This document shows, piece after piece, positions 1 to 64,000 of a DNA stretch of 64,000 nt. Origin of the DNA: Collimonas sp. (lineage in GTDB: Bacteria; Pseudomonadota; Gammaproteobacteria; Burkholderiales; Burkholderiaceae_D); assembly GCF_039923675.1 (NCBI RefSeq), contig NZ_JBDTCG010000015.1, positions 14,098 to 78,097 on the forward strand, given 5' to 3'. A model generated the notes under the pieces. That model saw nothing but the letters and a program-made list of their open reading frames with translations, was not told the DNA's origin and made no database searches. Made by a program: the position numbers and the translations under genes. Numbering within the stretch: the stretch's first letter is position 1; each line of letters begins with the position of its first letter.

Positions 1-589
1 CCAGGTTGCCGCTCATCTTGGAACCAGCCTGGAAGATGACGAACAGCGTCAACAGCATGAAGCCGAACAGGATCAGGCCGTGGGCGGCGACTGCGCCGAA
101 ATGCCGGCCGACGGTGACCGCCGCTTCCACATGCAATCCTTTGATGAATGGCGAGTCGTGCAATGGCCGGGCGAGGTTTTCTTGCCACCAGCTGACGATT
201 TGCGGGGCGCCGAAAGGCAGATGCTCGGCCAAGCCGGGCAGGGGAATGCCGTTGGCTTCGGCTTGCTTGAACCATTCGATGAAATCATGCGACTCGCGCG
301 CGGCTTGCGTGATAACCAGTGCAAACGGCAGCACCACGAACAAGGCGACTGCGGCAGTCAGCAGCAAGGCGACGCCGGTGTTGCGGGTGCGCGATCCGTG
401 CGGGGTTTCCAGACGCAGCAGCAGTGGCCACAAGGCGATGGCAATCACGCCGGCCCACACCACAGCGGGAATGAAATCGCGCATGACCCACAGCGCGAGC
501 AACACCAGCAGGGCGTACAGCCCGGTCGATGCGGCGTTCTGGATTTTCTTGCCGGCCGGCTCAGCTTCACCTTGTTTGCGTTGGATCAT
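1..589 (-). CDS. AI-2E family (PerM/UPF0118-like) membrane transporter, N-terminal part; 3' end lies beyond the window edge
   Basis: Not in the ORF track because it runs off the edge. My minus-strand translation from ATG at 589-587 reads MIQRKQGEAEPAGKKIQNAASTGLYALLVLLALWVMRDFIPAVVWAGVIAIALWPLLLRLE... It has several hydrophobic helices and an N-terminal pattern typical of AI-2E permeases. The + strand ORFs 6..662 and 80..610 are Arg/Cys-rich shadows. Confidence 0.6.
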   Translation of the reverse strand, partial: MIQRKQGEAEPAGKKIQNAASTGLYALLVLLALWVMRDFIPAVVWAGVIAIALWPLLLRLETPHGSRTRNTGVALLLTAAVALFVVLPFALVITQAARESHDFIEWFKQAEANGIPLPGLAEHLPFGAPQIVSWWQENLARPLHDSPFIKGLHVEAAVTVGRHFGAVAAHGLILFGFMLLTLFVIFQAGSKMSGNL

Positions 590-606
590 GGAATCTCTTT
601 TCTCGG

Positions 607-1236
607 TTAGCCGCCAGGGCAGGTCAATGGACGGTCGTTCAAGCCTTGTTTGTCAACGCTGAAACTGATTTTTGTCGCGCCGTTGTCACGCGTGATGCGC
701 AACAGATAGATGCTGTCGAAATCGGCGTCATCCCAGTGCGGCACGCTGGCGCGGTCGCCGCCGTATTCCACCACGATTTGCCGCGCCAGTTTCTCGATGA
801 TCTTGTGTTCCCAGCCGACCAGCAGCAGGCTGCGGCGGTATTGCGGCGCCAGCAGCGCGCTACGCAGATCGTCGATCTTGGAAAAATCGATCGACGCATT
901 CACCGGCAAGCCGAAATAGATGGCGCTGGGCTCGACCGTGGCCAGCGGGCGGACATAGTCGTAGCGGGTGCCATGGTCTTTCTTTTGGGTGGCTGGATCG
1001 GGGGCGAAAATGAAATCCGGTTTGCCATATTTCGCTTCGATGACGCGCGGCAGCGCCAGTGCGCGGTTGAGGCCCCGGCAATTCAGCTGGCCGAGGCCGG
1101 CGTCGGGTTTTTCGCCGTGGCGTAGCAGTACGATGGTTTCAACATCGGAGTTTGCTGCAATTGCAGAAGCCTGCATGCTGGCGACTACGGAAATACTGAT
1201 GAGAAGCTGTGCAATGCGTGACGATGAGAGTTTCAT
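607..1236 (-). CDS. secreted histidine phosphatase family protein
   Basis: Internal ATG at 1236 gives MKLSSSRIAQLLISISVVASMQASA (signal peptide) followed by the catalytic RHG motif (LLRHGEKP). The upstream part of the 257-aa ORF looks non-coding. Confidence 0.7.
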   Translation of the reverse strand: MKLSSSRIAQLLISISVVASMQASAIAANSDVETIVLLRHGEKPDAGLGQLNCRGLNRALALPRVIEAKYGKPDFIFAPDPATQKKDHGTRYDYVRPLATVEPSAIYFGLPVNASIDFSKIDDLRSALLAPQYRRSLLLVGWEHKIIEKLARQIVVEYGGDRASVPHWDDADFDSIYLLRITRDNGATKISFSVDKQGLNDRPLTCPGG

Positions 1237-1545
1237 GAAGATCTGAATGAGATAAAAGCCGAATAGCTCGTTGATTATGAAGGGAATTTTCGAAAAATTT
1301 CTATCAAAGAAGTCCGCCAAAGAGGAGTCGATGTCGAGGAATGCTGATTGGGTCACGATCAAGAAACCATGCCCTGTCAAACTCCTGTCATATTAGCCCG
1401 CTAAGATAGCCTTGCTGAATTGCTCCAGGTTGTCGATATGTGAGTAGATTCATTCATAGCCTTGTCACTTTGCAGATAGCACTGGATGGCTAGAATCTTC
1501 TCACATATCGGTACTTCCAAAGCCTCGCACTACGCGGGGCTTTTT

Positions 1546-1887
1546 TCATTTCCATTGCGAAAGCTGGTATTTGCGGGCCCCGCGCCGGTAATAAAACGCC
1601 ATGACCAGTCCAAAGGATAGGCCGGCAAGCAGCGCGGTACATACCGCATCAGAGCCCGTCAGCGCGCTGTCGGACCAGATGCTAAACCACATGATCGCGC
1701 CCCATGAAATGCCAAAAAAGAGGCCGTTGAATACAAAGTTGCGGGCGAAGCCGGCGAAATGCGGCGGCGCTGCGCTGATGCCGGCGCTCCACGGCAAGCG
1801 ATATATCGGCGGCGCGTAGTTACTGCGCCAGATGGCGGTGGTTGCCAGTTTTTCCAAGGCTTCATTTACTGCTTGCGGATACGCCAT
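1546..1887 (-). CDS. small hypothetical inner-membrane protein
   Basis: Start taken at MAYPQ (ATG 1887), preceded by GGGAG 7 nt upstream. Two clear hydrophobic helices (FVFNGLFFGISWGAIMWFSIW and AVCTALLAGLSFGLVMAFYY). No family recognised with certainty. Confidence 0.5.
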   Translation of the reverse strand: MAYPQAVNEALEKLATTAIWRSNYAPPIYRLPWSAGISAAPPHFAGFARNFVFNGLFFGISWGAIMWFSIWSDSALTGSDAVCTALLAGLSFGLVMAFYYRRGARKYQLSQWK

Positions 1888-1920
1888 TCGAGCCACTCCC
1901 ATGAAGATGCAAGACCATTA

Positions 1921-2496
1921 TCAGCTACCAATGACTTTCTCAATGCGCCGGTCCGGAATCAGCCACATGATGGCTACCAGCACGTAGAGCCCCAGCCCGA
2001 TCCAGCGATTGACGAAAGTCAACGGGATCGCCAGGGCATAACCGATCACCGAGAGCTTGCCTTTGAGATCGTTGCCAATGGCTTTGGCCAGGGCCGATTC
2101 CGCGCCATGCAGCTTGATCAGCATGCGGCTCAAGATGTAATAGGCGACGCCGGCCATCAGCAGCACCACGCCGTACAAGGCGACCGGGACTTCGGAGAAA
2201 TGGTTTTCACCCATCCAGCCGGTAGCGAAAGGAATCAGGGATAGCCAGAACAAGAGGTGCAGGTTGGCCCATAGCACCGGACCGTTGATTTTCTGTACCG
2301 CATGCAGCATGTGATGGTGGTTGTTCCAGTAGATGCCGGTGTACACAAAGCTCAGTATGTAGCTGACAAACACCGGATAGATCAGCCACAGCGCCGCCAG
2401 GCTGGCTTCGTGCGGGACTTTCAGCTCCAGCACCATGATGGTAATGATGATGGCGATGACGCCATCGCTAAACGCTTCCAGACGAGTCTTGCCCAT
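1921..2496 (-). CDS. TMEM175-family potassium channel (DUF1211)
   Basis: N-terminal signature RLEAFSDGVIAIIITIMVLE (RxxxFSD helix-1 motif), six hydrophobic helices, ~190 aa as in bacterial TMEM175 homologues. AGGAAG SD lies 6 nt upstream of the ATG. Confidence 0.8.
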   Translation of the reverse strand: MGKTRLEAFSDGVIAIIITIMVLELKVPHEASLAALWLIYPVFVSYILSFVYTGIYWNNHHHMLHAVQKINGPVLWANLHLLFWLSLIPFATGWMGENHFSEVPVALYGVVLLMAGVAYYILSRMLIKLHGAESALAKAIGNDLKGKLSVIGYALAIPLTFVNRWIGLGLYVLVAIMWLIPDRRIEKVIGS

Positions 2497-2719
2497 GCAT
2501 GCTTCCTTTTTGATTCAAATACCTATGCGCCGCTCTCAAGGCGCCACCGGTATTTTGTGCGTTTTCCCGAAACCGCATGCTAGCGCGCATTGGTTTTTGC
2601 CACAATAATTTACTTAACGTTACAATTGTTGCTCCTTGGAAGAACATTGACGCGCGCGAGCCCGTAGACTGAGGTTGTGAAATGGCGAAATCGCCGCAGG
2701 TAGCACAACAGGAAATCAA

Positions 2720-3064
2720 ATGAAAAAACTTTTAGCATGTCTGGCGTTTGGCGCCCTCGCTGCAGGCGCATGCGGCAGCGCTGCGGCTGGCGTGCATGTC
2801 GACCTCGGCTTTTACGTGCCGCCGCCACCGCAGCCATACTACCCTCCGCCTCAACCCTACTACGCCCCGCCTCAGCCATATTACCCGCCAGTGGTGCAAT
2901 ACGAGCCGCGTTACGTTCCGGCGCCGGTGTATTACCCGCCGCCGCAGGAAGTCTATGTCGTGCCGGGCTGGCGCGAGCGCCGCGACGACGAATGGCGGCG
3001 CGAAGAATGGCGTCGCCAGCATGAACGGTATGACCGCCGCCGTTACCGTGACGACAGGGATTAA
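2720..3064 (+). CDS. small secreted Pro/Tyr-repeat protein with Arg/Asp/Glu/Trp-rich C-terminus
   Basis: Signal peptide MKKLLACLAFGALAAGACGSAAAG, then PPPQPYY-type repeats (PPPPQPYYPPPQPYYAPPQPYYPP) and a tail WRERRDDEWRREEWRRQHERYDRRRYRDDRD. Followed by an intrinsic terminator. Confidence 0.6.
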   Translation: MKKLLACLAFGALAAGACGSAAAGVHVDLGFYVPPPPQPYYPPPQPYYAPPQPYYPPVVQYEPRYVPAPVYYPPPQEVYVVPGWRERRDDEWRREEWRRQHERYDRRRYRDDRD

Positions 3065-3073
3065 GCCATCCGA

Positions 3074-3098
3074 AGCCCGCCGGCCAGCGGGCTTTTTT
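3074..3098 (+). terminator. rho-independent terminator
   Basis: agcccgc-cggcca-gcgggct stem-loop followed by tttttt, directly after the stop at 3064. Confidence 0.7.
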
Positions 3099-3145
3099 AT
3101 GGTTGCAGTGCTTGCCCGCCTTGCGCGCATCAAGCAGGTTCAGCG

Positions 3146-3574
3146 TCAACGTCCCCAGCATTCTTCCATCGTCGCGCTATTGCCGATCAGCCCGCGCGCG
3201 CCGGTGTGGTCCAGGCTCAGGATGCCACATTTATCCGCACGGAGCGGGGCCGCTCTTAACTCATAGGCCGTGGCTTGCGTTTGTCCGGCTGCCAGGCTGA
3301 TTTCATACTTTGCTGCGCCGTTCTTCGGCGACTGTTTCAGGTCGGCAGGCAGGAGAGGTGGTTGGCTATCCATGCCGAGATAGTTGTGTTGCACCGAGAA
3401 GCGGCGCTCCATCCAGTTGGCGGCTTCCAGCAGCACCGCGCGCGCGGCGACTCTTTCGCTGCGTCTGACATATTCGCTGTAATTGGCTAACGCCACGCTG
3501 CTCAGGATGGCGACCAGTGTCACCACTATCATCAATTCGAGCAAGCTGAAGCCGTTTGCGCATTGCTTGTTCAT
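3146..3574 (-). CDS. pilE: type IV pilin, PilE-like
   Basis: MNKQCANGFSLLELMIVVTLVAIL is a prepilin leader with the G|FSLLE cleavage/methylation motif. About 140 aa, last gene of the minor-pilin cluster. Confidence 0.8.
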   Translation of the reverse strand: MNKQCANGFSLLELMIVVTLVAILSSVALANYSEYVRRSERVAARAVLLEAANWMERRFSVQHNYLGMDSQPPLLPADLKQSPKNGAAKYEISLAAGQTQATAYELRAAPLRADKCGILSLDHTGARGLIGNSATMEECWGR

Positions 3575-3587
3575 GAACGGCTGATTT

Positions 3588-5420
3588 TCAGTCTGGATCG
3601 ACAATAGACGGCGGTACCGGCAGTTGGCGCCAGGTCCTTACCGGGCGCTGGTTTGCCGGGTTGATCTCAACCGTGTGCGGCAAACCGTCGCGGCCGCTGA
3701 TCACGAGTTGCTTGCGGCCATCCGGCAGCTTGATGAAAAGCGGCGAAACGATGGAAGCCGGGACTTCCATAACCGACGTGTCTTTTGGATGGCCAGCCAG
3801 CGCGGCGTCACTGGTGGCGCCGCCGGTGTTGTAGTCGATTGCAATCAGGTAGGATTTTTCCTGAGCCGGCGCATAAGTCTGCACCCACAACACGCCATCG
3901 ATAATCTGCAATTTGCCGACGATGTAGCCGAGCTTGGCGGGCAGGTCGATATACCAGCCGCGCAGGGTGCTCCAATTGACGCCGTTGCTGCTCAGCCGCC
4001 ATTGGCCATCGCTGGCTTCGGTCAGCGTCTGCCGCTGCAACTCTCGTCTTCCGCTCACCGGACCGTCGCCGGGTTTTTCCCAGATACCATACAGGCTTTG
4101 CTGTTGCGCCGCGCCGGGAATCCGGCCATCGTCGGCTTTGCCGCCGCCAAACATGGCAAGAGTGCCGCCTTTGGCATGCAATTCAAGCAAGGGCTGTTGC
4201 GTAATCGATTGCAGCTTGCCGGCGACGTCTTCTGCAATAAACAGGGGTTGCCGGTTGAACGCGGTTTGCCAGCGTAGAGGATCGCTGGCGCTCAGATCGA
4301 CCTTCCAGAAACGGCCTTGCAAATCGCCGGCGTAGACGGCATTGACTGCGCGCAGCAGGTTGAACGCCAGGGCGGGCGTCGCCAGGCCGTTCGGTGATTC
4401 CGGATCGCCAACCCCGATGGAAATTTTCCTGATCAGGCGGCCGCCGGTCAGCTCGACCAGATACAGCACGGCGTCCAGATTCTCGCTTTGATAACCGTTG
4501 CCATACATCGCCGCCCACTTGCCGTTCGACAGGCGGATAGCGAAAGCTTCCCCAGTCAGGTAGCCCATATCGCTATCGCTTGCTCCCGTGCCGTCGTCTG
4601 CAGCGCTTCTTTGCCAGAGCAACGATGGCGCAGCAGGCGGACTGCTCACGTCAAGCGCAAACAGGCTCCTGGCGCCGCCGCCGGTCGAGCCGAGCAGGAT
4701 GGTCTTCCATGCCGCACTGCCAGGATTGTCGAGATACGCATCGCCCACCGTGAGCAGTCCATCCACGAACGGACGATGAATGTAATCCGTGGCGCTCAAT
4801 GCGGGCAGGGTATCAAATATCGCCTGCGGAATGAAGGCTGCGGTTTCCACGCCGTCATGGGCATCGAACGCGTGCAGCATGCCGTCATTGGCGCCGACAT
4901 AGAGCATCGCCTGACGATGTTTCTTGCTTTTGACGTACTCCAGATACTTGTTGCCACCATCGTTGGCGGGACTCAGGTTATAGGCGGAATCAGAGAGGCC
5001 GACATACAACGGCGCGGAGTAAATGATATCTCCCAGCTTGCCTTTGCGATGACGGAAGCCGCCGCCGTGAGACGTTTCCAGCTTATCGTTGCCGCGCAGG
5101 TATTCCAGCACATCCTCAGATGACAGGGCGGCTTTTTGCGCATCTGTCAGTTGCCGCCATTCGAATGCAATGGCGTTTGCGCCGCCCGCTGTCGTTCCGA
5201 TTTGGCGCGTCTGCCATGGCGGAATGAGGTCGGCCGCATCCCATTGCGCGGTCTTGGAAACGCCATCTTTGCCGATCGGATAGGCTTTGATATGTCCCTG
5301 CCATGAGACGACGTCATAACTGCCGGTATAGATGAAGGGCGGCTGATCCGGTGTCTCTGCGGCTAGCACTAGAGAGGGCATCAGGGCGATGGCGCAGATG
5401 CTGGAAAACACGGCTTTCAT
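3588..5420 (-). CDS. pilY1: PilY1-like type IV pilus tip-associated protein; short form, C-terminal beta-propeller region only
   Basis: Signal peptide MKAVFSSICAIALMPSLVLA. Sequence character (WQGHIKAY..., YVGANDGMLHAFDA..., GDLQGRFWKVDL) matches the conserved PilY1/PilC C-terminal domain. It sits between pilX and pilE. At about 610 aa it is much shorter than typical PilY1 proteins of about 1000 aa or more. Confidence 0.75.
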   Translation of the reverse strand: MKAVFSSICAIALMPSLVLAAETPDQPPFIYTGSYDVVSWQGHIKAYPIGKDGVSKTAQWDAADLIPPWQTRQIGTTAGGANAIAFEWRQLTDAQKAALSSEDVLEYLRGNDKLETSHGGGFRHRKGKLGDIIYSAPLYVGLSDSAYNLSPANDGGNKYLEYVKSKKHRQAMLYVGANDGMLHAFDAHDGVETAAFIPQAIFDTLPALSATDYIHRPFVDGLLTVGDAYLDNPGSAAWKTILLGSTGGGARSLFALDVSSPPAAPSLLWQRSAADDGTGASDSDMGYLTGEAFAIRLSNGKWAAMYGNGYQSENLDAVLYLVELTGGRLIRKISIGVGDPESPNGLATPALAFNLLRAVNAVYAGDLQGRFWKVDLSASDPLRWQTAFNRQPLFIAEDVAGKLQSITQQPLLELHAKGGTLAMFGGGKADDGRIPGAAQQQSLYGIWEKPGDGPVSGRRELQRQTLTEASDGQWRLSSNGVNWSTLRGWYIDLPAKLGYIVGKLQIIDGVLWVQTYAPAQEKSYLIAIDYNTGGATSDAALAGHPKDTSVMEVPASIVSPLFIKLPDGRKQLVISGRDGLPHTVEINPANQRPVRTWRQLPVPPSIVDPD

Positions 5421-5465
5421 GGAACAGCGCCTTCTCGGTAAGAGCACGATTGTCAACAGCCAAAC

Positions 5466-6032
5466 TTACAGAAGCAGATAGCTTTGCAATAACACCACCG
5501 CCGCGCTGCTGGCGCCGATGCCGCGTGCCGTAATCCGGAAAGCCGGCCGCGGCTGCGGAACGTCAAGATGAAATTGCAGATCCGTTTCAAACTCCAGGCG
5601 TTCAACCATACAGCGTGCGGGTGAGGCAGGCGTGACGCCTTCAGCGCCGATCCGCGGCACCGGCACGGATACCTGGTCATTGCGCCAGCTGTCGGCCATT
5701 TCCCAGTATTGCTTGCCGTCTGCGCCAACTCCCGCATGCGGTCCCTGTTTGAGCAACGGAATCGCAATCGGCGTCAGCTGCAGCTGGTTTTCGCAAAAGC
5801 GCAAGGCATGCTCGGCGGATTGGAACGCCAATTGCTGGCTGCCGGCGTTGGCCGCCATTTTTTCTTCAAACACTGCGGTGCGCAAAGAACTGATACCGAG
5901 AAAACCCATCACCAGCAGGCAGATCAGCAGCATCGGCAACACCACGCCGTGTTGCCAGAACCCTTGCGGAAATAGGTGAGCTGAGGCCGGGACGGTCGAC
6001 AAACGCAGCAACCGGCTTGTCGTTATCCTCAT
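5466..6032 (-). CDS. pilX: PilX-like minor pilin / pilus assembly protein
   Basis: N-terminal hydrophobic segment followed by RTAVFEEKMAANAGSQQLAFQSAEHAL, resembling the PilX_N domain. ATGA overlap with pilV (6029-6032). Sits directly upstream of pilY1. Confidence 0.65.
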   Translation of the reverse strand: MRITTSRLLRLSTVPASAHLFPQGFWQHGVVLPMLLICLLVMGFLGISSLRTAVFEEKMAANAGSQQLAFQSAEHALRFCENQLQLTPIAIPLLKQGPHAGVGADGKQYWEMADSWRNDQVSVPVPRIGAEGVTPASPARCMVERLEFETDLQFHLDVPQPRPAFRITARGIGASSAAVVLLQSYLLL

Positions 6033-6571
6033 GGGGAGAAAGCGATCGAGAAGCAGCGCACATCCTTATGGCTTGAGGGATCGGCCGCCCCGGGCTGGCA
6101 ATTTTCAGCGATCACGCTGGAGTCGCTGCCTCGAGTATGCATCTCGCGGAAGTACACGCGCGTCGTGAAACCGTCAACCACCGAACCGCTGATCTCGCCC
6201 CAGCCGCCACTGATCGCCTCGCTTAACCGGCTTCGCCATTCGTGGATATCCTTGGCCGCCAGTTCGCGCGCGGTGCAGTCGTCTGGATTAAAGCAAGTTG
6301 GCGGCATCTCGTCGAGCGCGGGATAGCTTTGTTGCGACAAGTTGTAGGCGCCGTCATGCGCGCCGCGGATATTGGCGCGTACGCGGTCGGCAAGATCTGC
6401 GCTGAACCGGCTGACCGTGGCGCGTACATGTGCCGCTTTCTGATAACGCAATGCGGCGGTCTGCACATCGATCAAGGCAAACAAGGCGAAAGCAACGATC
6501 ACAATCGCCACCAGCACCTCTATCATGCCTACCCCGGATTGCGCAGCAGTGTGATTGCCGGCCACGATCAT
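6029..6571 (-). CDS. pilV: type IV pilus modification protein PilV (minor pilin)
   Basis: QSGVGMIEVLVAIVIVAFALFAL prepilin-type N-terminal motif, about 180 aa, first gene of the cluster. Confidence 0.75.
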   Translation of the reverse strand: MIVAGNHTAAQSGVGMIEVLVAIVIVAFALFALIDVQTAALRYQKAAHVRATVSRFSADLADRVRANIRGAHDGAYNLSQQSYPALDEMPPTCFNPDDCTARELAAKDIHEWRSRLSEAISGGWGEISGSVVDGFTTRVYFREMHTRGSDSSVIAENCQPGAADPSSHKDVRCFSIAFSP

Positions 6572-6688
6572 GTCTTACCCCCGTTTTTCAGCGCAACCGC
6601 TTCTGAAGGGAATTATAGAAATCACACGAGGGTAAGGGAATAGGGCATGTACCTAAAGCGCGTCGAAAAATTTTTCAAGAAGACGGTT

Positions 6689-6979
6689 TCAGGAAAATTT
6701 GTCCAGCAACGCCGCAATATCTTTTGCACTTTGCTGCGCATCTTCCGGTGTAGCGGCCGCCGCCGTGTGGGTCACGATGGCGCCAGTCAGCAATGTGATA
6801 AACGCGCGGTCGAGCGCCTTGCGTGCAGCCGCCAGCTGCTGCGCGACACCGTTGCAATCAGCCGGCCCGGCGGCGTTGGCAATCAGTTTCTGGACGCCGC
6901 GGATCTGGCCTTCCACCCGCGCCAGCCGGTGCAGCAAATCTTTTTTCTGCTCATCGGTGAGTGCCGTACCGTGGACCAT
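6689..6979 (-). CDS. CsoR/RcnR/FrmR-family (DUF156) metal/stress-sensing transcriptional repressor
   Basis: LLHRLARVEGQIRGVQKLI matches the family hallmark (RLxRIEGQxRG). Size is about 96 aa from MVHGT (ATG 6979). The track's 121-aa version starts at a TTG, and 7018 is an alternative ATG. Confidence 0.7.
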   Translation of the reverse strand: MVHGTALTDEQKKDLLHRLARVEGQIRGVQKLIANAAGPADCNGVAQQLAAARKALDRAFITLLTGAIVTHTAAAATPEDAQQSAKDIAALLDKFS

Positions 6980-7082
6980 TTTTGTGGGCGTATCGCTCAA
7001 AGCCAATCTCCTCATTGTTCCTGCGCCGCAAACATCATGCAGGCAGCTTACCAAGGCCAGCGCAAATTACAAGTTCGCTGAA

Positions 7083-8594
7083 TCAGACGGAATGCATGGA
7101 TGGCGATAGCGGGAAACTAAGCGTCACCTTAAGGCCGACGGCGTCAACCTTGCCATCCTTGCTATCGTCCGCACTCGACAGCGTGATCCGGGCGCCATGC
7201 GCGCTGGCGATATCGCGCACAATCGATAAACCGAGACCGGCGCCGCTGGGGTTTTGCTGCTGCGCCGACGGCGCGCGGTAGAAGGCGGAGAAAACCCGTT
7301 CCCGGTCTTCTTCCGCGATGCCCATGCCATTGTCTTCCACTTCCAGTATGGCGCACTGGGCAATGCTGTCGGGCCGCACACGCAGGATGATCTTGCCTGC
7401 GACGGGTGTGTAGCGGATCGCATTATCCAGCAGATTACTGACCAGTTCATGCAGCAATAGTGCATTGCCGTCGATCAGCAGTTCCTGCTCGGCGTCGAAC
7501 GACAAATCGATCTGCTTTTTCACCGCCGCGAGTGCATGCTCGAGACCGACCTGACGCGTGATGTCTGTCAGCGATACCGGTGTCACGCCGCTCTCAGCCA
7601 CGCCATGTTCGGCGCGCGCCAAGGTCAGCAAGCGGTTTGCCAGATGCACCGTGGCGTCAGTAGTGCCGGCGATGCCGGCGACAATTTCGCGCATGTTTTC
7701 GCGTATGTCTTGCCAGGCCCGTGCATCGTTGGGGTTACGGTCGAGTTCACGCAAGGCCAGCTCGGCCTGGGTCTTGAGCACGGTCAGCGGCGTGCGCAGC
7801 TGGTGCGAAGCATCTGCAATGAAACGGCGCTGGCCGCTGATCAGCGCTTGCAAACGGCCCATGTAGCCGTTCATGGCCACCACCAGCGGCCTGACTTCCT
7901 TGTGTACCTGGTTGGCATCGAAATCGCTCAGATCCGAGGTGGCGCGCGCTTCCACCGTGACTTTCAGCTGCATCAGCGGCCCCAGCACAAAGCGTACGGC
8001 AAACCAGACCAGCAGCGCCGCGACCATCACCAGCAAACCTTGCCGCCATAAGGTGCTGAACAGGATTTTTCGGGTGAGGGCGCTGCGGGCGTCCATGGTC
8101 TCGCCGACCTGGATCAAGGCGATGCCGCGCATCGAGTCGTCGTAGACCGGTTGATACAGAGCGGCGATGCGGACCGGCTGGTTGTGATAATTAGCGTGAT
8201 AAAAACGCACCAGCGCCGGGTAGATTTCCGAGCGCGGCACATCCGGCGGCAATGCCGGCAGGTCTTCATAGCCCGAGACAAATTCGCCGTGCGTCCCGGT
8301 GACCTTGTAGTAGATGCGGCCCAGGGTGTCGGTTTCAAAACTGTCCAGCGCCACATAAGGAACGTCGGCGACCACCTTGCCGTCGACCACCGAAACCCGC
8401 TCTGCGAGCGCCCGGGTCGACGCCAGCAGGGCGCGGTCGTAGGCCAGGTCGGCCACATCCAGCGCATTGCGGTAAACCGAAAAAGCGTCCAGCGCCACCA
8501 CCAGCAACAATGGTATCAACAGCCAGCTAAGCAACTGGCTGCGCAAACTGCCCAGCGATTTTGCGGGCTTGGCGGCGGCGACTTGCAGATTCAT
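7083..8594 (-). CDS. two-component sensor histidine kinase (2CSK_N-type periplasmic domain, TctE-like)
   Basis: H-box FIADASHQLRTPLT. N/G boxes LLDNAIRYTP and DNGMGI...GAGLGLSIV. Two TM segments flank a periplasmic domain. 4-nt overlap with the response regulator gene. Confidence 0.85.
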   Translation of the reverse strand: MNLQVAAAKPAKSLGSLRSQLLSWLLIPLLLVVALDAFSVYRNALDVADLAYDRALLASTRALAERVSVVDGKVVADVPYVALDSFETDTLGRIYYKVTGTHGEFVSGYEDLPALPPDVPRSEIYPALVRFYHANYHNQPVRIAALYQPVYDDSMRGIALIQVGETMDARSALTRKILFSTLWRQGLLVMVAALLVWFAVRFVLGPLMQLKVTVEARATSDLSDFDANQVHKEVRPLVVAMNGYMGRLQALISGQRRFIADASHQLRTPLTVLKTQAELALRELDRNPNDARAWQDIRENMREIVAGIAGTTDATVHLANRLLTLARAEHGVAESGVTPVSLTDITRQVGLEHALAAVKKQIDLSFDAEQELLIDGNALLLHELVSNLLDNAIRYTPVAGKIILRVRPDSIAQCAILEVEDNGMGIAEEDRERVFSAFYRAPSAQQQNPSGAGLGLSIVRDIASAHGARITLSSADDSKDGKVDAVGLKVTLSFPLSPSMHSV

Positions 8595-9274
8595 TTTTCG
8601 GCGACGACTTCCAGCAGATAGCCGAGGCCGCGCAGGGTGGTGATGGCGACTGCCAGCGGCTCGTTGCGCACCAGTTTTTTCCGCAGGCGATGGATATAGA
8701 TTTCAATCGCATCGGGATTGGCGTCGTCGACGAGCGAAAACACTTCGTCGAACAATTTTTCCTTGGAGACCACGCGGCCGGCGCGGCTGATCAGCACTTC
8801 CAGCACGGCATGCTCACGCGGCGTCAACGCCAGTGCCGCGCCGCCGTAGCTGAACATGCGCGTGACCGTATCGAACTGCAGCGCGCCGCAGCTATACACC
8901 GGCGCTTCGCCGCCCTGGGCGCGGCGCAGCAAGGCCTTGACGCGCGCTTCCAGCTCGACCAGTTCGAAGGGCTTGGCCAGGTAATCGTCGGCGCCCAGGT
9001 TCAAGCCTTGCACCCGGTCTTGCAAGCCGCCGCGCGCTGTCAGGATCAACACCGGGGTCTTGCTGCCGCGCGCGCGCAAGCGCTTCAAGACTTCCAGGCC
9101 ATCCATTTTCGGCAAGCTCAGATCGAGGATAACCAAGGCATACTGCTGGGTGTGCAACAGGCTGTCGGCGTCGGCGCCGTTCATGGCGCATTCGACCGAC
9201 CAATGCGCATCTTGCAAGGCTTTGGTCAGCCAGCGCGATAGCTCGACATGGTCTTCGATCAGCAAAATCCGCAT
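8591..9274 (-). CDS. OmpR-family response regulator (TctD-like)
   Basis: MRILLIEDHVELSRWL receiver domain (DLSLPKMDG phospho-acceptor region) plus a winged-helix output (TLRGLGYLL). Start re-picked at ATG 9274. Confidence 0.85.
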   Translation of the reverse strand: MRILLIEDHVELSRWLTKALQDAHWSVECAMNGADADSLLHTQQYALVILDLSLPKMDGLEVLKRLRARGSKTPVLILTARGGLQDRVQGLNLGADDYLAKPFELVELEARVKALLRRAQGGEAPVYSCGALQFDTVTRMFSYGGAALALTPREHAVLEVLISRAGRVVSKEKLFDEVFSLVDDANPDAIEIYIHRLRKKLVRNEPLAVAITTLRGLGYLLEVVAEK

Positions 9275-9465
9275 GGCTTGGGGCGAGTAGAGTTTTAAAA
9301 TGGGTCGCCAATACTCACACAGAATGCCGTCGTTGGCAAAACGTGAGTGAAAGGAAAATGAAAGACTGGGGTCGTTATGATGCAAAAAAACGTATAAAGC
9401 CCGGTTTCACCCCTGCAGCCGCCAGAGCATTGCAGGAGGAATAACAACAGAATGGGTAGGAGACA

Positions 9466-10455
9466 ATGCATTCCGCAATCACCAGGATTTATGCAATCGG
9501 TGCACTCAGTGCGCTCAGTGCATCCCTCACGCTCGGCGCGCAGGCGGCGCCGCTGCAATGCGTCGCGCCCGCCAAGCCGGGCGGCGGCATGGCTTTAACC
9601 TGCAAGCTGATCCAGAAAGGCTTGCAGATACCCGCCGTCGCCGAGCCGCAGGAAAATCCCCTCAAGATCAGTTATTTGCCCGGCGGCATCGGCGCCGTCG
9701 CCTGGAACTCCATCGTCACGCAACGGCGCGCCGAAGCCGATACGCTGGTGGCGTTTTCCGGCGGCTCGCTGATGAACCTGGCGCAGGGTAAATACGGCGA
9801 TGCCGATGTCAGCAATGTGCGCTGGGTGGCGGCCATCGGCGTTGACTACGGCATGATTGCGGTGCGCAACGATTCGCCCTATAAAACATTGCGCGACTTG
9901 CTGGACGCGCTCAAGAAAAATCCCTCGAAAATCACGATAGGCGCGGCCGGCACGGTCGGCAGCCAGGATTGGCTGAAGATTTCCATGCTGGCCAAACAGA
10001 GCCGGATCGATCCCAAGGACTTGCGTTTCGTTGCGCTGGAAGGCGGCGGCGAGGCATTTACCGCCTTGCGCGCCGGCCATGTGCAGGTAGTCTCGGGCGA
10101 TGCGTCGGAAGCCACCCTGCATACGCTGGACGGCGAGATCCGGATCCTCGCAATATTGTCCGAGCGGCGTTTGCCCGGCGCACTGGCAGCGGTGCCGACC
10201 GCGCACGAGCAAGGCTTGGCGGTCAGCTGGCCGATCATACGCGGCGTTTATGTCGGGCCTGAGGTCAGCGATGCCGCCTACAAGCGCTGGGTAGGCCGCT
10301 TTGACGCCATGATGGCGACGCCTGAATTTGACCGCCTGCGCGCCGCCACCGGGTTGTCACCATTCGCCATGAGCGGCGAAAAACTGACCGTATATATAAA
10401 GAAAACCGTGGAAGACTACCGCAAGCAATCGGACCAGCTTGGCTTGATCAGGTAA
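9466..10455 (+). CDS. Bug/TctC-family tripartite tricarboxylate transporter substrate-binding protein
   Basis: Signal peptide, about 330 aa, sequence character of the Bug family. Divergent from the TctDE-like pair. Confidence 0.8.
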   Translation: MHSAITRIYAIGALSALSASLTLGAQAAPLQCVAPAKPGGGMALTCKLIQKGLQIPAVAEPQENPLKISYLPGGIGAVAWNSIVTQRRAEADTLVAFSGGSLMNLAQGKYGDADVSNVRWVAAIGVDYGMIAVRNDSPYKTLRDLLDALKKNPSKITIGAAGTVGSQDWLKISMLAKQSRIDPKDLRFVALEGGGEAFTALRAGHVQVVSGDASEATLHTLDGEIRILAILSERRLPGALAAVPTAHEQGLAVSWPIIRGVYVGPEVSDAAYKRWVGRFDAMMATPEFDRLRAATGLSPFAMSGEKLTVYIKKTVEDYRKQSDQLGLIR

Positions 10456-10627
10456 ACCGCGCCGCGACTTCAGGTCCGGCAACACCCCGCAGGCAATAGC
10501 GAATGGCAGCCATATCCAGGCTGGCGCCGGCACGCCTGCGTCTTTTGAAAAGATGCAACCCGATGCAACCGGACCTAACTCGATTTAACCCGTTCGCAAC
10601 AATCATAACCATCAGGAGACGACACCC

Positions 10628-11728
10628 ATGTTGATCAAAAAACCTTTGGCCGCAGCACTCGCTGTCTTGTCATTCACCCTGGCCTTGAACGCCTCGGCGC
10701 AAACGCCTGCCGGCTATCCGGCGGATTACGCCAAGATCGTCGACGGCGCCAAGAAGGAGGGCAAGCTGGTGATCTACAGCGCCACCGATTCGAAGGCAGC
10801 GGAACCGCTGATCAAGGATTTCAGCGCGCTCTATCCGGGCGTCAAGGTTGAGTTCAACGACATGAATTCGACCGAAGTCTACAACCGCTTCATTTCGGAA
10901 GCGGCCGCCGGCGGCGCCACCGCCGACGTGCTATGGTCATCGGCGATGGACCTGCAATTCAAGCTGGTCAGCGAGGGTTACGGCGCGGTGTACAAATCGC
11001 AGGAAGCGGCGGCGATTCCGGCCTGGGCCAACTACAAGGACAGCGCCTATGGCACGACTTTCGAACCGCTGGCGATCGTCTATAACAAGCGGCTGGTCAG
11101 CGCCGACGAAGTGCCAACCACCCACGCCGACCTGGTCAAGCTGCTGACCGCCAAGGCTGACAAATTCCGCAACAAGGTCACTACTTACGATATTGAAAAA
11201 TCCGGCGTCGGCTTTTCTTTCATTACCGAAGATGCCCAGATCAACCCGCAGTTCTGGGAACTGGCCAAGACTTTCGGTGATGTCGGCATCCGCGTGCAAT
11301 CGTCCACCGGCACCATGCTGGAGCGGATTTCTTCCGGCGAAAATCTGATCGGCTACAACGTCATCGGCTCCTATGCGCAAGCGCGTGCGGCCAAGGATCC
11401 GTCGCTCGGCGTGGCTTTCACCAAGGACTACAACCTGGTGCTGTCGCGCGTGGCGTTCATCAACAAGTCGGCCAAGAACATGAACGCGGCCAAGCTGTGG
11501 ATCGACTATCTGTTGTCCAAGCGCGGCCAGACCATCATCTCGACCGATTCGCAACTGTATGCCTTGCGTTCTGATGTCAGCGGCAACGCGACGCTGACCA
11601 GCCTGACGACCCAGCTCGGCGGTGCACTCAAGCCGATTCCGATTACGCCGGCGTTGCTGCAATACCTGGATCAGACCAAGCGTCTGGCGTTCCTTAAGCA
11701 GTGGAAAGCCGCGGCAGGCAAGAAGTAG
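10628..11728 (+). CDS. ABC transporter periplasmic substrate-binding protein, Fe(III)/FbpA-type (solute-binding family 1)
   Basis: Signal peptide MLIKKPLAAALAVLSFTLALNASA, then KLVIYSATD... typical of FbpA/AfuA-like binding proteins. First gene of the SBP-permease-ATPase operon. Confidence 0.75.
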   Translation: MLIKKPLAAALAVLSFTLALNASAQTPAGYPADYAKIVDGAKKEGKLVIYSATDSKAAEPLIKDFSALYPGVKVEFNDMNSTEVYNRFISEAAAGGATADVLWSSAMDLQFKLVSEGYGAVYKSQEAAAIPAWANYKDSAYGTTFEPLAIVYNKRLVSADEVPTTHADLVKLLTAKADKFRNKVTTYDIEKSGVGFSFITEDAQINPQFWELAKTFGDVGIRVQSSTGTMLERISSGENLIGYNVIGSYAQARAAKDPSLGVAFTKDYNLVLSRVAFINKSAKNMNAAKLWIDYLLSKRGQTIISTDSQLYALRSDVSGNATLTSLTTQLGGALKPIPITPALLQYLDQTKRLAFLKQWKAAAGKK

Positions 11729-11800
11729 GGGCACGACACAGGTCTCGGCGGTCCCGCCGGGACCTGTGAATTCAAGCTGGGTTTTTGCAAGGTACACACT

Positions 11801-13606
11801 ATGACTTCTATTTCCTCCCCCCATCCACTAGCCAGCCGCTCACGGCTGGCGCGCCTCAACTGGCCGCGCGGACTGGTGGTTACGCTGGCGGCGGTGGCGA
11901 TCTTCCTGCCGCTGGTGCTGATTTTTTATCAAAGTTTTTTATCCGCGCCTTTTTTTGCGCCAGTCAAGACCCTGAGCCTGGAACCGTATCGCTTCATCTT
12001 CGACGATCCGGATTTCCGCCAGGCTTTCATTAACGGCCTGCTGCTGGCCAGCGGCCTGGCTTTCATCGCGGTGCCGCTGGGCGGCATGCTGGCTTTCCTG
12101 ATGGTGCGCACCGACCTGCCTGGCCGCAACTGGATTGCGCCGATGCTGCTGGTGCCGATTTTCGTGTCGCCGATGGTGATCGCTTTCGGTTATGTAGTAT
12201 CGATGGGGCCGGTCGGTTTCTATACGGTCTGGATGCAAGACTTGCTGCGCATGGTCGGCATCGAGGCGACGCCATGGAATGTGTATGCCTTTCCCAGCAT
12301 CGTCATCATCGCCGGCCTGACCCACGTGCCGCACGTTTACCTGTACGCCTCCGCAGCCCTGAAGAGCCTCGGGGCTGATGTCGAAGAAGCCGCGCGCGTA
12401 GCCGGTGCTTCGCCATTGCAGGTCGCGCTGAACGTCTCGCTGCCGATGATCATGCCGGCGCTGGCGTATGCCGGCGTACTGGTGTTCTTCCTCGGCTTTG
12501 AAGTATTCGGGCTGGTGCTGGTGCTGGGCGATCCGGAAGGCCATCTGGTATTGCCGACCTATCTGTACAAACTGACCAACAAGCTCGGCACGCCTTCTTA
12601 TCATCTGATGGCGGCGGTGGCGGTGTGCCTGGTGGCGGTGACCTTGCCGCTGGTGATGATACAACGCTGGCTGCTGCGTTCGGCCAACAAATATGTCTCG
12701 ATCAAGGGCAAGGGCGCGCGGCAGAAGGCGCTGCCGCTGGGTAAGTGGAAATGGCTGGCGTTCGGCTTGATCGCAGCGTGGCTGATCTTCACCATCGTGA
12801 TCCCGTTGTCCGGCATCGCCTTGCGCGCCTTCGTGTCGCACTGGGGTTACGGCGTGTCGCTGCTGGATGCAATGACTTTGCAACATTTCCGCGATATCTG
12901 GGAACAGCCGTCGCTGATGCGCGGCATCGTCAACACCATCCTGATCGGCGTCATCGGCGGTGCGATCGCAGTGGCTTGTTATTGCTGTATTGCGCTGGCC
13001 ATGCACCGCAAGGCGGACGGCATCACCCGTTTCCTCGACTACAGCGTGCTGATCCCGCGTGCCGTGCCGGGTTTGCTGGCCGGCTTGTCGTTCTTGTGGG
13101 TGTTCCTGTTCGTGCCGTCGTTCCTCGACAGCTTCCTCAAGGGGTATGACAACGCCGTTGCCAACTGGCTGGTGGAAAATTTCATTCCGCAATTGCGCGA
13201 ACTGCGCTCCACCATTTTCTCGGTATGGCTGGCGTATTCGGTGGTGTGGCTGGCTTATGGCTTGCGCCTGATTACGACGGCGCTGTTGCAGGTCGGGCCG
13301 GAACTGGAAGAAGCGGCGCGCGCGGTCGGCGCCCGCCGTTCGCAAGTGACGCGCGACGTCACCTTGCCGCTGGTGCGCTACGGCGTGCTGGGGGCCTGGC
13401 TGATGGTGTTCCTGATTTTCGAACGCGAGTATTCCACCGGCGTCTATCTGCTGTCGCCCGGCACCGAAGTCATCGGCGCGCTGATCGTCTCGCTCTGGGC
13501 TTCCGGTTCGGTCGACCTGGTGGCGACGCTGTCCTTTATCAACATCACGCTAGTGGCCATCGGCCTCGGCATCGCGCTGCGCTTCGGCATCAAGTTGCAC
13601 GACTAA
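11801..13606 (+). CDS. ABC transporter permease, fused double-domain FbpB-type
   Basis: 601 aa, about 12 TM helices, two repeated BPD-transporter halves, as in iron(III) ABC permeases. Confidence 0.85.
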   Translation: MTSISSPHPLASRSRLARLNWPRGLVVTLAAVAIFLPLVLIFYQSFLSAPFFAPVKTLSLEPYRFIFDDPDFRQAFINGLLLASGLAFIAVPLGGMLAFLMVRTDLPGRNWIAPMLLVPIFVSPMVIAFGYVVSMGPVGFYTVWMQDLLRMVGIEATPWNVYAFPSIVIIAGLTHVPHVYLYASAALKSLGADVEEAARVAGASPLQVALNVSLPMIMPALAYAGVLVFFLGFEVFGLVLVLGDPEGHLVLPTYLYKLTNKLGTPSYHLMAAVAVCLVAVTLPLVMIQRWLLRSANKYVSIKGKGARQKALPLGKWKWLAFGLIAAWLIFTIVIPLSGIALRAFVSHWGYGVSLLDAMTLQHFRDIWEQPSLMRGIVNTILIGVIGGAIAVACYCCIALAMHRKADGITRFLDYSVLIPRAVPGLLAGLSFLWVFLFVPSFLDSFLKGYDNAVANWLVENFIPQLRELRSTIFSVWLAYSVVWLAYGLRLITTALLQVGPELEEAARAVGARRSQVTRDVTLPLVRYGVLGAWLMVFLIFEREYSTGVYLLSPGTEVIGALIVSLWASGSVDLVATLSFINITLVAIGLGIALRFGIKLHD

Positions 13607-13638
13607 GCGTGCACAGCACACAAACACAGGAAATCATC

Positions 13639-14724
13639 ATGAGCGAATTAAGCGTCAACAACCTGCACCTCGACTACGGCAGCGGCGCCAGCGCCAATCC
13701 GATTCTCAAAGGCGTATCGATGGAATTGCAGCGCGGCGAAGTAGTGGCTTTGCTGGGGCCTTCCGGCAGCGGCAAGACCACCTTGCTGCGCGCCGTGGCG
13801 GGGCTGGAATCGCCGAAATCGGGCAGCATCCAGATCGGCGAGCGAACCATGTACGACGGCAGCCGCAAGCTGGAAATTCCGGCGGAAGAACGCAATCTCG
13901 GGCTGGTGTTCCAGTCGTATGCCTTGTGGCCGCACAAGACGGTGTTCGATAACGTCGCCTACGGCTTGAAGCTGCGCAAGATGAACGGCAGCGATATTGC
14001 CGAACGCGTCAAAACCGTGCTGGGACAACTCGGCCTCGGCCACCTGGGCGAGCGCTTTCCTCACCAGCTCTCCGGCGGCCAGCAACAACGCGTCGCCATC
14101 GCCCGTGCGCTGGTATACAACCCGCCGGTGATCCTGCTGGACGAACCGTTGTCCAACCTGGACGCCAAGCTGCGCGAAGAAGCGCGCGCCTTCTTGCGCG
14201 AACTGATCGTGCGGCTCGGTCTGTCGGCATTGATGGTGACCCACGACCAGGCCGAAGCGATGGCGATTTCGGACCGTATCCTGTTGCTCAACAACGGCAA
14301 GATCGAACAGCAAGGTACGCCGCAGCGCATGTATGAAACGCCGGATACCTTGTTCACCGCGGAATTCATGGGTAGCAACAACCGTTTGCCGGCCAAGGTG
14401 CTGCATAGCGACGACTCGCATGCCTCGCTGCAAGTTGAGGGTGGCAATGTCACGGCGACGCTGCGTGGTCCTGGCGCCGGTGGCAAGGACACAATCGCCA
14501 TCATCCGCGTCGAGCAGGTCAACATTTCCGATACCCAGGTAGAAAACAGCATCAGGCTGCCACTGGCGACTTGCATGTATCTGGGCGACCGCTGGGAATG
14601 TGTGTTTCGCAACACGGCGGAAAGCGGCGCCGACAGCAGCGTCTTGCGGGCTTACGCAAGACAACGGCTGGCGCCGGGCGAGTACTGGCTGCAATTGCCG
14701 AAAGATGCGCTGTGGGCGTTCTAG
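13639..14724 (+). CDS. ABC transporter ATP-binding protein (FbpC/PotA-like)
   Basis: Walker A GPSGSGKTT, signature LSGGQQQRV, Walker B ILLDEP. Start at MSELSVNNL (ATG 13639, aGGAaa upstream). The track's 499-aa version carries an Arg/Ala-rich false N-terminal extension overlapping the permease. Confidence 0.9.
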   Translation: MSELSVNNLHLDYGSGASANPILKGVSMELQRGEVVALLGPSGSGKTTLLRAVAGLESPKSGSIQIGERTMYDGSRKLEIPAEERNLGLVFQSYALWPHKTVFDNVAYGLKLRKMNGSDIAERVKTVLGQLGLGHLGERFPHQLSGGQQQRVAIARALVYNPPVILLDEPLSNLDAKLREEARAFLRELIVRLGLSALMVTHDQAEAMAISDRILLLNNGKIEQQGTPQRMYETPDTLFTAEFMGSNNRLPAKVLHSDDSHASLQVEGGNVTATLRGPGAGGKDTIAIIRVEQVNISDTQVENSIRLPLATCMYLGDRWECVFRNTAESGADSSVLRAYARQRLAPGEYWLQLPKDALWAF

Positions 14725-14836
14725 GCCAGGGTTTATCACGCAGGAAAAGCAAGGAAATTTCGCATCACAGGCTATGTGCAGCCGGCCGTAATTGCACAGT
14801 CCGCACAATCAAAAATACTACAACGGAGGAAACACA

Positions 14837-15913
14837 ATGAAAAGAAAATACCTGGCGACGGCAACCTTCGCCGCACTCGGGGCTTTGGCGAGCAGCGCTT
14901 ACGCTCAAACCAATGTCAGCATCTACGGCATCATCGACACCGGGGTCGAGTATGTGAATAACGCCAACGCCAACAAGGATGGCCTGCTACGCCTTAGCTC
15001 CGGCGCGATGAACACATCGCGCATCGGCTTTCGCGGCACAGAAGACCTGGGCGGCGGCCTGAAGGCCGTATTCCAGCTGGAAAACGGTTTCAAGGTCGAT
15101 ACCGGCGAGTTCGACAGCACCGGCGTGCTGTTCAACCGCCAGGCCAATGTCGGCCTGGAAGGTAATTTCGGACGGCTGGTCGCAGGGCGCTCGTTTACCA
15201 CCACCTATGATTTCATTCTGCCGTTCGATCCCATGGGTTATTCGGGCCAGTATTCCTGGGTGACTTCGGCCGGCGCCACCGGCGGCCGCAAGGATGGCAT
15301 GCCGACCAATTTGCAAAACATCCTCAAGTACCAGGGGAAATTCGGCAACTTCAAGCTGGGCGCGACATACGGCTTCGGCGAAGTTGCCGGCAGCACCAGC
15401 GACAGCGCCAAGTACGACCTCGGCATCGGCTACGAAAGCGGGCCGTTCCGTATTGCGGCGACCTTCGACCGGGTCAACGGCGCGGCGGCCAACCCGGCCA
15501 ACAGCGCCTATGACAAGGCCACCAGCATCCACCTGGCCGGCGACTATCAGCTGGGCGGCAACCTGGACCTGAATCTGGGTTATCGGAACTACAAGAAGAC
15601 GCTGGCATCGCATGCACCCGATTTGCGCAGCGATTTCTTCTGGGGCGGCGCCAGCTACAAGGTGACGCCGGTGGTGACGCTGATCGGCGCAATCTACTAC
15701 CAGAACATCAAGAACGTCCCGAGCGGCAAAGATGCGGATCCAATCATGTATTCGGTGCGCGGCAAGTATGCGCTGTCTAAACGCACCGACCTGTACCTGA
15801 GCGCCGCGTATGCCAAAGCCAAGAACCAGCAGCTGGTCGGATTGTCGCGTGACGATATTGCGTTTGGCAGCAGCCAGACTGGCGTGATTGCGGGGATGCA
15901 GCACCGTTTCTGA
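14837..15913 (+). CDS. Gram-negative general porin (OmpC/Porin_4 type)
   Basis: MKRKYLATATFAALGALASSAYAQ signal peptide, then TNVSIYGIIDTGVEYV, alternating beta-strand pattern and C-terminal ...GMQHRF. GGAGGA SD upstream. Confidence 0.85.
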   Translation: MKRKYLATATFAALGALASSAYAQTNVSIYGIIDTGVEYVNNANANKDGLLRLSSGAMNTSRIGFRGTEDLGGGLKAVFQLENGFKVDTGEFDSTGVLFNRQANVGLEGNFGRLVAGRSFTTTYDFILPFDPMGYSGQYSWVTSAGATGGRKDGMPTNLQNILKYQGKFGNFKLGATYGFGEVAGSTSDSAKYDLGIGYESGPFRIAATFDRVNGAAANPANSAYDKATSIHLAGDYQLGGNLDLNLGYRNYKKTLASHAPDLRSDFFWGGASYKVTPVVTLIGAIYYQNIKNVPSGKDADPIMYSVRGKYALSKRTDLYLSAAYAKAKNQQLVGLSRDDIAFGSSQTGVIAGMQHRF

Positions 15914-15924
15914 TTTTTGCAGAC

Positions 15925-15983
15925 GTAGGTTGGATTGGCACTTCGTCGGATTAAGTAACTTACGTAATGCTGCTCCGACCTAC
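15925..15983. repeat. REP-like palindromic intergenic element
   Basis: gtaggttggattggc...(loop)...gctccgacctac imperfect inverted termini, downstream of the porin gene. Resembles the GTAGGTCGGA-type REP family common in beta/gamma-proteobacteria. Confidence 0.4.
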
Positions 15984-16084
15984 GATGCACACAATGTGCG
16001 GGAAAATATGGCAAACACTCCTCGCTGAATGCGGCGTAAAATGTTTCGTCAAAAAAACAATCGCCGATATCAACACTAGGAGAA

Positions 16085-18280
16085 TTGATGCAAGTTTCTA
16101 CAAGACGTATCTCGGTATGCGGATTGATGCTGACCGCCGCCGCAGGATTGATGGGTTGCGATATGCCGACCAAGGCCGAGAAGGCCACTGCCGCCGCGAC
16201 CGCAGCCTATGCGACATCCTCGCCCTTTGCCCAGATCAGCTCCTTGCCGTACAACCTGCCACCCTTCGGCAAGATCAAGGATAGCGACTACAAACCGTCA
16301 TTCGAGGCGGGCATGGCGCAGCAGCGCCAGGAAGTCAATGCGATTGCGGCCAATCCGGCGGCCCCGACCTTCGATAACACGATTGTGGCGCTGGAACGCT
16401 CCGGCCAGATGCTGACCCGCGTCAGAGACGTCTTTTTCAATCTCATCAGTTCCAACACCAGTCCGGTGATGGACCAGACCCAGCAAGACATGGCGCCCAA
16501 ACTGGCGGAGCATGAAGACGCCATCTTCCTCGATCCGATCCTGTTCGCCCGCATCGAGACGCTGTACCAGCAACGCGCCAGCCTCGGCCTCGATCCGGAA
16601 TCGCTGCGGCTGCTGGAACGCTACCGGACCGACTTTGTCCGCGCCGGCGCGCGCTTGTCGCCCGCCGACAAAGATCAGTTGCGCAAGATGAACCAGCAGA
16701 TTTCCTTGCTCACCACCCAATTCCAGCAAAACCTGCTGAAAGCCAGCAACGACGGCGCGATCGTGGTCGACAACGTAGCCGATCTGGACGGTTTATCGAA
16801 AGAAGAAATCGCTGCCGCCGCACAGGCTGCGGAAACCCGCAAGCTGGACGGAAAATGGCTGATCCCGCTGCAAAACACCACCGACCAGCCGGTGCTGGCG
16901 CAACTCAAGAATCGCGCGCTGCGCGAACGCATCTATAAAGCCTCGATCAGCCGTGGCGATGGCGGTGCCGGCGACAACGTCGGCAATGTTGCGCAAATCG
17001 TCAAGCTGCGGGCCCAGCGCGCCGCGTTGCTGGGTTATCCCAACCATGCCGCCTATGTGCTGGAAGAAGAAACCGCCGGCACGCCTGCCGCTGTGAACAA
17101 GATGCTGGCGCAACTGGCGCCACCTGCCGCCGCCAACGCCCGCAAGGAAGCGGCCGCCATGCAGCAACTGATCGACCGCCAGGCCAAGGCGAAACATGGC
17201 AAGCCGTTCAAATTGCAACCATGGGACTGGGGCTTTTATTCGGAGCAGGTACGCAAGGCGCGTTACAACTTCGACGAATCGCAGATCAAGCCTTACTTCG
17301 AGCTCAACAACGTGTTGCAGGATGGCGTGTTCTACGCAGCGCATGAGCTGTACGGGCTGACTTTCAAGGAACGCACCGACTTGCCGGTATACCAGCAGGA
17401 TGTGCGCGTGTTCGAAGTGTTCAACGCGGACGGTTCTGCGCTGGGCTTGTTCCTGTTCGACCCGTTCGCACGCGACAACAAGCAGGGCGGCGCCTGGATG
17501 AACAGCTATGTCGCACAATCGCGCTTGTTCGGCACCAAGCCTGTCGTATCGAACAATATCAACATCGCCAAACCGCCGGCAGGCAAGCCGGTGCTGCTCA
17601 GCTTCGATGAAGTCAACACCATGTTCCACGAGTTCGGCCATGGCTTGCACGGCTTGTTCTCGAATGTTGAATATCCGATGTTCTCCGGTGCCTCGGTGCC
17701 GCCTGACTTTGTCGAATATCCTTCGCAATTCAATGAAATGTGGTCGCACAATCCGAAGGTGCTGGCGCACTATGCCAAGCACTATGAAACCGGCAAACCG
17801 ATGCCGCAGGCGCTGGTCAACAAGGTGCTGGCTGCGCGCAAATTCAATGCCGGCTACGACACCTCCGAATATCTGTCGGCGGCGATGCTGGACCAGTCCT
17901 GGCACCAGCTGTCGGTCAACCAGACCCCGGATGTCACCGACGTCATGGCGTTTGAAGCCAAAGCGCTGGGCACCGCCAACGCCAAGGGTTACGTGGTGCC
18001 GCCGCGCTATCACACGACTTACTTTTCACATGTGTTCGCCAACGGCTATTCCGCTGGGTACTACGCCTATATCTGGAGCGACGTGCTGGCCAAGGATACC
18101 GAGTACTGGATGAATACCCATGGCGGCTTGAAGCGCGCCAACGGCGACCTGTTGCGCGCCAAGGTGCTGTCGCGCGGCTTCAGTGAAGATCCAAGCGCAT
18201 TGTTCAAGGATTTTTATGGCCGCGGACCGGATGTCGGGCCTTTGCTTGATGCACGTGGCCTGACTGGCGCGGCCAAGTAA
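16085..18280 (+). CDS. dcp: M3-family peptidyl-dipeptidase Dcp, lipoprotein form
   Basis: Zinc motif HEFGHGLH, about 730 aa, strong M3A character (YWMNTHGGL..., FYGRGP). N-terminal lipobox LMGC. Confidence 0.85.
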   Translation: MMQVSTRRISVCGLMLTAAAGLMGCDMPTKAEKATAAATAAYATSSPFAQISSLPYNLPPFGKIKDSDYKPSFEAGMAQQRQEVNAIAANPAAPTFDNTIVALERSGQMLTRVRDVFFNLISSNTSPVMDQTQQDMAPKLAEHEDAIFLDPILFARIETLYQQRASLGLDPESLRLLERYRTDFVRAGARLSPADKDQLRKMNQQISLLTTQFQQNLLKASNDGAIVVDNVADLDGLSKEEIAAAAQAAETRKLDGKWLIPLQNTTDQPVLAQLKNRALRERIYKASISRGDGGAGDNVGNVAQIVKLRAQRAALLGYPNHAAYVLEEETAGTPAAVNKMLAQLAPPAAANARKEAAAMQQLIDRQAKAKHGKPFKLQPWDWGFYSEQVRKARYNFDESQIKPYFELNNVLQDGVFYAAHELYGLTFKERTDLPVYQQDVRVFEVFNADGSALGLFLFDPFARDNKQGGAWMNSYVAQSRLFGTKPVVSNNINIAKPPAGKPVLLSFDEVNTMFHEFGHGLHGLFSNVEYPMFSGASVPPDFVEYPSQFNEMWSHNPKVLAHYAKHYETGKPMPQALVNKVLAARKFNAGYDTSEYLSAAMLDQSWHQLSVNQTPDVTDVMAFEAKALGTANAKGYVVPPRYHTTYFSHVFANGYSAGYYAYIWSDVLAKDTEYWMNTHGGLKRANGDLLRAKVLSRGFSEDPSALFKDFYGRGPDVGPLLDARGLTGAAK

Positions 18281-18303
18281 TCGGTGGGAATTGGCAGGAA
18301 ATG

Positions 18304-18336
18304 AAAACGGGGCAGAAATTCTGCCCCGTTTTTTTT
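18304..18336. terminator. bidirectional rho-independent terminator between convergent dcp and the asparaginase-like gene
   Basis: aaaacggggcag-aaatt-ctgccccgtttttttt, a perfect GC-rich stem flanked by A- and T-runs. Confidence 0.75.
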
Positions 18337-18361
18337 CGTTTGTTTTATCCCGGCGACGAAA

Positions 18362-18847
18362 TTACAGCGGCTCGAAAACGCCCGCAGTCCGGTTCTTTTC
18401 CACTTTGTCCCAAGCAAAGATCTTGCCGTTCATCGCCACATACACGCCATGCGGCAAGGCTTGCGCCACGCCACAGGCGAAGCCGAAATTGAACAGGGCG
18501 TCGGAATTGGCGATGGCGTAGGGAATCATCGCGCCGGTCACTACGATGGTCTTCTCCAGCGCTGCCGCGCCCAGCACGGCAGCGGTCTCGCGCATGGTGT
18601 CGGTGCCGTGGATGATGACGATAGCCTCTTCCTTGGCGTGGGTGCACGAGGCCAGCACGCGACGACGGTCTATATCCTGCATGTCGAGCGAATCCAGCAG
18701 CGGCAATTCCTCCAGCGCGATTTCCGCAGTGATGCGGGCGCGCTGGATCACCTGCGGCAAATGGCTGGCGGCGAAGGTCAATTTACCGGCGATCTCGTCG
18801 TAGTGCTTGTCGAAGGTGCCGCCGGTGGCGATGATGCGTAAAGCCAT
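18362..18847 (-). CDS. asparaginase-domain protein (N-terminal catalytic domain only)
   Basis: IIATGGTFDK and IIHGTDTM motifs of the L-asparaginase/GatD N-domain. Only 161 aa. Confidence 0.7.
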   Translation of the reverse strand: MALRIIATGGTFDKHYDEIAGKLTFAASHLPQVIQRARITAEIALEELPLLDSLDMQDIDRRRVLASCTHAKEEAIVIIHGTDTMRETAAVLGAAALEKTIVVTGAMIPYAIANSDALFNFGFACGVAQALPHGVYVAMNGKIFAWDKVEKNRTAGVFEPL

Positions 18848-18887
18848 GGGAATCTATTTCCTTTTCTACAATATAGCTGTGCCGTGC

Positions 18888-20312
18888 TTACTTGGGCCGT
18901 CGACGACCGCCGCGCCGGAACAGCGAAAACAATATAAATACCACGATCAAGGCCGCCGCCGCCAGTCCCAGAGGCAATAATGTTATCAAGGGCGAGACCG
19001 GTCCCCCTTGGCGCTGGACCTTGACCTGTTCCGGCGTAACAGGCGGCGTATCTGCATGGCCGTATTGCTTGACTATGTAATTTGCCAGCATGGCGATCTG
19101 GCCGTCATTCAGATGGTCGGCAAAACCGGGCATGAAAGTGTCTTCTTTCGCACCGCGGCGTTGCACGCCATGCAGTATCACCATCAGCAGATTGCCAGGA
19201 TCGCGCGCGCCGACCACACTGTTGCTGAACAGCGAAGGATAATAGCCCCCGACCACGCCGCTACCGCTGGCGGAGTGACAGCTGGCGCAGTTGCCACTGA
19301 ACAGTTCCGCGCCGCTGGCGGCATTGCTGCTGACCGATACCGCGGCGACGCCGCGCAAATCGGCGTCGTCATCGGCTGGCTGGCCCCAGGCATAGCGCGG
19401 CTTCTTGTCGGCCGCATCGTTGATGGCGGGTACGCTGCGCACATAGGTAACGATAGATTTCAGGTCGTCGTCGCTCAAATATTGCAGGCTATGCTCGATC
19501 GCTTCGGCCATACCGCCGGCGGCGGAAGCCTTGCCCGGCACCAGGCCGGTTTTCAGGTACTGCAGCAGCTCTTCGTCTTTCCAGCCGCCGACGCCGCTGA
19601 CCGGGTCCGGCGTGATGTTGAAGGCTGTCCAGCCGCCCAGCTGGGCGCCGCCGAACGCGCGCTTGCCGTCGACGCCCATGGTGACGTTACGCGGCGTATG
19701 GCATTCCTGACAGTGCGCCAGGCCTTCCACCAGATACATGCCGCGGTTCCATTCGGCGCTCTTGGCGGGATCTGCCTTCCATTCGCCCGGGGTGAAGTTG
19801 AACAGCTTCCAGCCGGACAGGATCCAGCGCTGGTTGAGCGGGAACGGCAGTTTGTTTTCCGGGGTCTTTTGCGAGATCGCCGGCAAACTGAACAGATAGG
19901 CTTTGATCGCCAGAACGTCGTCGCGCGACAGCTTGGTGAACGAGGTGTAAGGGAAGGCCGGATAGAGATTCTGGCCTTCGTCGTCGACGCCGTTATGCAG
20001 TGCGCGAATGAAATCCTCATCGCTCCAGTTGCCGATGCCGGTTTCCTTGTCGGCGGTGATATTGGGGCCATAGATGGTGCCGAATGGCGTCGCCAGCGGA
20101 TAGCCGCCGGCGAAAGGCTTGGCCTTGTCGACCGTGTGGCAGGCGATGCAGTCCGCCGCTTTGGCCAGATACTCGCCACGTTTGATCTGGTCAGCGTTGG
20201 GCGCTACGCTCGGCGCGGCCGCCACCGTATCTGCCGCAACGGCGGCATGCGCCATGCCGGCAGCCAGGGTGACACCGCCGAACCAGAGCGAGAGTTGGGA
20301 GCGGGCCGTCAT
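18888..20312 (-). CDS. tri-haem cytochrome c subunit of a membrane-bound flavoprotein dehydrogenase
   Basis: Three CxxCH motifs (CIACH, CQECH, CASCH), signal peptide, C-terminal TM anchor. ATGA overlap with the flavoprotein gene. Confidence 0.85.
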   Translation of the reverse strand: MTARSQLSLWFGGVTLAAGMAHAAVAADTVAAAPSVAPNADQIKRGEYLAKAADCIACHTVDKAKPFAGGYPLATPFGTIYGPNITADKETGIGNWSDEDFIRALHNGVDDEGQNLYPAFPYTSFTKLSRDDVLAIKAYLFSLPAISQKTPENKLPFPLNQRWILSGWKLFNFTPGEWKADPAKSAEWNRGMYLVEGLAHCQECHTPRNVTMGVDGKRAFGGAQLGGWTAFNITPDPVSGVGGWKDEELLQYLKTGLVPGKASAAGGMAEAIEHSLQYLSDDDLKSIVTYVRSVPAINDAADKKPRYAWGQPADDDADLRGVAAVSVSSNAASGAELFSGNCASCHSASGSGVVGGYYPSLFSNSVVGARDPGNLLMVILHGVQRRGAKEDTFMPGFADHLNDGQIAMLANYIVKQYGHADTPPVTPEQVKVQRQGGPVSPLITLLPLGLAAAALIVVFILFSLFRRGGRRRPK

Positions 20313-21910
20313 AGCACTGTCCTCAATGTGTCGGCGATGCGCAGCGACAGCGCCGCAATCGTCAATGTGCAGTTGACCGTGCCGGCTACCGGCATCACCG
20401 CGCTGCTGGCGATGAACAGGTTTTCGTGGTCATGCGAACGGCAATGGGCGTCGACCACCGAATCGCGCGGATCGCCGCCCATGATGACAGCACCCATGAT
20501 GTGGTTGTTGGGCGCGAAATCGTCGTCGAACTTGACTTCGGTGCCGCCGAACATGGCGGCGATGCTGGCGTAGGTGTCATGCGTCAGCAGCGCGCTTTTC
20601 TTGACGTAGTCGTCGATCGAATAGGTGATTTCCGGCTGCGGAATACCCAGCGCATCGCGCTTCTCGCTGCTCGGCCGGATGCGGTTTTCCGGATTCGGCA
20701 AGATGTCGTGGAAGCTGTTGATGTTGACCGTGCGCGCCGCGCGGCGGCGGATTTCCTGGTTCAGCTTGAGGCCGACCAGGCCGTCTTTCAAGGCTGTCTG
20801 CGCGGCGTGATTGGTCTGCGCCATATTATTCAGGTGCAATTTCTTGGCGGCATATTCCGCACGGAAAGGGCCATCGCGCATATCCACCACCGAGGTCATC
20901 TCGATCGGCCCGCGGCCCGGCCACAAGTCTTCATTGGCCAGGAAGGTAACGCCGGTGCCGGGATGGTCCATCAGGTTGCGGCCAACCTGGTCCGAGCTGT
21001 TGCCGATACCGTTCTTATGGCGGTCATCGGTCGAGATCAGCATCAGCTTGGGAATCTCGATACCGTTTGCCGCCAACACGAAATACTTGCCGGTGACCCG
21101 GTGCGTAACGCCTTCCGGGTCCTTGTAATGGACCGCGCTGATGCGTTCCTTGGCGTCCACCTCGATGCGGTACACCACGGCGTCGGCCAGCACTTTGGCG
21201 CCGGCTTTTTCGGCTTTCTCGACGTGGATGATGCCGCTGTACATGGCGGCGATCGGACAGATCGGCATGCAGTTGTTGTTGCCGCAGCAGTTGGGCCGAT
21301 CATCATAGGCGCGACTGTTGCGCGCCACCGGTTCCGACACCACTTTGTGGCCGTTGGCGCTAACCACGGCGCTGAAGCGCTGATCGTTCCACGACAGCGG
21401 CAAATGATCCATCGGATAAGGCTGCTTGCGCGGCGAGCCGAGATCGGTGCCATCATTGGGACCGGAGACGCCCAGTTCGACTTCAGCCCGGTAGTAGTAG
21501 GGTTCCAGTTCGTCGTAGCTGATCGGCCAGTCGCGGCCGACGCCGTACAGCGTTTTCATCTTGAAATCGTTGGGCAGGAAACGCCAGGCCGCCGCCGCCC
21601 AGTGCCAGGTGGTGCCGCCGACTGCGCGTATGTATTGCGAGTTGTATTTGTGCGATCCCTTCAGGATCAGATAATTGTTTTCCGGTGTGTATTCAGGATG
21701 CGGCGCATATTTGGTGGACGGATAGGGCACCATGAAATCGTCTTTACTCGGCGTATTCCGGTAGTTTTCAACGATGCGCCAGCGCTCCAGGCGCGGCCCT
21801 GCTTCCAGCACCAGCACCGACGCGCCGGACGAGGCCAGTTGATGCGCCACCAGGGCGCCGGCAACGCCGGAGCCGACAATTACAACATCTGCGGACAAGT
21901 TATCAGCCAT
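20309..21910 (-). CDS. FAD-dependent GMC-type dehydrogenase large subunit (gluconate 2-dehydrogenase flavoprotein family)
   Basis: MADNLSADVVIVGSGVAGALVAHQLA (GxGxxG FAD fold). Size and context between the small Tat subunit and the cytochrome c subunit. Start re-picked at ATG 21910. Confidence 0.85.
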   Translation of the reverse strand: MADNLSADVVIVGSGVAGALVAHQLASSGASVLVLEAGPRLERWRIVENYRNTPSKDDFMVPYPSTKYAPHPEYTPENNYLILKGSHKYNSQYIRAVGGTTWHWAAAAWRFLPNDFKMKTLYGVGRDWPISYDELEPYYYRAEVELGVSGPNDGTDLGSPRKQPYPMDHLPLSWNDQRFSAVVSANGHKVVSEPVARNSRAYDDRPNCCGNNNCMPICPIAAMYSGIIHVEKAEKAGAKVLADAVVYRIEVDAKERISAVHYKDPEGVTHRVTGKYFVLAANGIEIPKLMLISTDDRHKNGIGNSSDQVGRNLMDHPGTGVTFLANEDLWPGRGPIEMTSVVDMRDGPFRAEYAAKKLHLNNMAQTNHAAQTALKDGLVGLKLNQEIRRRAARTVNINSFHDILPNPENRIRPSSEKRDALGIPQPEITYSIDDYVKKSALLTHDTYASIAAMFGGTEVKFDDDFAPNNHIMGAVIMGGDPRDSVVDAHCRSHDHENLFIASSAVMPVAGTVNCTLTIAALSLRIADTLRTVL

Positions 21911-21912
21911 TG

Positions 21913-22536
21913 TCAAACCCTCGCTTTCAAGACTGCCGGCTGGGTCACCCAGTAACCGGGAGCGGCACGACAATAGGTTGGCACCACGACTGCGTCGCGC
22001 ACCTGGTCGAACATCAACGCCTGTTCAAATGCGATTACCTTGGGGCCGCCGCTACCGTTAGTTATGCCGCCGTCGCCAACTACGCCCAGATACCAGGCGC
22101 TGACAATCCGATGCAGCAGCAGCGACAAGGCGCTGTCGTTGGCCAGCGCGGAGGCCAGTTTATCCACATCCTGAATCTTGTGATCCTGGCTGTACTGCCA
22201 CAGCTCCGCCGCCTGCTTTTCAAATTCGATCGCCTGCGTGCCGAGCGCGCTGTAGATCCTGGCGCCGATGCGCGGATTGAGTTTCGGGGTGGCCGTCAGC
22301 AATGCCGACAAGGCCATGAAATCCGATTGTTGCTGGGTGTTGGCCGCGGAAGGCGGGTTGGCGGGGGTAACGTTCTGGGCCGAGGCTTGCTGCAGCCAGT
22401 GGGGGATGCTCATCATCGCGAGACTTGCACCGGCCAGCAACATCAGCTTGCGTCTGCCGGCGGAGAACGCATCGCCGGTTTTACCGATGGGCTGGTCGCT
22501 TGATCGCTCGTCGACTATGGATGGACGTTGCTTCAT
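21913..22536 (-). CDS. small (gamma) subunit of the dehydrogenase complex with Tat signal
   Basis: MKQRPS...SAGRRKLMLLAGASLAMM twin-arginine signal, about 207 aa, immediately upstream of the flavoprotein gene (2-nt gap). This is the typical gluconate 2-dehydrogenase subunit 3 arrangement. Confidence 0.75.
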   Translation of the reverse strand: MKQRPSIVDERSSDQPIGKTGDAFSAGRRKLMLLAGASLAMMSIPHWLQQASAQNVTPANPPSAANTQQQSDFMALSALLTATPKLNPRIGARIYSALGTQAIEFEKQAAELWQYSQDHKIQDVDKLASALANDSALSLLLHRIVSAWYLGVVGDGGITNGSGGPKVIAFEQALMFDQVRDAVVVPTYCRAAPGYWVTQPAVLKARV

Positions 22537-22689
22537 GTGGCTAGTCCTTTCTGCCTTGGGAGTAGGCTGATTATACTCAGCTACACAAATGATTGCTGGG
22601 CCTTCTGCCAAGCTTGGAAAAACCGCCGCAGCGTCTACACTGGTAACATTTGATTTTTGCTCGCGCGCTTTTTGCAGGTATTCCAGATC

Positions 22690-23442
22690 ATGAAACCCAT
22701 CGCTCCCGGCACCGTCATCTTTCACCGCTTTCGCGGCTATGGCGTCATCACGTCGGTCAACCTGCTGACCGGCTGGGTCGCTGCGCGCTTCGGCAGCGAG
22801 AAGCGGACGCTGGACCTGAGCCTGTCATCGGACGAATTGCAGCATGCGGACGGCGAGCCTATCCTGTTTCGCCGCGCGCCGCCGGACCGCATGCCGCATG
22901 CGCGCCTGATGGCCATGGTGCGCGAACTGCACCGCGCCGGCTATCAACGGCTGTACCTGTACAGCTGGCCCAAACCGTCCGGCCTGCACTGGCGCTGGCA
23001 TTTGTTCTGCGGCCGCCGCAGCTGGATGGAAAGAGCGCGGCGCGAGGGCTGGTATGGTTCCGGCGCCGATTACAACTTCAATCCGATCATGGGCTGGGGC
23101 GACCAGCCTGGCGCCGCCATCCCGGAACTGGCCAGCGCGCTGGCGCAGTTCGATCCGCACGGGCTGGCGCAAGCGCTAGGCCGCGATGAGGATCACAGCG
23201 CTTGGTTCGCCAAGGTATGCGACGCCTTGCTGCCCGACTACGCCTTCAGCCTGGGCTGGAGCGAAGGTCCGATGCCGGACAGCCTGCCGGTCATCCCGGT
23301 GCGCGGCAACCTGCCTGAATATAGCGGCCCTGCACTGCCGTGGCCGCCTGGCTGGCAAGGCATGTGGCGCGACACGACGCTGGCGATGCCGGCCGCCAGG
23401 CTAAATAAACTGATCCTGCCTAACGGCGCCGACGACGATTGA
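22690..23442 (+). CDS. hypothetical Trp/Arg-rich protein, unknown function
   Basis: ATG at 22690 (MKPIAPGTVIFHRFRGYGVITSV...). Codon usage is coding-like and no other frame competes. I recognise no family. Confidence 0.5.
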   Translation: MKPIAPGTVIFHRFRGYGVITSVNLLTGWVAARFGSEKRTLDLSLSSDELQHADGEPILFRRAPPDRMPHARLMAMVRELHRAGYQRLYLYSWPKPSGLHWRWHLFCGRRSWMERARREGWYGSGADYNFNPIMGWGDQPGAAIPELASALAQFDPHGLAQALGRDEDHSAWFAKVCDALLPDYAFSLGWSEGPMPDSLPVIPVRGNLPEYSGPALPWPPGWQGMWRDTTLAMPAARLNKLILPNGADDD

Positions 23443-23463
23443 TTTCCAGCGTCTCCTTGCCGC

Positions 23464-24456
23464 TTACTTAGGCAGCATCGCATCCGGATTCAAGATATTC
23501 TTTGGCGTTCCCTTCGCAAATTCGACCACATTCTGAAACGCTGCGCGGAAGTAGAGCTCGTAACTGTCTTTCTCCACATAACCCAGATGCGGCGAAGCCA
23601 GCACATTCTCCATCCTCAACAGTGGTGAATCCGGTGCCAAAGGCTCGGTTTCATAGACGTCCAGGGCGGCGTAGCCCGGACGCCCTTGCCGCAGCGCCGA
23701 CAGCAAGGCATCTTCAGCGACCAGTTCTGCGCGACTGGTGTTGACGAAAATCGCACTCGCTTTCATCAGGGCCAGATCGGCCGCTTGCACGATGCCGCGC
23801 GTGGCGTCATTCAAGCGCAAATGCAAGGTCAGCACATCGGCTTCGGCAAAAAACTGCTGTTTCGATTCCGCGGCCTGGTAGCCGTCCTCTATTGCAGCGG
23901 CGCGGCTGGCGTCACGGCCCCAGACCAGCACGCACATGCCGAAGGCCTTGCCATATCCCGCAATCATGCGGCCGATTTTTCCATAACCCCAGATCGCCAG
24001 CGTGCGCCCCTTGAGCACGGCGCCGAGCACGTTGTTTTGCGGCAGCGCCGAGACCGATTGCCACTGGCCTTCCTGCAAATTGCTGACATAGCGCGGGATA
24101 CGGCGGCTAGCGGCCATGATCAGGGCCCAGGTCAGTTCGGCGGGCGCAGTCGGGTCGCCGACGCCTTCCACGATCGCTATACCGGCCTCAGTGGCGGCTA
24201 CAACATCGATATGGCCGCTGACTTTACCGGTTTGCGAAATCAGCTTCAGCTTCGGCAATTTCTGCAACAAGGCTTTGGAAAAAACGCTGCGTTCGCGTAT
24301 CAGCACCAGCGCCTCGAAATCGGCCAGGCGTATCGCTAGCTGGCCAAGCCCGCGCGCAGTATTGTTGAACACTTTGACCTCATGCCCATCCAACAGTTTG
24401 AAGCAATCGAGTTGACGGACGCAATCTTGATAATCATCCAATACGGCAATTTTCAT
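23464..24456 (-). CDS. D-isomer-specific 2-hydroxyacid dehydrogenase family, NAD-binding
   Basis: GRTLAIWGYGKIGRMIA (GxGxxG), conserved R/E/H catalytic-region context (...SPHLGY), about 330 aa. Confidence 0.85.
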   Translation of the reverse strand: MKIAVLDDYQDCVRQLDCFKLLDGHEVKVFNNTARGLGQLAIRLADFEALVLIRERSVFSKALLQKLPKLKLISQTGKVSGHIDVVAATEAGIAIVEGVGDPTAPAELTWALIMAASRRIPRYVSNLQEGQWQSVSALPQNNVLGAVLKGRTLAIWGYGKIGRMIAGYGKAFGMCVLVWGRDASRAAAIEDGYQAAESKQQFFAEADVLTLHLRLNDATRGIVQAADLALMKASAIFVNTSRAELVAEDALLSALRQGRPGYAALDVYETEPLAPDSPLLRMENVLASPHLGYVEKDSYELYFRAAFQNVVEFAKGTPKNILNPDAMLPK

Positions 24457-24703
24457 AGCGGCTTTTCAATCAAAAACAGTAAAAAAACGGCTGCCGCGTA
24501 ATAAAGCAACAGCATCTGGAAAACGGGAAATACCTTACTACAATAGTTGGTCATTTTCACTACAAATCGGGTGTACAATCGGCCGACTTTTCCAAGACAA
24601 TGTATATAAAACAAACAGCTTCAGCCTATGGTGTGCGGCCCTTGCCAGCAGTAAAACCTTGGCGATGCTTGTTGATCGAGACCATTATTTCATTTTTTGC
24701 CGC

Positions 24704-24868
24704 TAGGAGGCTGTCGGACTTAGGGGATCGAAGCGAAAAAATGGCTGGGCGAAGCCAGATTTTGCCGGATTCGCAGTGTCAATAGCGAGCTATTGACCAA
24801 GAAGCTGGTGAAATATGGATCGGCCAGCTGTTTTTGCAGCCGATCATCCTAAGTCCGACAGACTCCTA
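24704..24868. repeat. ~165-bp nested imperfect palindrome in the pckG upstream region
   Basis: Outer arms taggaggctgtcggacttagg (24704-24724) and cctaagtccgacagactccta (24848-24868) pair at 20 of 21 positions. Further partial pairing lies inside. The centre is a perfect hairpin gtcaatag-cgag-ctattgac (24778-24797). Confidence 0.6.
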
Positions 24869-24971
24869 ACAGTAAGCGCAACAGAATTCAGCCAGCCGAC
24901 CGCGCCCTTCATCCGCGACCCTCCGGCTGGCAAGAAGACGATTTCTTTATTGGTATTGGAGGTAAGTAGTC

Positions 24972-26843
24972 ATGAACCAACCCCGCATGGGTGGCATCGC
25001 CACACTTAACGCGCCTGAATATGTCAAACAGCAAAAGCTGATCAACTGGGTCGCCGAAGTTGCGGCCCTGACCAAGCCGGACCGTATCTACTGGTGCGAT
25101 GGTTCCCAGACCGAATACGATCGCCTGTGCGGCGAAATGGTCGCCACCGGCACCATGAAAAAACTCAACCAGGAAAAGCGTCCGAACAGCTACCTGGCCT
25201 GCTCCGATCCGTCGGACGTGGCGCGGGTCGAAGACCGCACTTTCATTTGCTCGACCAACAAGGAAGACGCCGGCCCGACCAACAACTGGACCGATCCGGC
25301 AGAAATGCGCAACACGCTGCACGGCCTGTTCGATGGCTGCATGCAAGGCCGCACCATGTACGTGGTGCCGTTTTCGATGGGCCCGCTGGGTTCGCCGATT
25401 GCACACATCGGCGTCGAACTCTCGGATTCTCCTTACGTGGCGGTGAACATGCGCATCATGACGCGCATGGGCAAGGCCGTGTATGACGTGCTAGGCAGCG
25501 ACGGCGACTTCGTGCCATGCGTGCACAGCGTCGGCGCGCCGCTGGCAGCCGGCCAGAAAGACGTGGCATGGCCGTGCAATCCTACCAAGTACATCGTCCA
25601 CTACCCGGAAACCCGCGAAATCTGGTCCTACGGTTCCGGCTACGGCGGCAACGCGCTGCTTGGCAAAAAGTGCTTCGCCTTGCGCATCGCCTCCACCATG
25701 GGCCGCGACCAGGGCTGGCTGGCCGAACACATGCTGATCCTCGGCGTGGAATCGCCTGCAGGCAAAAAACACTACGTGGCGGCGGCATTTCCGTCTGCCT
25801 GTGGAAAAACCAATTTCGCCATGCTGATTCCGCCAGCCGGATTCGCGGGCTGGAAAGTCACCACCATCGGCGACGACATCGCCTGGATCAAACCGGGCGC
25901 CGACGGCCGCCTGTATGCGATCAATCCGGAAGCCGGCTATTTCGGCGTGGCCCCGGGCACCAACGACAAGACCAACTTCAACTGCATGGCGTCGATGCGT
26001 GAAAACACCATCTTCACCAACGTCGCCCTAACCGACGACGGCGATGTCTGGTGGGAAGGCCTGAGCAAGGAAGCGCCGGCCCATCTGATCGACTGGCAAG
26101 GCAAAGACTGGACGCCGGCGATCGCCAAGGAAAGCGGCGCCAAGGCCGCCCATCCGAATGCGCGCTTTACGGTTGCGGCGACACAGAATCCTGTGATCGA
26201 CGCCGCCTGGGACGATCCGGCCGGCGTGCCGATTTCCGCCTTCATTTTCGGCGGCCGCCGCTCCACTACCGTGCCGCTGGTGACTGAAGCCCGCAACTGG
26301 GTGGAAGGCGTCTACATGGCTGCCACCATGGGTTCGGAAACCACTGCCGCGGCTGCAGGCCAGCAAGGCATCGTGCGGCGCGACCCGTTCGCCATGCTGC
26401 CATTCATCGGCTACAACATGAGCGACTACTTCCAGCACTGGCTGACCCTGGGCCAGAAACTGGCAGCGCAAGGCAAAGCCGAACTGCCGAAGATTTTCTG
26501 CGTCAACTGGTTCCGCACCGACGCCGACGGCAAATTCGTCTGGCCAGGCTTCGGCGACAACATGCGGGTGCTGAAATGGATGCTGGAACGTCTGGACAGC
26601 AGCAGCGCAGCAAGCGCCGGCGGCGTCGAGCATCTGTTCGGCGTGACGCCGCGCTATGCCGACCTGAGCTGGGAAGGATTGGACTTCAGCGAACAGCAAT
26701 TCGATACGATCACTGCAATCGACAAGGCTGCCTGGAAAGCTGAAACAGCCTTGCATACCGAATTGTTCGAGAAGCTGAAGCATCACTTGCCGCAAGAACT
26801 CGCGGATGTGAAGCAAGCGCTGGAACAGCGTCTGGCGCAATAA
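24972..26843 (+). CDS. pckG: phosphoenolpyruvate carboxykinase (GTP)
   Basis: 623 aa with strong GTP-PEPCK character (YWCDGSQ..., kinase-1a region FPSACGKTN, ...WFR.D..GKF.WPGFG.N.RVLKW). Confidence 0.95.
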
Positions 26844-26865
26844 CTCTGAACTGCTCTGTTGAATA

Positions 26866-26899
26866 AAAAACGCCCGCAAAATTTGCGGGCGTTTTTTTA
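26866..26899 (+). terminator. rho-independent terminator of pckG
   Basis: aaaaaacgcccgcaaa-atttgcgggcgttttttt. Confidence 0.8.
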
Positions 26900-26919
26900 T
26901 GCTGCGCGTCCTGAGCCCA

Positions 26920-26952
26920 AAAAAATCCCTACTGGCTAGAAGACAGTAGGGT
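26920..26952 (-). terminator. rho-independent terminator of the minus-strand small-ORF pair
   Basis: On the minus strand: ccctactg-tcttctagc-cagtaggg followed by attttttt. Confidence 0.6.
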
Positions 26953-27020
26953 GAATCCTTCCATCGCGGGAAAGAGGAGACGTCAGAAAATCAAAATGCG
27001 GCGAAGCTGAAGACAAAACC

Positions 27021-27134
27021 TTACAGACCGTTCAAACCCATCCAGGCCAGTGCGCGAGTCACTTGTGCGCGCAGCCATTGCATGACTGCAAAAGTTGGAA
27101 AGCCGTCTTCGTCGTGATAGATGTATTGGTGCAT
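27021..27134 (-). CDS. possible 37-aa small protein
   Basis: Below the track's size cut-off. ATG 27134 is preceded by a perfect AAGGAG at 6-nt spacing. It lies 16 nt after the stop of the 105-aa ORF and reads MHQYIYHDEDGFPTFAVMQWLRAQVTRALAWMGLNGL. A terminator follows. Confidence 0.35.
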   Translation of the reverse strand: MHQYIYHDEDGFPTFAVMQWLRAQVTRALAWMGLNGL

Positions 27135-27150
27135 GGCAAACTCCTTAAGA

Positions 27151-27468
27151 TTAATCGCGGCCAGCCAGCATGCGCAGTTCGGCAGCCAGCGTAGGCTGGC
27201 TGAGGGCCTGGTCGTTAGCCAGGCGGCGCATCAGTTGCTGCCCTTTGAACTTACTGCGGGCAATCCGCTGTTCCAGCGATTTACGCGGCTTGATCAACAT
27301 CAAGGCTGCACGCAAGATCCCCATCCAAAGCGGTCTGAAATACACCATCAAGGTCGCCAGTGCGCCTAAACCCAGCAACGGCCGCAGCGCGCTTGCAGCA
27401 GCGGCAAGCAAGGCCGATGCATCGAACAGGGCCATTTCAGCTGGCAGGGCAAAAGCGAATAAAGACAT
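27151..27468 (-). CDS. hypothetical small membrane protein (105 aa)
   Basis: Two Ala/Leu-rich hydrophobic segments, then a basic region KPRKSLEQRIARSKFKGQQLMRRL. No family recognised. Confidence 0.45.
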   Translation of the reverse strand: MSLFAFALPAEMALFDASALLAAAASALRPLLGLGALATLMVYFRPLWMGILRAALMLIKPRKSLEQRIARSKFKGQQLMRRLANDQALSQPTLAAELRMLAGRD

Positions 27469-27887
27469 ACAAACGACTTCTCAATGGTGTTGTTGCATTG
27501 CAGTATATTCATTGCTGATGCGACTATCCAATTTCGATTTGGGATATCAGTTATGTGTTCAACGAATAATGGCGGCTGGATTTGGTAATTTACTCAACAA
27601 CCGCTCCGCAGCCACACGTGTAATATGAAAGGGCAAGCAGTCGATGTCCGATTGTCCTGGTTTCACGTAGGAAATATTTTTGTATATCAGACATAATCCA
27701 GCCTGATATGCAATTTATGCGGCGATGCAATATTCTGGCACATCTTGAAATCTGTCATTGTGTTTTCATATAACAGTTATAGAATCTGTGAATATTACTT
27801 TCAGACCAAATTATTTCCGCCGCATCTTGCACAACACTTGCACAATAAATTTACAAAAATAATTAACGATTAACGATAAATCCGACC

Positions 27888-28853
27888 ATGAGTTTTTTAA
27901 CGCTTGATTTGAATTTGCTGCGCGTCTTCGATGCCGTCATGACCGAGCAAAACCTGACCCGTGCAGCCAGCCGGCTGGCAATGACGCAACCGGCGGTATC
28001 GAACGCCTTGAAGCGCCTGCGCGATACCCTCAACGACGAATTGCTGATTCGCACCGCGCATGGCGTCAAGCCGACCCAGCACGCCGAAGAACTGTGGCCG
28101 GTGGTGCGGCGCGCATTGACCGATCTGGAAACCGCCATCACGCCTGAGACCTTCGATGTCTCGCGCGCCCACACCACCTTCCAGATGGCGATGGCGGACG
28201 CCACTGCCGCCCTGTGGCTGCCGGCGCTGGTGCGCACCATCGAACGCAATGCGCCGCAGATGAATCTGCGCATGGTGCCGTTGACCACGCGCGACCCGCG
28301 GCAAATGCTGTTGCGCGGCGATGTCGACCTGGCGGTCGGTTTTTTCCCGGGGGTGGCTGCGCAACTGGCAGGCGGCCAGACAACCAGCGCGTCGCCGATT
28401 CACCACGAGCGCCTGTACACCGGCGAATACGTCTGCGTGATGCACAAGGACCATCCGCTGGCCAGCCAGGTGCTGACCTTGGACAACTACTGCGCATCGC
28501 ATCACTTGCTGGTGAGTTTTTCCGGCCGCGCGCACGGCTTGATCGATGAAACACTGGCGGCGATGGGACGCGAGCGCCGCATCCTGCTGACCGTTAACCA
28601 GTTCTTTACGGCAGGCCGGGTGGTCGCCAGTTCCGATTTGCTGACGGTGTTGCCGCGCCACCTGATCGGCGCCACCGGCATGACCGATGTGCTAGTCGCA
28701 CGCGAGCTGCCGTTCCCGACGCCGGCAGTGCACGTCGACATGCTGTGGCACGAACGGGATGCCCGTAATCCGGCACACAAATGGCTGCGCGGACACCTGA
28801 GCGAAACAGCGCATGAGAAATTCAACCTGATCGATCCGGAAGACGAAGATTAA
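27888..28853 (+). CDS. LysR-family transcriptional regulator
   Basis: N-terminal HTH LDLNLLRVFDAVMTEQNLTRAASRLAMTQPAVSNALKRLR and a C-terminal LysR substrate-binding domain. Confidence 0.9.
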   Translation: MSFLTLDLNLLRVFDAVMTEQNLTRAASRLAMTQPAVSNALKRLRDTLNDELLIRTAHGVKPTQHAEELWPVVRRALTDLETAITPETFDVSRAHTTFQMAMADATAALWLPALVRTIERNAPQMNLRMVPLTTRDPRQMLLRGDVDLAVGFFPGVAAQLAGGQTTSASPIHHERLYTGEYVCVMHKDHPLASQVLTLDNYCASHHLLVSFSGRAHGLIDETLAAMGRERRILLTVNQFFTAGRVVASSDLLTVLPRHLIGATGMTDVLVARELPFPTPAVHVDMLWHERDARNPAHKWLRGHLSETAHEKFNLIDPEDED

Positions 28854-28863
28854 AGATACGTGA

Positions 28864-28968
28864 GTAGGGTGGGCAGGCTTTTTTGCCCACGCATGGCGGC
28901 GACCGATGTGCGATCAATGTGCGTTCGACGGGCCACGGTTACGCGTGGGCATTGCATGCCGACCCTAC
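28864..28968. repeat. pair of inverted REP-like units (BIME-like)
   Basis: Unit 1 is gtagggtgggca-ggctttttt-gcccacgc (28864-28892). Unit 2 is gcgtgggca-ttgca-tgcccaccctac (28943-28968). They are the same unit in opposite orientation, between convergent genes. Unit 2 overlaps the last codons of the kinase gene. Confidence 0.5.
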
Positions 28969-30521
28969 AATGTTTTCACTGCTGTCTCGCGCTGGAATTG
29001 CGACAACTGCCGGTACTGCTGCTCGAGCAGCTTCGGAATCGCCTCGTAGATCGGCCACAGACGCCGATATAGCGCGACATTCTCCTGATTCGGCAAATGC
29101 TGGTGAGTGGCGCCCACCATGCCGCCAATCGCATCCAGCGAGTCGATTTTCCCCAACGCGTACAAACCCAGCACGGCAGCGCCGAGGCAGGACGATTCCA
29201 CGCTTTCCGGCACCACCACTTCTCGCTCGAAAATATCCGCCATCATTTGCCGCCATAGCGCGGAACGGGCAAAGCCGCCGGTCGCCATCATGCGGGTGGT
29301 CGGTCCGATCAGGTCTTCGACCGCCGGCAAGATACTGTACAAACTGAAAATAACGCCTTCCAGCGCCGCCCGGATCATGTGTGGCTTGCCATGGTGCGTC
29401 GCCAACCCGATGTAGGAACCGCGGGCATCGGCATTCCACAGCGGCGCCCGTTCGCCGGCGAGATAAGGATGGAACAGCAGACCTTCGGCGCCGGCCTGCA
29501 CACTCTCGGCAATCCTGGTCAAGGCGTCATACGGATCGCTTCCTGCCTGCTTGGCGGCCGCAGATTCAGCGGTGGCCAGCTCGTCGCGCACCCAGTGGAA
29601 AATGCTGCCGCCGTTATTCGTCGGACCGCCGACCACCCAATGTTTGGCGGTCAGCGCATAGCAAAACGTGCGGCCGGCCGGGTCGGTCACCGGTTTGTCG
29701 ACCACTGTGCGCATCGCCCCGGAAGTGCCGATGGTGACGGCGACCTGGCCTGGGCCGATGGCGTTGACGCCCAGGTTGGACAGCACGCCGTCATTGGCGC
29801 CGATCACAAACGGCGTATCCGGCGACAACCCCAGTTGCTGCGCAATTGCCGGCGCCAGGCCGGTCAGGTGATGCGTGGTCGGCACCAGCTTCGATAATTG
29901 CGCCCGGCTGATGCCGAGCAGGGCCAGCGCGCCCTCATCCCAATCCAGCTGCTGCAGATTGAACATGCCGGTAGCGGAGGCGATCGAATGATCGACCAGC
30001 CACTCGCCAAACAACCGGTATAACACATATTCCTTCATGCCGACAAAACGTGCGGTGCGCGCAAACAGCGCCGGCTGGTCGTGCCGCAGCCACATGATCT
30101 TGCACAGCGGCGACATCGGATGGATCGGCGTACCGGTGCGCAAATAGATTGCGTGGCCGTCCAGCTCATCGCGAATCCGGTTGGCCCACGCACCGGCGCG
30201 GTTGTCGCCCCAGGTGATGCTGTTGCTCAGCAAATTGTTCTCCTGGCCGACCGCAATCACGCTATGCATGGCGGCGCTGAAGGATACCAGCGCGATCTGG
30301 CCGGCGTCGACCTGGCTGGAACTGACAGCGTTGCGGATCGCGTCCAGCACCGCGTCGTAAATCTGCAAGGGATCCTGCTCAGCCATGCCCGGCATGGTGC
30401 ACAGCAGGGGGTATTCAACGGCATGCTGCGCCATGATCTTGCCCTGGGTGGTGAACAGCACCGCCTTGGTGCTGGTGGTGCCGATATCTACGCCGAGCAT
30501 GTATTCTGGCTGATGGTGCAT
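28965..30521 (-). CDS. gntK: FGGY-family carbohydrate kinase, gluconokinase-like
   Basis: MLGVDIGTTSTKAVLF (FGGY N-terminal ATPase motif), about 518 aa. Divergent from a LacI/GntR-type repressor with a GntR-type operator in between. Confidence 0.8.
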   Translation of the reverse strand: MHHQPEYMLGVDIGTTSTKAVLFTTQGKIMAQHAVEYPLLCTMPGMAEQDPLQIYDAVLDAIRNAVSSSQVDAGQIALVSFSAAMHSVIAVGQENNLLSNSITWGDNRAGAWANRIRDELDGHAIYLRTGTPIHPMSPLCKIMWLRHDQPALFARTARFVGMKEYVLYRLFGEWLVDHSIASATGMFNLQQLDWDEGALALLGISRAQLSKLVPTTHHLTGLAPAIAQQLGLSPDTPFVIGANDGVLSNLGVNAIGPGQVAVTIGTSGAMRTVVDKPVTDPAGRTFCYALTAKHWVVGGPTNNGGSIFHWVRDELATAESAAAKQAGSDPYDALTRIAESVQAGAEGLLFHPYLAGERAPLWNADARGSYIGLATHHGKPHMIRAALEGVIFSLYSILPAVEDLIGPTTRMMATGGFARSALWRQMMADIFEREVVVPESVESSCLGAAVLGLYALGKIDSLDAIGGMVGATHQHLPNQENVALYRRLWPIYEAIPKLLEQQYRQLSQFQRETAVKTL

Positions 30522-30644
30522 GAGCGTCCTCTTGATCGATGATTGATTGACGGGCCGGCTGCGGCGGAACTGGCGCGAGGCCAGCGGTAACCGCCTATTT
30601 TAGTACTTGCGCAGCGCCTGCCGAAAACTGCGATGATACAACGG

Positions 30645-30660
30645 ATGTTAGCGCTAACAT
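30645..30660. promoter_or_regulatory. perfect 16-bp palindromic operator ATGTTAGCGCTAACAT (LacI-family, GntR-type)
   Basis: Located in the gntK/gntR divergent intergenic region. Its half-sites ATGTTA/TAACAT are those of the E. coli GntR operator as I remember it. Confidence 0.6.
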
Positions 30661-30905
30661 TGTATCTCTAAGTAAATCCGAAACGAGGCTACAGACGCAG
30701 GTAGTATCCTTACTCCAAGGAAACCATAACAATATGGCGAAGCTTGCGTGTAACATTGGCCATGCTAGCCAAACGGACAAGATTTTGCTGCCCGGGCACG
30801 ATTGGCAAAGCTGGCAAGCACGGCAAGCCGCCGAAAAACAAGTAAAACAAAACAGCTACAGGCAAAAGACCAAGTGCACAGAGACCATAACCATCCCATC
30901 GCCCC

Positions 30906-31940
30906 ATGAACAGCCCGGAACTCAAGCAACCACGCCATAGCCGCGCCAGCGGCAGGGTAACAATCGTTGATGTCGCGCGCCTGGCGCGGGTCAGCCCGAT
31001 GACCGTATCGCGGGCCCTGAAAACGCCGACACTGGTGCAACTCGAAGCGCGCGAACGAATCACCGCAGCGATCAAGCAACTCGGCTACGTGCCGAACCAG
31101 GCCGCCAGTACGCTGGCCTCGGCCAAATCGCAGGTGATCGGCGTCATCGTGCCGTCGCTCAGCAACTCGGTGTTCGTCGAAACCCTGACCGGGATCCGCG
31201 ACAGCCTGAACCAGCACGGCTATAAATTCCTGATCGGTGAAAGCGGCTATTCGCCGGACAAGGAAAGCCAGCTGATCACCACCTACCTGGCGCATGCGCC
31301 GGATGGTTTTCTGCTAAGCGGGATAGAGCAGCAAGACGCGCTGCGCGAACAACTGGCGGCGCACAATGTGCCGGCGGTGCGCATGTTCGATATCAACCCG
31401 GACGGTGGCGACGTCGCGGTGGGATTTTCGCATGAGGAAGCCGGTTACAGCATCGCCCGCCACCTGATCGAACGCGGCTACCATCGTCCAGGCTTTCTCG
31501 GCGCCCAGCTCGATCCGCGCATGATGAAGCGGCGGCACGGCTTTCGTCGGGCGTTGGCTGAAGCCGGCCTGGACGACACCATAGAAGTACTGACGCCGAC
31601 GCCCTCGACCGTGGAACTCGGCACCAAGATGCTTGGCCAGATCCTGCAACAGACGCCGGATTGCGACGCGGTTTTCTGCTGCAACGACGATCTGGCGCTG
31701 GGCGTGCTATTTGAATGCCAGCGCCGCGGCCTGTCGGTCCCCAGCCAGATGGCGATCGCCGGCTTCAACGACTTGCCATGGTCGGCCTACGCCAATCCCG
31801 GCATCACCACCATCGTCACGCCGCGTTATGAGATCGGCTTCACGGCGGCGCAATTGCTGATCAAGATGCTCAGGCGCGAAGCCGTGGATAAAACCAGCGT
31901 CGATCTGGGTTTCCGGCTGGCGATACGCAGTAGTACCTGA
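30906..31940 (+). CDS. gntR: LacI-family transcriptional repressor (gluconate utilisation GntR-type)
   Basis: VTIVDVARLARVSPMTVSRAL HTH, followed by a periplasmic-binding-protein-like sugar-binding domain. Confidence 0.85.
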   Translation: MNSPELKQPRHSRASGRVTIVDVARLARVSPMTVSRALKTPTLVQLEARERITAAIKQLGYVPNQAASTLASAKSQVIGVIVPSLSNSVFVETLTGIRDSLNQHGYKFLIGESGYSPDKESQLITTYLAHAPDGFLLSGIEQQDALREQLAAHNVPAVRMFDINPDGGDVAVGFSHEEAGYSIARHLIERGYHRPGFLGAQLDPRMMKRRHGFRRALAEAGLDDTIEVLTPTPSTVELGTKMLGQILQQTPDCDAVFCCNDDLALGVLFECQRRGLSVPSQMAIAGFNDLPWSAYANPGITTIVTPRYEIGFTAAQLLIKMLRREAVDKTSVDLGFRLAIRSST

Positions 31941-32032
31941 GCGGCGGAAATCTCCTGAAATGCAATCAACCCGGCGCGCAGTTGCTGACGCACTTGCTAA
32001 TTTCCAGCGCCTGGTTGAACCAATGCAAACGG

Positions 32033-32212
32033 CTATTTTTTCTCCCACGGCCTGATGCATTGTTGTTGCGTTTCATCCCATTGGTAGCCGGCGGACGGAA
32101 TGCACCCGTGGGCATCTCGGTCGCTGCCTGGCATTGCTGCGGGCGGCGGGCTGGTGCAAGCCGCCATCAGAATCGTCACGAGCCCAGCCGGTACCCAGAA
32201 AAATATTTTCAT
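32033..32212 (-). CDS. small lipoprotein (59 aa)
   Basis: ATG 32212 has GGAGG 6 nt upstream. MKIFFWVPAGLVTILMAAC lipobox. C-terminal Cys pair in DAHGCIPSAGYQWDETQQQCIRPWE. Confidence 0.5.
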   Translation of the reverse strand: MKIFFWVPAGLVTILMAACTSPPPAAMPGSDRDAHGCIPSAGYQWDETQQQCIRPWEKK

Positions 32213-32229
32213 CGTCATCCTCCAGATTA

Positions 32230-32541
32230 TCAACCGCGCCGCACCCAGATCACCTTGCCGGTAGCGATACCCAAAGTCCGCCGCGCTTCCTGGTAATCCA
32301 TGGTCCCGGCAAACTGTTCGCCGTCGCGCTCGCCGATGCGCCACATGCATCCAGTCAGCAGCGTAATGGCCTGCTGCTCGGTCTTGCCGACCAGCGCATT
32401 GTCATCTTGCTTGTCCGCCGCGCAGCCTGCTGCGGAATTGGCCGCGTGCGGCTCGGATTGGGGAGCCGGCGCCGGATCAGCCATGCTGGCGCATCCTTGC
32501 AGGGCGGCGAAACATGCGGCCGCCAATATCAATCGATTCAT
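32230..32541 (-). CDS. lipoprotein, peptidase inhibitor I78 family-like
   Basis: Lipobox ALQGC. C-terminal pattern ...LVGKTEQQA....TMDYQEARRTLGIATGKVIWVRRG resembles the I78 consensus (lvG...TmDyr.dRl....v..v..G). Confidence 0.55.
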   Translation of the reverse strand: MNRLILAAACFAALQGCASMADPAPAPQSEPHAANSAAGCAADKQDDNALVGKTEQQAITLLTGCMWRIGERDGEQFAGTMDYQEARRTLGIATGKVIWVRRG

Positions 32542-32585
32542 CGTGACTCTCTTTCATCATGGTCCAATGGGTTGTCCGCCGCGTT

Positions 32586-33044
32586 TCAGCGTATCGGCAA
32601 TTTGGTGGTGTGCTTGACCTCTTCCATCACCGCATAGGTGTGCGTCTCACGCACGCCCTTGAGCTGCAGCAGCGATTTGCCGAGGAATTCGCGGTAGGCG
32701 TTCATGTCCTTGACCCTCGCCTTGACCAGGTAGTCGAAGCCGCCGGCCACCATGTGGCACTCCAGCACCTCGGGGATGATCTGTACGCTTTGGCTGAAGG
32801 CTTCGAATACTTCCGGGGTGGTGCGGTCCAGCACCACTTCGATGAACACCAACAGAGCGACGTCCAGCAGCTGCGGATTAAGCTGGGCGGTGTAATGCAG
32901 GATGTAGCCGGCCTCCTGCAGCTTGCGCACGCGCTCGAGACAGGCGGCGGGCGACAAGTTGACGCGGGACGAGAGGTCGACATTGCTGATGCGGCCATCA
33001 TTTTGCAGTTCGGCCAGGATTTTCTTGCTGATCTTGTCAAGCAT
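32586..33044 (-). CDS. Lrp/AsnC-family transcriptional regulator, PutR-like by context
   Basis: MLDKISKKILAELQNDGRISNVDLSSRVNLSPAACLERVRKLQEAG, plus a RAM/ACT-like C-domain. Divergent from putA. Start re-picked at ATG 33044. Confidence 0.9.
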   Translation of the reverse strand: MLDKISKKILAELQNDGRISNVDLSSRVNLSPAACLERVRKLQEAGYILHYTAQLNPQLLDVALLVFIEVVLDRTTPEVFEAFSQSVQIIPEVLECHMVAGGFDYLVKARVKDMNAYREFLGKSLLQLKGVRETHTYAVMEEVKHTTKLPIR

Positions 33045-33354
33045 GCAGACTCTTCCGAAAAATTTTATTCGGTTAAATTTTCTCACCAATAACAAAATTT
33101 TGATAGCAGGCATTATTACCAGAATTAATCCATGCCGATGCCGCCTACAATCGAACAACTCAGCTTTCCTTGAAGGCTGGAAGAGTCATTGAGAACAATG
33201 CTTGCCGGCAAATCGAACGCCGGGCAGCGATGTTGCATTTCCCGCCACGCATCGCGCAGGAAATCCGGCATTGCCGCCTGGCGTCGGTTTGCCCGCAGCT
33301 TGTTTGAAAACATAGCAAGTTGATAAAACAAATACCCTTACCGAGACAATCGCC

Positions 33355-36300
33355 ATGCCGCCGCTACAGCCCGCATCCCCGCCGTCCAGCACTATCCCAT
33401 CCTCGTTCGACACTGCCTTTAGCGCTTTCCACGCCGAAATGATGGCCGACGCCACGCCGCTGCGCGCCGCCATTACCGCCGCCTATCGCCGCGACGAGAC
33501 GCTGGCGGTGCAATGGTTGCTGTCGCAAGTGCAAACCAGCGCCAGTTCGTATGCCGCCAGCCAGACGCTGGCGCGCAAGCTGGTGCAGTCGGTGCGTGAA
33601 AAACGTACACGCGCATCAGGCGTGGACGCTTTGATGCATGAATTTTCCCTGTCGTCGGAAGAGGGCGTGGCCTTGATGTGCCTGGCGGAAGCCTTGTTGC
33701 GCATTCCGGATCATCAAACCGCGGACCGCCTGATCGCCGACAAGATCAGCAAGGGCGACTGGCGCAGCCACCTGGGTGAATCGCCATCGATGTTCGTGAA
33801 TGCGGCAACCTGGGGATTGCTGATTACCGGCAAGCTGGTCACCACCAATAGCGAGCGCGGCCTGGGCTCGGCGCTGACCAAGCTGATCGGCCGCGGCGGC
33901 GAACCATTGATCCGCAAGGGCGTCGATGTCGCCATGCGCATGCTGGGCAACCAGTTCGTCACCGGCCAGACCATCGCTGAAGCGCTGAGCAACAGCCGCG
34001 ATAATGAAAAGCGCGGCTATCGTTATTCCTACGACATGCTGGGCGAGGCGGCGCTGACCGAAGAAGATGCGGCAGCTTACTACCGCTCTTATGAAGATGC
34101 GATCCACGCCATCGGCAAAGCGTCGGACGGACGCGGCATCAAGCAAGGCCCGGGCATCTCGGTCAAGCTGTCGGCGCTGCATCCGCGTTATTCGCGCGCA
34201 CAACGCCAGCGCACCATGCAGGAACTGCTGCCGCGATTGAAGCAGTTGCTGCTGCTGGCCAAGCAATACAACATCGGTTTGAATATCGACGCCGAAGAAG
34301 CGGATCGCCTGGAACTGTCGCTGGACCTGATGGAAGCGCTGGCTTTCGACGCCGATCTGGCAGGTTTCGAGGGCATCGGTTTCGTGGTGCAGGGCTACCA
34401 GAAACGCTGTCCTTTTGCGATCGATTATCTGGTCGACCTGGCGCGCCGCAGCGGCCGCAAGTTCATGGTGCGGCTGGTCAAGGGCGCGTATTGGGATTCT
34501 GAAATCAAGCGCGCGCAGGTCGACGGTTTGCCAGGTTTCCCGGTATACACGCGCAAGGTGTACACCGATGTGTCCTACCTGACTTGCGCGCAGAAATTGC
34601 TGGCGTCCACCGATGTGATCTATCCGCAGTTTGCTACGCATAACGCGCACACACTGGCGACCATCTACAGCTGGGCCAAGGAAAAAAACATCACCGATTA
34701 CGAGTTCCAGTGCCTGCACGGCATGGGTGAAACCTTGTATGACCAAGTGGTCGGCAAAGACATGCTGGACAAGCCTTGCCGGATTTATGCGCCGGTCGGT
34801 TCGCACCAGACTTTGCTGGCCTACCTCGTGCGGCGTTTACTGGAAAACGGCGCCAATTCTTCCTTCGTCAACCAGATCGTCGATGAAAATGTCTCGATCG
34901 ATTCGCTGATTGCCGATCCTCTGCAAGCCGCACAGCAGCTGGGCGGCGAACCGCATCCGCAAATTTCCTTGCCGTCGGCGATGTATGGCGTGGAGCGTAA
35001 AAATTCGGCCGGGCTCGATCTTAGCAACGAAGATGTGCTGCACCAGATCGATACCGCTTTCAGCATGTTCGGCCAGCAGCAATGGCATGTCACGCCACTG
35101 TTGAGCGATCTGCAAACGTATGATCAAGCCGCGCGTCCGGTGCTGAATCCGGCCGATCATCGCGACGTGGTCGGCAGCGTGATCGAAGCCAGCGTTGGCG
35201 ATGTCGACAAAGCCTTGCATGCGGCCAGCGTCTACGCCATGGATTGGCAAACCCTGCCGCCGGCGGAACGCGCCGAAAAACTGGATCGCTCCGCCGTCCT
35301 GTTCGAAGAACATCAGATGGAATTGATTTCCCTGGCAATCCGCGAGGCCGGAAAATCGCTGCCTAACGCGATCGCCGAAGTGCGCGAAGCGGTCGATTTT
35401 TTACGCTACTATGCGGCGCAGATCCGCCACACGCAAAACGCGCTGGCGCTGGGTCCGGTGGTTTGTATCAGCCCGTGGAATTTCCCGCTGGCGATTTTCG
35501 TGGGCGAAGTCAGCGCCGCGCTGGCTGCAGGGAATGTGGTGCTGGCGAAACCAGCGGAACAAACCCCGCTGATCGCCGCACGCGCGGTGCAACTGATGCA
35601 TGAAGCCGGCGTGCCGCATGCGGCTTTACAATTTCTGCCGGGGCAGGGCGATACCGTCGGCGCCACGCTGACTGCTGATCCGCGCGTCAAGGGCGTGATC
35701 TTTACCGGCTCGACCGAGGTCGCGCAGATCATCAACCGCACGCTGGCGAAGCGCTCGCTGGAAGAGTCGGTGGACTTGCCGCTGATCGCGGAAACCGGTG
35801 GCCAGAATGCTTTGATCATGGACTCCAGCGCCTTGCCGGAACAGGTGGTGCAAGACGTGCTGAATTCCGCCTTCGACAGCGCCGGCCAGCGTTGCTCGGC
35901 GCTGCGCGTGCTGTGCCTGCAAAACGATATCGCCGACCGTACCTTGCATATGCTCAAGGGCGCGATGCAAGAACTGCGCATTGGTAATCCTGACCGCCTG
36001 GTGACAGACATCGGGCCGGTGATCGATGCCGAGGCACAGGGCCAGTTGCTGGCGCATATCGAAAAAATGCGCGGCACTGCCAAGGACTTCTTCCAGCTGC
36101 CGCTGCCGCCAGAACAAAGCAACGGTACTTTCGTGGCGCCGACGCTGATTGAAATCGGTTCGTTGGCGGAGCTGAAGCGCGAGGTCTTCGGCCCGGTATT
36201 GCACGTGCTGCGCTATGCCCGCAATGAATTGCCGCAACTGATCGAAGCGATCAACGGCAGCGGCTACGGCCTGACGCTGGGTATCCATTCGCGCATCGAT

Positions 36301-37083
36301 GAAACCATCGATTACATCGTCGGCCACGCCCATGTCGGCAATATCTATGTGAACCGGAATATCGTTGGCGCGGTGGTCGGGGTGCAGCCGTTCGGCGGCG
36401 AAGGAAAATCCGGCACCGGTCCGAAAGCCGGCGGTCCTTTGTACCTGAAGCGCTTGCAACGCAATCCTTCGGTGTCGCTGGGCGCGCATACGATCCATGC
36501 GCCGAATGCCGACGCGGCGATCGATACACCGGTCTTGCAAGCCTTGCTGAGCTGGGCCAAGACCCACGGCCATCAACGGATTGCGGCGCTCGGCGAGGAA
36601 TACATGCACGCTAGCTGGCTCGGTACCTCGCTGGTGCTGCCAGGCCCGACCGGTGAGCGCAACAGCCTGTCGTTTGCGCCGCGTGGCGCGATTCTGTGTA
36701 GCGCCGATAATGTCGGCGCCATGCTGAATCAACTGGCGGCGGTATTTGCCACAGGTAATTTCCCGGTGGTCGAAACGGCATCGGCGGCGATGATACCGGA
36801 CGGTTTGCCAAAATCGGTGCGCACAGCCATTCGCATGGTTGCTAAACTAGAGGACGACGGCCATTCCCTGCGCCTGCAACTGGCCTTGGTGGATGGCGCC
36901 GGCACCTGGCGCTTGCGCCCCATGCTGACTGCGCTGAGTGAAAAGTCCGGGTCGCTGGTGCCGTTGCTGGAAACCTCGGAATACGCCTCGATTCCGCTGT
37001 GGCGCTTGTTGGCAGAACGCGCCGTTTGCGTGAATACCACCGCCGCCGGCGGCAATGCCAGCCTGATGACCCTGCAAGCGTAA
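33355..37083 (+). CDS. putA: bifunctional proline dehydrogenase / L-glutamate gamma-semialdehyde dehydrogenase
   Basis: 1242 aa with a PRODH barrel region (YSYDMLGEAA..., RLVKGAYWDSE) followed by an ALDH domain (ETGGQNA..., GQRCSA). Confidence 0.95.
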   Translation: MPPLQPASPPSSTIPSSFDTAFSAFHAEMMADATPLRAAITAAYRRDETLAVQWLLSQVQTSASSYAASQTLARKLVQSVREKRTRASGVDALMHEFSLSSEEGVALMCLAEALLRIPDHQTADRLIADKISKGDWRSHLGESPSMFVNAATWGLLITGKLVTTNSERGLGSALTKLIGRGGEPLIRKGVDVAMRMLGNQFVTGQTIAEALSNSRDNEKRGYRYSYDMLGEAALTEEDAAAYYRSYEDAIHAIGKASDGRGIKQGPGISVKLSALHPRYSRAQRQRTMQELLPRLKQLLLLAKQYNIGLNIDAEEADRLELSLDLMEALAFDADLAGFEGIGFVVQGYQKRCPFAIDYLVDLARRSGRKFMVRLVKGAYWDSEIKRAQVDGLPGFPVYTRKVYTDVSYLTCAQKLLASTDVIYPQFATHNAHTLATIYSWAKEKNITDYEFQCLHGMGETLYDQVVGKDMLDKPCRIYAPVGSHQTLLAYLVRRLLENGANSSFVNQIVDENVSIDSLIADPLQAAQQLGGEPHPQISLPSAMYGVERKNSAGLDLSNEDVLHQIDTAFSMFGQQQWHVTPLLSDLQTYDQAARPVLNPADHRDVVGSVIEASVGDVDKALHAASVYAMDWQTLPPAERAEKLDRSAVLFEEHQMELISLAIREAGKSLPNAIAEVREAVDFLRYYAAQIRHTQNALALGPVVCISPWNFPLAIFVGEVSAALAAGNVVLAKPAEQTPLIAARAVQLMHEAGVPHAALQFLPGQGDTVGATLTADPRVKGVIFTGSTEVAQIINRTLAKRSLEESVDLPLIAETGGQNALIMDSSALPEQVVQDVLNSAFDSAGQRCSALRVLCLQNDIADRTLHMLKGAMQELRIGNPDRLVTDIGPVIDAEAQGQLLAHIEKMRGTAKDFFQLPLPPEQSNGTFVAPTLIEIGSLAELKREVFGPVLHVLRYARNELPQLIEAINGSGYGLTLGIHSRIDETIDYIVGHAHVGNIYVNRNIVGAVVGVQPFGGEGKSGTGPKAGGPLYLKRLQRNPSVSLGAHTIHAPNADAAIDTPVLQALLSWAKTHGHQRIAALGEEYMHASWLGTSLVLPGPTGERNSLSFAPRGAILCSADNVGAMLNQLAAVFATGNFPVVETASAAMIPDGLPKSVRTAIRMVAKLEDDGHSLRLQLALVDGAGTWRLRPMLTALSEKSGSLVPLLETSEYASIPLWRLLAERAVCVNTTAAGGNASLMTLQA

Positions 37084-37133
37084 AACACTTTGCTGATGTC
37101 ACTGTAGCTGACACGCGTCGCGCGCAATAAAAA

Positions 37134-37167
37134 AGCTGGCTGAGCATAAGTTCAGCCAGCTTTTTTT
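37134..37167. terminator. bidirectional rho-independent terminator between convergent putA and the DUF3300 gene
   Basis: aaaaaagctggctga-gcataag-ttcagccagcttttttt. Confidence 0.75.
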
Positions 37168-37214
37168 GTCAGACGGCAAAGTGCTCCTGCCGCCGGGATT
37201 TCTTTCCCACTTGC

Positions 37215-39197
37215 TTATTTATGCTCTTCTTCCTTCTTGCCGGAATGCCCATTGCCGCCATCGTGATGCACCTCGTGATTTTGCTGCGGGGCCGGATGCG
37301 GCGCCTGCGGTTGTGGTTGTGGACGGGCTTGCGGTTCCGGCCGCGCCTGCGGTTGTGGTTGCGGGCGGGCTTGTGGTTCCGGCCGCGCCTGCGGTTGTGG
37401 TTGCGAACGGGCTTGTGGTTCCGGCCGCGCCTGCGGTTGTGGTTGCGGGCGGGCTTGTGGTTCCGGCCGCGCCTGCGGTTGTGGTTGCGGGCGGTTGAAG
37501 GCAGGCGCAGGAGCGGGCGCAGGCCGGCTCATTTCCTGATGCATCTGCTGGCCACCGTTAGGCCTGTTCTCGAATTGCTGAGGTGGCCGGTTTTGCACGT
37601 TTTGCGGTGCCGGCTGTGGCTTGGCCATCGGCGCAGGGGCCGGAGCCTGATGGTTCAATTCAGGCCGCGGCTGGTTGCCGCCGAACGGATGCTGGTTCAA
37701 ATTCACCGGCGGCCTTTCACCCTCAAGATTTCTTTGCATGGCGGGGGTGTGGCTCTGGGCATTTTGCTGCAACTGGTTCGGCAGCGGATGGCCATTCTGT
37801 CCCGGCTGGCCAAAACCCGGCCGCGCCAGCTGGTTGGCGTTGGCCGTGGCCGACGGGCCGCTCACTTGCGGCACCTTGCCGAAGTTAGGCCGTGTCATGT
37901 TGTTGAAATCCGGCCGCGCATGAGGCTGCTGTGGCGCGCCCGCAAATGGCGCTGCGTTCGGGCCCGGATGGGCTTGCTGCGAGTTGCCTTGCGCTTGCTG
38001 CGAGTTGCCTTGCGCTTGCTGCGGATTGCCTTGCGCTGCAAAGTTCGGCCGGGCTGTGGCGAAATTGGCAGCGCCGCCGCCCGGTTGGCCGCCCGGACCG
38101 CGATTAGGCAAGGCTTGGTTGTTCGCCTGGCCCGGGCCGAAATTATTTCGCGTGTTGTTGTTGATGACGGTGCTGTTGTTGTAATTGTTGGTCACGCGGT
38201 TGACGATCGTGGTGGAACGCGACACATAGGTGTTGTTGTTGTACACCACCGCCGGCCGGTGCCAGCGCCCACCGCCATCACCGTCACCGCCATTCCAGTT
38301 GCCGCCGCCACCGCCGCCACCCCAGTGAACACCCCAGGAATTCCAGCCTCCGCTGTGGTGATCGATCAGTGCTCCCACGGCAATCCCCAGGCCGAAAGTC
38401 AGCACGCCGGCCGTGACGATTTCGCCAGGCGGATAGTAAGCCGGCGGCGGTTCATAAGCATAACCGGGATAGACAGGCAACGGCTCGCCATAGACCACGC
38501 CCGGATTATAGGCTGGCACGTACACCATATCGGGTTCGGCCGGTTCTATCACATAGGTTTGCGGCGGCGGCGGAATCATTTCCGGTCCGTCATAGATCAG
38601 CGGTTCGTTCGGCGGCGGCGCGTAGCCGCTCGGCGGCTCGAGCTGCACCCGCGGCGCCACGGCAATCCGCTGCTGCTTGTTGTTCTTCAGGTTACCGCTG
38701 GCGGCTGCGCGCTGGCGCATCACCTGGATCGCGTTCATGACGTCGGTCGGATCGTTGACATAGGCGTCGCCGAGGGCTGAAGTCCAGGGAATATTGTGCG
38801 CCATCTGGTCCAGCACGCTAGGAAACTGGGTCAAGCCTTTGACGCTGACATCCCATGGCTGTTGATTGGCGGCGTCCTGCAGCTGGCTGCCTTTCAGGTT
38901 TTTGTTTTGCGCCTGCCAACTGTCGGCGGCGGTGATCTGCTCGGGATAGCTGGATGCGGCCAGCACCTGCGCCACCAGTTTGTCCGGGAACAAGGCAATC
39001 GGTCCGACCAGCTGGTACAGCTGGTCGGCGGTTGGCGGCACATAGGCAGGCGCGGCTTGCGCCTGAGGGACTGGCGCTGGCGGCACGGATGCCTGTGCGG
39101 GGGTGTCGAGTTTCTTGTCACAACCGGCAAGCGATAGCAGCGCCACACAAATGGAAGCACCGAGCAGCAAGGACTTGGAATTTTTATTGTTGGTCAT
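37215..39197 (-). CDS. DUF3300-family lipoprotein with long low-complexity Gly/Asn/Gln/Pro C-terminal half
   Basis: Lipobox LSLAGC. The N-terminal ~180 aa (LVGPIALFPDKLVAQVLAASSYPEQI...WQA...) are typical of DUF3300. The C-terminal half contains G-runs, QGNxQQA x3 and a 14-aa PQ-rich repeat x4.6. Confidence 0.75.
   Translation of the reverse strand: MTNNKNSKSLLLGASICVALLSLAGCDKKLDTPAQASVPPAPVPQAQAAPAYVPPTADQLYQLVGPIALFPDKLVAQVLAASSYPEQITAADSWQAQNKNLKGSQLQDAANQQPWDVSVKGLTQFPSVLDQMAHNIPWTSALGDAYVNDPTDVMNAIQVMRQRAAASGNLKNNKQQRIAVAPRVQLEPPSGYAPPPNEPLIYDGPEMIPPPPQTYVIEPAEPDMVYVPAYNPGVVYGEPLPVYPGYAYEPPPAYYPPGEIVTAGVLTFGLGIAVGALIDHHSGGWNSWGVHWGGGGGGGNWNGGDGDGGGRWHRPAVVYNNNTYVSRSTTIVNRVTNNYNNSTVINNNTRNNFGPGQANNQALPNRGPGGQPGGGAANFATARPNFAAQGNPQQAQGNSQQAQGNSQQAHPGPNAAPFAGAPQQPHARPDFNNMTRPNFGKVPQVSGPSATANANQLARPGFGQPGQNGHPLPNQLQQNAQSHTPAMQRNLEGERPPVNLNQHPFGGNQPRPELNHQAPAPAPMAKPQPAPQNVQNRPPQQFENRPNGGQQMHQEMSRPAPAPAPAFNRPQPQPQARPEPQARPQPQPQARPEPQARSQPQPQARPEPQARPQPQPQARPEPQARPQPQPQAPHPAPQQNHEVHHDGGNGHSGKKEEEHK
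37301..37492. repeat. 42-bp tandem repeat, ~4.6 copies, in-frame within the DUF3300 gene
   Basis: Unit gcgcctgcggttgtggttgcgggcgggcttgtggttccggcc starts at 37301, 37343, 37385, 37427 and 37469 (partial). Encodes (RPEPQARPQPQPQA)n on the minus strand. Confidence 0.9.
37974..38036. repeat. 21-bp tandem repeat, 3 copies, in-frame within the DUF3300 gene
   Basis: ttgctgcgagttgccttgcgc x3, with 1-2 substitutions in the third copy. Encodes QGN(S/P)QQA repeats. Confidence 0.9.
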
Positions 39198-39474
39198 TTT
39201 TTACTCCATACAACGGGAATGGATAGTGTTTACAAGCTAGCACGGCAATTTGTATCGACTACAATGGGTTACAAACTATTGCATGTCTAACAAAATACTC
39301 ACGAGCAGCGAGACTTGGCAATATCACGGGTTAACGCCTGCTTGCCCGATCCCGATGACACGCGCTGTGGCATGTGGCGCTCCCGTGAATTTGAAATTGA
39401 TAAAGCAACAATCGCCTGATCCGGAGGATACTTGTCGGATTGAACCTTTTGGCATCGCCTATCATCCCAAAACC

Positions 39475-41496
39475 ATGACTACATCCAAATTTCGTTCGGC
39501 GAGACTTTTTTTATGGTCGTTTACGGCGCTCGCAATGTTGCTTGCCGTGTGCACGGCGCTGCTCCTCACCTTCGACTGGAACCGCGCCAAGCCGTGGCTG
39601 AATGCGAAAGTCAGCGAGGCTACCGGTCGGCCATTTGCGATTCGCGGCGATTTGTCGCTGACCTGGCAAAAATCGCAGACCGACCCGGATAGCTGGCGGC
39701 GCTGGGTGCCGTGGCCGCGCCTGAGCGCGAAAGACGTCGTGCTGGACAATCCCGCCTGGGCCAAGACCGGGCCGCACACGGCGGAAATCGGCCAGCTGAC
39801 GTTTTCGTTGAGCCCTCTGCCGCTGCTGGCGCACCGTATTATGGTGCCGTCCCTGGAACTGGATTCGCCGACGGTCGCGCTGGAGCGCAAAGCGGATGGC
39901 GAGAATAACTGGACCGTCAAGTCGAACGGGCCTTCAGCCTGGCAGCTGGAACTGCAAAAACTGATACTGGCCAAAGGCACGGTGCGCTTGCTGGACCCGA
40001 TCAGCAAGGTCGATATCAGGGCCGATGTCGACAGTTTGCCGGCCACCAGCGCGGAAGGTTACGGCATCGGCTGGAAAGTCAGCGGTACGTTTAATAAAGC
40101 GGCGGTCAGCGGCGACGGCAAGGCTGGAGCTGTGCTGTCTCTGCAAAACAGTAGCACACCATTTCCACTGCAGGCCAATGTCCGGATCGGCAAGACCGCG
40201 ATTGGCATTAAAGGGACGCTGACCAAGCCGAGCGATCTGGCTGCGCTCGACCTGCGCCTGAAACTGTCGGGCGCCAGCATGTCCAACCTGTATCCGCTGA
40301 CCGGCATCGTGCTGCCGGCGACGCCGCCGTTTTCTACCGAGGGCCGGCTGATCGGCAAGCTCGCCAGCGGCGGCGGTGACTGGACTTACGAAAAATTCAG
40401 CGGCCGCGTCGGCTCCAGCGACTTATCGGGAACGCTGGAATATGTCGCGCAAAAACCGCGGCCTTTGTTGAAAGGTACGCTGCTTTCCAACCAGCTCAAG
40501 CTGGAAGACCTGGCGCCGCTGATCGGCGCCGACTCGAACGCCAGCAAGGCCAATCGTGGCGACGGCGCGGCACAACCCAGCAACAAAGTGCTGCCGGTGG
40601 AACAGTTCGATACTACGCGCTGGGGCAGCATCGACGCCGACGTCAAGTTCACCGGACGCAAGATCGTCCGCGGCAAGGAATTGCCGATCCAGGACCTGGT
40701 CGCCGATCTGCATCTGAAAGACAGCGTGCTGTCCTTTACCCCATTGAATTTCGGCGTGGCGGGCGGCAATCTGGTTTCCACCATCAAACTGGATGGCAAC
40801 AACAAGCAGATCAAGGCGGAAATGAAGATTTCGGCGCGTCACCTGAAGATCAAGCAGTTGTTTCCAACCTTTGAATCGGCCCAGGCCAGCCTGGGTGAAG
40901 TCAACGGCGATGCGTCCCTGAGCGGTGTAGGCAATTCGGTGGCGACATTGCTTGGTACCTCGAATGGCGAACTGAAGACGCTGATCGACCATGGCACCAT
41001 CAGTAAATTCCTGTTGGAGGCCGCCGGCCTGAATATCGGCAATGTCTTGATCAGCAAGCTGTTCGGCGACAAGCAGGTCAAGCTGAATTGCCTGGCCAGC
41101 GACTTTGCAGTGACAAACGGTGTGATGAACGCCCGCACTTTCGTGATGGATACCGAGGACGCGGTCATCAATGTCCAGGGCCAGGTCAACCTGGCGCAGG
41201 AGACGCTGGCGCTGCTGGTCAAGCCGGAATCCAAGGGCATGCGGATTTTCTCGCTCAGATCACCGCTGCACGTCACTGGCAGCTTTAAAAATCCCGACGT
41301 GGGGGTGGACAAGGGTGTGCTGGCCTTGAAGGCTGGCGGCGCGATTGCGCTGGGTGTGCTGGCGCCGGTGGCGGCGGTGATCCCCTTGATCAATGTCACG
41401 CCTGCACCCGAAAACGATTGTGCCGCGCTACTGGCGCAGGCGAAACAGAAACCGGTGGCGCCGCCCCCTGGTAAAACCAGCCGTCCCAAGAAATAG
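39475..41496 (+). CDS. AsmA-family outer-membrane biogenesis protein
   Basis: MTTSKFRSARLFLWSFTALAMLLAV N-terminal anchor, then FDWNRAKPWLNAKVSEATGRPFAIRGDLSL (AsmA N-domain) and an AsmA_2-like C-terminal region. Start re-picked at ATG 39475. Confidence 0.8.
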   Translation: MTTSKFRSARLFLWSFTALAMLLAVCTALLLTFDWNRAKPWLNAKVSEATGRPFAIRGDLSLTWQKSQTDPDSWRRWVPWPRLSAKDVVLDNPAWAKTGPHTAEIGQLTFSLSPLPLLAHRIMVPSLELDSPTVALERKADGENNWTVKSNGPSAWQLELQKLILAKGTVRLLDPISKVDIRADVDSLPATSAEGYGIGWKVSGTFNKAAVSGDGKAGAVLSLQNSSTPFPLQANVRIGKTAIGIKGTLTKPSDLAALDLRLKLSGASMSNLYPLTGIVLPATPPFSTEGRLIGKLASGGGDWTYEKFSGRVGSSDLSGTLEYVAQKPRPLLKGTLLSNQLKLEDLAPLIGADSNASKANRGDGAAQPSNKVLPVEQFDTTRWGSIDADVKFTGRKIVRGKELPIQDLVADLHLKDSVLSFTPLNFGVAGGNLVSTIKLDGNNKQIKAEMKISARHLKIKQLFPTFESAQASLGEVNGDASLSGVGNSVATLLGTSNGELKTLIDHGTISKFLLEAAGLNIGNVLISKLFGDKQVKLNCLASDFAVTNGVMNARTFVMDTEDAVINVQGQVNLAQETLALLVKPESKGMRIFSLRSPLHVTGSFKNPDVGVDKGVLALKAGGAIALGVLAPVAAVIPLINVTPAPENDCAALLAQAKQKPVAPPPGKTSRPKK

Positions 41497-41513
41497 ATTC
41501 CGGTCCTGCCAGC

Positions 41514-41540
41514 GCCCGGCCGTTCTCGCAACGGCCGGGC
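41514..41540. terminator. GC-rich hairpin between convergent genes; possible terminator but no strong T-run
   Basis: gcccggccgtt-ctcgc-aacggccgggc. Confidence 0.4.
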
Positions 41541-41549
41541 CTGCAAATT

Positions 41550-42851
41550 TCAATCCAGTCCGTCAAACGCCGCGTCGTCCGGCCCCACATGGTGCGGCGA
41601 GCGCCAGGTGACGTCACGCATCGAGTGCTGCACCTGGTTTTCCACTCCTAGCAAGGTTGCAAAAATCGCCATTCTTACCGGAATTCCGTTGTCGGTCTGG
41701 CGGAATATGGCCAGGCGCGGGTCGTGGTTGAGGTCTGTGCTGAGATCGTTGGCTCCCGGGCGGCCGTCGCGCGGTAGCGGATGCATGACGATGGTGTCGG
41801 CGCTGCAGGTGGCGTCGATCAGTGTCTGGTTGATCTGGAAGTCCGGTGTGTAGCCTTCGATTGCCTCGTCGGCAAAGCGTTCTTTCTGGATCCGGGTGGC
41901 GTAGACGATATCCGCGCCTTTCAAACCATGCGCCAACGAGGTCGAGGTTTCCACCACATGGCCGCCGCGGGCGATGCGCTCAAGGATATGTGCCGGCATC
42001 TCCAGGCCGGTCGGCGCAATCAGCGTGAACCGGAGACCGCGGTACAGCGCCAGCAGCTTGATCAGCGAATGCACCGTGCGGCCGTACTTGAGATCGCCGG
42101 CCATGACGATGTGAGCGCCGTCGACCAGCCTGCCCAACCGGGAAAACTCACGCTGGATGGTGTACAGGTCGAGAATTGCCTGGCTCGGATGCTCACCGGG
42201 CCCGTCGCCACCATTGATCACCGGGATATTGGTGGCGCGGGCGAATTCGTCGACCGCGCCTTGCTCCGGATGCCGCACTACCAACGCGTCGACATAGCCG
42301 CTGATGACGCGGCTGGTGTCGTAAATCGATTCTCCCTTGGTCATCGATGAGAACGTAAACCCGGTGGTATCGCACACCGAGCCACCCAGCCGGCAAAAAG
42401 CCGCGCCAAAGCTGATACGCGTGCGCGTGCTGGCTTCAAAGAACAAATTGGCTAGTACGGCACCCTCGAGGATGCGCGAGACCTTCTGGCGCCTTGCAAT
42501 GGGCTGCATGATGTCGGCGATGCGAAACAGCTCTTCCAGCGAATCACGTGAAAATTGATCCACCGAGAGTAGTTGTGGCTTGCCGTCGCGGCCGATGCGC
42601 GAGTGGAGAGGTGCATTGGGATCGGGCATATATACGCTCTGCGTATCGCCTGATCCAGCTACGCCGCCTTGCAGTATTTCATTGACAAATTTGGTCACAA
42701 TATCCGGCATGACCCTGAATTCACCTGATGTTTCAGGCAGCAGCCAGGTATCCAGCGCACGTTTTCTAATACCGATCCTGTCCGAGAAATTTTCCCGGGT
42801 CAGGTTCAGGCGACGCATGGCGTCGCGAAGAAATGTCTGCTGATCGATCAT
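41550..42851 (-). CDS. aspartate carbamoyltransferase catalytic-chain paralogue with ~110-aa N-terminal extension
   Basis: Complete ATCase motif set: FFEASTRTRISF (STRTR), TKGESIYDT, VVRHP, NGGDGPGEHPSQAILD, GDLKYGRTVHS, HPLPR, and the RMAIFATLLG region. Start at MIDQQ (ATG 42851) with AAGGAG 6 nt upstream. The N-terminal segment LTRENFSDRIGIRKRALDTWLLPE looks like an XRE-type HTH. Confidence 0.8.
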   Translation of the reverse strand: MIDQQTFLRDAMRRLNLTRENFSDRIGIRKRALDTWLLPETSGEFRVMPDIVTKFVNEILQGGVAGSGDTQSVYMPDPNAPLHSRIGRDGKPQLLSVDQFSRDSLEELFRIADIMQPIARRQKVSRILEGAVLANLFFEASTRTRISFGAAFCRLGGSVCDTTGFTFSSMTKGESIYDTSRVISGYVDALVVRHPEQGAVDEFARATNIPVINGGDGPGEHPSQAILDLYTIQREFSRLGRLVDGAHIVMAGDLKYGRTVHSLIKLLALYRGLRFTLIAPTGLEMPAHILERIARGGHVVETSTSLAHGLKGADIVYATRIQKERFADEAIEGYTPDFQINQTLIDATCSADTIVMHPLPRDGRPGANDLSTDLNHDPRLAIFRQTDNGIPVRMAIFATLLGVENQVQHSMRDVTWRSPHHVGPDDAAFDGLD

Positions 42852-43019
42852 TCGCTTCTCCTTTATATACGCTTTGCGTACATTAAAGGATCGCATTTCA
42901 CTTGCCTAGATTTTTCTCTTGCCGTTGCACTGCTCATTTTTTGTGCAGTTTACTAATTTCATGAACACTGAATTATTTATTGCTTTAAAAACATTATAAA
43001 TGTGCTGTTTTTGCCATTT

Positions 43020-43230
43020 TGTGGATAAGGCTGTGGACATCCTGTTTTCTCATTGTGGATATCGTACTTAGTTTTCCACCGGCGACTTTTTATCCAAGAA
43101 TTATTCTTATTCGATACACCGATTACCAAGCGTTTATCCAGGCAGTAAGTCATTGAATGAACGGTCAAATTTCTGGTTATCCACAGAAAAACAGGGTGTT
43201 AACTACTATTACTATTTATATATATAAATC
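43020..43230. repeat. copy A of a ~211-bp DnaA-box module
   Basis: Contains tgtggataa (43020-28, perfect, reverse), tgtggacat, tgtggatat, TTATCCAAG (43090-98), TTATCCAGG (43134-42) and TTATCCACA (43177-85, perfect). Ends in ctactattactatttatatatataaatc. The last 141 bp (43090-43230) align without gaps at roughly 80-85% identity, judged by eye, to 43478-43618. Confidence 0.85.
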
Positions 43231-43406
43231 TTTAACTACAAAACCGAAAAGCTTTTTCTGTTGAAGTTGCTTTAAAAAAAAGAATTTTAAAAATGAAGTT
43301 AAAAAAACAATTTTTTCAGAAAATTGTTTTTTTAAGAACGGGCTTTGGTAAATCAAGGAAAGAAATTGCAAAGAAAGTTGAGATTAAAGAGATGCAGAAA
43401 TACAAC

Positions 43407-43618
43407 TGTGGATAAGTCTTTGGATAACTATAGGAATCCAATGTGCATAAGCGAAGCAGTTATGCACAACCTTATTTTTATCCAAGAAATGTTCTTTCCA
43501 GATACAAGGTTTACTCAGCGCTTATCCAAGCTGTAAGTGATTGAATGAATAGTCAAATGTAGACTTATCCACAGAAAAGCAGGGCGTTAACTACTACTAC
43601 TATTTATATATATAAATC
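43407..43618. repeat. copy B of the ~211-bp DnaA-box module
   Basis: Contains tgtggataa (43407-15, perfect, reverse), tttggataa (43419-27), tgtgcataa/TTATGCACA inverted pair (43442-50 and 43460-68), TTATCCAAG (43478-86), TTATCCAAG (43522-30) and TTATCCACA (43565-73, perfect). Ends in ctactactactatttatatatataaatc. Confidence 0.85.
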
Positions 43619-43693
43619 AGTAAACGTAAACACGAAGAGCCCAGAAATCTGGAAACAGGGGGGGATTACCCCCTAAAACCAGCTTTCAGAAGA

Positions 43694-44581
43694 TCAGTTT
43701 TTCCAAATTGTTTCCAATATGGCGAATACAGCGGCAATCACCGGTTCTTCTTTACGTTTATCCAGTGTAATAAACGAAAGTTCTGTGGATAAATTGACCG
43801 TATCGGAAATGACCAAGCCATGCGCATGGGCTTCGCGTAATGCAATTGATTCTCTGACAAGAGAAAGCCCGACGCCGGATTTCACCAGATCGAGCATTGA
43901 TGGTTCCTGGTCAACCAAGGCAACTTTATTCGGCGTAACTTTATATTGTGCAAACGTTTTACTGAGTAAGCGATGATGCGCCGACTCCGGCGGGGTCCAG
44001 ATCCAGGGCAATTTTGCCAAAGCCGGCCAGTCTTTTCCGGAAATCCGACTTTTCCAACCCGATGGTGCAAGCACGCAGTAAGTAAACTGTGTCAGTGTGA
44101 GCCGGTGAAAATTCTTATTTGGCGTACCTAGGTAGTAGCCGACATCGAGGCGGCCGGACTTGATTTGCTGCAAAACATCTCCTGACATGCTGTGCTGCAA
44201 TTGTGTAGAAAGCTGTGGATAACTTTCCACCAGACGCTGGAGAAAAGCGCCAAGCCGGATAAATTCAGGGTCGAGAATGGTGCCGATGGCGAGTTTTCCA
44301 CTCAGTATTTTAGAGTTGCTTGGATGTAAGCTGGCGGCCTGTTGGCGCAGTTCAGACATGACCGCAATCGCACGTTCGGCAAAAGGCAGTAACTTGACGC
44401 CTTCATCGGTCAACGCCATGCCACTGGGGATGCGGGTGAACAATTGCAGGTTCAAACTAGTTTGCAGCGATTTGATTTGCAGGCTGACAGCCGGCTGGGT
44501 GACATGCAGCAATTCTGCTGCGCGCGTCAGATTTCCCTCACGGGCGACCGTGACGAAGGCGAGAAGTTGGATGAGGTCCAT
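43694..44581 (-). CDS. LysR-family transcriptional regulator (MmsR-like by context)
   Basis: MDLIQLLAFVTVAREGNLTRAAELLHVTQPAVSLQIKSLQ HTH. Divergent from mmsA. Confidence 0.9.
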   Translation of the reverse strand: MDLIQLLAFVTVAREGNLTRAAELLHVTQPAVSLQIKSLQTSLNLQLFTRIPSGMALTDEGVKLLPFAERAIAVMSELRQQAASLHPSNSKILSGKLAIGTILDPEFIRLGAFLQRLVESYPQLSTQLQHSMSGDVLQQIKSGRLDVGYYLGTPNKNFHRLTLTQFTYCVLAPSGWKSRISGKDWPALAKLPWIWTPPESAHHRLLSKTFAQYKVTPNKVALVDQEPSMLDLVKSGVGLSLVRESIALREAHAHGLVISDTVNLSTELSFITLDKRKEEPVIAAVFAILETIWKN

Positions 44582-44732
44582 GTGCTTAAATTTTAATCGT
44601 GACGGATTCGTTATTAGTATTTCTTATAATGCTGTTGATCATAACTCATTGGATTGTTGGCGTGGCTAACGATATTCTGGGCAAAAAATAATACAGATCA
44701 AATTCAACCCAGACCCAACCAAAGGAATCCTT

Positions 44733-46259
44733 ATGACCACATCATCAAGCTCCACCCCCCTGATTCAGCATTACATCAATGGCAAAGTGACGGAATCGGC
44801 CAGCGGCCGCCAACAAGATGTTTTCAATCCGGCGACTGGCGCGGTTTCCGCCAGAGTTGTGTTGGGCAGTGTTGAAGAAGTGAACGCAGCGGTAGCCGCA
44901 GCATCGGCGGCAGCGCCCGCTTGGGCTGATACGGCACCGCTGAAGCGTGCGCGGGTGATGTTCAAGTTCAAGGAGTTGATGGAGCAACATCACGATGCGT
45001 TGGCAGCGGCGATCACGCGTGAACATGGCAAGGTGTTTTCCGACGCTAAAGGAGAGGTTACACGCGGTATTGAAATCGTTGAATTTGCATGCGGCGCTCC
45101 GCAACTGTTGAAAAGTCAGTTTACCGACAATATCGGCGGCGGCATCGATAACTGGAACCTGCGTCAGCCTCTCGGCGTTACCGTCGGCATTACGCCTTTC
45201 AATTTTCCGGTGATGGTGCCGTTGTGGATGGCGCCGATGGCGATTGCGACTGGCAATACCTTTATCTTGAAACCATCGGAACGCGACCCCTCGGCATCGC
45301 TGATGATGGCTGATCTGTTTAAGCAGGCCGGTTTGCCGGATGGTGTATTCAATGTGGTGCAGGGCGACAAGCTGGCGGTGGATACTTTGTTGCAGCATCC
45401 GGATGTCAAGGCGGTGTCGTTTGTCGGTTCGACGCCGATTGCAGAATATATTTACCAGGAAGGCGCCAAGCGCAAAGGTGCGTATCCACTGAGAGTGCAA
45501 GCGTTGGGCGGCGCCAAGAATCACCTGGTGGTGATGCCGGATGCGGATCTGGATCAGGCTGTCGATGCCTTGATGGGCGCGGCCTATGGTTCAGCCGGCG
45601 AACGTTGCATGGCGATTTCGGTTGCTGTCGCGGTGGGTAATGTTGCAGACAAATTGATTGCGGCATTGATCCCTCGCGTGAAGGCTTTGAAGATCAAGAA
45701 CGGAATGGAAGCCGATGCGGAAATGGGGCCGGTGGTCACTGCCGTGCATAAGGAAAAAATCGAAGGCTATATCGAGGGCGGCGTTGCTGCCGGCGCCAAG
45801 TTGCTGGTCGATGGGCGTGGCTTGAAAGTGCCTGGTCTCGAACAAGGTTTCTTCCTCGGCGGATCGCTGTTCGATCAGGTCACGCCGGAAATGAAAATCT
45901 ATCAGGAAGAGATTTTCGGTCCGGTTCTGTGCATCGTGCGGGTGCCAGATTTTGCCTCCGCCGTGAACCTGATCAACGCCCATGAATTCGGTAATGGCGT
46001 TGCGCTGTTTACTTCGGATGGCAATACCGCGCGCGAGTTTTCACGGCGGGTGGAAGCTGGCATGGTGGGCGTCAATGTGCCGATTCCTGTGCCGATGGCA
46101 TGGCACTCGTTCGGTGGCTGGAAGCGCTCATTGTTTGGCGATGCGCATGCCTATGGCGAAGAAGGCGTGCGTTTTTATACGCGCTACAAATCGATTATGC
46201 AGCGCTGGCCGCAGACGATTTCCAAGGGCGCGGAGTTCACCATGCCGGTCGCTAAATAA
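44733..46259 (+). CDS. mmsA: CoA-acylating methylmalonate-semialdehyde dehydrogenase
   Basis: 508 aa with strong MmsA character (HYINGK..., [24 protein letters not shown], catalytic GERCMA). Confidence 0.9.
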
Positions 46260-46450
46260 ATAGTATAAACAATATAAATAATTATTATATTATTTGAAAA
46301 TACTATCCAAGAAAAGCAATAAATTCACGAACAAGAACTTAAGATCTTCTTTTGATTTTTGTTCGTGATTTTGTGCTTTTTGTGGAAAAAGTTTTTCTAC
46401 TTTTGAATAAAAATTAAAAGAACAAATCGAAAAAAAATAGAAAGAGGCGC

Positions 46451-48076
46451 ATGGAATCAGCAGGCAAGTACGACTACATCATCATCGGTGCAGGGACCGC
46501 GGGCTGCGTGCTGGCGAACCGTTTGACACAAGATAGTTCGGTCAAGGTGCTGCTGATAGAAGCAGGCGCAAAAGATGATTATATCTGGATCCATATTCCT
46601 GTCGGCTATCTGTATTGCATCAATAATCCTCGCACCGACTGGCTATATAAAACCGAGCCGGATGTCGGCCTGAATGGCCGCAGATTGCTATATCCGCGCG
46701 GTAAAGTATTGGGAGGAAGTTCCTCGATCAACGGCATGATTTACATGCGCGGCCAGGCGCGCGATTATGATCAATGGGCGCAACTCACGGGCGATCCGTC
46801 ATGGCGCTGGGAGGAGGTCCTACCGCTGTTTAAAAAGAGCGAAGACCACTATAAAGGCGCCAGCGAATTTCACGGCGCCGGCGGCGAATGGAGGGTGGAA
46901 AAGCAGCGGTTGTCATGGAAAATACTTGACGCATTCCGGGACGCCGCAGCGGAAACCGGTATCCCTAAAATCGATGATTTCAACTGTGGCGACAATGAAG
47001 GGTCCGGCTATTTCGACGTCAACCAAAAGCGCGGTATCCGCTGGAATGCGTCGAAGGCATTTTTACGTTCGGCGACGCGGCGCGGCAACCTGGATATCAT
47101 GACAGGCTGCCACGTCAAGCGCCTGGTGCTTGAACGTGGCGAGCAGGGGCTGGTCTGCAAAGGCGTTGAATTTTCAGGTGGTGGCAGGGAATGGAATGCC
47201 GAGGCCGGCCGCGAGACGTTGCTGAGTGCAGGCGCTGTGGGCTCACCGCATATTTTGCAGATGTCAGGCATTGGTCCGGCGGCTTTATTGCAGCTGCACC
47301 AGATCCCTGTGATGCAGGATACGCCGGGTGTCGGGGAGAACCTGCAAGACCATTTGCAGATCCGCATGGCTTTTACAGTCAGCGGCGTGAAAACCCTGAA
47401 TGGGATGAGTAACAGCTGGTTTGGCAAGGCGAAAATCGGCATGGAATATCTGTTGACGCAGAGCGGTCCGATGTCGATGGCGCCTTCGCAACTGGGGGCG
47501 TTTGCCAAGTCCGACCCGGCGCAAATCACGGCCAATCTGGAGTATCACGTGCAACCATTGTCGCTGGAGAAATTCGGTGATCCTTTGCATGCATTTCCCG
47601 CTTTTACCGCCAGCGTATGCAATTTGCGTCCTACTTCGCGTGGCCATGTGAGGATTGGTTCAGGCATTGCCGAGAATGCGCCTAAAATCACCTTGAATTA
47701 CCTGGCAACTGAGGAAGACCGCAAGGTCGCCGCTGCTTCGGTATTATTGACCCGTAAAATTGCCGCGGCGCCGGCATTGCGAAAGTACGCTCCCGAAGAA
47801 TTCAAACCTGGACTGCAATACCGTACCGAGGAGGATCTGATCAAGGCCGCCGGTGAAGTGGGCACCACTATATTCCACCCGGTGGGGACCTGCAAGATGG
47901 GACGTGCCGACGATGCGATGGCGGTGGTCGACAGCAAGCTGCGGGTCAAGGGAGTGGGGGGCTTGCGCGTGGTTGACGCTTCGGTGATGCCGACCATCAC
48001 CTCCGGCAACACCAATTCACCGACCTTGATGATTGCGGAAATGGCGGCAAAATTCATCAGGGAAGAGCGTTACTGA
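46451..48076 (+). CDS. GMC-family FAD oxidoreductase (choline dehydrogenase-like alcohol dehydrogenase)
   Basis: [33 protein letters not shown], and the C-terminal HPVGTCKMG...VVDASVMP motifs. Confidence 0.9.
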
Positions 48077-48276
48077 TGGTTGGTTTGTTGTGCGTTTTAA
48101 ATTATTTTGTAAGACATGACTGATTTTCTCCTCAGTTTTTGTATAGTATTTCTACGTATTGCCCCGTTAGAGTGGCGCCGGTAGTATCCGTAAAAAATAT
48201 AAGGCTGATAAGGTACATGCAATAGTATCTATCAGCGCGGGATGTTCCGAATAAAGCAACATCAATGGGAGACTGG

Positions 48277-49047
48277 ATGACCGACATCATCTTGGAGACA
48301 AAAAACCTGACGAAAGAGTTCAGGGGGTTTACGGCCGTCAATGCCGTCAACCTGCAGGTTGAGCGTGGCCATATCCACGCATTGATCGGTCCTAACGGCG
48401 CCGGGAAAACGACTTGCTTCAATTTACTGACTAAATTCCTGATTCCGACTTCCGGCCAGATCCTGTTCAACGGCCGCGACATTACCGCCGATGCGCCGGC
48501 CCAGATCGCGCGCCAGGGCATCATCCGTTCATTCCAGATATCGGCAGTGTTTCCGCACCTGAGCGTGATGGAGAATGTCCGCATTGGTTTGCAGCGCTCG
48601 CTTGGCACGTCCTACCACTTCTGGAAGAGCGGCAAGTCGCTGGCGCAGTTGAACCAGCGCGCGATGGAGCTGTTGGCGGAAGTCGACCTGACCGAGTTTG
48701 CCGATACCCTGACGGTTGACTTGCCCTACGGTCGCAAGCGCGCGCTGGAAATAGCAACCACGCTGAGCATGGAGCCTGAACTGATGCTGCTGGATGAGCC
48801 GACGCAGGGCATGGGGCACGAGGATGTGGATCGGGTCACGGCGCTGATCAAGAAGGTGTCTGTGGGCCGCACGATCCTGATGGTGGAGCACAACATGAAT
48901 GTGGTGTCCGGCATCTGCGACAAGATCAGCGTGCTGCAGCGCGGCGCCATGCTGGCGGAAGGGCGCTATGAGGAAGTATCGAAGAATCCGTTGGTAATGG
49001 AGGCCTATATGGGCACCACGACCGAAGCACTGGTGGGAGCACATTGA
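48277..49047 (+). CDS. branched-chain amino acid-type ABC transporter ATP-binding protein (LivG-like)
   Basis: Walker A GPNGAGKTT, LPYGRKRALEIA signature region, Walker B LLDEP. Start at MTDIILE (GGGAGA upstream). The ATG at 48265 is an alternative. Confidence 0.85.
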   Translation: MTDIILETKNLTKEFRGFTAVNAVNLQVERGHIHALIGPNGAGKTTCFNLLTKFLIPTSGQILFNGRDITADAPAQIARQGIIRSFQISAVFPHLSVMENVRIGLQRSLGTSYHFWKSGKSLAQLNQRAMELLAEVDLTEFADTLTVDLPYGRKRALEIATTLSMEPELMLLDEPTQGMGHEDVDRVTALIKKVSVGRTILMVEHNMNVVSGICDKISVLQRGAMLAEGRYEEVSKNPLVMEAYMGTTTEALVGAH

Positions 49048-49802
49048 TGTCTGCCGTTCATTCTTCGTCAATCAATGCTGCAGTTGGCGGCCAGGGTACA
49101 GTAGCGCTGAGCATCGAAAACCTGCAAGCCTGGTACGGCGAATCGCACATCTTGCACAATGTGAACCTGAGCGTGCACAAGGGCGAGGTGGTGACGCTAC
49201 TGGGTCGCAACGGCGCCGGCCGCACCACCACCATGCGCGCGATCATGGGCCTGACCGGCGCCCGCAAGGGCTCGATCAAGATCGGCGGGGTTGAGACGAT
49301 CGCGCTGCCGACCTACAAGATTGCGCATCATGGCGTCGGTTATTGTCCGGAAGAACGCGGGATTTTTTCCTCGCTTTCTACCGAAGAAAACTTACTCTTG
49401 CCGCCGTCGTTATCGAGCACCGAAAAGGGCATGTCGGTGGAAGAAATCTACGACATGTTTCCCAACCTGAAAGAGCGCCGGAACAGCCAGGGCACACGGC
49501 TTTCAGGCGGTGAACAACAGATGCTTGCAGTCGCGCGGATATTGCGCACGGGCGCGCGGCTGCTGTTGCTGGACGAAATTTCCGAAGGCCTGGCGCCGGT
49601 GATCGTGCAAGCGTTGGCGCGCATGATCACGACCCTGAAATCCAAGAGCTATACGATCGTGATGGTGGAGCAGAACTTCCGTTTTGCCGCGCCGTTGGCG
49701 GACCGTTTTTATGTGATGGAGCATGGCCAGATCGTCGAGTCCTTCGCCTCGTCGCAGCTGGAAGAAAAGATGCCGGTGTTGAATGCTTTGCTGGGTGTGT
49801 AG
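49044..49802 (+). CDS. branched-chain amino acid-type ABC transporter ATP-binding protein (LivF-like)
   Basis: GRNGAGRTTT, LSGGEQQMLAV, LLLDE. ATGA overlap with the preceding gene. Confidence 0.9.
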   Translation: MMSAVHSSSINAAVGGQGTVALSIENLQAWYGESHILHNVNLSVHKGEVVTLLGRNGAGRTTTMRAIMGLTGARKGSIKIGGVETIALPTYKIAHHGVGYCPEERGIFSSLSTEENLLLPPSLSSTEKGMSVEEIYDMFPNLKERRNSQGTRLSGGEQQMLAVARILRTGARLLLLDEISEGLAPVIVQALARMITTLKSKSYTIVMVEQNFRFAAPLADRFYVMEHGQIVESFASSQLEEKMPVLNALLGV

Positions 49803-49876
49803 GTTTGCGTAAGGGAGGTCCTGCTGATGTAACGTGGTTGCAGGACAACGGGTCGTTTAAAAAATTGGAGAAGACA

Positions 49877-51091
49877 ATGAATATCAAATTAAAGACGCTG
49901 GCAGTTGCCGTGAGCAGTACGATCGCCTTCAGTGTTGCGCTGCCGGCAGCCGCGCAAATTTCGGGCGATGTGATCAAGATCGGTTTCATCACCGACATGT
50001 CGAGTGTCTACTCCGATATCGACGGTCCGGGCGGCGCCGAGGCCATCAAGATGGCGATTGCGGACATGGGCGGCAGCATCAACGGCAAGAAGATCGAACT
50101 GATTATGGCGGATCACCAGAACAAAGCCGATATCGCTTCCAGCAAGGCGCGCGAGTGGTTCGACCAGCAAGGCCTGGACATGCTGATCGGCGGCACCAAC
50201 TCCGGCACGGCATTGGCGATGGCGAAAATCGCCGCTGAAAAGAAGAAGCCTTTCTTTGAAATCGGCGCCGGCAGCACTCGCCTGACCAATGAGGAATGCA
50301 CGCCTTACACCGTGCACTACGCCTACGATACTTATGCGCTTGCGCATGGCACCGGTTCGCAGGTGGTGAAGCAGGGCGGCAAGAGCTGGTACTTCATCAC
50401 CGCTGACTATGCTTTCGGCGCTTCGCTGGAAAAAGACACCACTGCGGTGGTGAAGTCTTCCGGCGGCACGGTACTCGGTTCGGTCAAGCACCCGCTCAAC
50501 GCCTCCGATTTTTCCTCGTTCATGCTGCAGGCGCAATCGTCCAAGGCGCAGATCATCGGCCTGGCTAATGCCGGCGGCGACCTGATCAATGCGGTGAAGG
50601 CCGCCAATGAATTTGGCGTCACCAAGAATGCCAAGCTGGCCGGTTTGCTGGTCTTCATCAACGACATCCATTCGCTGACCTTGAAGCAGACCCAGGGCAT
50701 GTACCTGACCGACAGCTGGTATTGGGATCAGAATGCGGAATCGCGCGCTTGGGCGAAACGCTATTTTGAAAAGATGAAAAAAGAACCTTCCAGTTTGCAG
50801 GCAGGGGATTACTCGGCGGCGATGCAATACCTGAGCGCTGTCAAAGCCACAGGCACCGACGATGGCGACAAGGTCATGGCGCAACTGCACAAGAGCAAGT
50901 TCAACGACATGTACGCGAAGAACGCCTATCTGCGTCCCGATGGCCGTGTGGTGCACGACATGATGCTGTACCAGGTCAAGGCGCCGGCCGATTCTAAATA
51001 TCCTTGGGACTATCTGAACAAGATCGAGACCATTTCTGGCGAGCAGGCTTTCACACCGAAGGCCGAAACCAAATGCGCGCTGTGGAAATGA
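49877..51091 (+). CDS. ABC transporter substrate-binding protein (Leu/Ile/Val-binding family)
   Basis: MNIKLKTLAVAVSSTIAFSVALPAAAQ signal peptide, then IKIGFITDMSSVYSD..., typical of Peripla_BP_6. GGAG SD upstream. Confidence 0.85.
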   Translation: MNIKLKTLAVAVSSTIAFSVALPAAAQISGDVIKIGFITDMSSVYSDIDGPGGAEAIKMAIADMGGSINGKKIELIMADHQNKADIASSKAREWFDQQGLDMLIGGTNSGTALAMAKIAAEKKKPFFEIGAGSTRLTNEECTPYTVHYAYDTYALAHGTGSQVVKQGGKSWYFITADYAFGASLEKDTTAVVKSSGGTVLGSVKHPLNASDFSSFMLQAQSSKAQIIGLANAGGDLINAVKAANEFGVTKNAKLAGLLVFINDIHSLTLKQTQGMYLTDSWYWDQNAESRAWAKRYFEKMKKEPSSLQAGDYSAAMQYLSAVKATGTDDGDKVMAQLHKSKFNDMYAKNAYLRPDGRVVHDMMLYQVKAPADSKYPWDYLNKIETISGEQAFTPKAETKCALWK

Positions 51092-51233
51092 TGGTGCGCT
51101 GATTTTCCTGCGCTGTCTTGGCTGACGATATGCCTGGCGTGTCATAAGCGTGCTGATCCTTGCTGGGGTCGGCACGCCGTTGCGCTGTTTGATTGTTCTT
51201 CACTCGCACGAGTGATTTTTTGATGATATTGCC

Positions 51234-52118
51234 ATGGAAATTTTCGGCATTCCCTTTCAAGCCTTGATGAGCCAGCTGCTGCTGGGGTTGGTCAACGGTT
51301 CGTTCTACGCCATGCTGTCGCTGGGCCTGGCGGTGATCTTCGGGCTGCTCAACGTCATCAACTTCGCCCATGGCGCGCTGTACATGATGGGCGCTTTCCT
51401 GGCCTGGATCGGCCTGACTTATTTCAACCTGAACTACTGGGTGATGCTGGCCCTGGCGCCGCTGCTGGTGGGCCTGTTCGGCATCATCATTGAAAAGACC
51501 ATGCTGCGCTGGCTATACAAGCTGGATCACGTCTACGGGCTGCTGCTGACCTTCGGCATCACCTTGATGGTGGAGGGCATCTTCCGTTCGTTCTACGGCG
51601 TCTCCGGCCAGCCGTATTCGGTGCCTGATGCCTTGAGCGGCGCCACCGATCTCGGTTTCATGGTACTGCCGAACTACCGCGCCTGGGTGGTGCTGGCGTC
51701 GCTGACGGTCTGTTTTGCGACCTGGTTCGTGATCGAGAAGACCAAGCTCGGCGCTTACTTGCGCGCCGGCACCGAGAATCCGAAACTGGTGGAAGCCTTT
51801 GGCGTCAACGTGCCGCTGATGGTGACCTTGACCTACGGCTTCGGCGTCGCTTTGGCGGCCTTTGCCGGGGTGCTGGCGGCGCCTGTGATCCAGGTCTCGC
51901 CACTGATGGGTTCCAACCTGATTATCGTCGTCTTCGCGGTTGTGGTGATCGGCGGCATGGGCTCCATCATGGGGTCGATCATTACCGGCCTGGCGCTGGG
52001 CGTGATTGAGGGACTGACCCGGGTGTTCTATCCGGAAGCCTCGGCCACTGTGGTGTTTGTGGTGATGGCGATTGTGCTGATGATCCGGCCTGCCGGCTTG
52101 TTCGGTAAAGAAAAGTGA
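51234..52118 (+). CDS. branched-chain amino acid ABC transporter permease (LivH-type)
   Basis: 294 aa, 8 or more TM helices, LVNGSFYAMLSLGLAVIFG...INFAHG motif. Confidence 0.9.
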   Translation: MEIFGIPFQALMSQLLLGLVNGSFYAMLSLGLAVIFGLLNVINFAHGALYMMGAFLAWIGLTYFNLNYWVMLALAPLLVGLFGIIIEKTMLRWLYKLDHVYGLLLTFGITLMVEGIFRSFYGVSGQPYSVPDALSGATDLGFMVLPNYRAWVVLASLTVCFATWFVIEKTKLGAYLRAGTENPKLVEAFGVNVPLMVTLTYGFGVALAAFAGVLAAPVIQVSPLMGSNLIIVVFAVVVIGGMGSIMGSIITGLALGVIEGLTRVFYPEASATVVFVVMAIVLMIRPAGLFGKEK

Positions 52119-52140
52119 AAACCGGAGCGATGGGAGAGCT

Positions 52141-53124
52141 ATGAACATGAATAAGAAAATCGGCTATGGCTTGCTGTTGCTGGCGGCCCTGGCGGTGCCG
52201 TTCGGTATCTATCCGGTGTTCCTGATGAAGATCATCTGTTTCGCGCTGTTCGCCTGCGCTTTCAATTTGCTGATCGGCTTTACAGGATTGTTGTCGTTTG
52301 GGCATGCTGCGTTCTTTGGCGGTGCAGGCTATGTCGCCGGTTATGCCTTGCAGACTTTGGGCTTGCCGACCGAACTCGGGTTGATCGCCGGCACTGCGAC
52401 GGGCGCGCTGATCGGCCTGGTGATGGGCAGCCTGGCGATCCGGCGGCAGGGGATTTATTTCACCATGATCACGCTGGCATTGGCGCAGATGCTGTATTTC
52501 GTTTGCCTGCAGATGCCGTTCACTGGCGGCGAGGATGGTTTGCAAGGCGTGCCGCGCGGACATCTGCTCGGCTTCATCGATCTCGGCAACGACCTGACTT
52601 TGTATTATGTGGTGCTGGCGATTGCGGTGGCCGGCTTTGCATTGATCGTGCGTACGGTAAATTCTCCATTCGGCCAGGTGTTGAAAGCCATCAAGGAAAA
52701 TGAGCCGCGCGCCATTTCCCTCGGCTATGACGTCAATCGCTACAAGCTGCTGGCCTTCGTTTTGTCGGCGGCGTTATCGGGCCTGGCTGGTTCTACCAAG
52801 ACCTTGGTTCTGGGTTTTGCAACTTTGACCGACGTCCACTGGACCATGTCCGGGCTGGTGGTGCTGATGACATTGGTTGGAGGTTTGGGCACGATCGTCG
52901 GACCTATCGTCGGCGCAGTCATTATTATAGTGCTTGAAAACAAGCTGGGTGATATCGGTAACTGGCTTGCCGCGGTCACGCATATCGACTGGTTCAACGG
53001 GCTTGGCGAATCGGTAACGATCGTTACCGGTTTCATCTTTATCGTTTGCGTGCTGGCGTTCCGGCGCGGAATTGTTGGTGAAATTTCAGCACTGCTGAAG
53101 AAGCGGGCATCCGGTACCAGCTGA
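52141..53124 (+). CDS. branched-chain amino acid ABC transporter permease (LivM-type)
   Basis: 327 aa, multi-TM, LLSFGHAAFFGGAGY motif. Confidence 0.9.
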   Translation: MNMNKKIGYGLLLLAALAVPFGIYPVFLMKIICFALFACAFNLLIGFTGLLSFGHAAFFGGAGYVAGYALQTLGLPTELGLIAGTATGALIGLVMGSLAIRRQGIYFTMITLALAQMLYFVCLQMPFTGGEDGLQGVPRGHLLGFIDLGNDLTLYYVVLAIAVAGFALIVRTVNSPFGQVLKAIKENEPRAISLGYDVNRYKLLAFVLSAALSGLAGSTKTLVLGFATLTDVHWTMSGLVVLMTLVGGLGTIVGPIVGAVIIIVLENKLGDIGNWLAAVTHIDWFNGLGESVTIVTGFIFIVCVLAFRRGIVGEISALLKKRASGTS

Positions 53125-53156
53125 TCTTTTCGCTGCAGTTTGGCGCCAATCAAGAG

Positions 53157-53188
53157 CCCGTACATAGCTTGTCTTGTACGGGTTTTTT
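53157..53188 (+). terminator. rho-independent terminator of the liv-type operon
   Basis: cccgtaca-tagcttgtct-tgtacggg followed by tttttt. Confidence 0.7.
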
Positions 53189-53437
53189 GTTAAGTGCCCG
53201 GCCCGAATCTTCTGCCTAAATAATAGGCAGATACTTCATTTTGGCGTATGTTGCTTATTTAAATCCATCGCTGCTTGCGATCTGACTCAAGCTAGGGAAA
53301 TGCTTGGACAGCTATGATTAAATATCATAGCCATGACGTAATCCGGCTCAAGGTTTGGCACGTAGAATTGCGTGTCTTTTATGCCTTGGCGGCATCTATG
53401 TTCGCCATTTTCTTTTCACCCCTCGTTCGTACATGCC

Positions 53438-54211
53438 ATGCCTGAGTTATTCCCGGATTTCCTTATTTTGGCGCTTGCCAGTTTTCTCGCTGGTTTGATT
53501 GACGCGGTAGTTGGAGGAGGGGGCCTGATCCAGATTCCGGCCTTGTTTGCGATGTTGCCTAATGCCACACCCGCAACGATCTTCGGCACCAATAAACTTG
53601 CCGGCATCTTCGGTACCGGTGCCGCCGCGGTGAATTTCGCCAAGCGTGTAAAGATTGCCTGGAACTCTGCTTTGCCCGCTGCAGGAGCGGCATTCTTGTT
53701 TGCCTTCCTGGGTGCTTATACCATTACCCATATTCCTACCGAAGCTATCCGGAAATCGCTGCCGTTCATTTTACTGGCGGTAGCGATTTACACAATCAAG
53801 AAGAAAGATTTCGGCAGTATTCACGCGCCCTTGCATACCGGCTCGAAAGAGAAGCTATTGGCGATGTTGATCGGTGGCGGCATCGGATTTTATGACGGTG
53901 TTTTCGGCCCTGGTACAGGTAGCTTCCTGATTTTCCTGTTTGTGCGATTTTTCGGCTTCGATTTCCTTGCGGCTTCCGCAGTATCCAAGGTGATCAACGT
54001 TGCTACCAATTTGGCCGCTTTGCTTTGGTTTGGATATAGCGGACATATCATCTGGCAACTTGGATTGATTATGGCTATCTGCAATGTCGGTGGTTCGCTG
54101 TTAGGTACCAGGCTCGCACTCAGACATGGGAGTGGTTTTGTACGAAAGCTGTTCTTGTTTGTAGTGTCGGTATTGATTTTGAAGACTGGCTATGATGCTT
54201 TTCTAAGATAG
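53438..54211 (+). CDS. TauE/SafE-family (DUF81) anion exporter
   Basis: MPELFPDFLILALASFLAGLIDAVVGGGGLIQIPAL, 7-8 TM helices, internal duplication with a second GGGIGFYDGVFGPGTG motif. Confidence 0.8.
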   Translation: MPELFPDFLILALASFLAGLIDAVVGGGGLIQIPALFAMLPNATPATIFGTNKLAGIFGTGAAAVNFAKRVKIAWNSALPAAGAAFLFAFLGAYTITHIPTEAIRKSLPFILLAVAIYTIKKKDFGSIHAPLHTGSKEKLLAMLIGGGIGFYDGVFGPGTGSFLIFLFVRFFGFDFLAASAVSKVINVATNLAALLWFGYSGHIIWQLGLIMAICNVGGSLLGTRLALRHGSGFVRKLFLFVVSVLILKTGYDAFLR

Positions 54212-54230
54212 CTTCCCCAAGCTTCCAAAC

Positions 54231-54275
54231 AAAACGGCGATTGTTCCACGTGAAACAATCGCCGTTTTGCTTTTT
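54231..54275 (+). terminator. strong hairpin plus T-run downstream of the TauE gene; the loop/stem top is a parS site
   Basis: aaaacggcgattgtt-ccacgtga-aacaatcgccgtttt followed by gcttttt. Confidence 0.6.
54242..54257. promoter_or_regulatory. parS: parS centromere site 1 (TGTTCCACGTGAAACA)
   Basis: Exact match to the canonical chromosomal ParB/Spo0J binding site TGTTCCACGTGAAACA. Lies 0.4 kb upstream of mnmG-rsmG-parA-parB. Confidence 0.85.
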
Positions 54276-54303
54276 CTGTTCGCAAACAAAGCTAAATGCC
54301 TAA

Positions 54304-54319
54304 TGTTCCACGTGAAACA
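54304..54319. promoter_or_regulatory. parS: parS centromere site 2 (TGTTCCACGTGAAACA)
   Basis: Second exact 16-mer, 62 bp from the first (start to start). Confidence 0.85.
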
Positions 54320-54364
54320 TCTGTTGTATGTCCAGCACAGGAATCAATGTCAGCGCTGCATGCA

Positions 54365-54606
54365 TAAACCTAGAAGTGGCGGTGGACCACTTATCTGCAT
54401 TTGAAAGTTTGCGTTTGACTGGTTGGGGAAGGGTTAAATAGTTCACATATGCGCAGAGAACGTTACGCATCCGATTGTGCTTTTGCCAGGATGCGTGACA
54501 AAGCGAGACGATCGCAGCAGGGATTTCCCTGCAAGGAGGAGCAACGCTGTCAGGCATCCTGGCAAAAGCACACTCGGACGCGTCCCGCCACCACTTCTAG
54601 GTTTAT
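54365..54606. repeat. ~240-bp nested imperfect palindrome between the parS pair and mnmG
   Basis: Outer arms ataaacctagaagtggcggtggac (54365-88) and gtcccgccaccacttctaggtttat (54582-606). Inner arms 54467-54500 and 54548-54581 pair at 31 of 34 positions and include gtgcttttgccaggatgc / gcatcctggcaaaagcac. Apical hairpin gcaggga-tt-tccctgc (54516-54531). Confidence 0.7.
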
Positions 54607-54653
54607 AATCACCCCTCTGCTCACCGTTATTCATCGTCTCCAAGAGGCGCACT

Positions 54654-56579
54654 ATGCTTTTTCCTACACATTTTGATGTAATCGTCGTTGGCGGCGGCCA
54701 CGCCGGCACCGAAGCCGCGCTGGCTTCCGCCCGCATGGGCCAAAAAACGCTATTGTTGACTCACAATATCGAGACCTTGGGCCAGATGTCCTGCAATCCT
54801 TCGATTGGCGGGATAGGCAAGGGCCATCTTGTGAAAGAAGTCGACGCCATGGGCGGTGCAATGGCAATTGCCACCGATGAAGCGGGTATCCAGTTTCGCA
54901 TCCTGAATTCCTCCAAGGGCCCGGCGGTACGCGCAACCCGCGCGCAAGCTGACCGTATCTTGTACAAGCAAGCCATCCGTTCGCGCCTGGAAAATCAGGA
55001 AAACCTGTGGTTGTTTCAGCAGGCGGTGGATGATCTGATTGTGGATGGAGATCGTGTCGTTGGTGCTGTCACTCAGGTGGGGATTCGCTTTCTGAGCAGG
55101 GCGGTGGTGCTGACCGCCGGTACTTTCCTGGACGGGAAAATCCACGTCGGCTTGAATAATTATTCGGCAGGCCGCGCCGGCGATCCTCCGGCGATTTCCT
55201 TGTCGGCACGTCTGAAAGAGTTGAAGTTGCCGCAAGGGCGGCTGAAGACAGGGACGCCGCCACGCATTGACGGCCGCACTATCGATTTTTCGGTCATGGA
55301 GCCGCAACCGGGGGATCTTGACCCGGTTCCGGTATTTTCCGTCATGGGCAATGCCGGGATGCATCCGGCACAACTGCCATGCTGGATTACCCATACCAAC
55401 CAGCAAACGCACGATATCATCCGCGCCGGCCTCGACCGCAGCCCGATGTACACGGGCGTGATCGAGGGAGTTGGTCCGCGCTACTGTCCATCGATCGAGG
55501 ACAAGATCCATCGCTTCGCCGGCAAGGATTCGCACCAGATATTCCTGGAACCAGAAGGGCTGACCACCAACGAGTTTTACCCTAATGGTATTTCGACAAG
55601 CCTGCCATTCGATGTGCAGCTGGCTTTGGTCCATTCGATGCGTGGTCTGGAAAATGCTCACATCCTGCGTCCCGGCTACGCCATCGAATATGACTACTTC
55701 GACCCGCGCGGTTTGAAGGCTTCGCTCGAAACCAAGATGATCCAGGGCCTGTACTTTGCGGGCCAGATCAATGGCACCACCGGTTACGAAGAGGCTGCGG
55801 CGCAAGGGATGCTGGCCGGTCTCAACGCTGCATTGCAAACACAAGAACGCGATGCCTGGACGCCGCGGCGCGATCAAGCTTATCTCGGCGTGCTGGTCGA
55901 CGACCTGATAATTCAAGGTGTGCAAGAGCCATATCGCATGTTCACCAGCCGCGCCGAATATCGCCTGAGCCTGCGCGAAGATAACGCCGACTTGCGCCTG
56001 ACCGAAACCGGCCGCCAGCTTGGCTGTGTCGGCGATGTGCAATGGGCGCAGTTCGAGAAAAAGCGCGAAGCGGTCGCCGTCGAGATGGAGCGCCTGCGAT
56101 CGACCTGGGTCAATCCGCGCATCGTCGCCAATGCCGAAGCAGAGCGTTTGCTGGGCAAACCGATGGAACGGGAATATGCCCTGATGGATTTGCTGCGCCG
56201 GCCAAATGTTACTTATGAACAATTAATGACGCTGAAGGGTGTCGATGGCCAGGAGCTCGGCGGTCCGGGCGTGCAAGATGACAGCGTCAAGGAACAGGTC
56301 GAAATCCAGGTCAAGTACGCCGGCTATATCGATCGCCAGGCGCGCGAAGTAGAGCGCCACGAACACAATGAAAACCTGAAATTGCCGGCCGACCTCGATT
56401 ACATGGAAGTCCAGGCGTTGTCGATCGAAGTACGGCAGAAGCTGAATCTGCATCGGCCAGAAACCTTCGGCCAGGCTTCGCGCATTTCCGGCATCACGCC
56501 GGCGGCATTGTCGCTGTTGCTGGTGCATCTGAAAAAGGGTGGGATGAAGCGCCTGAATGCCGATGACCAGGCGGCTTGA
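54654..56579 (+). CDS. mnmG: tRNA uridine-5-carboxymethylaminomethyl(34) synthesis enzyme MnmG (GidA)
   Basis: [23 protein letters not shown]..., 641 aa, full-length GidA similarity. Confidence 0.95.
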
Positions 56580-56648
56580 GGTGAGAATGGCTTGCATGAA
56601 AATTAACGACCTGGCAGGTAATTGCCAGCATAATCGTGGAGCGGCAAC

Positions 56649-57311
56649 ATGAGTTCAACGCAGACCGCACTATTGGACGCGAGCCTGCAGCAAGGTGCAC
56701 AAAAAATAGGCATCACGCTGGATCCGCAGCAAGAACAGCAATTACTGGCTTATCTCAACCTGCTGGCCAAGTGGAACAAGGTCTATAACCTGACTTCGAT
56801 CCGTGAACCGGCGCAGATGATGACCCACCATTTGCTGGACTCGCTCGCGGTGGTGCCGGCCTTCGCTGAAGCCGGGCATGTGCTGGATGTCGGCGCCGGC
56901 GGCGGCTTGCCAGGGATGATCCTGGCGATCTGGGCGGCCAAGGCCAAGCCGTCGATGCGTGTGTCCATGATCGACACGGTGCACAAGAAAACGGCGTTCC
57001 TGACACAGGTGAAAGCCGAGCTGGGATTGAGCAATGTCAGCGTGCATACGGCAAAGGTAGAGCAGCTGCAGGTGACGCAGAAATTCGACGTGATCACATC
57101 GCGTGCGTTTGCCGAGTTGGCCGATTTCATCAACTGGTCGGCGCATTTGTTGACAAATGATGGCCAGTTCATCGCACTGAAAGGCGTCAAGCCGGACGAG
57201 GAAATCGCCCGCTTGCCGGCTGGCTGGCAAGTCACGGAAATAAGGCCGGTGGCGGTGCCCGGGCTGGACGCGGAACGCCATCTGATATTTATCAAGCGCA
57301 GCAATCCATAA
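56649..57311 (+). CDS. rsmG: 16S rRNA (guanine527-N7)-methyltransferase RsmG (GidB)
   Basis: LLAKWNKVYNLTSIREP..., DVGAGGGLPG SAM motif, position after mnmG. Confidence 0.95.
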   Translation: MSSTQTALLDASLQQGAQKIGITLDPQQEQQLLAYLNLLAKWNKVYNLTSIREPAQMMTHHLLDSLAVVPAFAEAGHVLDVGAGGGLPGMILAIWAAKAKPSMRVSMIDTVHKKTAFLTQVKAELGLSNVSVHTAKVEQLQVTQKFDVITSRAFAELADFINWSAHLLTNDGQFIALKGVKPDEEIARLPAGWQVTEIRPVAVPGLDAERHLIFIKRSNP

Positions 57312-57327
57312 CAGGAGCCGGACTACC

Positions 57328-57537
57328 ATGACCGCCTTTTTTCATACTCGCGGCGTGACATTTTTGACGATGGGCGCAATCATTTCCAGTTGCGCATTTA
57401 TTTACGGTAGTCTGTTGGTACTGCTTGGTAACCATGCCGCCAAGCGCCTGGGACACAATCGCCGTATTGCCGCATTCGCCTCCAAGGCCGCAGGATTTTT
57501 CCTGATCGGCTTTGGCATCAAGTTATCAACCAATTAA
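57328..57537 (+). pseudogene. probable C-terminal remnant of a LysE/RhtB-family exporter (69 codons)
   Basis: ...LVLLGNHAAKRLGHNRRIAAFASKAAGFFLIGFGIKLSTN resembles the last two helices of LysE-family translocators, which are normally about 200 aa. There is no room for the N-terminal about 140 aa between rsmG and this ORF. Confidence 0.4.
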
Positions 57538-57556
57538 ATAACGACCTGACCACTAC

Positions 57557-58327
57557 ATGGCAAAAATATTTTGTGTCGCCAATCAAAAGGGCGGAGTCGG
57601 TAAAACCACCACCGCCGTCAATCTGGCCGCCGGCCTGGCGCAGCTGAATCAGCGCGTATTGCTGGCCGATCTGGACCCGCAAGGGAACGCCACGATGGGC
57701 GCGGGAATCAATAAAGGTACGCTGGCCGCCACGATTTATGAAGTGCTGTTGGGGATGTCGGATATCAAGTCGGTACGCAAGACGTCCGAGACCGGCGGCT
57801 TCGATGTATTGCCGGCGAACCGTGAACTGGCAGGCGCCGAAGTGGAAATGGTCGAGCTGGAAAATCGCGAAAAGCGCCTGAAAGATGCATTTGCCAGCGT
57901 TGCCGACGAATACGATTTCATCCTGATCGACTGTCCGCCGGCGCTGTCGATGCTGACCCTGAACGGCCTGTGTGCGGCCAACGGCGTCATCATCCCGATG
58001 CAATGCGAGTACTACGCGCTGGAAGGCTTATCGGACCTGGTGAACACCATCAAGAAGGTGCACGCCAACCTGAATCCGGACTTGAAGATCATCGGCTTGC
58101 TGCGCGTCATGTTCGATCCGCGCATGACTTTATCGCAACAAGTGTCGGACGAACTGGAAAAGCATTTTGGCGACAAGGTATTCAAGACAGTGATTCCGCG
58201 CAACGTGCGTCTGGCGGAAGCGCCGTCGTATGGCATGCCAGGCGTGAGTTTTGATGCCGCTTCCAAGGGCGCGCAAGCTTACATCGCCTTTGGCGCCGAG
58301 ATGGTAGAGCGCATCAAAAGCATGTAG
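57557..58327 (+). CDS. parA: chromosome partitioning ATPase ParA (Soj)
   Basis: MAKIFCVANQKGGVGKTTTAVNLA deviant Walker A, 256 aa. Confidence 0.95.
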   Translation: MAKIFCVANQKGGVGKTTTAVNLAAGLAQLNQRVLLADLDPQGNATMGAGINKGTLAATIYEVLLGMSDIKSVRKTSETGGFDVLPANRELAGAEVEMVELENREKRLKDAFASVADEYDFILIDCPPALSMLTLNGLCAANGVIIPMQCEYYALEGLSDLVNTIKKVHANLNPDLKIIGLLRVMFDPRMTLSQQVSDELEKHFGDKVFKTVIPRNVRLAEAPSYGMPGVSFDAASKGAQAYIAFGAEMVERIKSM

Positions 58328-58358
58328 TGCACAGGTAATACAGGGGTAGTACACATAG

Positions 58359-58424
58359 TTATCCATGGGTTTAACCACAGCTTATTCCCGTTTTATTCAT
58401 GGGTTGCCCACAGAGTTATCCACA
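58359..58424 (+). promoter_or_regulatory. array of six co-oriented DnaA-box-like 9-mers in the parA-parB spacer
   Basis: TTATCCATG (58359), TTAACCACA (58371), TTATTCCCG (58383), TTATTCATG (58393), TTGCCCACA (58404), TTATCCACA (58416, perfect). Start-to-start spacing 12, 12, 10, 11, 12 bp. Confidence 0.5.
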
Positions 58425-58464
58425 GGCCTTTCGGCGTGTAATCAGTAATCTACGGTAGGAAAAG

Positions 58465-59361
58465 ATGGTCACGAAAAAATCAAAAGGACTGGGTCGCGGT
58501 CTCGAAGCTTTACTGGGCGGATCGACCGATATCACAGATGCGGTGCCGACGATTGCCGGCGCACCTTCAGTGTTGGCGGTGACTGTCATGCAGGCCGGCA
58601 AATACCAGCCGCGTACCCGCATGGATGAAGGCGCGCTGGCCGAACTGGCGTCGTCGATCAAGGAGCAGGGCTTGCTGCAGCCGATCCTGGTGCGGCCGAT
58701 TGCTTTGCACAATGGCGCCCAGCACTATGAAATCATCGCCGGCGAGCGCCGCTTCCGGGCGGCGCAGATGGCGGGGCTGATTGAGGTGCCGGTATTGGTT
58801 AAGGATGTTGACGACCAGACCACTGCCGCGATGGCGCTGATCGAAAACATGCAGCGCGAGGACCTGAATCCGCTGGAAGAAGCACAAGGCATCCATCGCC
58901 TTATCACCGATTTCAGCTTCACCCACGAGCAGGCGGCGGTATCGGTAGGGCGCTCGCGCAGCGCGGTATCGAACCTGTTGCGTTTGCTGAACCTGGCCAA
59001 GCCGGTACAAACCATGCTGATGGCGGGCGATATCGACATGGGCCATGCACGGGCGCTGCTGGCGGTCGATGCGGCGACCCAGATCACGCTGGCGAACCAG
59101 GTGGTGGCCAAGCGCATGTCGGTGCGCGATACCGAAAAACTGGTGGCGCGCGCCACCACCGAAGCGGAAGCGGCGAACCGTCCGCCTAAAAATAAAGAAA
59201 AGTCACGCGACATCGCCCGTCTGGAAGAAGAGTTGTCGGATCTGCTGGCGACGCAGGTGACCATCAAGACGGCGGCTAAAAACCGCGGCCAGTTGATTAT
59301 CGATTTTTCCGATCTGGATACCTTGGACGGTCTGATTACTCGCCTGAAAGGTGCGGAGTAA
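58465..59361 (+). CDS. parB: chromosome partitioning protein ParB (Spo0J)
   Basis: KGLGRGLEALL..., ParB box IIAGERRFRAA, HTH region, 298 aa. Confidence 0.95.
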   Translation: MVTKKSKGLGRGLEALLGGSTDITDAVPTIAGAPSVLAVTVMQAGKYQPRTRMDEGALAELASSIKEQGLLQPILVRPIALHNGAQHYEIIAGERRFRAAQMAGLIEVPVLVKDVDDQTTAAMALIENMQREDLNPLEEAQGIHRLITDFSFTHEQAAVSVGRSRSAVSNLLRLLNLAKPVQTMLMAGDIDMGHARALLAVDAATQITLANQVVAKRMSVRDTEKLVARATTEAEAANRPPKNKEKSRDIARLEEELSDLLATQVTIKTAAKNRGQLIIDFSDLDTLDGLITRLKGAE

Positions 59362-59538
59362 GTTACAAAGCGAAACATGGAAGACCGGACGACAGATTTT
59401 TGCGGCTCACCATTTGGGTGCATCAATGCAGATTAATCGTGTAGACGAATTCACGGATTGGTCCCAAAGATTTGATCGGCGAAGGCAATTGGAGCCATTA
59501 TCATTTGTTGTATAAGCTTATGATTCGGCAGCAAAAGT

Positions 59539-59568
59539 TTGACGAAAGCCGCGCCCAGCCTTTATAAT
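59539..59568 (+). promoter_or_regulatory. putative sigma70 promoter of the atp operon
   Basis: TTGACG (59539-44), 18-nt spacer, TATAAT (59563-68), about 135 nt upstream of atpI. Confidence 0.45.
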
Positions 59569-59703
59569 CCTCGGGCTTCTAAATCAGCCGTAGACTGGTA
59601 AGTTCTTAGCAACGGCGTGGTCGTTGCGAGATAACTGCGCTGCATCAACACACTGCAACCGCGTTCTGTTAAGCGAGTCGTTTTCGCACATTATTGGGTC
59701 AGT

Positions 59704-60048
59704 ATGCTGCGCATCGTGCTTATGCAATTTGTTACTACGGTCGTGCTGGCGTGTATCGCAGGTTTGTTAGCCGGCGTACCCGGATTCTGTTCCGCGCTGT
59801 TAGGTGGGGTGTGTTGCGCGGTTCCCAACGGACTGTTTGCTCTCCGTCTTTATATCAGCGCGCGCAAACCAGGCGGCGCCAACCCGATGTCTTTTTTCAT
59901 CGGCGAGTTTGTCAAAATTGCTACAACGATTGCGCTGATTGGCGCGGTCGTATGGTTGTATCACGATTTGAATTGGCCGGCCTTTATCGTCAGCTTCATC
60001 GTGGTACTTAAAAGTTACATAATCTTACTTTTTAGACATCGATCATGA
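59704..60048 (+). CDS. atpI: ATP synthase protein I
   Basis: 114-aa hydrophobic protein directly upstream of, and overlapping (ATGA), atpB. Confidence 0.8.
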
Positions 60049-60869
60049 CTGTAGCCCCAAGCGAAGCACTAACCCCCTCAGAATATATCGTCCATCACCT
60101 TGGACATTTTGCCAACGGCCATCAAGTCAAGATAGTCGATTTTTCGATCATCAATATCGACACCATTTTCTGGTCAGTATTCGCCGGCGTGCTCGGCAGC
60201 CTGCTGATGTACCTGGCCGCGCGTAAAGCGACGGCCGGTGTGCCAGGCCGTTTCCAGGCTTTCGTCGAAATGGTGGTCGAGATGGTTGACGACCAGGCCA
60301 AAGGCATTGTGCATGGTGACCGTAGCTTCATCGCACCGCTGGCGTTGACGGTGTTCGTCTGGGTTGCGCTGATGAATTCGCTCGACTTCCTGCCGGTCGA
60401 CATGTTTTCCTTCTTCTTCAAATGGATTGGTTTGGAAGGCGTCATTTCGCATCACCGCGTAGTGCCGACCGCCGACCTCAACGGCACCATGGGTATCGCC
60501 CTGGGCGTGCTGGTGCTGATGCTGTATTACAGCTTCAAGATCAAAGGTATCGGCGGCTTCCTGCATGAACTGGTCGCGGCGCCTTTCGGTATCTGGCTGG
60601 CTCCCGCCAATCTGCTGTTGAACCTGATCGAATTTGCTGCAAAGACTGTATCGCTGGCGATGCGGCTGTTCGGCAACATGTATGCCGGCGAACTGTTGTT
60701 CCTGTTGATCGCGCTGCTGGGTTCCACAGCGACTGCGTTCGGTTTTGTCGGGCACGTGATTGCCGGTTCGATCTGGGCGATCTTCCACATCCTGATCGTG
60801 TTGTTGCAAGCGTTTATTTTCATGATGCTGACCCTGGTGTATATCGGCCAGGCGCATGAGTCGCATTAA
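60045..60869 (+). CDS. atpB: F0F1 ATP synthase subunit a
   Basis: [16 protein letters not shown] motif containing the essential Arg, 274 aa. Confidence 0.95.
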
Positions 60870-60942
60870 TCGGTTTTGAATCTGGTGTTTTAGTTTTTGT
60901 ATCTGTTTGCGTATTAATTCTTGTATTAATTTTTTGTATTAA

Positions 60943-61221
<279 letters not shown>

Positions 61222-61288
61222 TTTAATCGAGCGTAACCGAATCGGCTGAAAGCATTTCAGCCCACGTTATTCTGAGAAGGAAATTACT

Positions 61289-61759
61289 ATGAACTTAAAT
61301 GCAACATTGCTTGCTCAGTTCGTAGTCTTCTTTATCCTCGCGTTGTTCACGATGAAATTCATCTGGCCGCCGTTGATAAAAGCGCTCGATGAGCGCGCCA
61401 AGAAGATTGCGGACGGCCTGGCAGCCGCGGACCGCGGCAAGGCAGACCTGGCAGCCGCTGAAAAGCGCGCTTCGGCAGAACTGGCAACCGCGCGCGACGA
61501 AGGTCAAAAGCGCATTGGCGACGCTGAAAAGCGCGGCCAGGCGATTGTCGACGAAGCCAAGAAAACTGCTGCTGAAGAAGCTGCTCGTATCATCGCTAAC
61601 GCCAAAGCCGAAGCAGAACAGCAAATGACTAAAGCTCGCGAAGCATTGCGCGGCGACGTTGCGACCCTCGCGGTCAAAGGCGCCGAACAGATCCTCAAGC
61701 GCGAAGTCAACTCTGCTGCTCACGCCGATTTGCTGAACCAACTGAAAACAGAGCTGTAA
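61289..61759 (+). CDS. atpF: F0F1 ATP synthase subunit b
   Basis: N-terminal TM helix plus a long Ala/Glu/Lys coiled coil, 156 aa. Confidence 0.9.
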
Positions 61760-61761
61760 TC

Positions 61762-62301
61762 ATGGCAGAACTTGCAACGATTGCTCGCCCTTATGCAGAA
61801 GCGCTGTTCCGTGTCGCCAAATCGCAAGATCTGACAGCCTGGGCCAACCTGATGTCGGAAATGGGACAAGTGGTGTCCCATCCCGAGGTCAAGGCGCTGG
61901 CGCAAAATCCTGCCGTCTCGCATCAGCAAGCCGCTGATACGTTTCTGGCGCTGTTGAAATCGCCGCAGGCAGCCAGTGCCGAAGTCAAGAACTTCGTCGC
62001 CATGCTGGTTGATAACGGCCGTTTGATGGCGTTGCCGGAAATCGCCGAGCAATTTCATGTGCTGAAGAACGCACAGGAAGGCGCTGCCGATGCTGAGATC
62101 ACCAGCGCTTTCGAAATGACCGAAGCGCAAGTGAAGGATTTGATCGCCACGCTGGAAAAGAAATTCGGCCGTAAGCTGAACCCGTCGGTCACTGTGGATA
62201 ACTCGCTGATCGGCGGTGTCCGCGTAATGGTTGGTGATGAAGTGCTCGACACGTCGGTACGCGCCAAGCTGCAGGAACTGCACGCTGCCCTGGCAGCGTA
62301 A
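61762..62301 (+). CDS. atpH: F0F1 ATP synthase subunit delta
   Basis: [10 protein letters not shown]-terminal OSCP motif, 179 aa. Confidence 0.9.
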
Positions 62302-62353
62302 TCGGACCTGCTGACGCCATTGCCTAAGCAACGAAAAATATTTAGGAGTTTAT

Positions 62354-63895
62354 ATGCAACTCAACGCGTCTGAAATCAGCGAACTGATCAAGAGCCGGAT
62401 TCAAGGCCTTGGCGATACCGCTGAAATTCGCAATCAAGGCACGGTTATTTCCGTGTCCGACGGTATCTGCCGTATCCATGGTCTGTCTGACGTGATGCAA
62501 GGTGAGATGCTGGAATTCCCGGGCAACACATTCGGCCTCGCGCTGAACCTCGAGCGCGATTCCGTCGGCGCCGTTATCCTGGGCGACTTCGAGCACATTT
62601 CCGAAGGCGATACAGTCAAATGTACCGGCCGTATCCTGGAAGTGCCTATCGGTCCGGAACTGCGCGGCCGTGTAGTGAACGCACTGGGCCAGCCTATCGA
62701 CGGCAAGGGTCCGGTCAACACCAAGCTGACAGCGCCGATTGAAAAGATCGCTCCAGGCGTTATTGCCCGTCAATCCGTTTCGCAGCCAATGCAGACCGGC
62801 ATCAAGTCGATCGACTCGATGGTGCCGATCGGCCGCGGTCAGCGCGAACTGATCATCGGCGACCGTCAAACCGGCAAGACTGCTGTGGCGATTGATGCGA
62901 TCATCAATCAAAAGGGCCAGGACGTGACATGTATCTATGTCGCTATCGGTCAAAAAGCATCGTCGATCAAGAACATCGTGCGCTCGCTGGAAGCACACGG
63001 CGCCATGGAATACACCATCGTTGTTGCTGCATCGGCTTCCGAGTCGGCTGCGATGCAATATCTGTCGGCTTACTCCGGCTGCGCAATGGGCGAATATTTC
63101 CGTGACCGCGGTGAAGACGCGCTGATCGTGTATGACGATCTGTCGAAGCAAGCTGTTGCATATCGTCAGGTATCGCTGCTGCTGCGCCGTCCACCAGGCC
63201 GTGAAGCTTATCCTGGCGACGTGTTCTACCTCCACAGCCGTTTGCTGGAACGCGCAGCACGCGTGAACGAAAAGTACGTCGAAGATTTCACCAAGGGTGA
63301 AGTCAAGGGCAAGACTGGTTCGCTGACTGCTTTGCCGATCATCGAAACCCAGGCTGGCGACGTTTCCGCGTTCGTTCCGACCAACGTGATTTCGATTACC
63401 GACGGTCAGATCTTCCTGGAAACTTCCTTGTTCAACGCCGGTATCCGTCCTGCGATCAACGCCGGTATTTCGGTGTCGCGCGTTGGTGGTGCTGCTCAGA
63501 CCAAAGTGATCAAGAACCTGTCCGGCGGTATCCGTACCGACTTGGCGCAGTATCGCGAACTGGCTGCGTTTGCTCAGTTTGCTTCCGACCTCGACGAAGC
63601 GACCCGCAAGCAGCTGGACCGCGGTGCACGCGTAACCGAGCTGTTGAAGCAGGCGCAATACTCGCCGTTGTCGATTTCGCTGATGGCTGTGACTTTGTTT
63701 GCGGTCAACAAGGGCTTCCTGGACAGCATCGACGTCAAGCAAGTACTGCCGTTCGAAAGCGGTCTGCACAGCTTCATGAAGACCAGCCACGCGCCTTTGC
63801 TGCAAAAGATCGAAGAAACCAAGCAACTCGATAAAGATGGCGAAGCTGCATTGTCCGCTGCCGTTGCTGATTTCAAAAAATCGTTCGTGGCTTAA
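62354..63895 (+). CDS. atpA: F0F1 ATP synthase subunit alpha
   Basis: [13 protein letters not shown] Walker A, 513 aa. Confidence 0.97.
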
Positions 63896-63912
63896 TTTAA
63901 CTGGAGCACGGA

Positions 63913-64000
63913 ATGGCTACAGGTAAAGAGATACGCAGCAAGATCAAGAGCGTAGAAAATACGAAGAAGATCACCAAGGCGATGGAAATGGTCGCCGCAT
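63913..64000 (+). CDS. atpG: F0F1 ATP synthase subunit gamma, N-terminal fragment; continues beyond the window
   Basis: My translation reads [29 protein letters not shown], the conserved gamma N-terminus. GGAG SD upstream. Confidence 0.85.

Follow-up and report, generated by a model that had tools for sequence, protein, structure and literature searches.

The stretch of DNA analyzed here (the window, 64 kb) comes from a Collimonas species (Oxalobacteraceae) and contains an AT-rich intergenic gap of 842 bp at positions 42852-43693. The left border of this gap is given by the left gene, which starts at the ATG at 42851, has an AGGAGA ribosome-binding site and is 433 aa long in public gene calls. 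On the right the gap is followed by a lysR gene (43694-44581, - strand). The gap is 66% AT, contains no credible ORF, and kb 43-44 has the lowest GC content of the window (0.377). An Rfam scan of 42-47 kb did not reveal any RNA family, and a promoter and terminator scan of the gap yielded nothing that exceeded the shuffled controls. Further to the right, two parS sites (TGTTCCACGTGAAACA) are located at 54242 and 54304 (54242..54319, +) upstream of mnmG, followed by mnmG-rsmG-parA-parB-atp; the parS sites and mnmG-rsmG-parAB are found 10.6-15 kb from the gap. None of the ORFs in the window hits DnaA Pfam families.

The original prediction described a dense cluster of perfect DnaA boxes organized as a duplicated module, and this observation was confirmed. 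The window holds nine perfect TTATCCACA boxes, while 0.29 are expected, and none of 100 shuffles reached nine. Six of them are located at 43020(-), 43177(+), 43407(-), 43565(+), 43784(-) and 44214-44222(-); the last one had originally been placed at 44213-21, one base off. When up to one mismatch is allowed, 10 of the 22 boxes of the window fall into kb 43-44, and this is the only DnaA box cluster of the window. All weaker boxes listed originally are present as well: TTATCCAAG three times (43090, 43478, 43522), TTATCCAGG at 43134, TTATCCAAA at 43419(-), ATATCCACA at 43054(-) and the TTATGCACA pair at 43442(-)/43460(+). Two of the perfect boxes had been assigned to the 3' half of lysR, but only the box at 43784-43792 lies in the 3' part of the gene (codon ~264 of 295), whereas the box at 44214-44222 is at codon ~120. 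The former is not perfect in the relatives; the latter is perfect at the orthologous place in 6 of 10 full-length related loci.

The candidate origin region (42900-43693, the gap without the promoter/operator of the left gene) contains two paralogous modules of ~213 bp in the same orientation, module A (43020-43232, +) and module B (43407-43620, +). They are 75% identical over 202 nt without gaps at an offset of 388, or 82% identical (mean column identity) when gaps are allowed, and GTTAACTACTAYTACTATTTATATATATAAATC occurs exactly twice, with 0 expected. The modules are separated by a spacer (43233-43406) that is 74% AT and contains a perfect 16-nt A/T inverted repeat (43299-43314/43320-43335). 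The AldDH-GMC intergenic region (46253-46440) was considered as a degenerate third module, but only scattered weak boxes were found there and it was rejected.

Each module reads like a complete minimal oriC. Two perfect boxes in inverted orientation, 157 bp apart, bracket an array of weaker boxes. In module A these are the distal, R4-like box at 43020-43028(-) and the DUE-proximal, R1-type box TTATCCACAG at 43177-43185(+), which is invariant in 11 species. The inner boxes (43032-43142) are ATGTCCACA at 43032(-), ATATCCACA at 43054(-), TTTTCCACC at 43072(+), TTATCCAAG at 43090(+) and TTATCCAGG at 43134(+). The start-to-start spacing of the forward boxes is 18, 44 and 43 bp and is identical in module B, where the distal box is located at 43407-43415(-), the inner boxes (43419-43530) are TTATCCAAA at 43419(-), TTATGCACA at 43442(-) and 43460(+) and TTATCCAAG at 43478(+) and 43522(+), and the R1-type box TTATCCACAG is located at 43565-43573(+). 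Each module has three reverse boxes followed by four forward boxes, and not two plus three as originally proposed. Between the R1-type box and the next box an IHF-like site is present, TAAGTCATTGAAT in module A (43146-43158, +), which has one mismatch to YAANNNNTTGATW, and TAAGTGATTGAAT at the same position in module B (43534-43546, +). Position and sequence of the module A site are conserved in the alignment, but no exact IHF consensus was found in the gap.

The R1-type box is followed by a 17-bp spacer containing GTTAAC, by four DnaA-trios (CTACTAYTACTA = 3'-GATGATRATGAT-5') and by an AT-rich tract. In module A the spacer is located at 43186-43202, with GTTAAC at 43198-43203 overlapping the first trio by one base; the trios CTACTATTACTA (3'-GATGATAATGAT-5' on the other strand) follow at 43203-43214 and the core of the AT-rich DNA-unwinding element (DUE), TTTATATATATAAATCTT, at 43215-43232. 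In module B (43574-43620, +) GTTAAC is located at 43586-43591, the trios CTACTACTACTA at 43591-43602 and the DUE TTTATATATATAAATCAG at 43603-43620. The pattern CTAYTAYTAYTA occurs only twice in the window, once per module, with 0 expected, and matches the trio consensus 3'-GAT-5' (PMC8287927). Nearest-neighbour energies, used as a surrogate for SIDD under superhelical stress, rank 43199-43238 and 43586-43625 as the 2nd and 4th least stable 40-mers of the 64 kb. GTTAAC is a GTWWAC motif; every module in every genus examined has a GTWWAC at this position, and the motif is 20-fold enriched in the gap. GTWWAC between boxes and CACAG at box ends, which is also enriched here, are the methylated motifs of Burkholderia cenocepacia origins (PMC7364216).

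To determine whether the modules are conserved, we compared the locus with 10 relatives. Identity across the 11 species is 0.83 for the array and 0.95 for trios plus DUE in module A, and 0.84 and 0.95, respectively, in module B, against 0.59-0.65 for spacer and flanks (0.65 for the inter-module spacer). Both modules are under equal purifying selection. Module-specific differences are conserved too, showing that the duplication is old and not homogenised. The same slot, between putA/asmA and GMC-LIV-ABC-TauE-mnmG, holds two or three such modules in Paraherbaspirillum, Glaciimonas, Herbaspirillum, Noviherbaspirillum, Undibacterium, Herminiimonas and an unnamed lineage. The layout was found in every related genus that could be examined, and the locus sits in a conserved slot next to the parS/mnmG block in at least eight genera. 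The modules are tandem or back-to-back, sometimes with genes between them, and the distance of 157 bp between the end boxes is kept in all modules of all genera.

Compared with the minimal oriC of Escherichia coli, each module likewise has inverted consensus boxes at the ends of an array of weaker boxes, an IHF-like site next to the DUE-proximal box and an AT-rich DUE on one side, and the locus lies on the mnmG side of the chromosome, away from dnaA. It differs in that two copies are present in tandem (two or three in relatives), about 11 kb of genes separate it from mnmG, clear GAT-type trios are found rather than 13-mers, and no GATC/SeqA system is apparent, GATC being depleted in the gap, while GTWWAC and CACAG motifs occur instead. 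Order and strand of box, spacer, trios and AT-rich tract match the basal unwinding system (BUS) of Bacillus subtilis, Helicobacter pylori and others (PMC8287927, PMC6669920). Here, however, the spacer is 17 bp, against a most common 13 bp and a limit of 16 bp in the published BUS finder, a single proximal box is present rather than a tandem pair, and the system occurs two or three times per chromosome. In the bipartite origins of B. subtilis (incA/B-incC) and H. pylori (oriC1-oriC2) there are also two DnaA box clusters, and in some of the genera studied here a gene lies between the clusters as well; but in bipartite origins only one sub-region carries the DUE and the clusters are not copies of each other, whereas here every unit has its own trios and DUE. 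In Pseudomonas aeruginosa (oriC1/oriC2) and, as predicted, in Halomonadaceae, more than one complete origin-like unit lies in the origin domain near mnmG-rsmG-parAB (Weigel 2025, bioRxiv 10.1101/2025.08.05.668638; PMC13438810). The Pseudomonas units are about 5 kb apart in different intergenic regions, while the units described here are clear paralogues, mostly adjacent (0.37-0.74 kb period; 0.39 kb in this Collimonas) and number up to three; only Noviherbaspirillum (2.7 kb apart, back-to-back) approaches the Pseudomonas layout. Origins far from dnaA have been inferred from GC skew, Ori-Finder or DoriC in Cupriavidus metallidurans, B. cenocepacia and Bordetella (PMC2864759, PMC4948915, PMC7364216). 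The chromosome-1 origins of B. cenocepacia and C. metallidurans are near parABS/gidA; C. metallidurans has a ~213-nt region with three perfect boxes at the skew switch, and B. cenocepacia has two box clusters and an "uncertain" exact origin. No repeated complete-unit structure has been described for them, and no description of tandem complete origin units was found in the literature searched for Collimonas, Oxalobacteraceae, Herbaspirillum or Burkholderiales.

Four of the five criteria of Weigel (2025) for a DnaA-dependent origin are fulfilled. A DUE is present, the perfect boxes at 43177-85 and 43565-73 lie about two helical turns from it (17 bp from the trios and 29 bp from the AT run) in the required orientation, which is the mandatory criterion, each module has seven boxes with zero to two mismatches at identical spacing, and the optional trios are found between box and DUE. 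The exception is that the gene on the DUE side should be transcribed away from the DUE, while lysR is transcribed toward the DUE of module B. The rule is also broken in Herbaspirillum chlorophenolicum, but it holds in Noviherbaspirillum, Undibacterium, "Herbaspirillum" HC18 and the 3-unit lineage.

Strand composition supports an origin at this site only in part. The cumulative G-C minimum within the window is at 33,490 (9.4 kb from the gap) and the keto minimum at 34,273, and skew is +0.07 from the gap rightwards. The left arm, however, shows no reversed skew, with a third-position estimate of +0.014 +/- 0.021 against +0.097 on the right. Third-position skew was also analyzed around the modules in five other genera: in Glaciimonas it changes sign exactly across the modules, from -0.07 +/- 0.04 to +0.13 +/- 0.02, while the other four showed no significant step within +/-10 kb. 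KOPS-like GGGNAGGG motifs are on the + strand on both sides of the gap, although they are few and confounded by gene strand.

Taken together, these data suggest that the gap is most likely the DnaA-dependent chromosomal replication origin (oriC) of this Collimonas genome, built from two head-to-tail copies of a complete minimal origin unit. We consider this well supported, although it rests on sequence evidence and not on the firing of the origin or the skew of the whole replicon. From the sequence we infer that DnaA binds the R1-type and R4-type consensus boxes at the ends of the ~165-bp array and that DnaA-ATP fills the weaker boxes between them, helped by a bend at the IHF-like site. The oligomer anchored on the R1-type box would then extend across the 17-bp spacer onto the four DnaA-trios and open the adjacent TTTATATATATAAAT tract, so that the helicase can be loaded. 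Since both units have kept every element at the same level of conservation since before Collimonas and Paraherbaspirillum split, and relatives keep two or three units, we think that each unit can assemble DnaA and open. The array would then act as one compound origin: whichever unit fires, its neighbours 0.4 kb away are replicated passively.

It is possible, though we hold this only tentatively, that just one unit initiates and that the other, with the two boxes inside lysR, is a cis-acting DnaA-binding regulator, acting as a local sink that times initiation, as a loading platform that feeds DnaA to the active unit as in bipartite origins, or as a spare. The DUE of module A is flanked by DnaA arrays on both sides, its own R1 box 17 bp to the left and the R4-type box of module B about 175 bp to the right, and module A is followed by the long 74% AT spacer, whereas module B is followed by GC-richer DNA. 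In addition, some R1 boxes carry a mismatch in relatives, TTACCCACA in module A of a Collimonas locus from the 90%-identity cluster that carries a C. fungivorans name and TTATGCACA in Glaciimonas unit 3, and the second origin of P. aeruginosa mainly regulates transcription (PMC13438810). On the other hand, a pure binding or titration role does not need trios or a DUE, yet these are the best-conserved parts of both modules and are present in all three units of the 3-unit lineages. Moreover, each of the two units in Noviherbaspirillum has its DUE facing a gene transcribed away from it, as expected for independent origins.

The original prediction also offered a datA/DARS-like regulatory site as an alternative to an oriC separated from dnaA. 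That the locus is not the active origin, but a site of this kind, a relic or auxiliary origin like P. aeruginosa oriCII, or a DnaA-controlled promoter region, with the real oriC elsewhere, for example next to dnaA, appears unlikely, although it is not excluded experimentally. dnaA is absent from the window and its upstream region in Collimonas was not seen, the left-arm skew and the KOPS-like motifs show no clean strand switch at the gap, and in P. aeruginosa an origin-like box cluster near mnmG (gidA) can be dispensable for chromosome replication (PMC13438810). DoriC-derived tables place the Herbaspirillum seropedicae and Herminiimonas arsenicoxydans origins beside dnaA, but these are predictions biased toward dnaA, and their BUS matches there are weak. 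The 20-mer reported for the DoriC entry of C. fungivorans Ter331 was absent from the window and from Collimonas loci even with 4-5 mismatches, which neither confirms nor denies a link between that entry and this locus. In H. chlorophenolicum dnaA lies 6 kb away from the complete modules, and its own upstream region has one perfect and one near box and no properly spaced trio/DUE system. The gap also contains the promoter and operator of the left gene, but the operator is a separate palindrome (42868-42880) that travels with that gene into genera where there are no DnaA boxes at all. The datA, DARS1 and DARS2 sites of E. coli are likewise clusters of DnaA boxes with an IHF-like site outside dnaA, but they have no DUE and no trios and are not located at the skew switch or the parS domain, and such a role does not explain the trios and DUEs conserved in each unit.

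The published BUS-finder table reports only weak or different box-trio matches for Oxalobacteraceae, possibly because the 17-bp spacer exceeds its 16-bp limit, and predictions for the group may therefore need revisiting. A more far-reaching and still speculative possibility is that Oxalobacteraceae chromosomes start replication from an array of two or three independently competent origin units rather than from one replicator, the units being kept as separate paralogues over family-level divergence, whether tandem, back-to-back or split by genes. Unit number, orientation and the conserved GTWWAC (methylation-type) motif between anchor box and trios would then form part of initiation control, for example origin choice or a built-in cis timer.

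The working rule for bacteria is one replicator per chromosome, and a 2025 survey still names P. aeruginosa as the only experimentally confirmed exception. Here, a whole bacterial family appears to keep two or three complete copies of the origin unit, each with its own DnaA anchor box, trios and unwinding tract, and each under selection since before the genera split. This gives a natural system to study what the minimal functional origin is, whether neighbouring origins compete or cooperate for DnaA, how once-per-cycle firing is enforced without GATC/SeqA, and how origins get rearranged, since inversions and genes landing between units are visible among the genera examined.

To test whether the box cluster of the original prediction is real, we compared box counts in the window with chance expectation. 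TTATCCACA occurs 9 times in the window against 0.29 expected, and none of 100 shuffles reached 9. Six copies lie between 43020 and 44222, as predicted, except that the last one is located at 44214-44222, one base off the coordinates originally given. With one mismatch allowed, 10 of the window's 22 boxes fall in kb 43-44, and no other kb has more than two. Two of the perfect boxes lie in the coding sequence of lysR: the box at 44214-44222 is perfect at the orthologous position in 6 of 10 relatives, including Paraherbaspirillum, while the box at 43784-43792 is specific to this genome. The two direct copies described in the original prediction are likewise real, with 202 nt at 75% identity without gaps, or 82% with gaps, at an offset of 388. 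No Rfam family matches the region.

The gap is bounded on the left by an aspartate/ornithine-carbamoyltransferase-like gene (41550-42851, - strand), whose true start is the ATG at 42851, which sits behind an AGGAGA ribosome-binding site; public gene calls give 433 aa. On the right it is bounded by the 3' end of a lysR-family gene (43694-44581, - strand). The palindrome TACGC-N3-GCGTA occurs twice in the window (0.03 expected), once just upstream of the carbamoyltransferase-like gene (42868-42880) and once inside its 5' coding part (42633-42645). The same two positions (about -20 to -75 and +204 to +219 relative to the gene start) are conserved in nearly all 80 homologous loci, from Collimonas to Pandoraea, Paraburkholderia and Caballeronia. 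The protein has a ~108-aa N-terminal extension without Pfam hit that looks helix-turn-helix-like. This is probably an autoregulatory operator, unrelated to the origin. The genes lysR, aldDH and the GMC oxidoreductase gene (43694-48076) have a lower third-position GC (below 0.55 to 0.64) than the rest of the window (about 0.75), and the aldDH-GMC intergenic region (46253-46440) contains the least stable 40-mer of the window plus scattered weak boxes; this could be a compositionally distinct insert or a decayed origin remnant.

Both copies, termed modules A and B, contain the same elements when read on the + strand. A distal perfect box in reverse orientation (43020 in module A, 43407 in module B) is followed by two weaker reverse boxes (43032 and 43054; 43419 and 43442) and three weaker forward boxes (43072, 43090 and 43134; 43460, 43478 and 43522), with starts 18, 44 and 43 bp apart in both modules, the last step reaching the proximal box. 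An IHF-like site with one mismatch (43146; 43534) precedes the proximal perfect box TTATCCACAG in forward orientation (43177; 43565). Next comes a 17-bp spacer (43186-43202; 43574-43590) with a GTTAAC (43198-43203; 43586-43591) that overlaps the first trio by 1 base. The trios are CTACTATTACTA in module A (43203-43214) and CTACTACTACTA in module B (43591-43602), and each module ends with an AT-rich tract beginning TTTATATATATAAAT (43215-43232; 43603-43620). The two perfect boxes are 157 bp apart in every unit of every genome examined. On the other strand the trios read 3'-GATGATRATGAT-5', that is, four consensus DnaA-trios in the same order and strand as in the basal unwinding system of Bacillus, Helicobacter and others (PMC8287927), and the trio pattern occurs nowhere else in the 64 kb. 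The module tails are the 2nd and 4th least stable 40-mers of the whole window. Each copy is therefore more than boxes plus an AT tail and reads like a complete minimal origin, with an assembly region bounded by inverted high-affinity boxes, as with R1 and R4 of E. coli, plus an unwinding system. In the inter-module spacer lies a perfect 16-nt A/T-only inverted repeat (TTAAAAAAACAATTTT at 43299-43314 and AAAATTGTTTTTTTAA at 43320-43335, 5 nt apart), which is partly conserved in Collimonas species and could be a protein site or a cruciform-prone element next to the DUE of module A.

To determine whether this layout is conserved, related loci were compared. The left-flank protein is 89-94% identical to Collimonas species (Oxalobacteraceae, Burkholderiales). 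Nine full-length Collimonas loci (a tenth is a 4.5-kb fragment cut inside the candidate origin) and Paraherbaspirillum soli carry the same two modules at the same place, whereas Pandoraea, Paraburkholderia and other homologues of the flanking gene have no boxes. In an alignment of 11 species, pairwise identity is 0.83-0.84 for the two box arrays, 0.84-0.88 for the spacers and 0.95 for trios plus DUE in both modules, compared to 0.65 for the inter-module spacer and 0.59-0.63 for the flanks. Differences between modules A and B are themselves conserved across species, and on a tree the A copies group with A and the B copies with B. The duplication therefore predates the Collimonas/Paraherbaspirillum split, is not being homogenised, and both copies are under equal constraint.

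To investigate the wider distribution, we scanned metagenome contigs with the anchor-box/GTTAAC pattern and followed the neighbouring GMC oxidoreductase into named genomes. The same unit appears in the same syntenic slot, between putA/asmA on one side and GMC - LIV-type ABC transporter - TauE - mnmG on the other. Two tandem units are present in Collimonas and Paraherbaspirillum (period 371-393 bp), in 'Herbaspirillum' sp. HC18, in a Herminiimonas MAG and in Undibacterium arcticum. Herbaspirillum chlorophenolicum has two units in the same orientation with a 100-aa ferredoxin gene between them (6120-6330 and 6856-7070 of the related locus L105). In Noviherbaspirillum autotrophicum and N. saxi the two units are back-to-back with the DUEs facing outward, separated by lysR-aldDH (2.7-2.9 kb; 5866-6084 and 8629-8840 of the Noviherbaspirillum locus L100, 7003-7161 and 9710-9867 of L106). 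Three tandem units were found in Glaciimonas sp. PAMC28666, in a 1.84-kb gap, and in an unnamed lineage (GMC about 72% identical), where each of the three is individually conserved (0.88-0.94) with 0.57-0.63 identity between them. Unit orientation relative to the putA and GMC flanks is inverted between lineages, showing that the origin region has been rearranged repeatedly without loss of units. Every unit keeps the anchor box, a GTWWAC, the trios and an AT-rich tract, and no lineage with a single unit was found in this set.

The GTWWAC motif is about 20-fold enriched in the gap (6 of the window's 23 copies, at 42948, 43198, 43509, 43586, 43620 and 43626), and one copy always sits between the anchor DnaA box and the trios, in every unit of every genus. 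Most boxes end in CACAG, which is 3.7-fold enriched in the gap, while GATC is depleted. CACAG at box ends and GTWWAC between boxes are the methylated motifs reported at B. cenocepacia origins, which suggests a GATC/SeqA-independent methylation mark at the unwinding site.

Several lines of evidence favor an origin. The locus fulfils four of the five structural criteria used for manual oriC prediction, including the mandatory one. Two parS sites lie 10.6 kb to the right and the mnmG-rsmG-parAB-atp block begins about 11 kb to the right, all transcribed away from the gap. As a separate observation, in the parA-parB intergenic region a near-consensus DnaA box (TTAACCACA, 58371-58379) and a perfect one (58416-58424) sit 45 bp apart, recalling DnaA control of gidAB-parAB in P. 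aeruginosa (PMC13438810). GC-skew support is only partial. The window-local minimum of cumulative G-C is at 33,490 and that of keto excess at 34,273, both within the 0-20 kb usually seen, and skew is about +0.07 from the gap rightwards. However, the left 43 kb of the window does not show reversed skew (+0.014 +/- 0.021). In Glaciimonas, genes of the same strand on the two sides differ sharply, and the fitted third-position replication skew changes sign across the modules, from -0.07 to +0.13; four other genera show no significant step within +/-10 kb. The KOPS-like octamer GGGNAGGG (236, 4803, 35641 and 54426) is found on the + strand only, on both sides of the modules, in the window and in most related loci. 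This is not the polarity switch expected at an origin and remains unexplained, although the motifs are few and mostly on coding strands. In addition, lysR reads toward the DUE of module B, contrary to the empirical rule that the gene next to the DUE points away from it, as is also the case in Herbaspirillum.

In Herbaspirillum chlorophenolicum dnaA lies only 6 kb from the units, and its own upstream region has one perfect and one near box but no properly spaced trio/DUE system. Origins far from dnaA and near parABS/gidA have been inferred from GC skew, Ori-Finder or DoriC in three other Burkholderiales. C. metallidurans has its skew switch 90 kb from dnaA, next to a 213-nt stretch with three perfect boxes; B. 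cenocepacia has gidA at BCAL0024 and dnaA at BCAL0423, with two box clusters and an 'uncertain' exact origin; and Bordetella follows the same pattern. The published, DoriC-derived BUS predictions for C. fungivorans Ter331, H. seropedicae, Janthinobacterium sp. Marseille and H. arsenicoxydans (supplementary table of PMC8287927) are weak matches (two-mismatch boxes, 3 trios) that do not resemble the strong box / 17-bp spacer / GAT-trio systems found here; the 16-bp spacer limit of the program may have made it miss them.

The original prediction left open whether the locus is oriC or a datA/DARS-like site. A datA/DARS or promoter role does not explain why trios and DUE are the best-conserved parts of every unit, and the operator of the left gene is a separate palindrome that follows that gene into genera without any boxes. 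P. aeruginosa oriCII is nevertheless a warning, since this origin-like cluster near gidA replicates plasmids but is dispensable in the chromosome and acts on transcription. Taken together, and although the dnaA region of Collimonas itself was not seen and the DoriC entry for Ter331 (~5.095 Mb) could not be confirmed to be this gap, we consider it likely that the locus is oriC. In the mechanism inferred from the order, spacing, stability and conservation of the elements, DnaA would occupy the two consensus boxes of a unit and DnaA-ATP would fill the weaker boxes, helped by an IHF-type bend. The oligomer anchored at the proximal box would then extend over the 17-bp spacer onto the GAT trios of one strand, opening the TTTATATATATAAAT tract for helicase loading.

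One unit resembles an E. coli-type minimal oriC combined with a Bacillus-type basal unwinding system. The array is not a bipartite origin, because each part has its own DUE and the parts are paralogues. Its layout is also unlike that of the Pseudomonas dual origins, which lie 5 kb apart, and only Noviherbaspirillum comes close to that layout. A description of repeated complete origin units was not found in the literature that could be searched; the authors of Ori-Finder note only that multiple predicted oriCs can occur. The origin identity itself is ordinary, and it is the apparently family-wide multi-unit architecture that is of interest. With respect to the presence of two or three units, the data show only that all are kept intact. 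The main alternative is one firing unit plus cis-regulatory DnaA platforms, while our preferred reading is a compound origin in which any unit can open and the others are then copied passively, so that extra units would cost nothing and add robustness.
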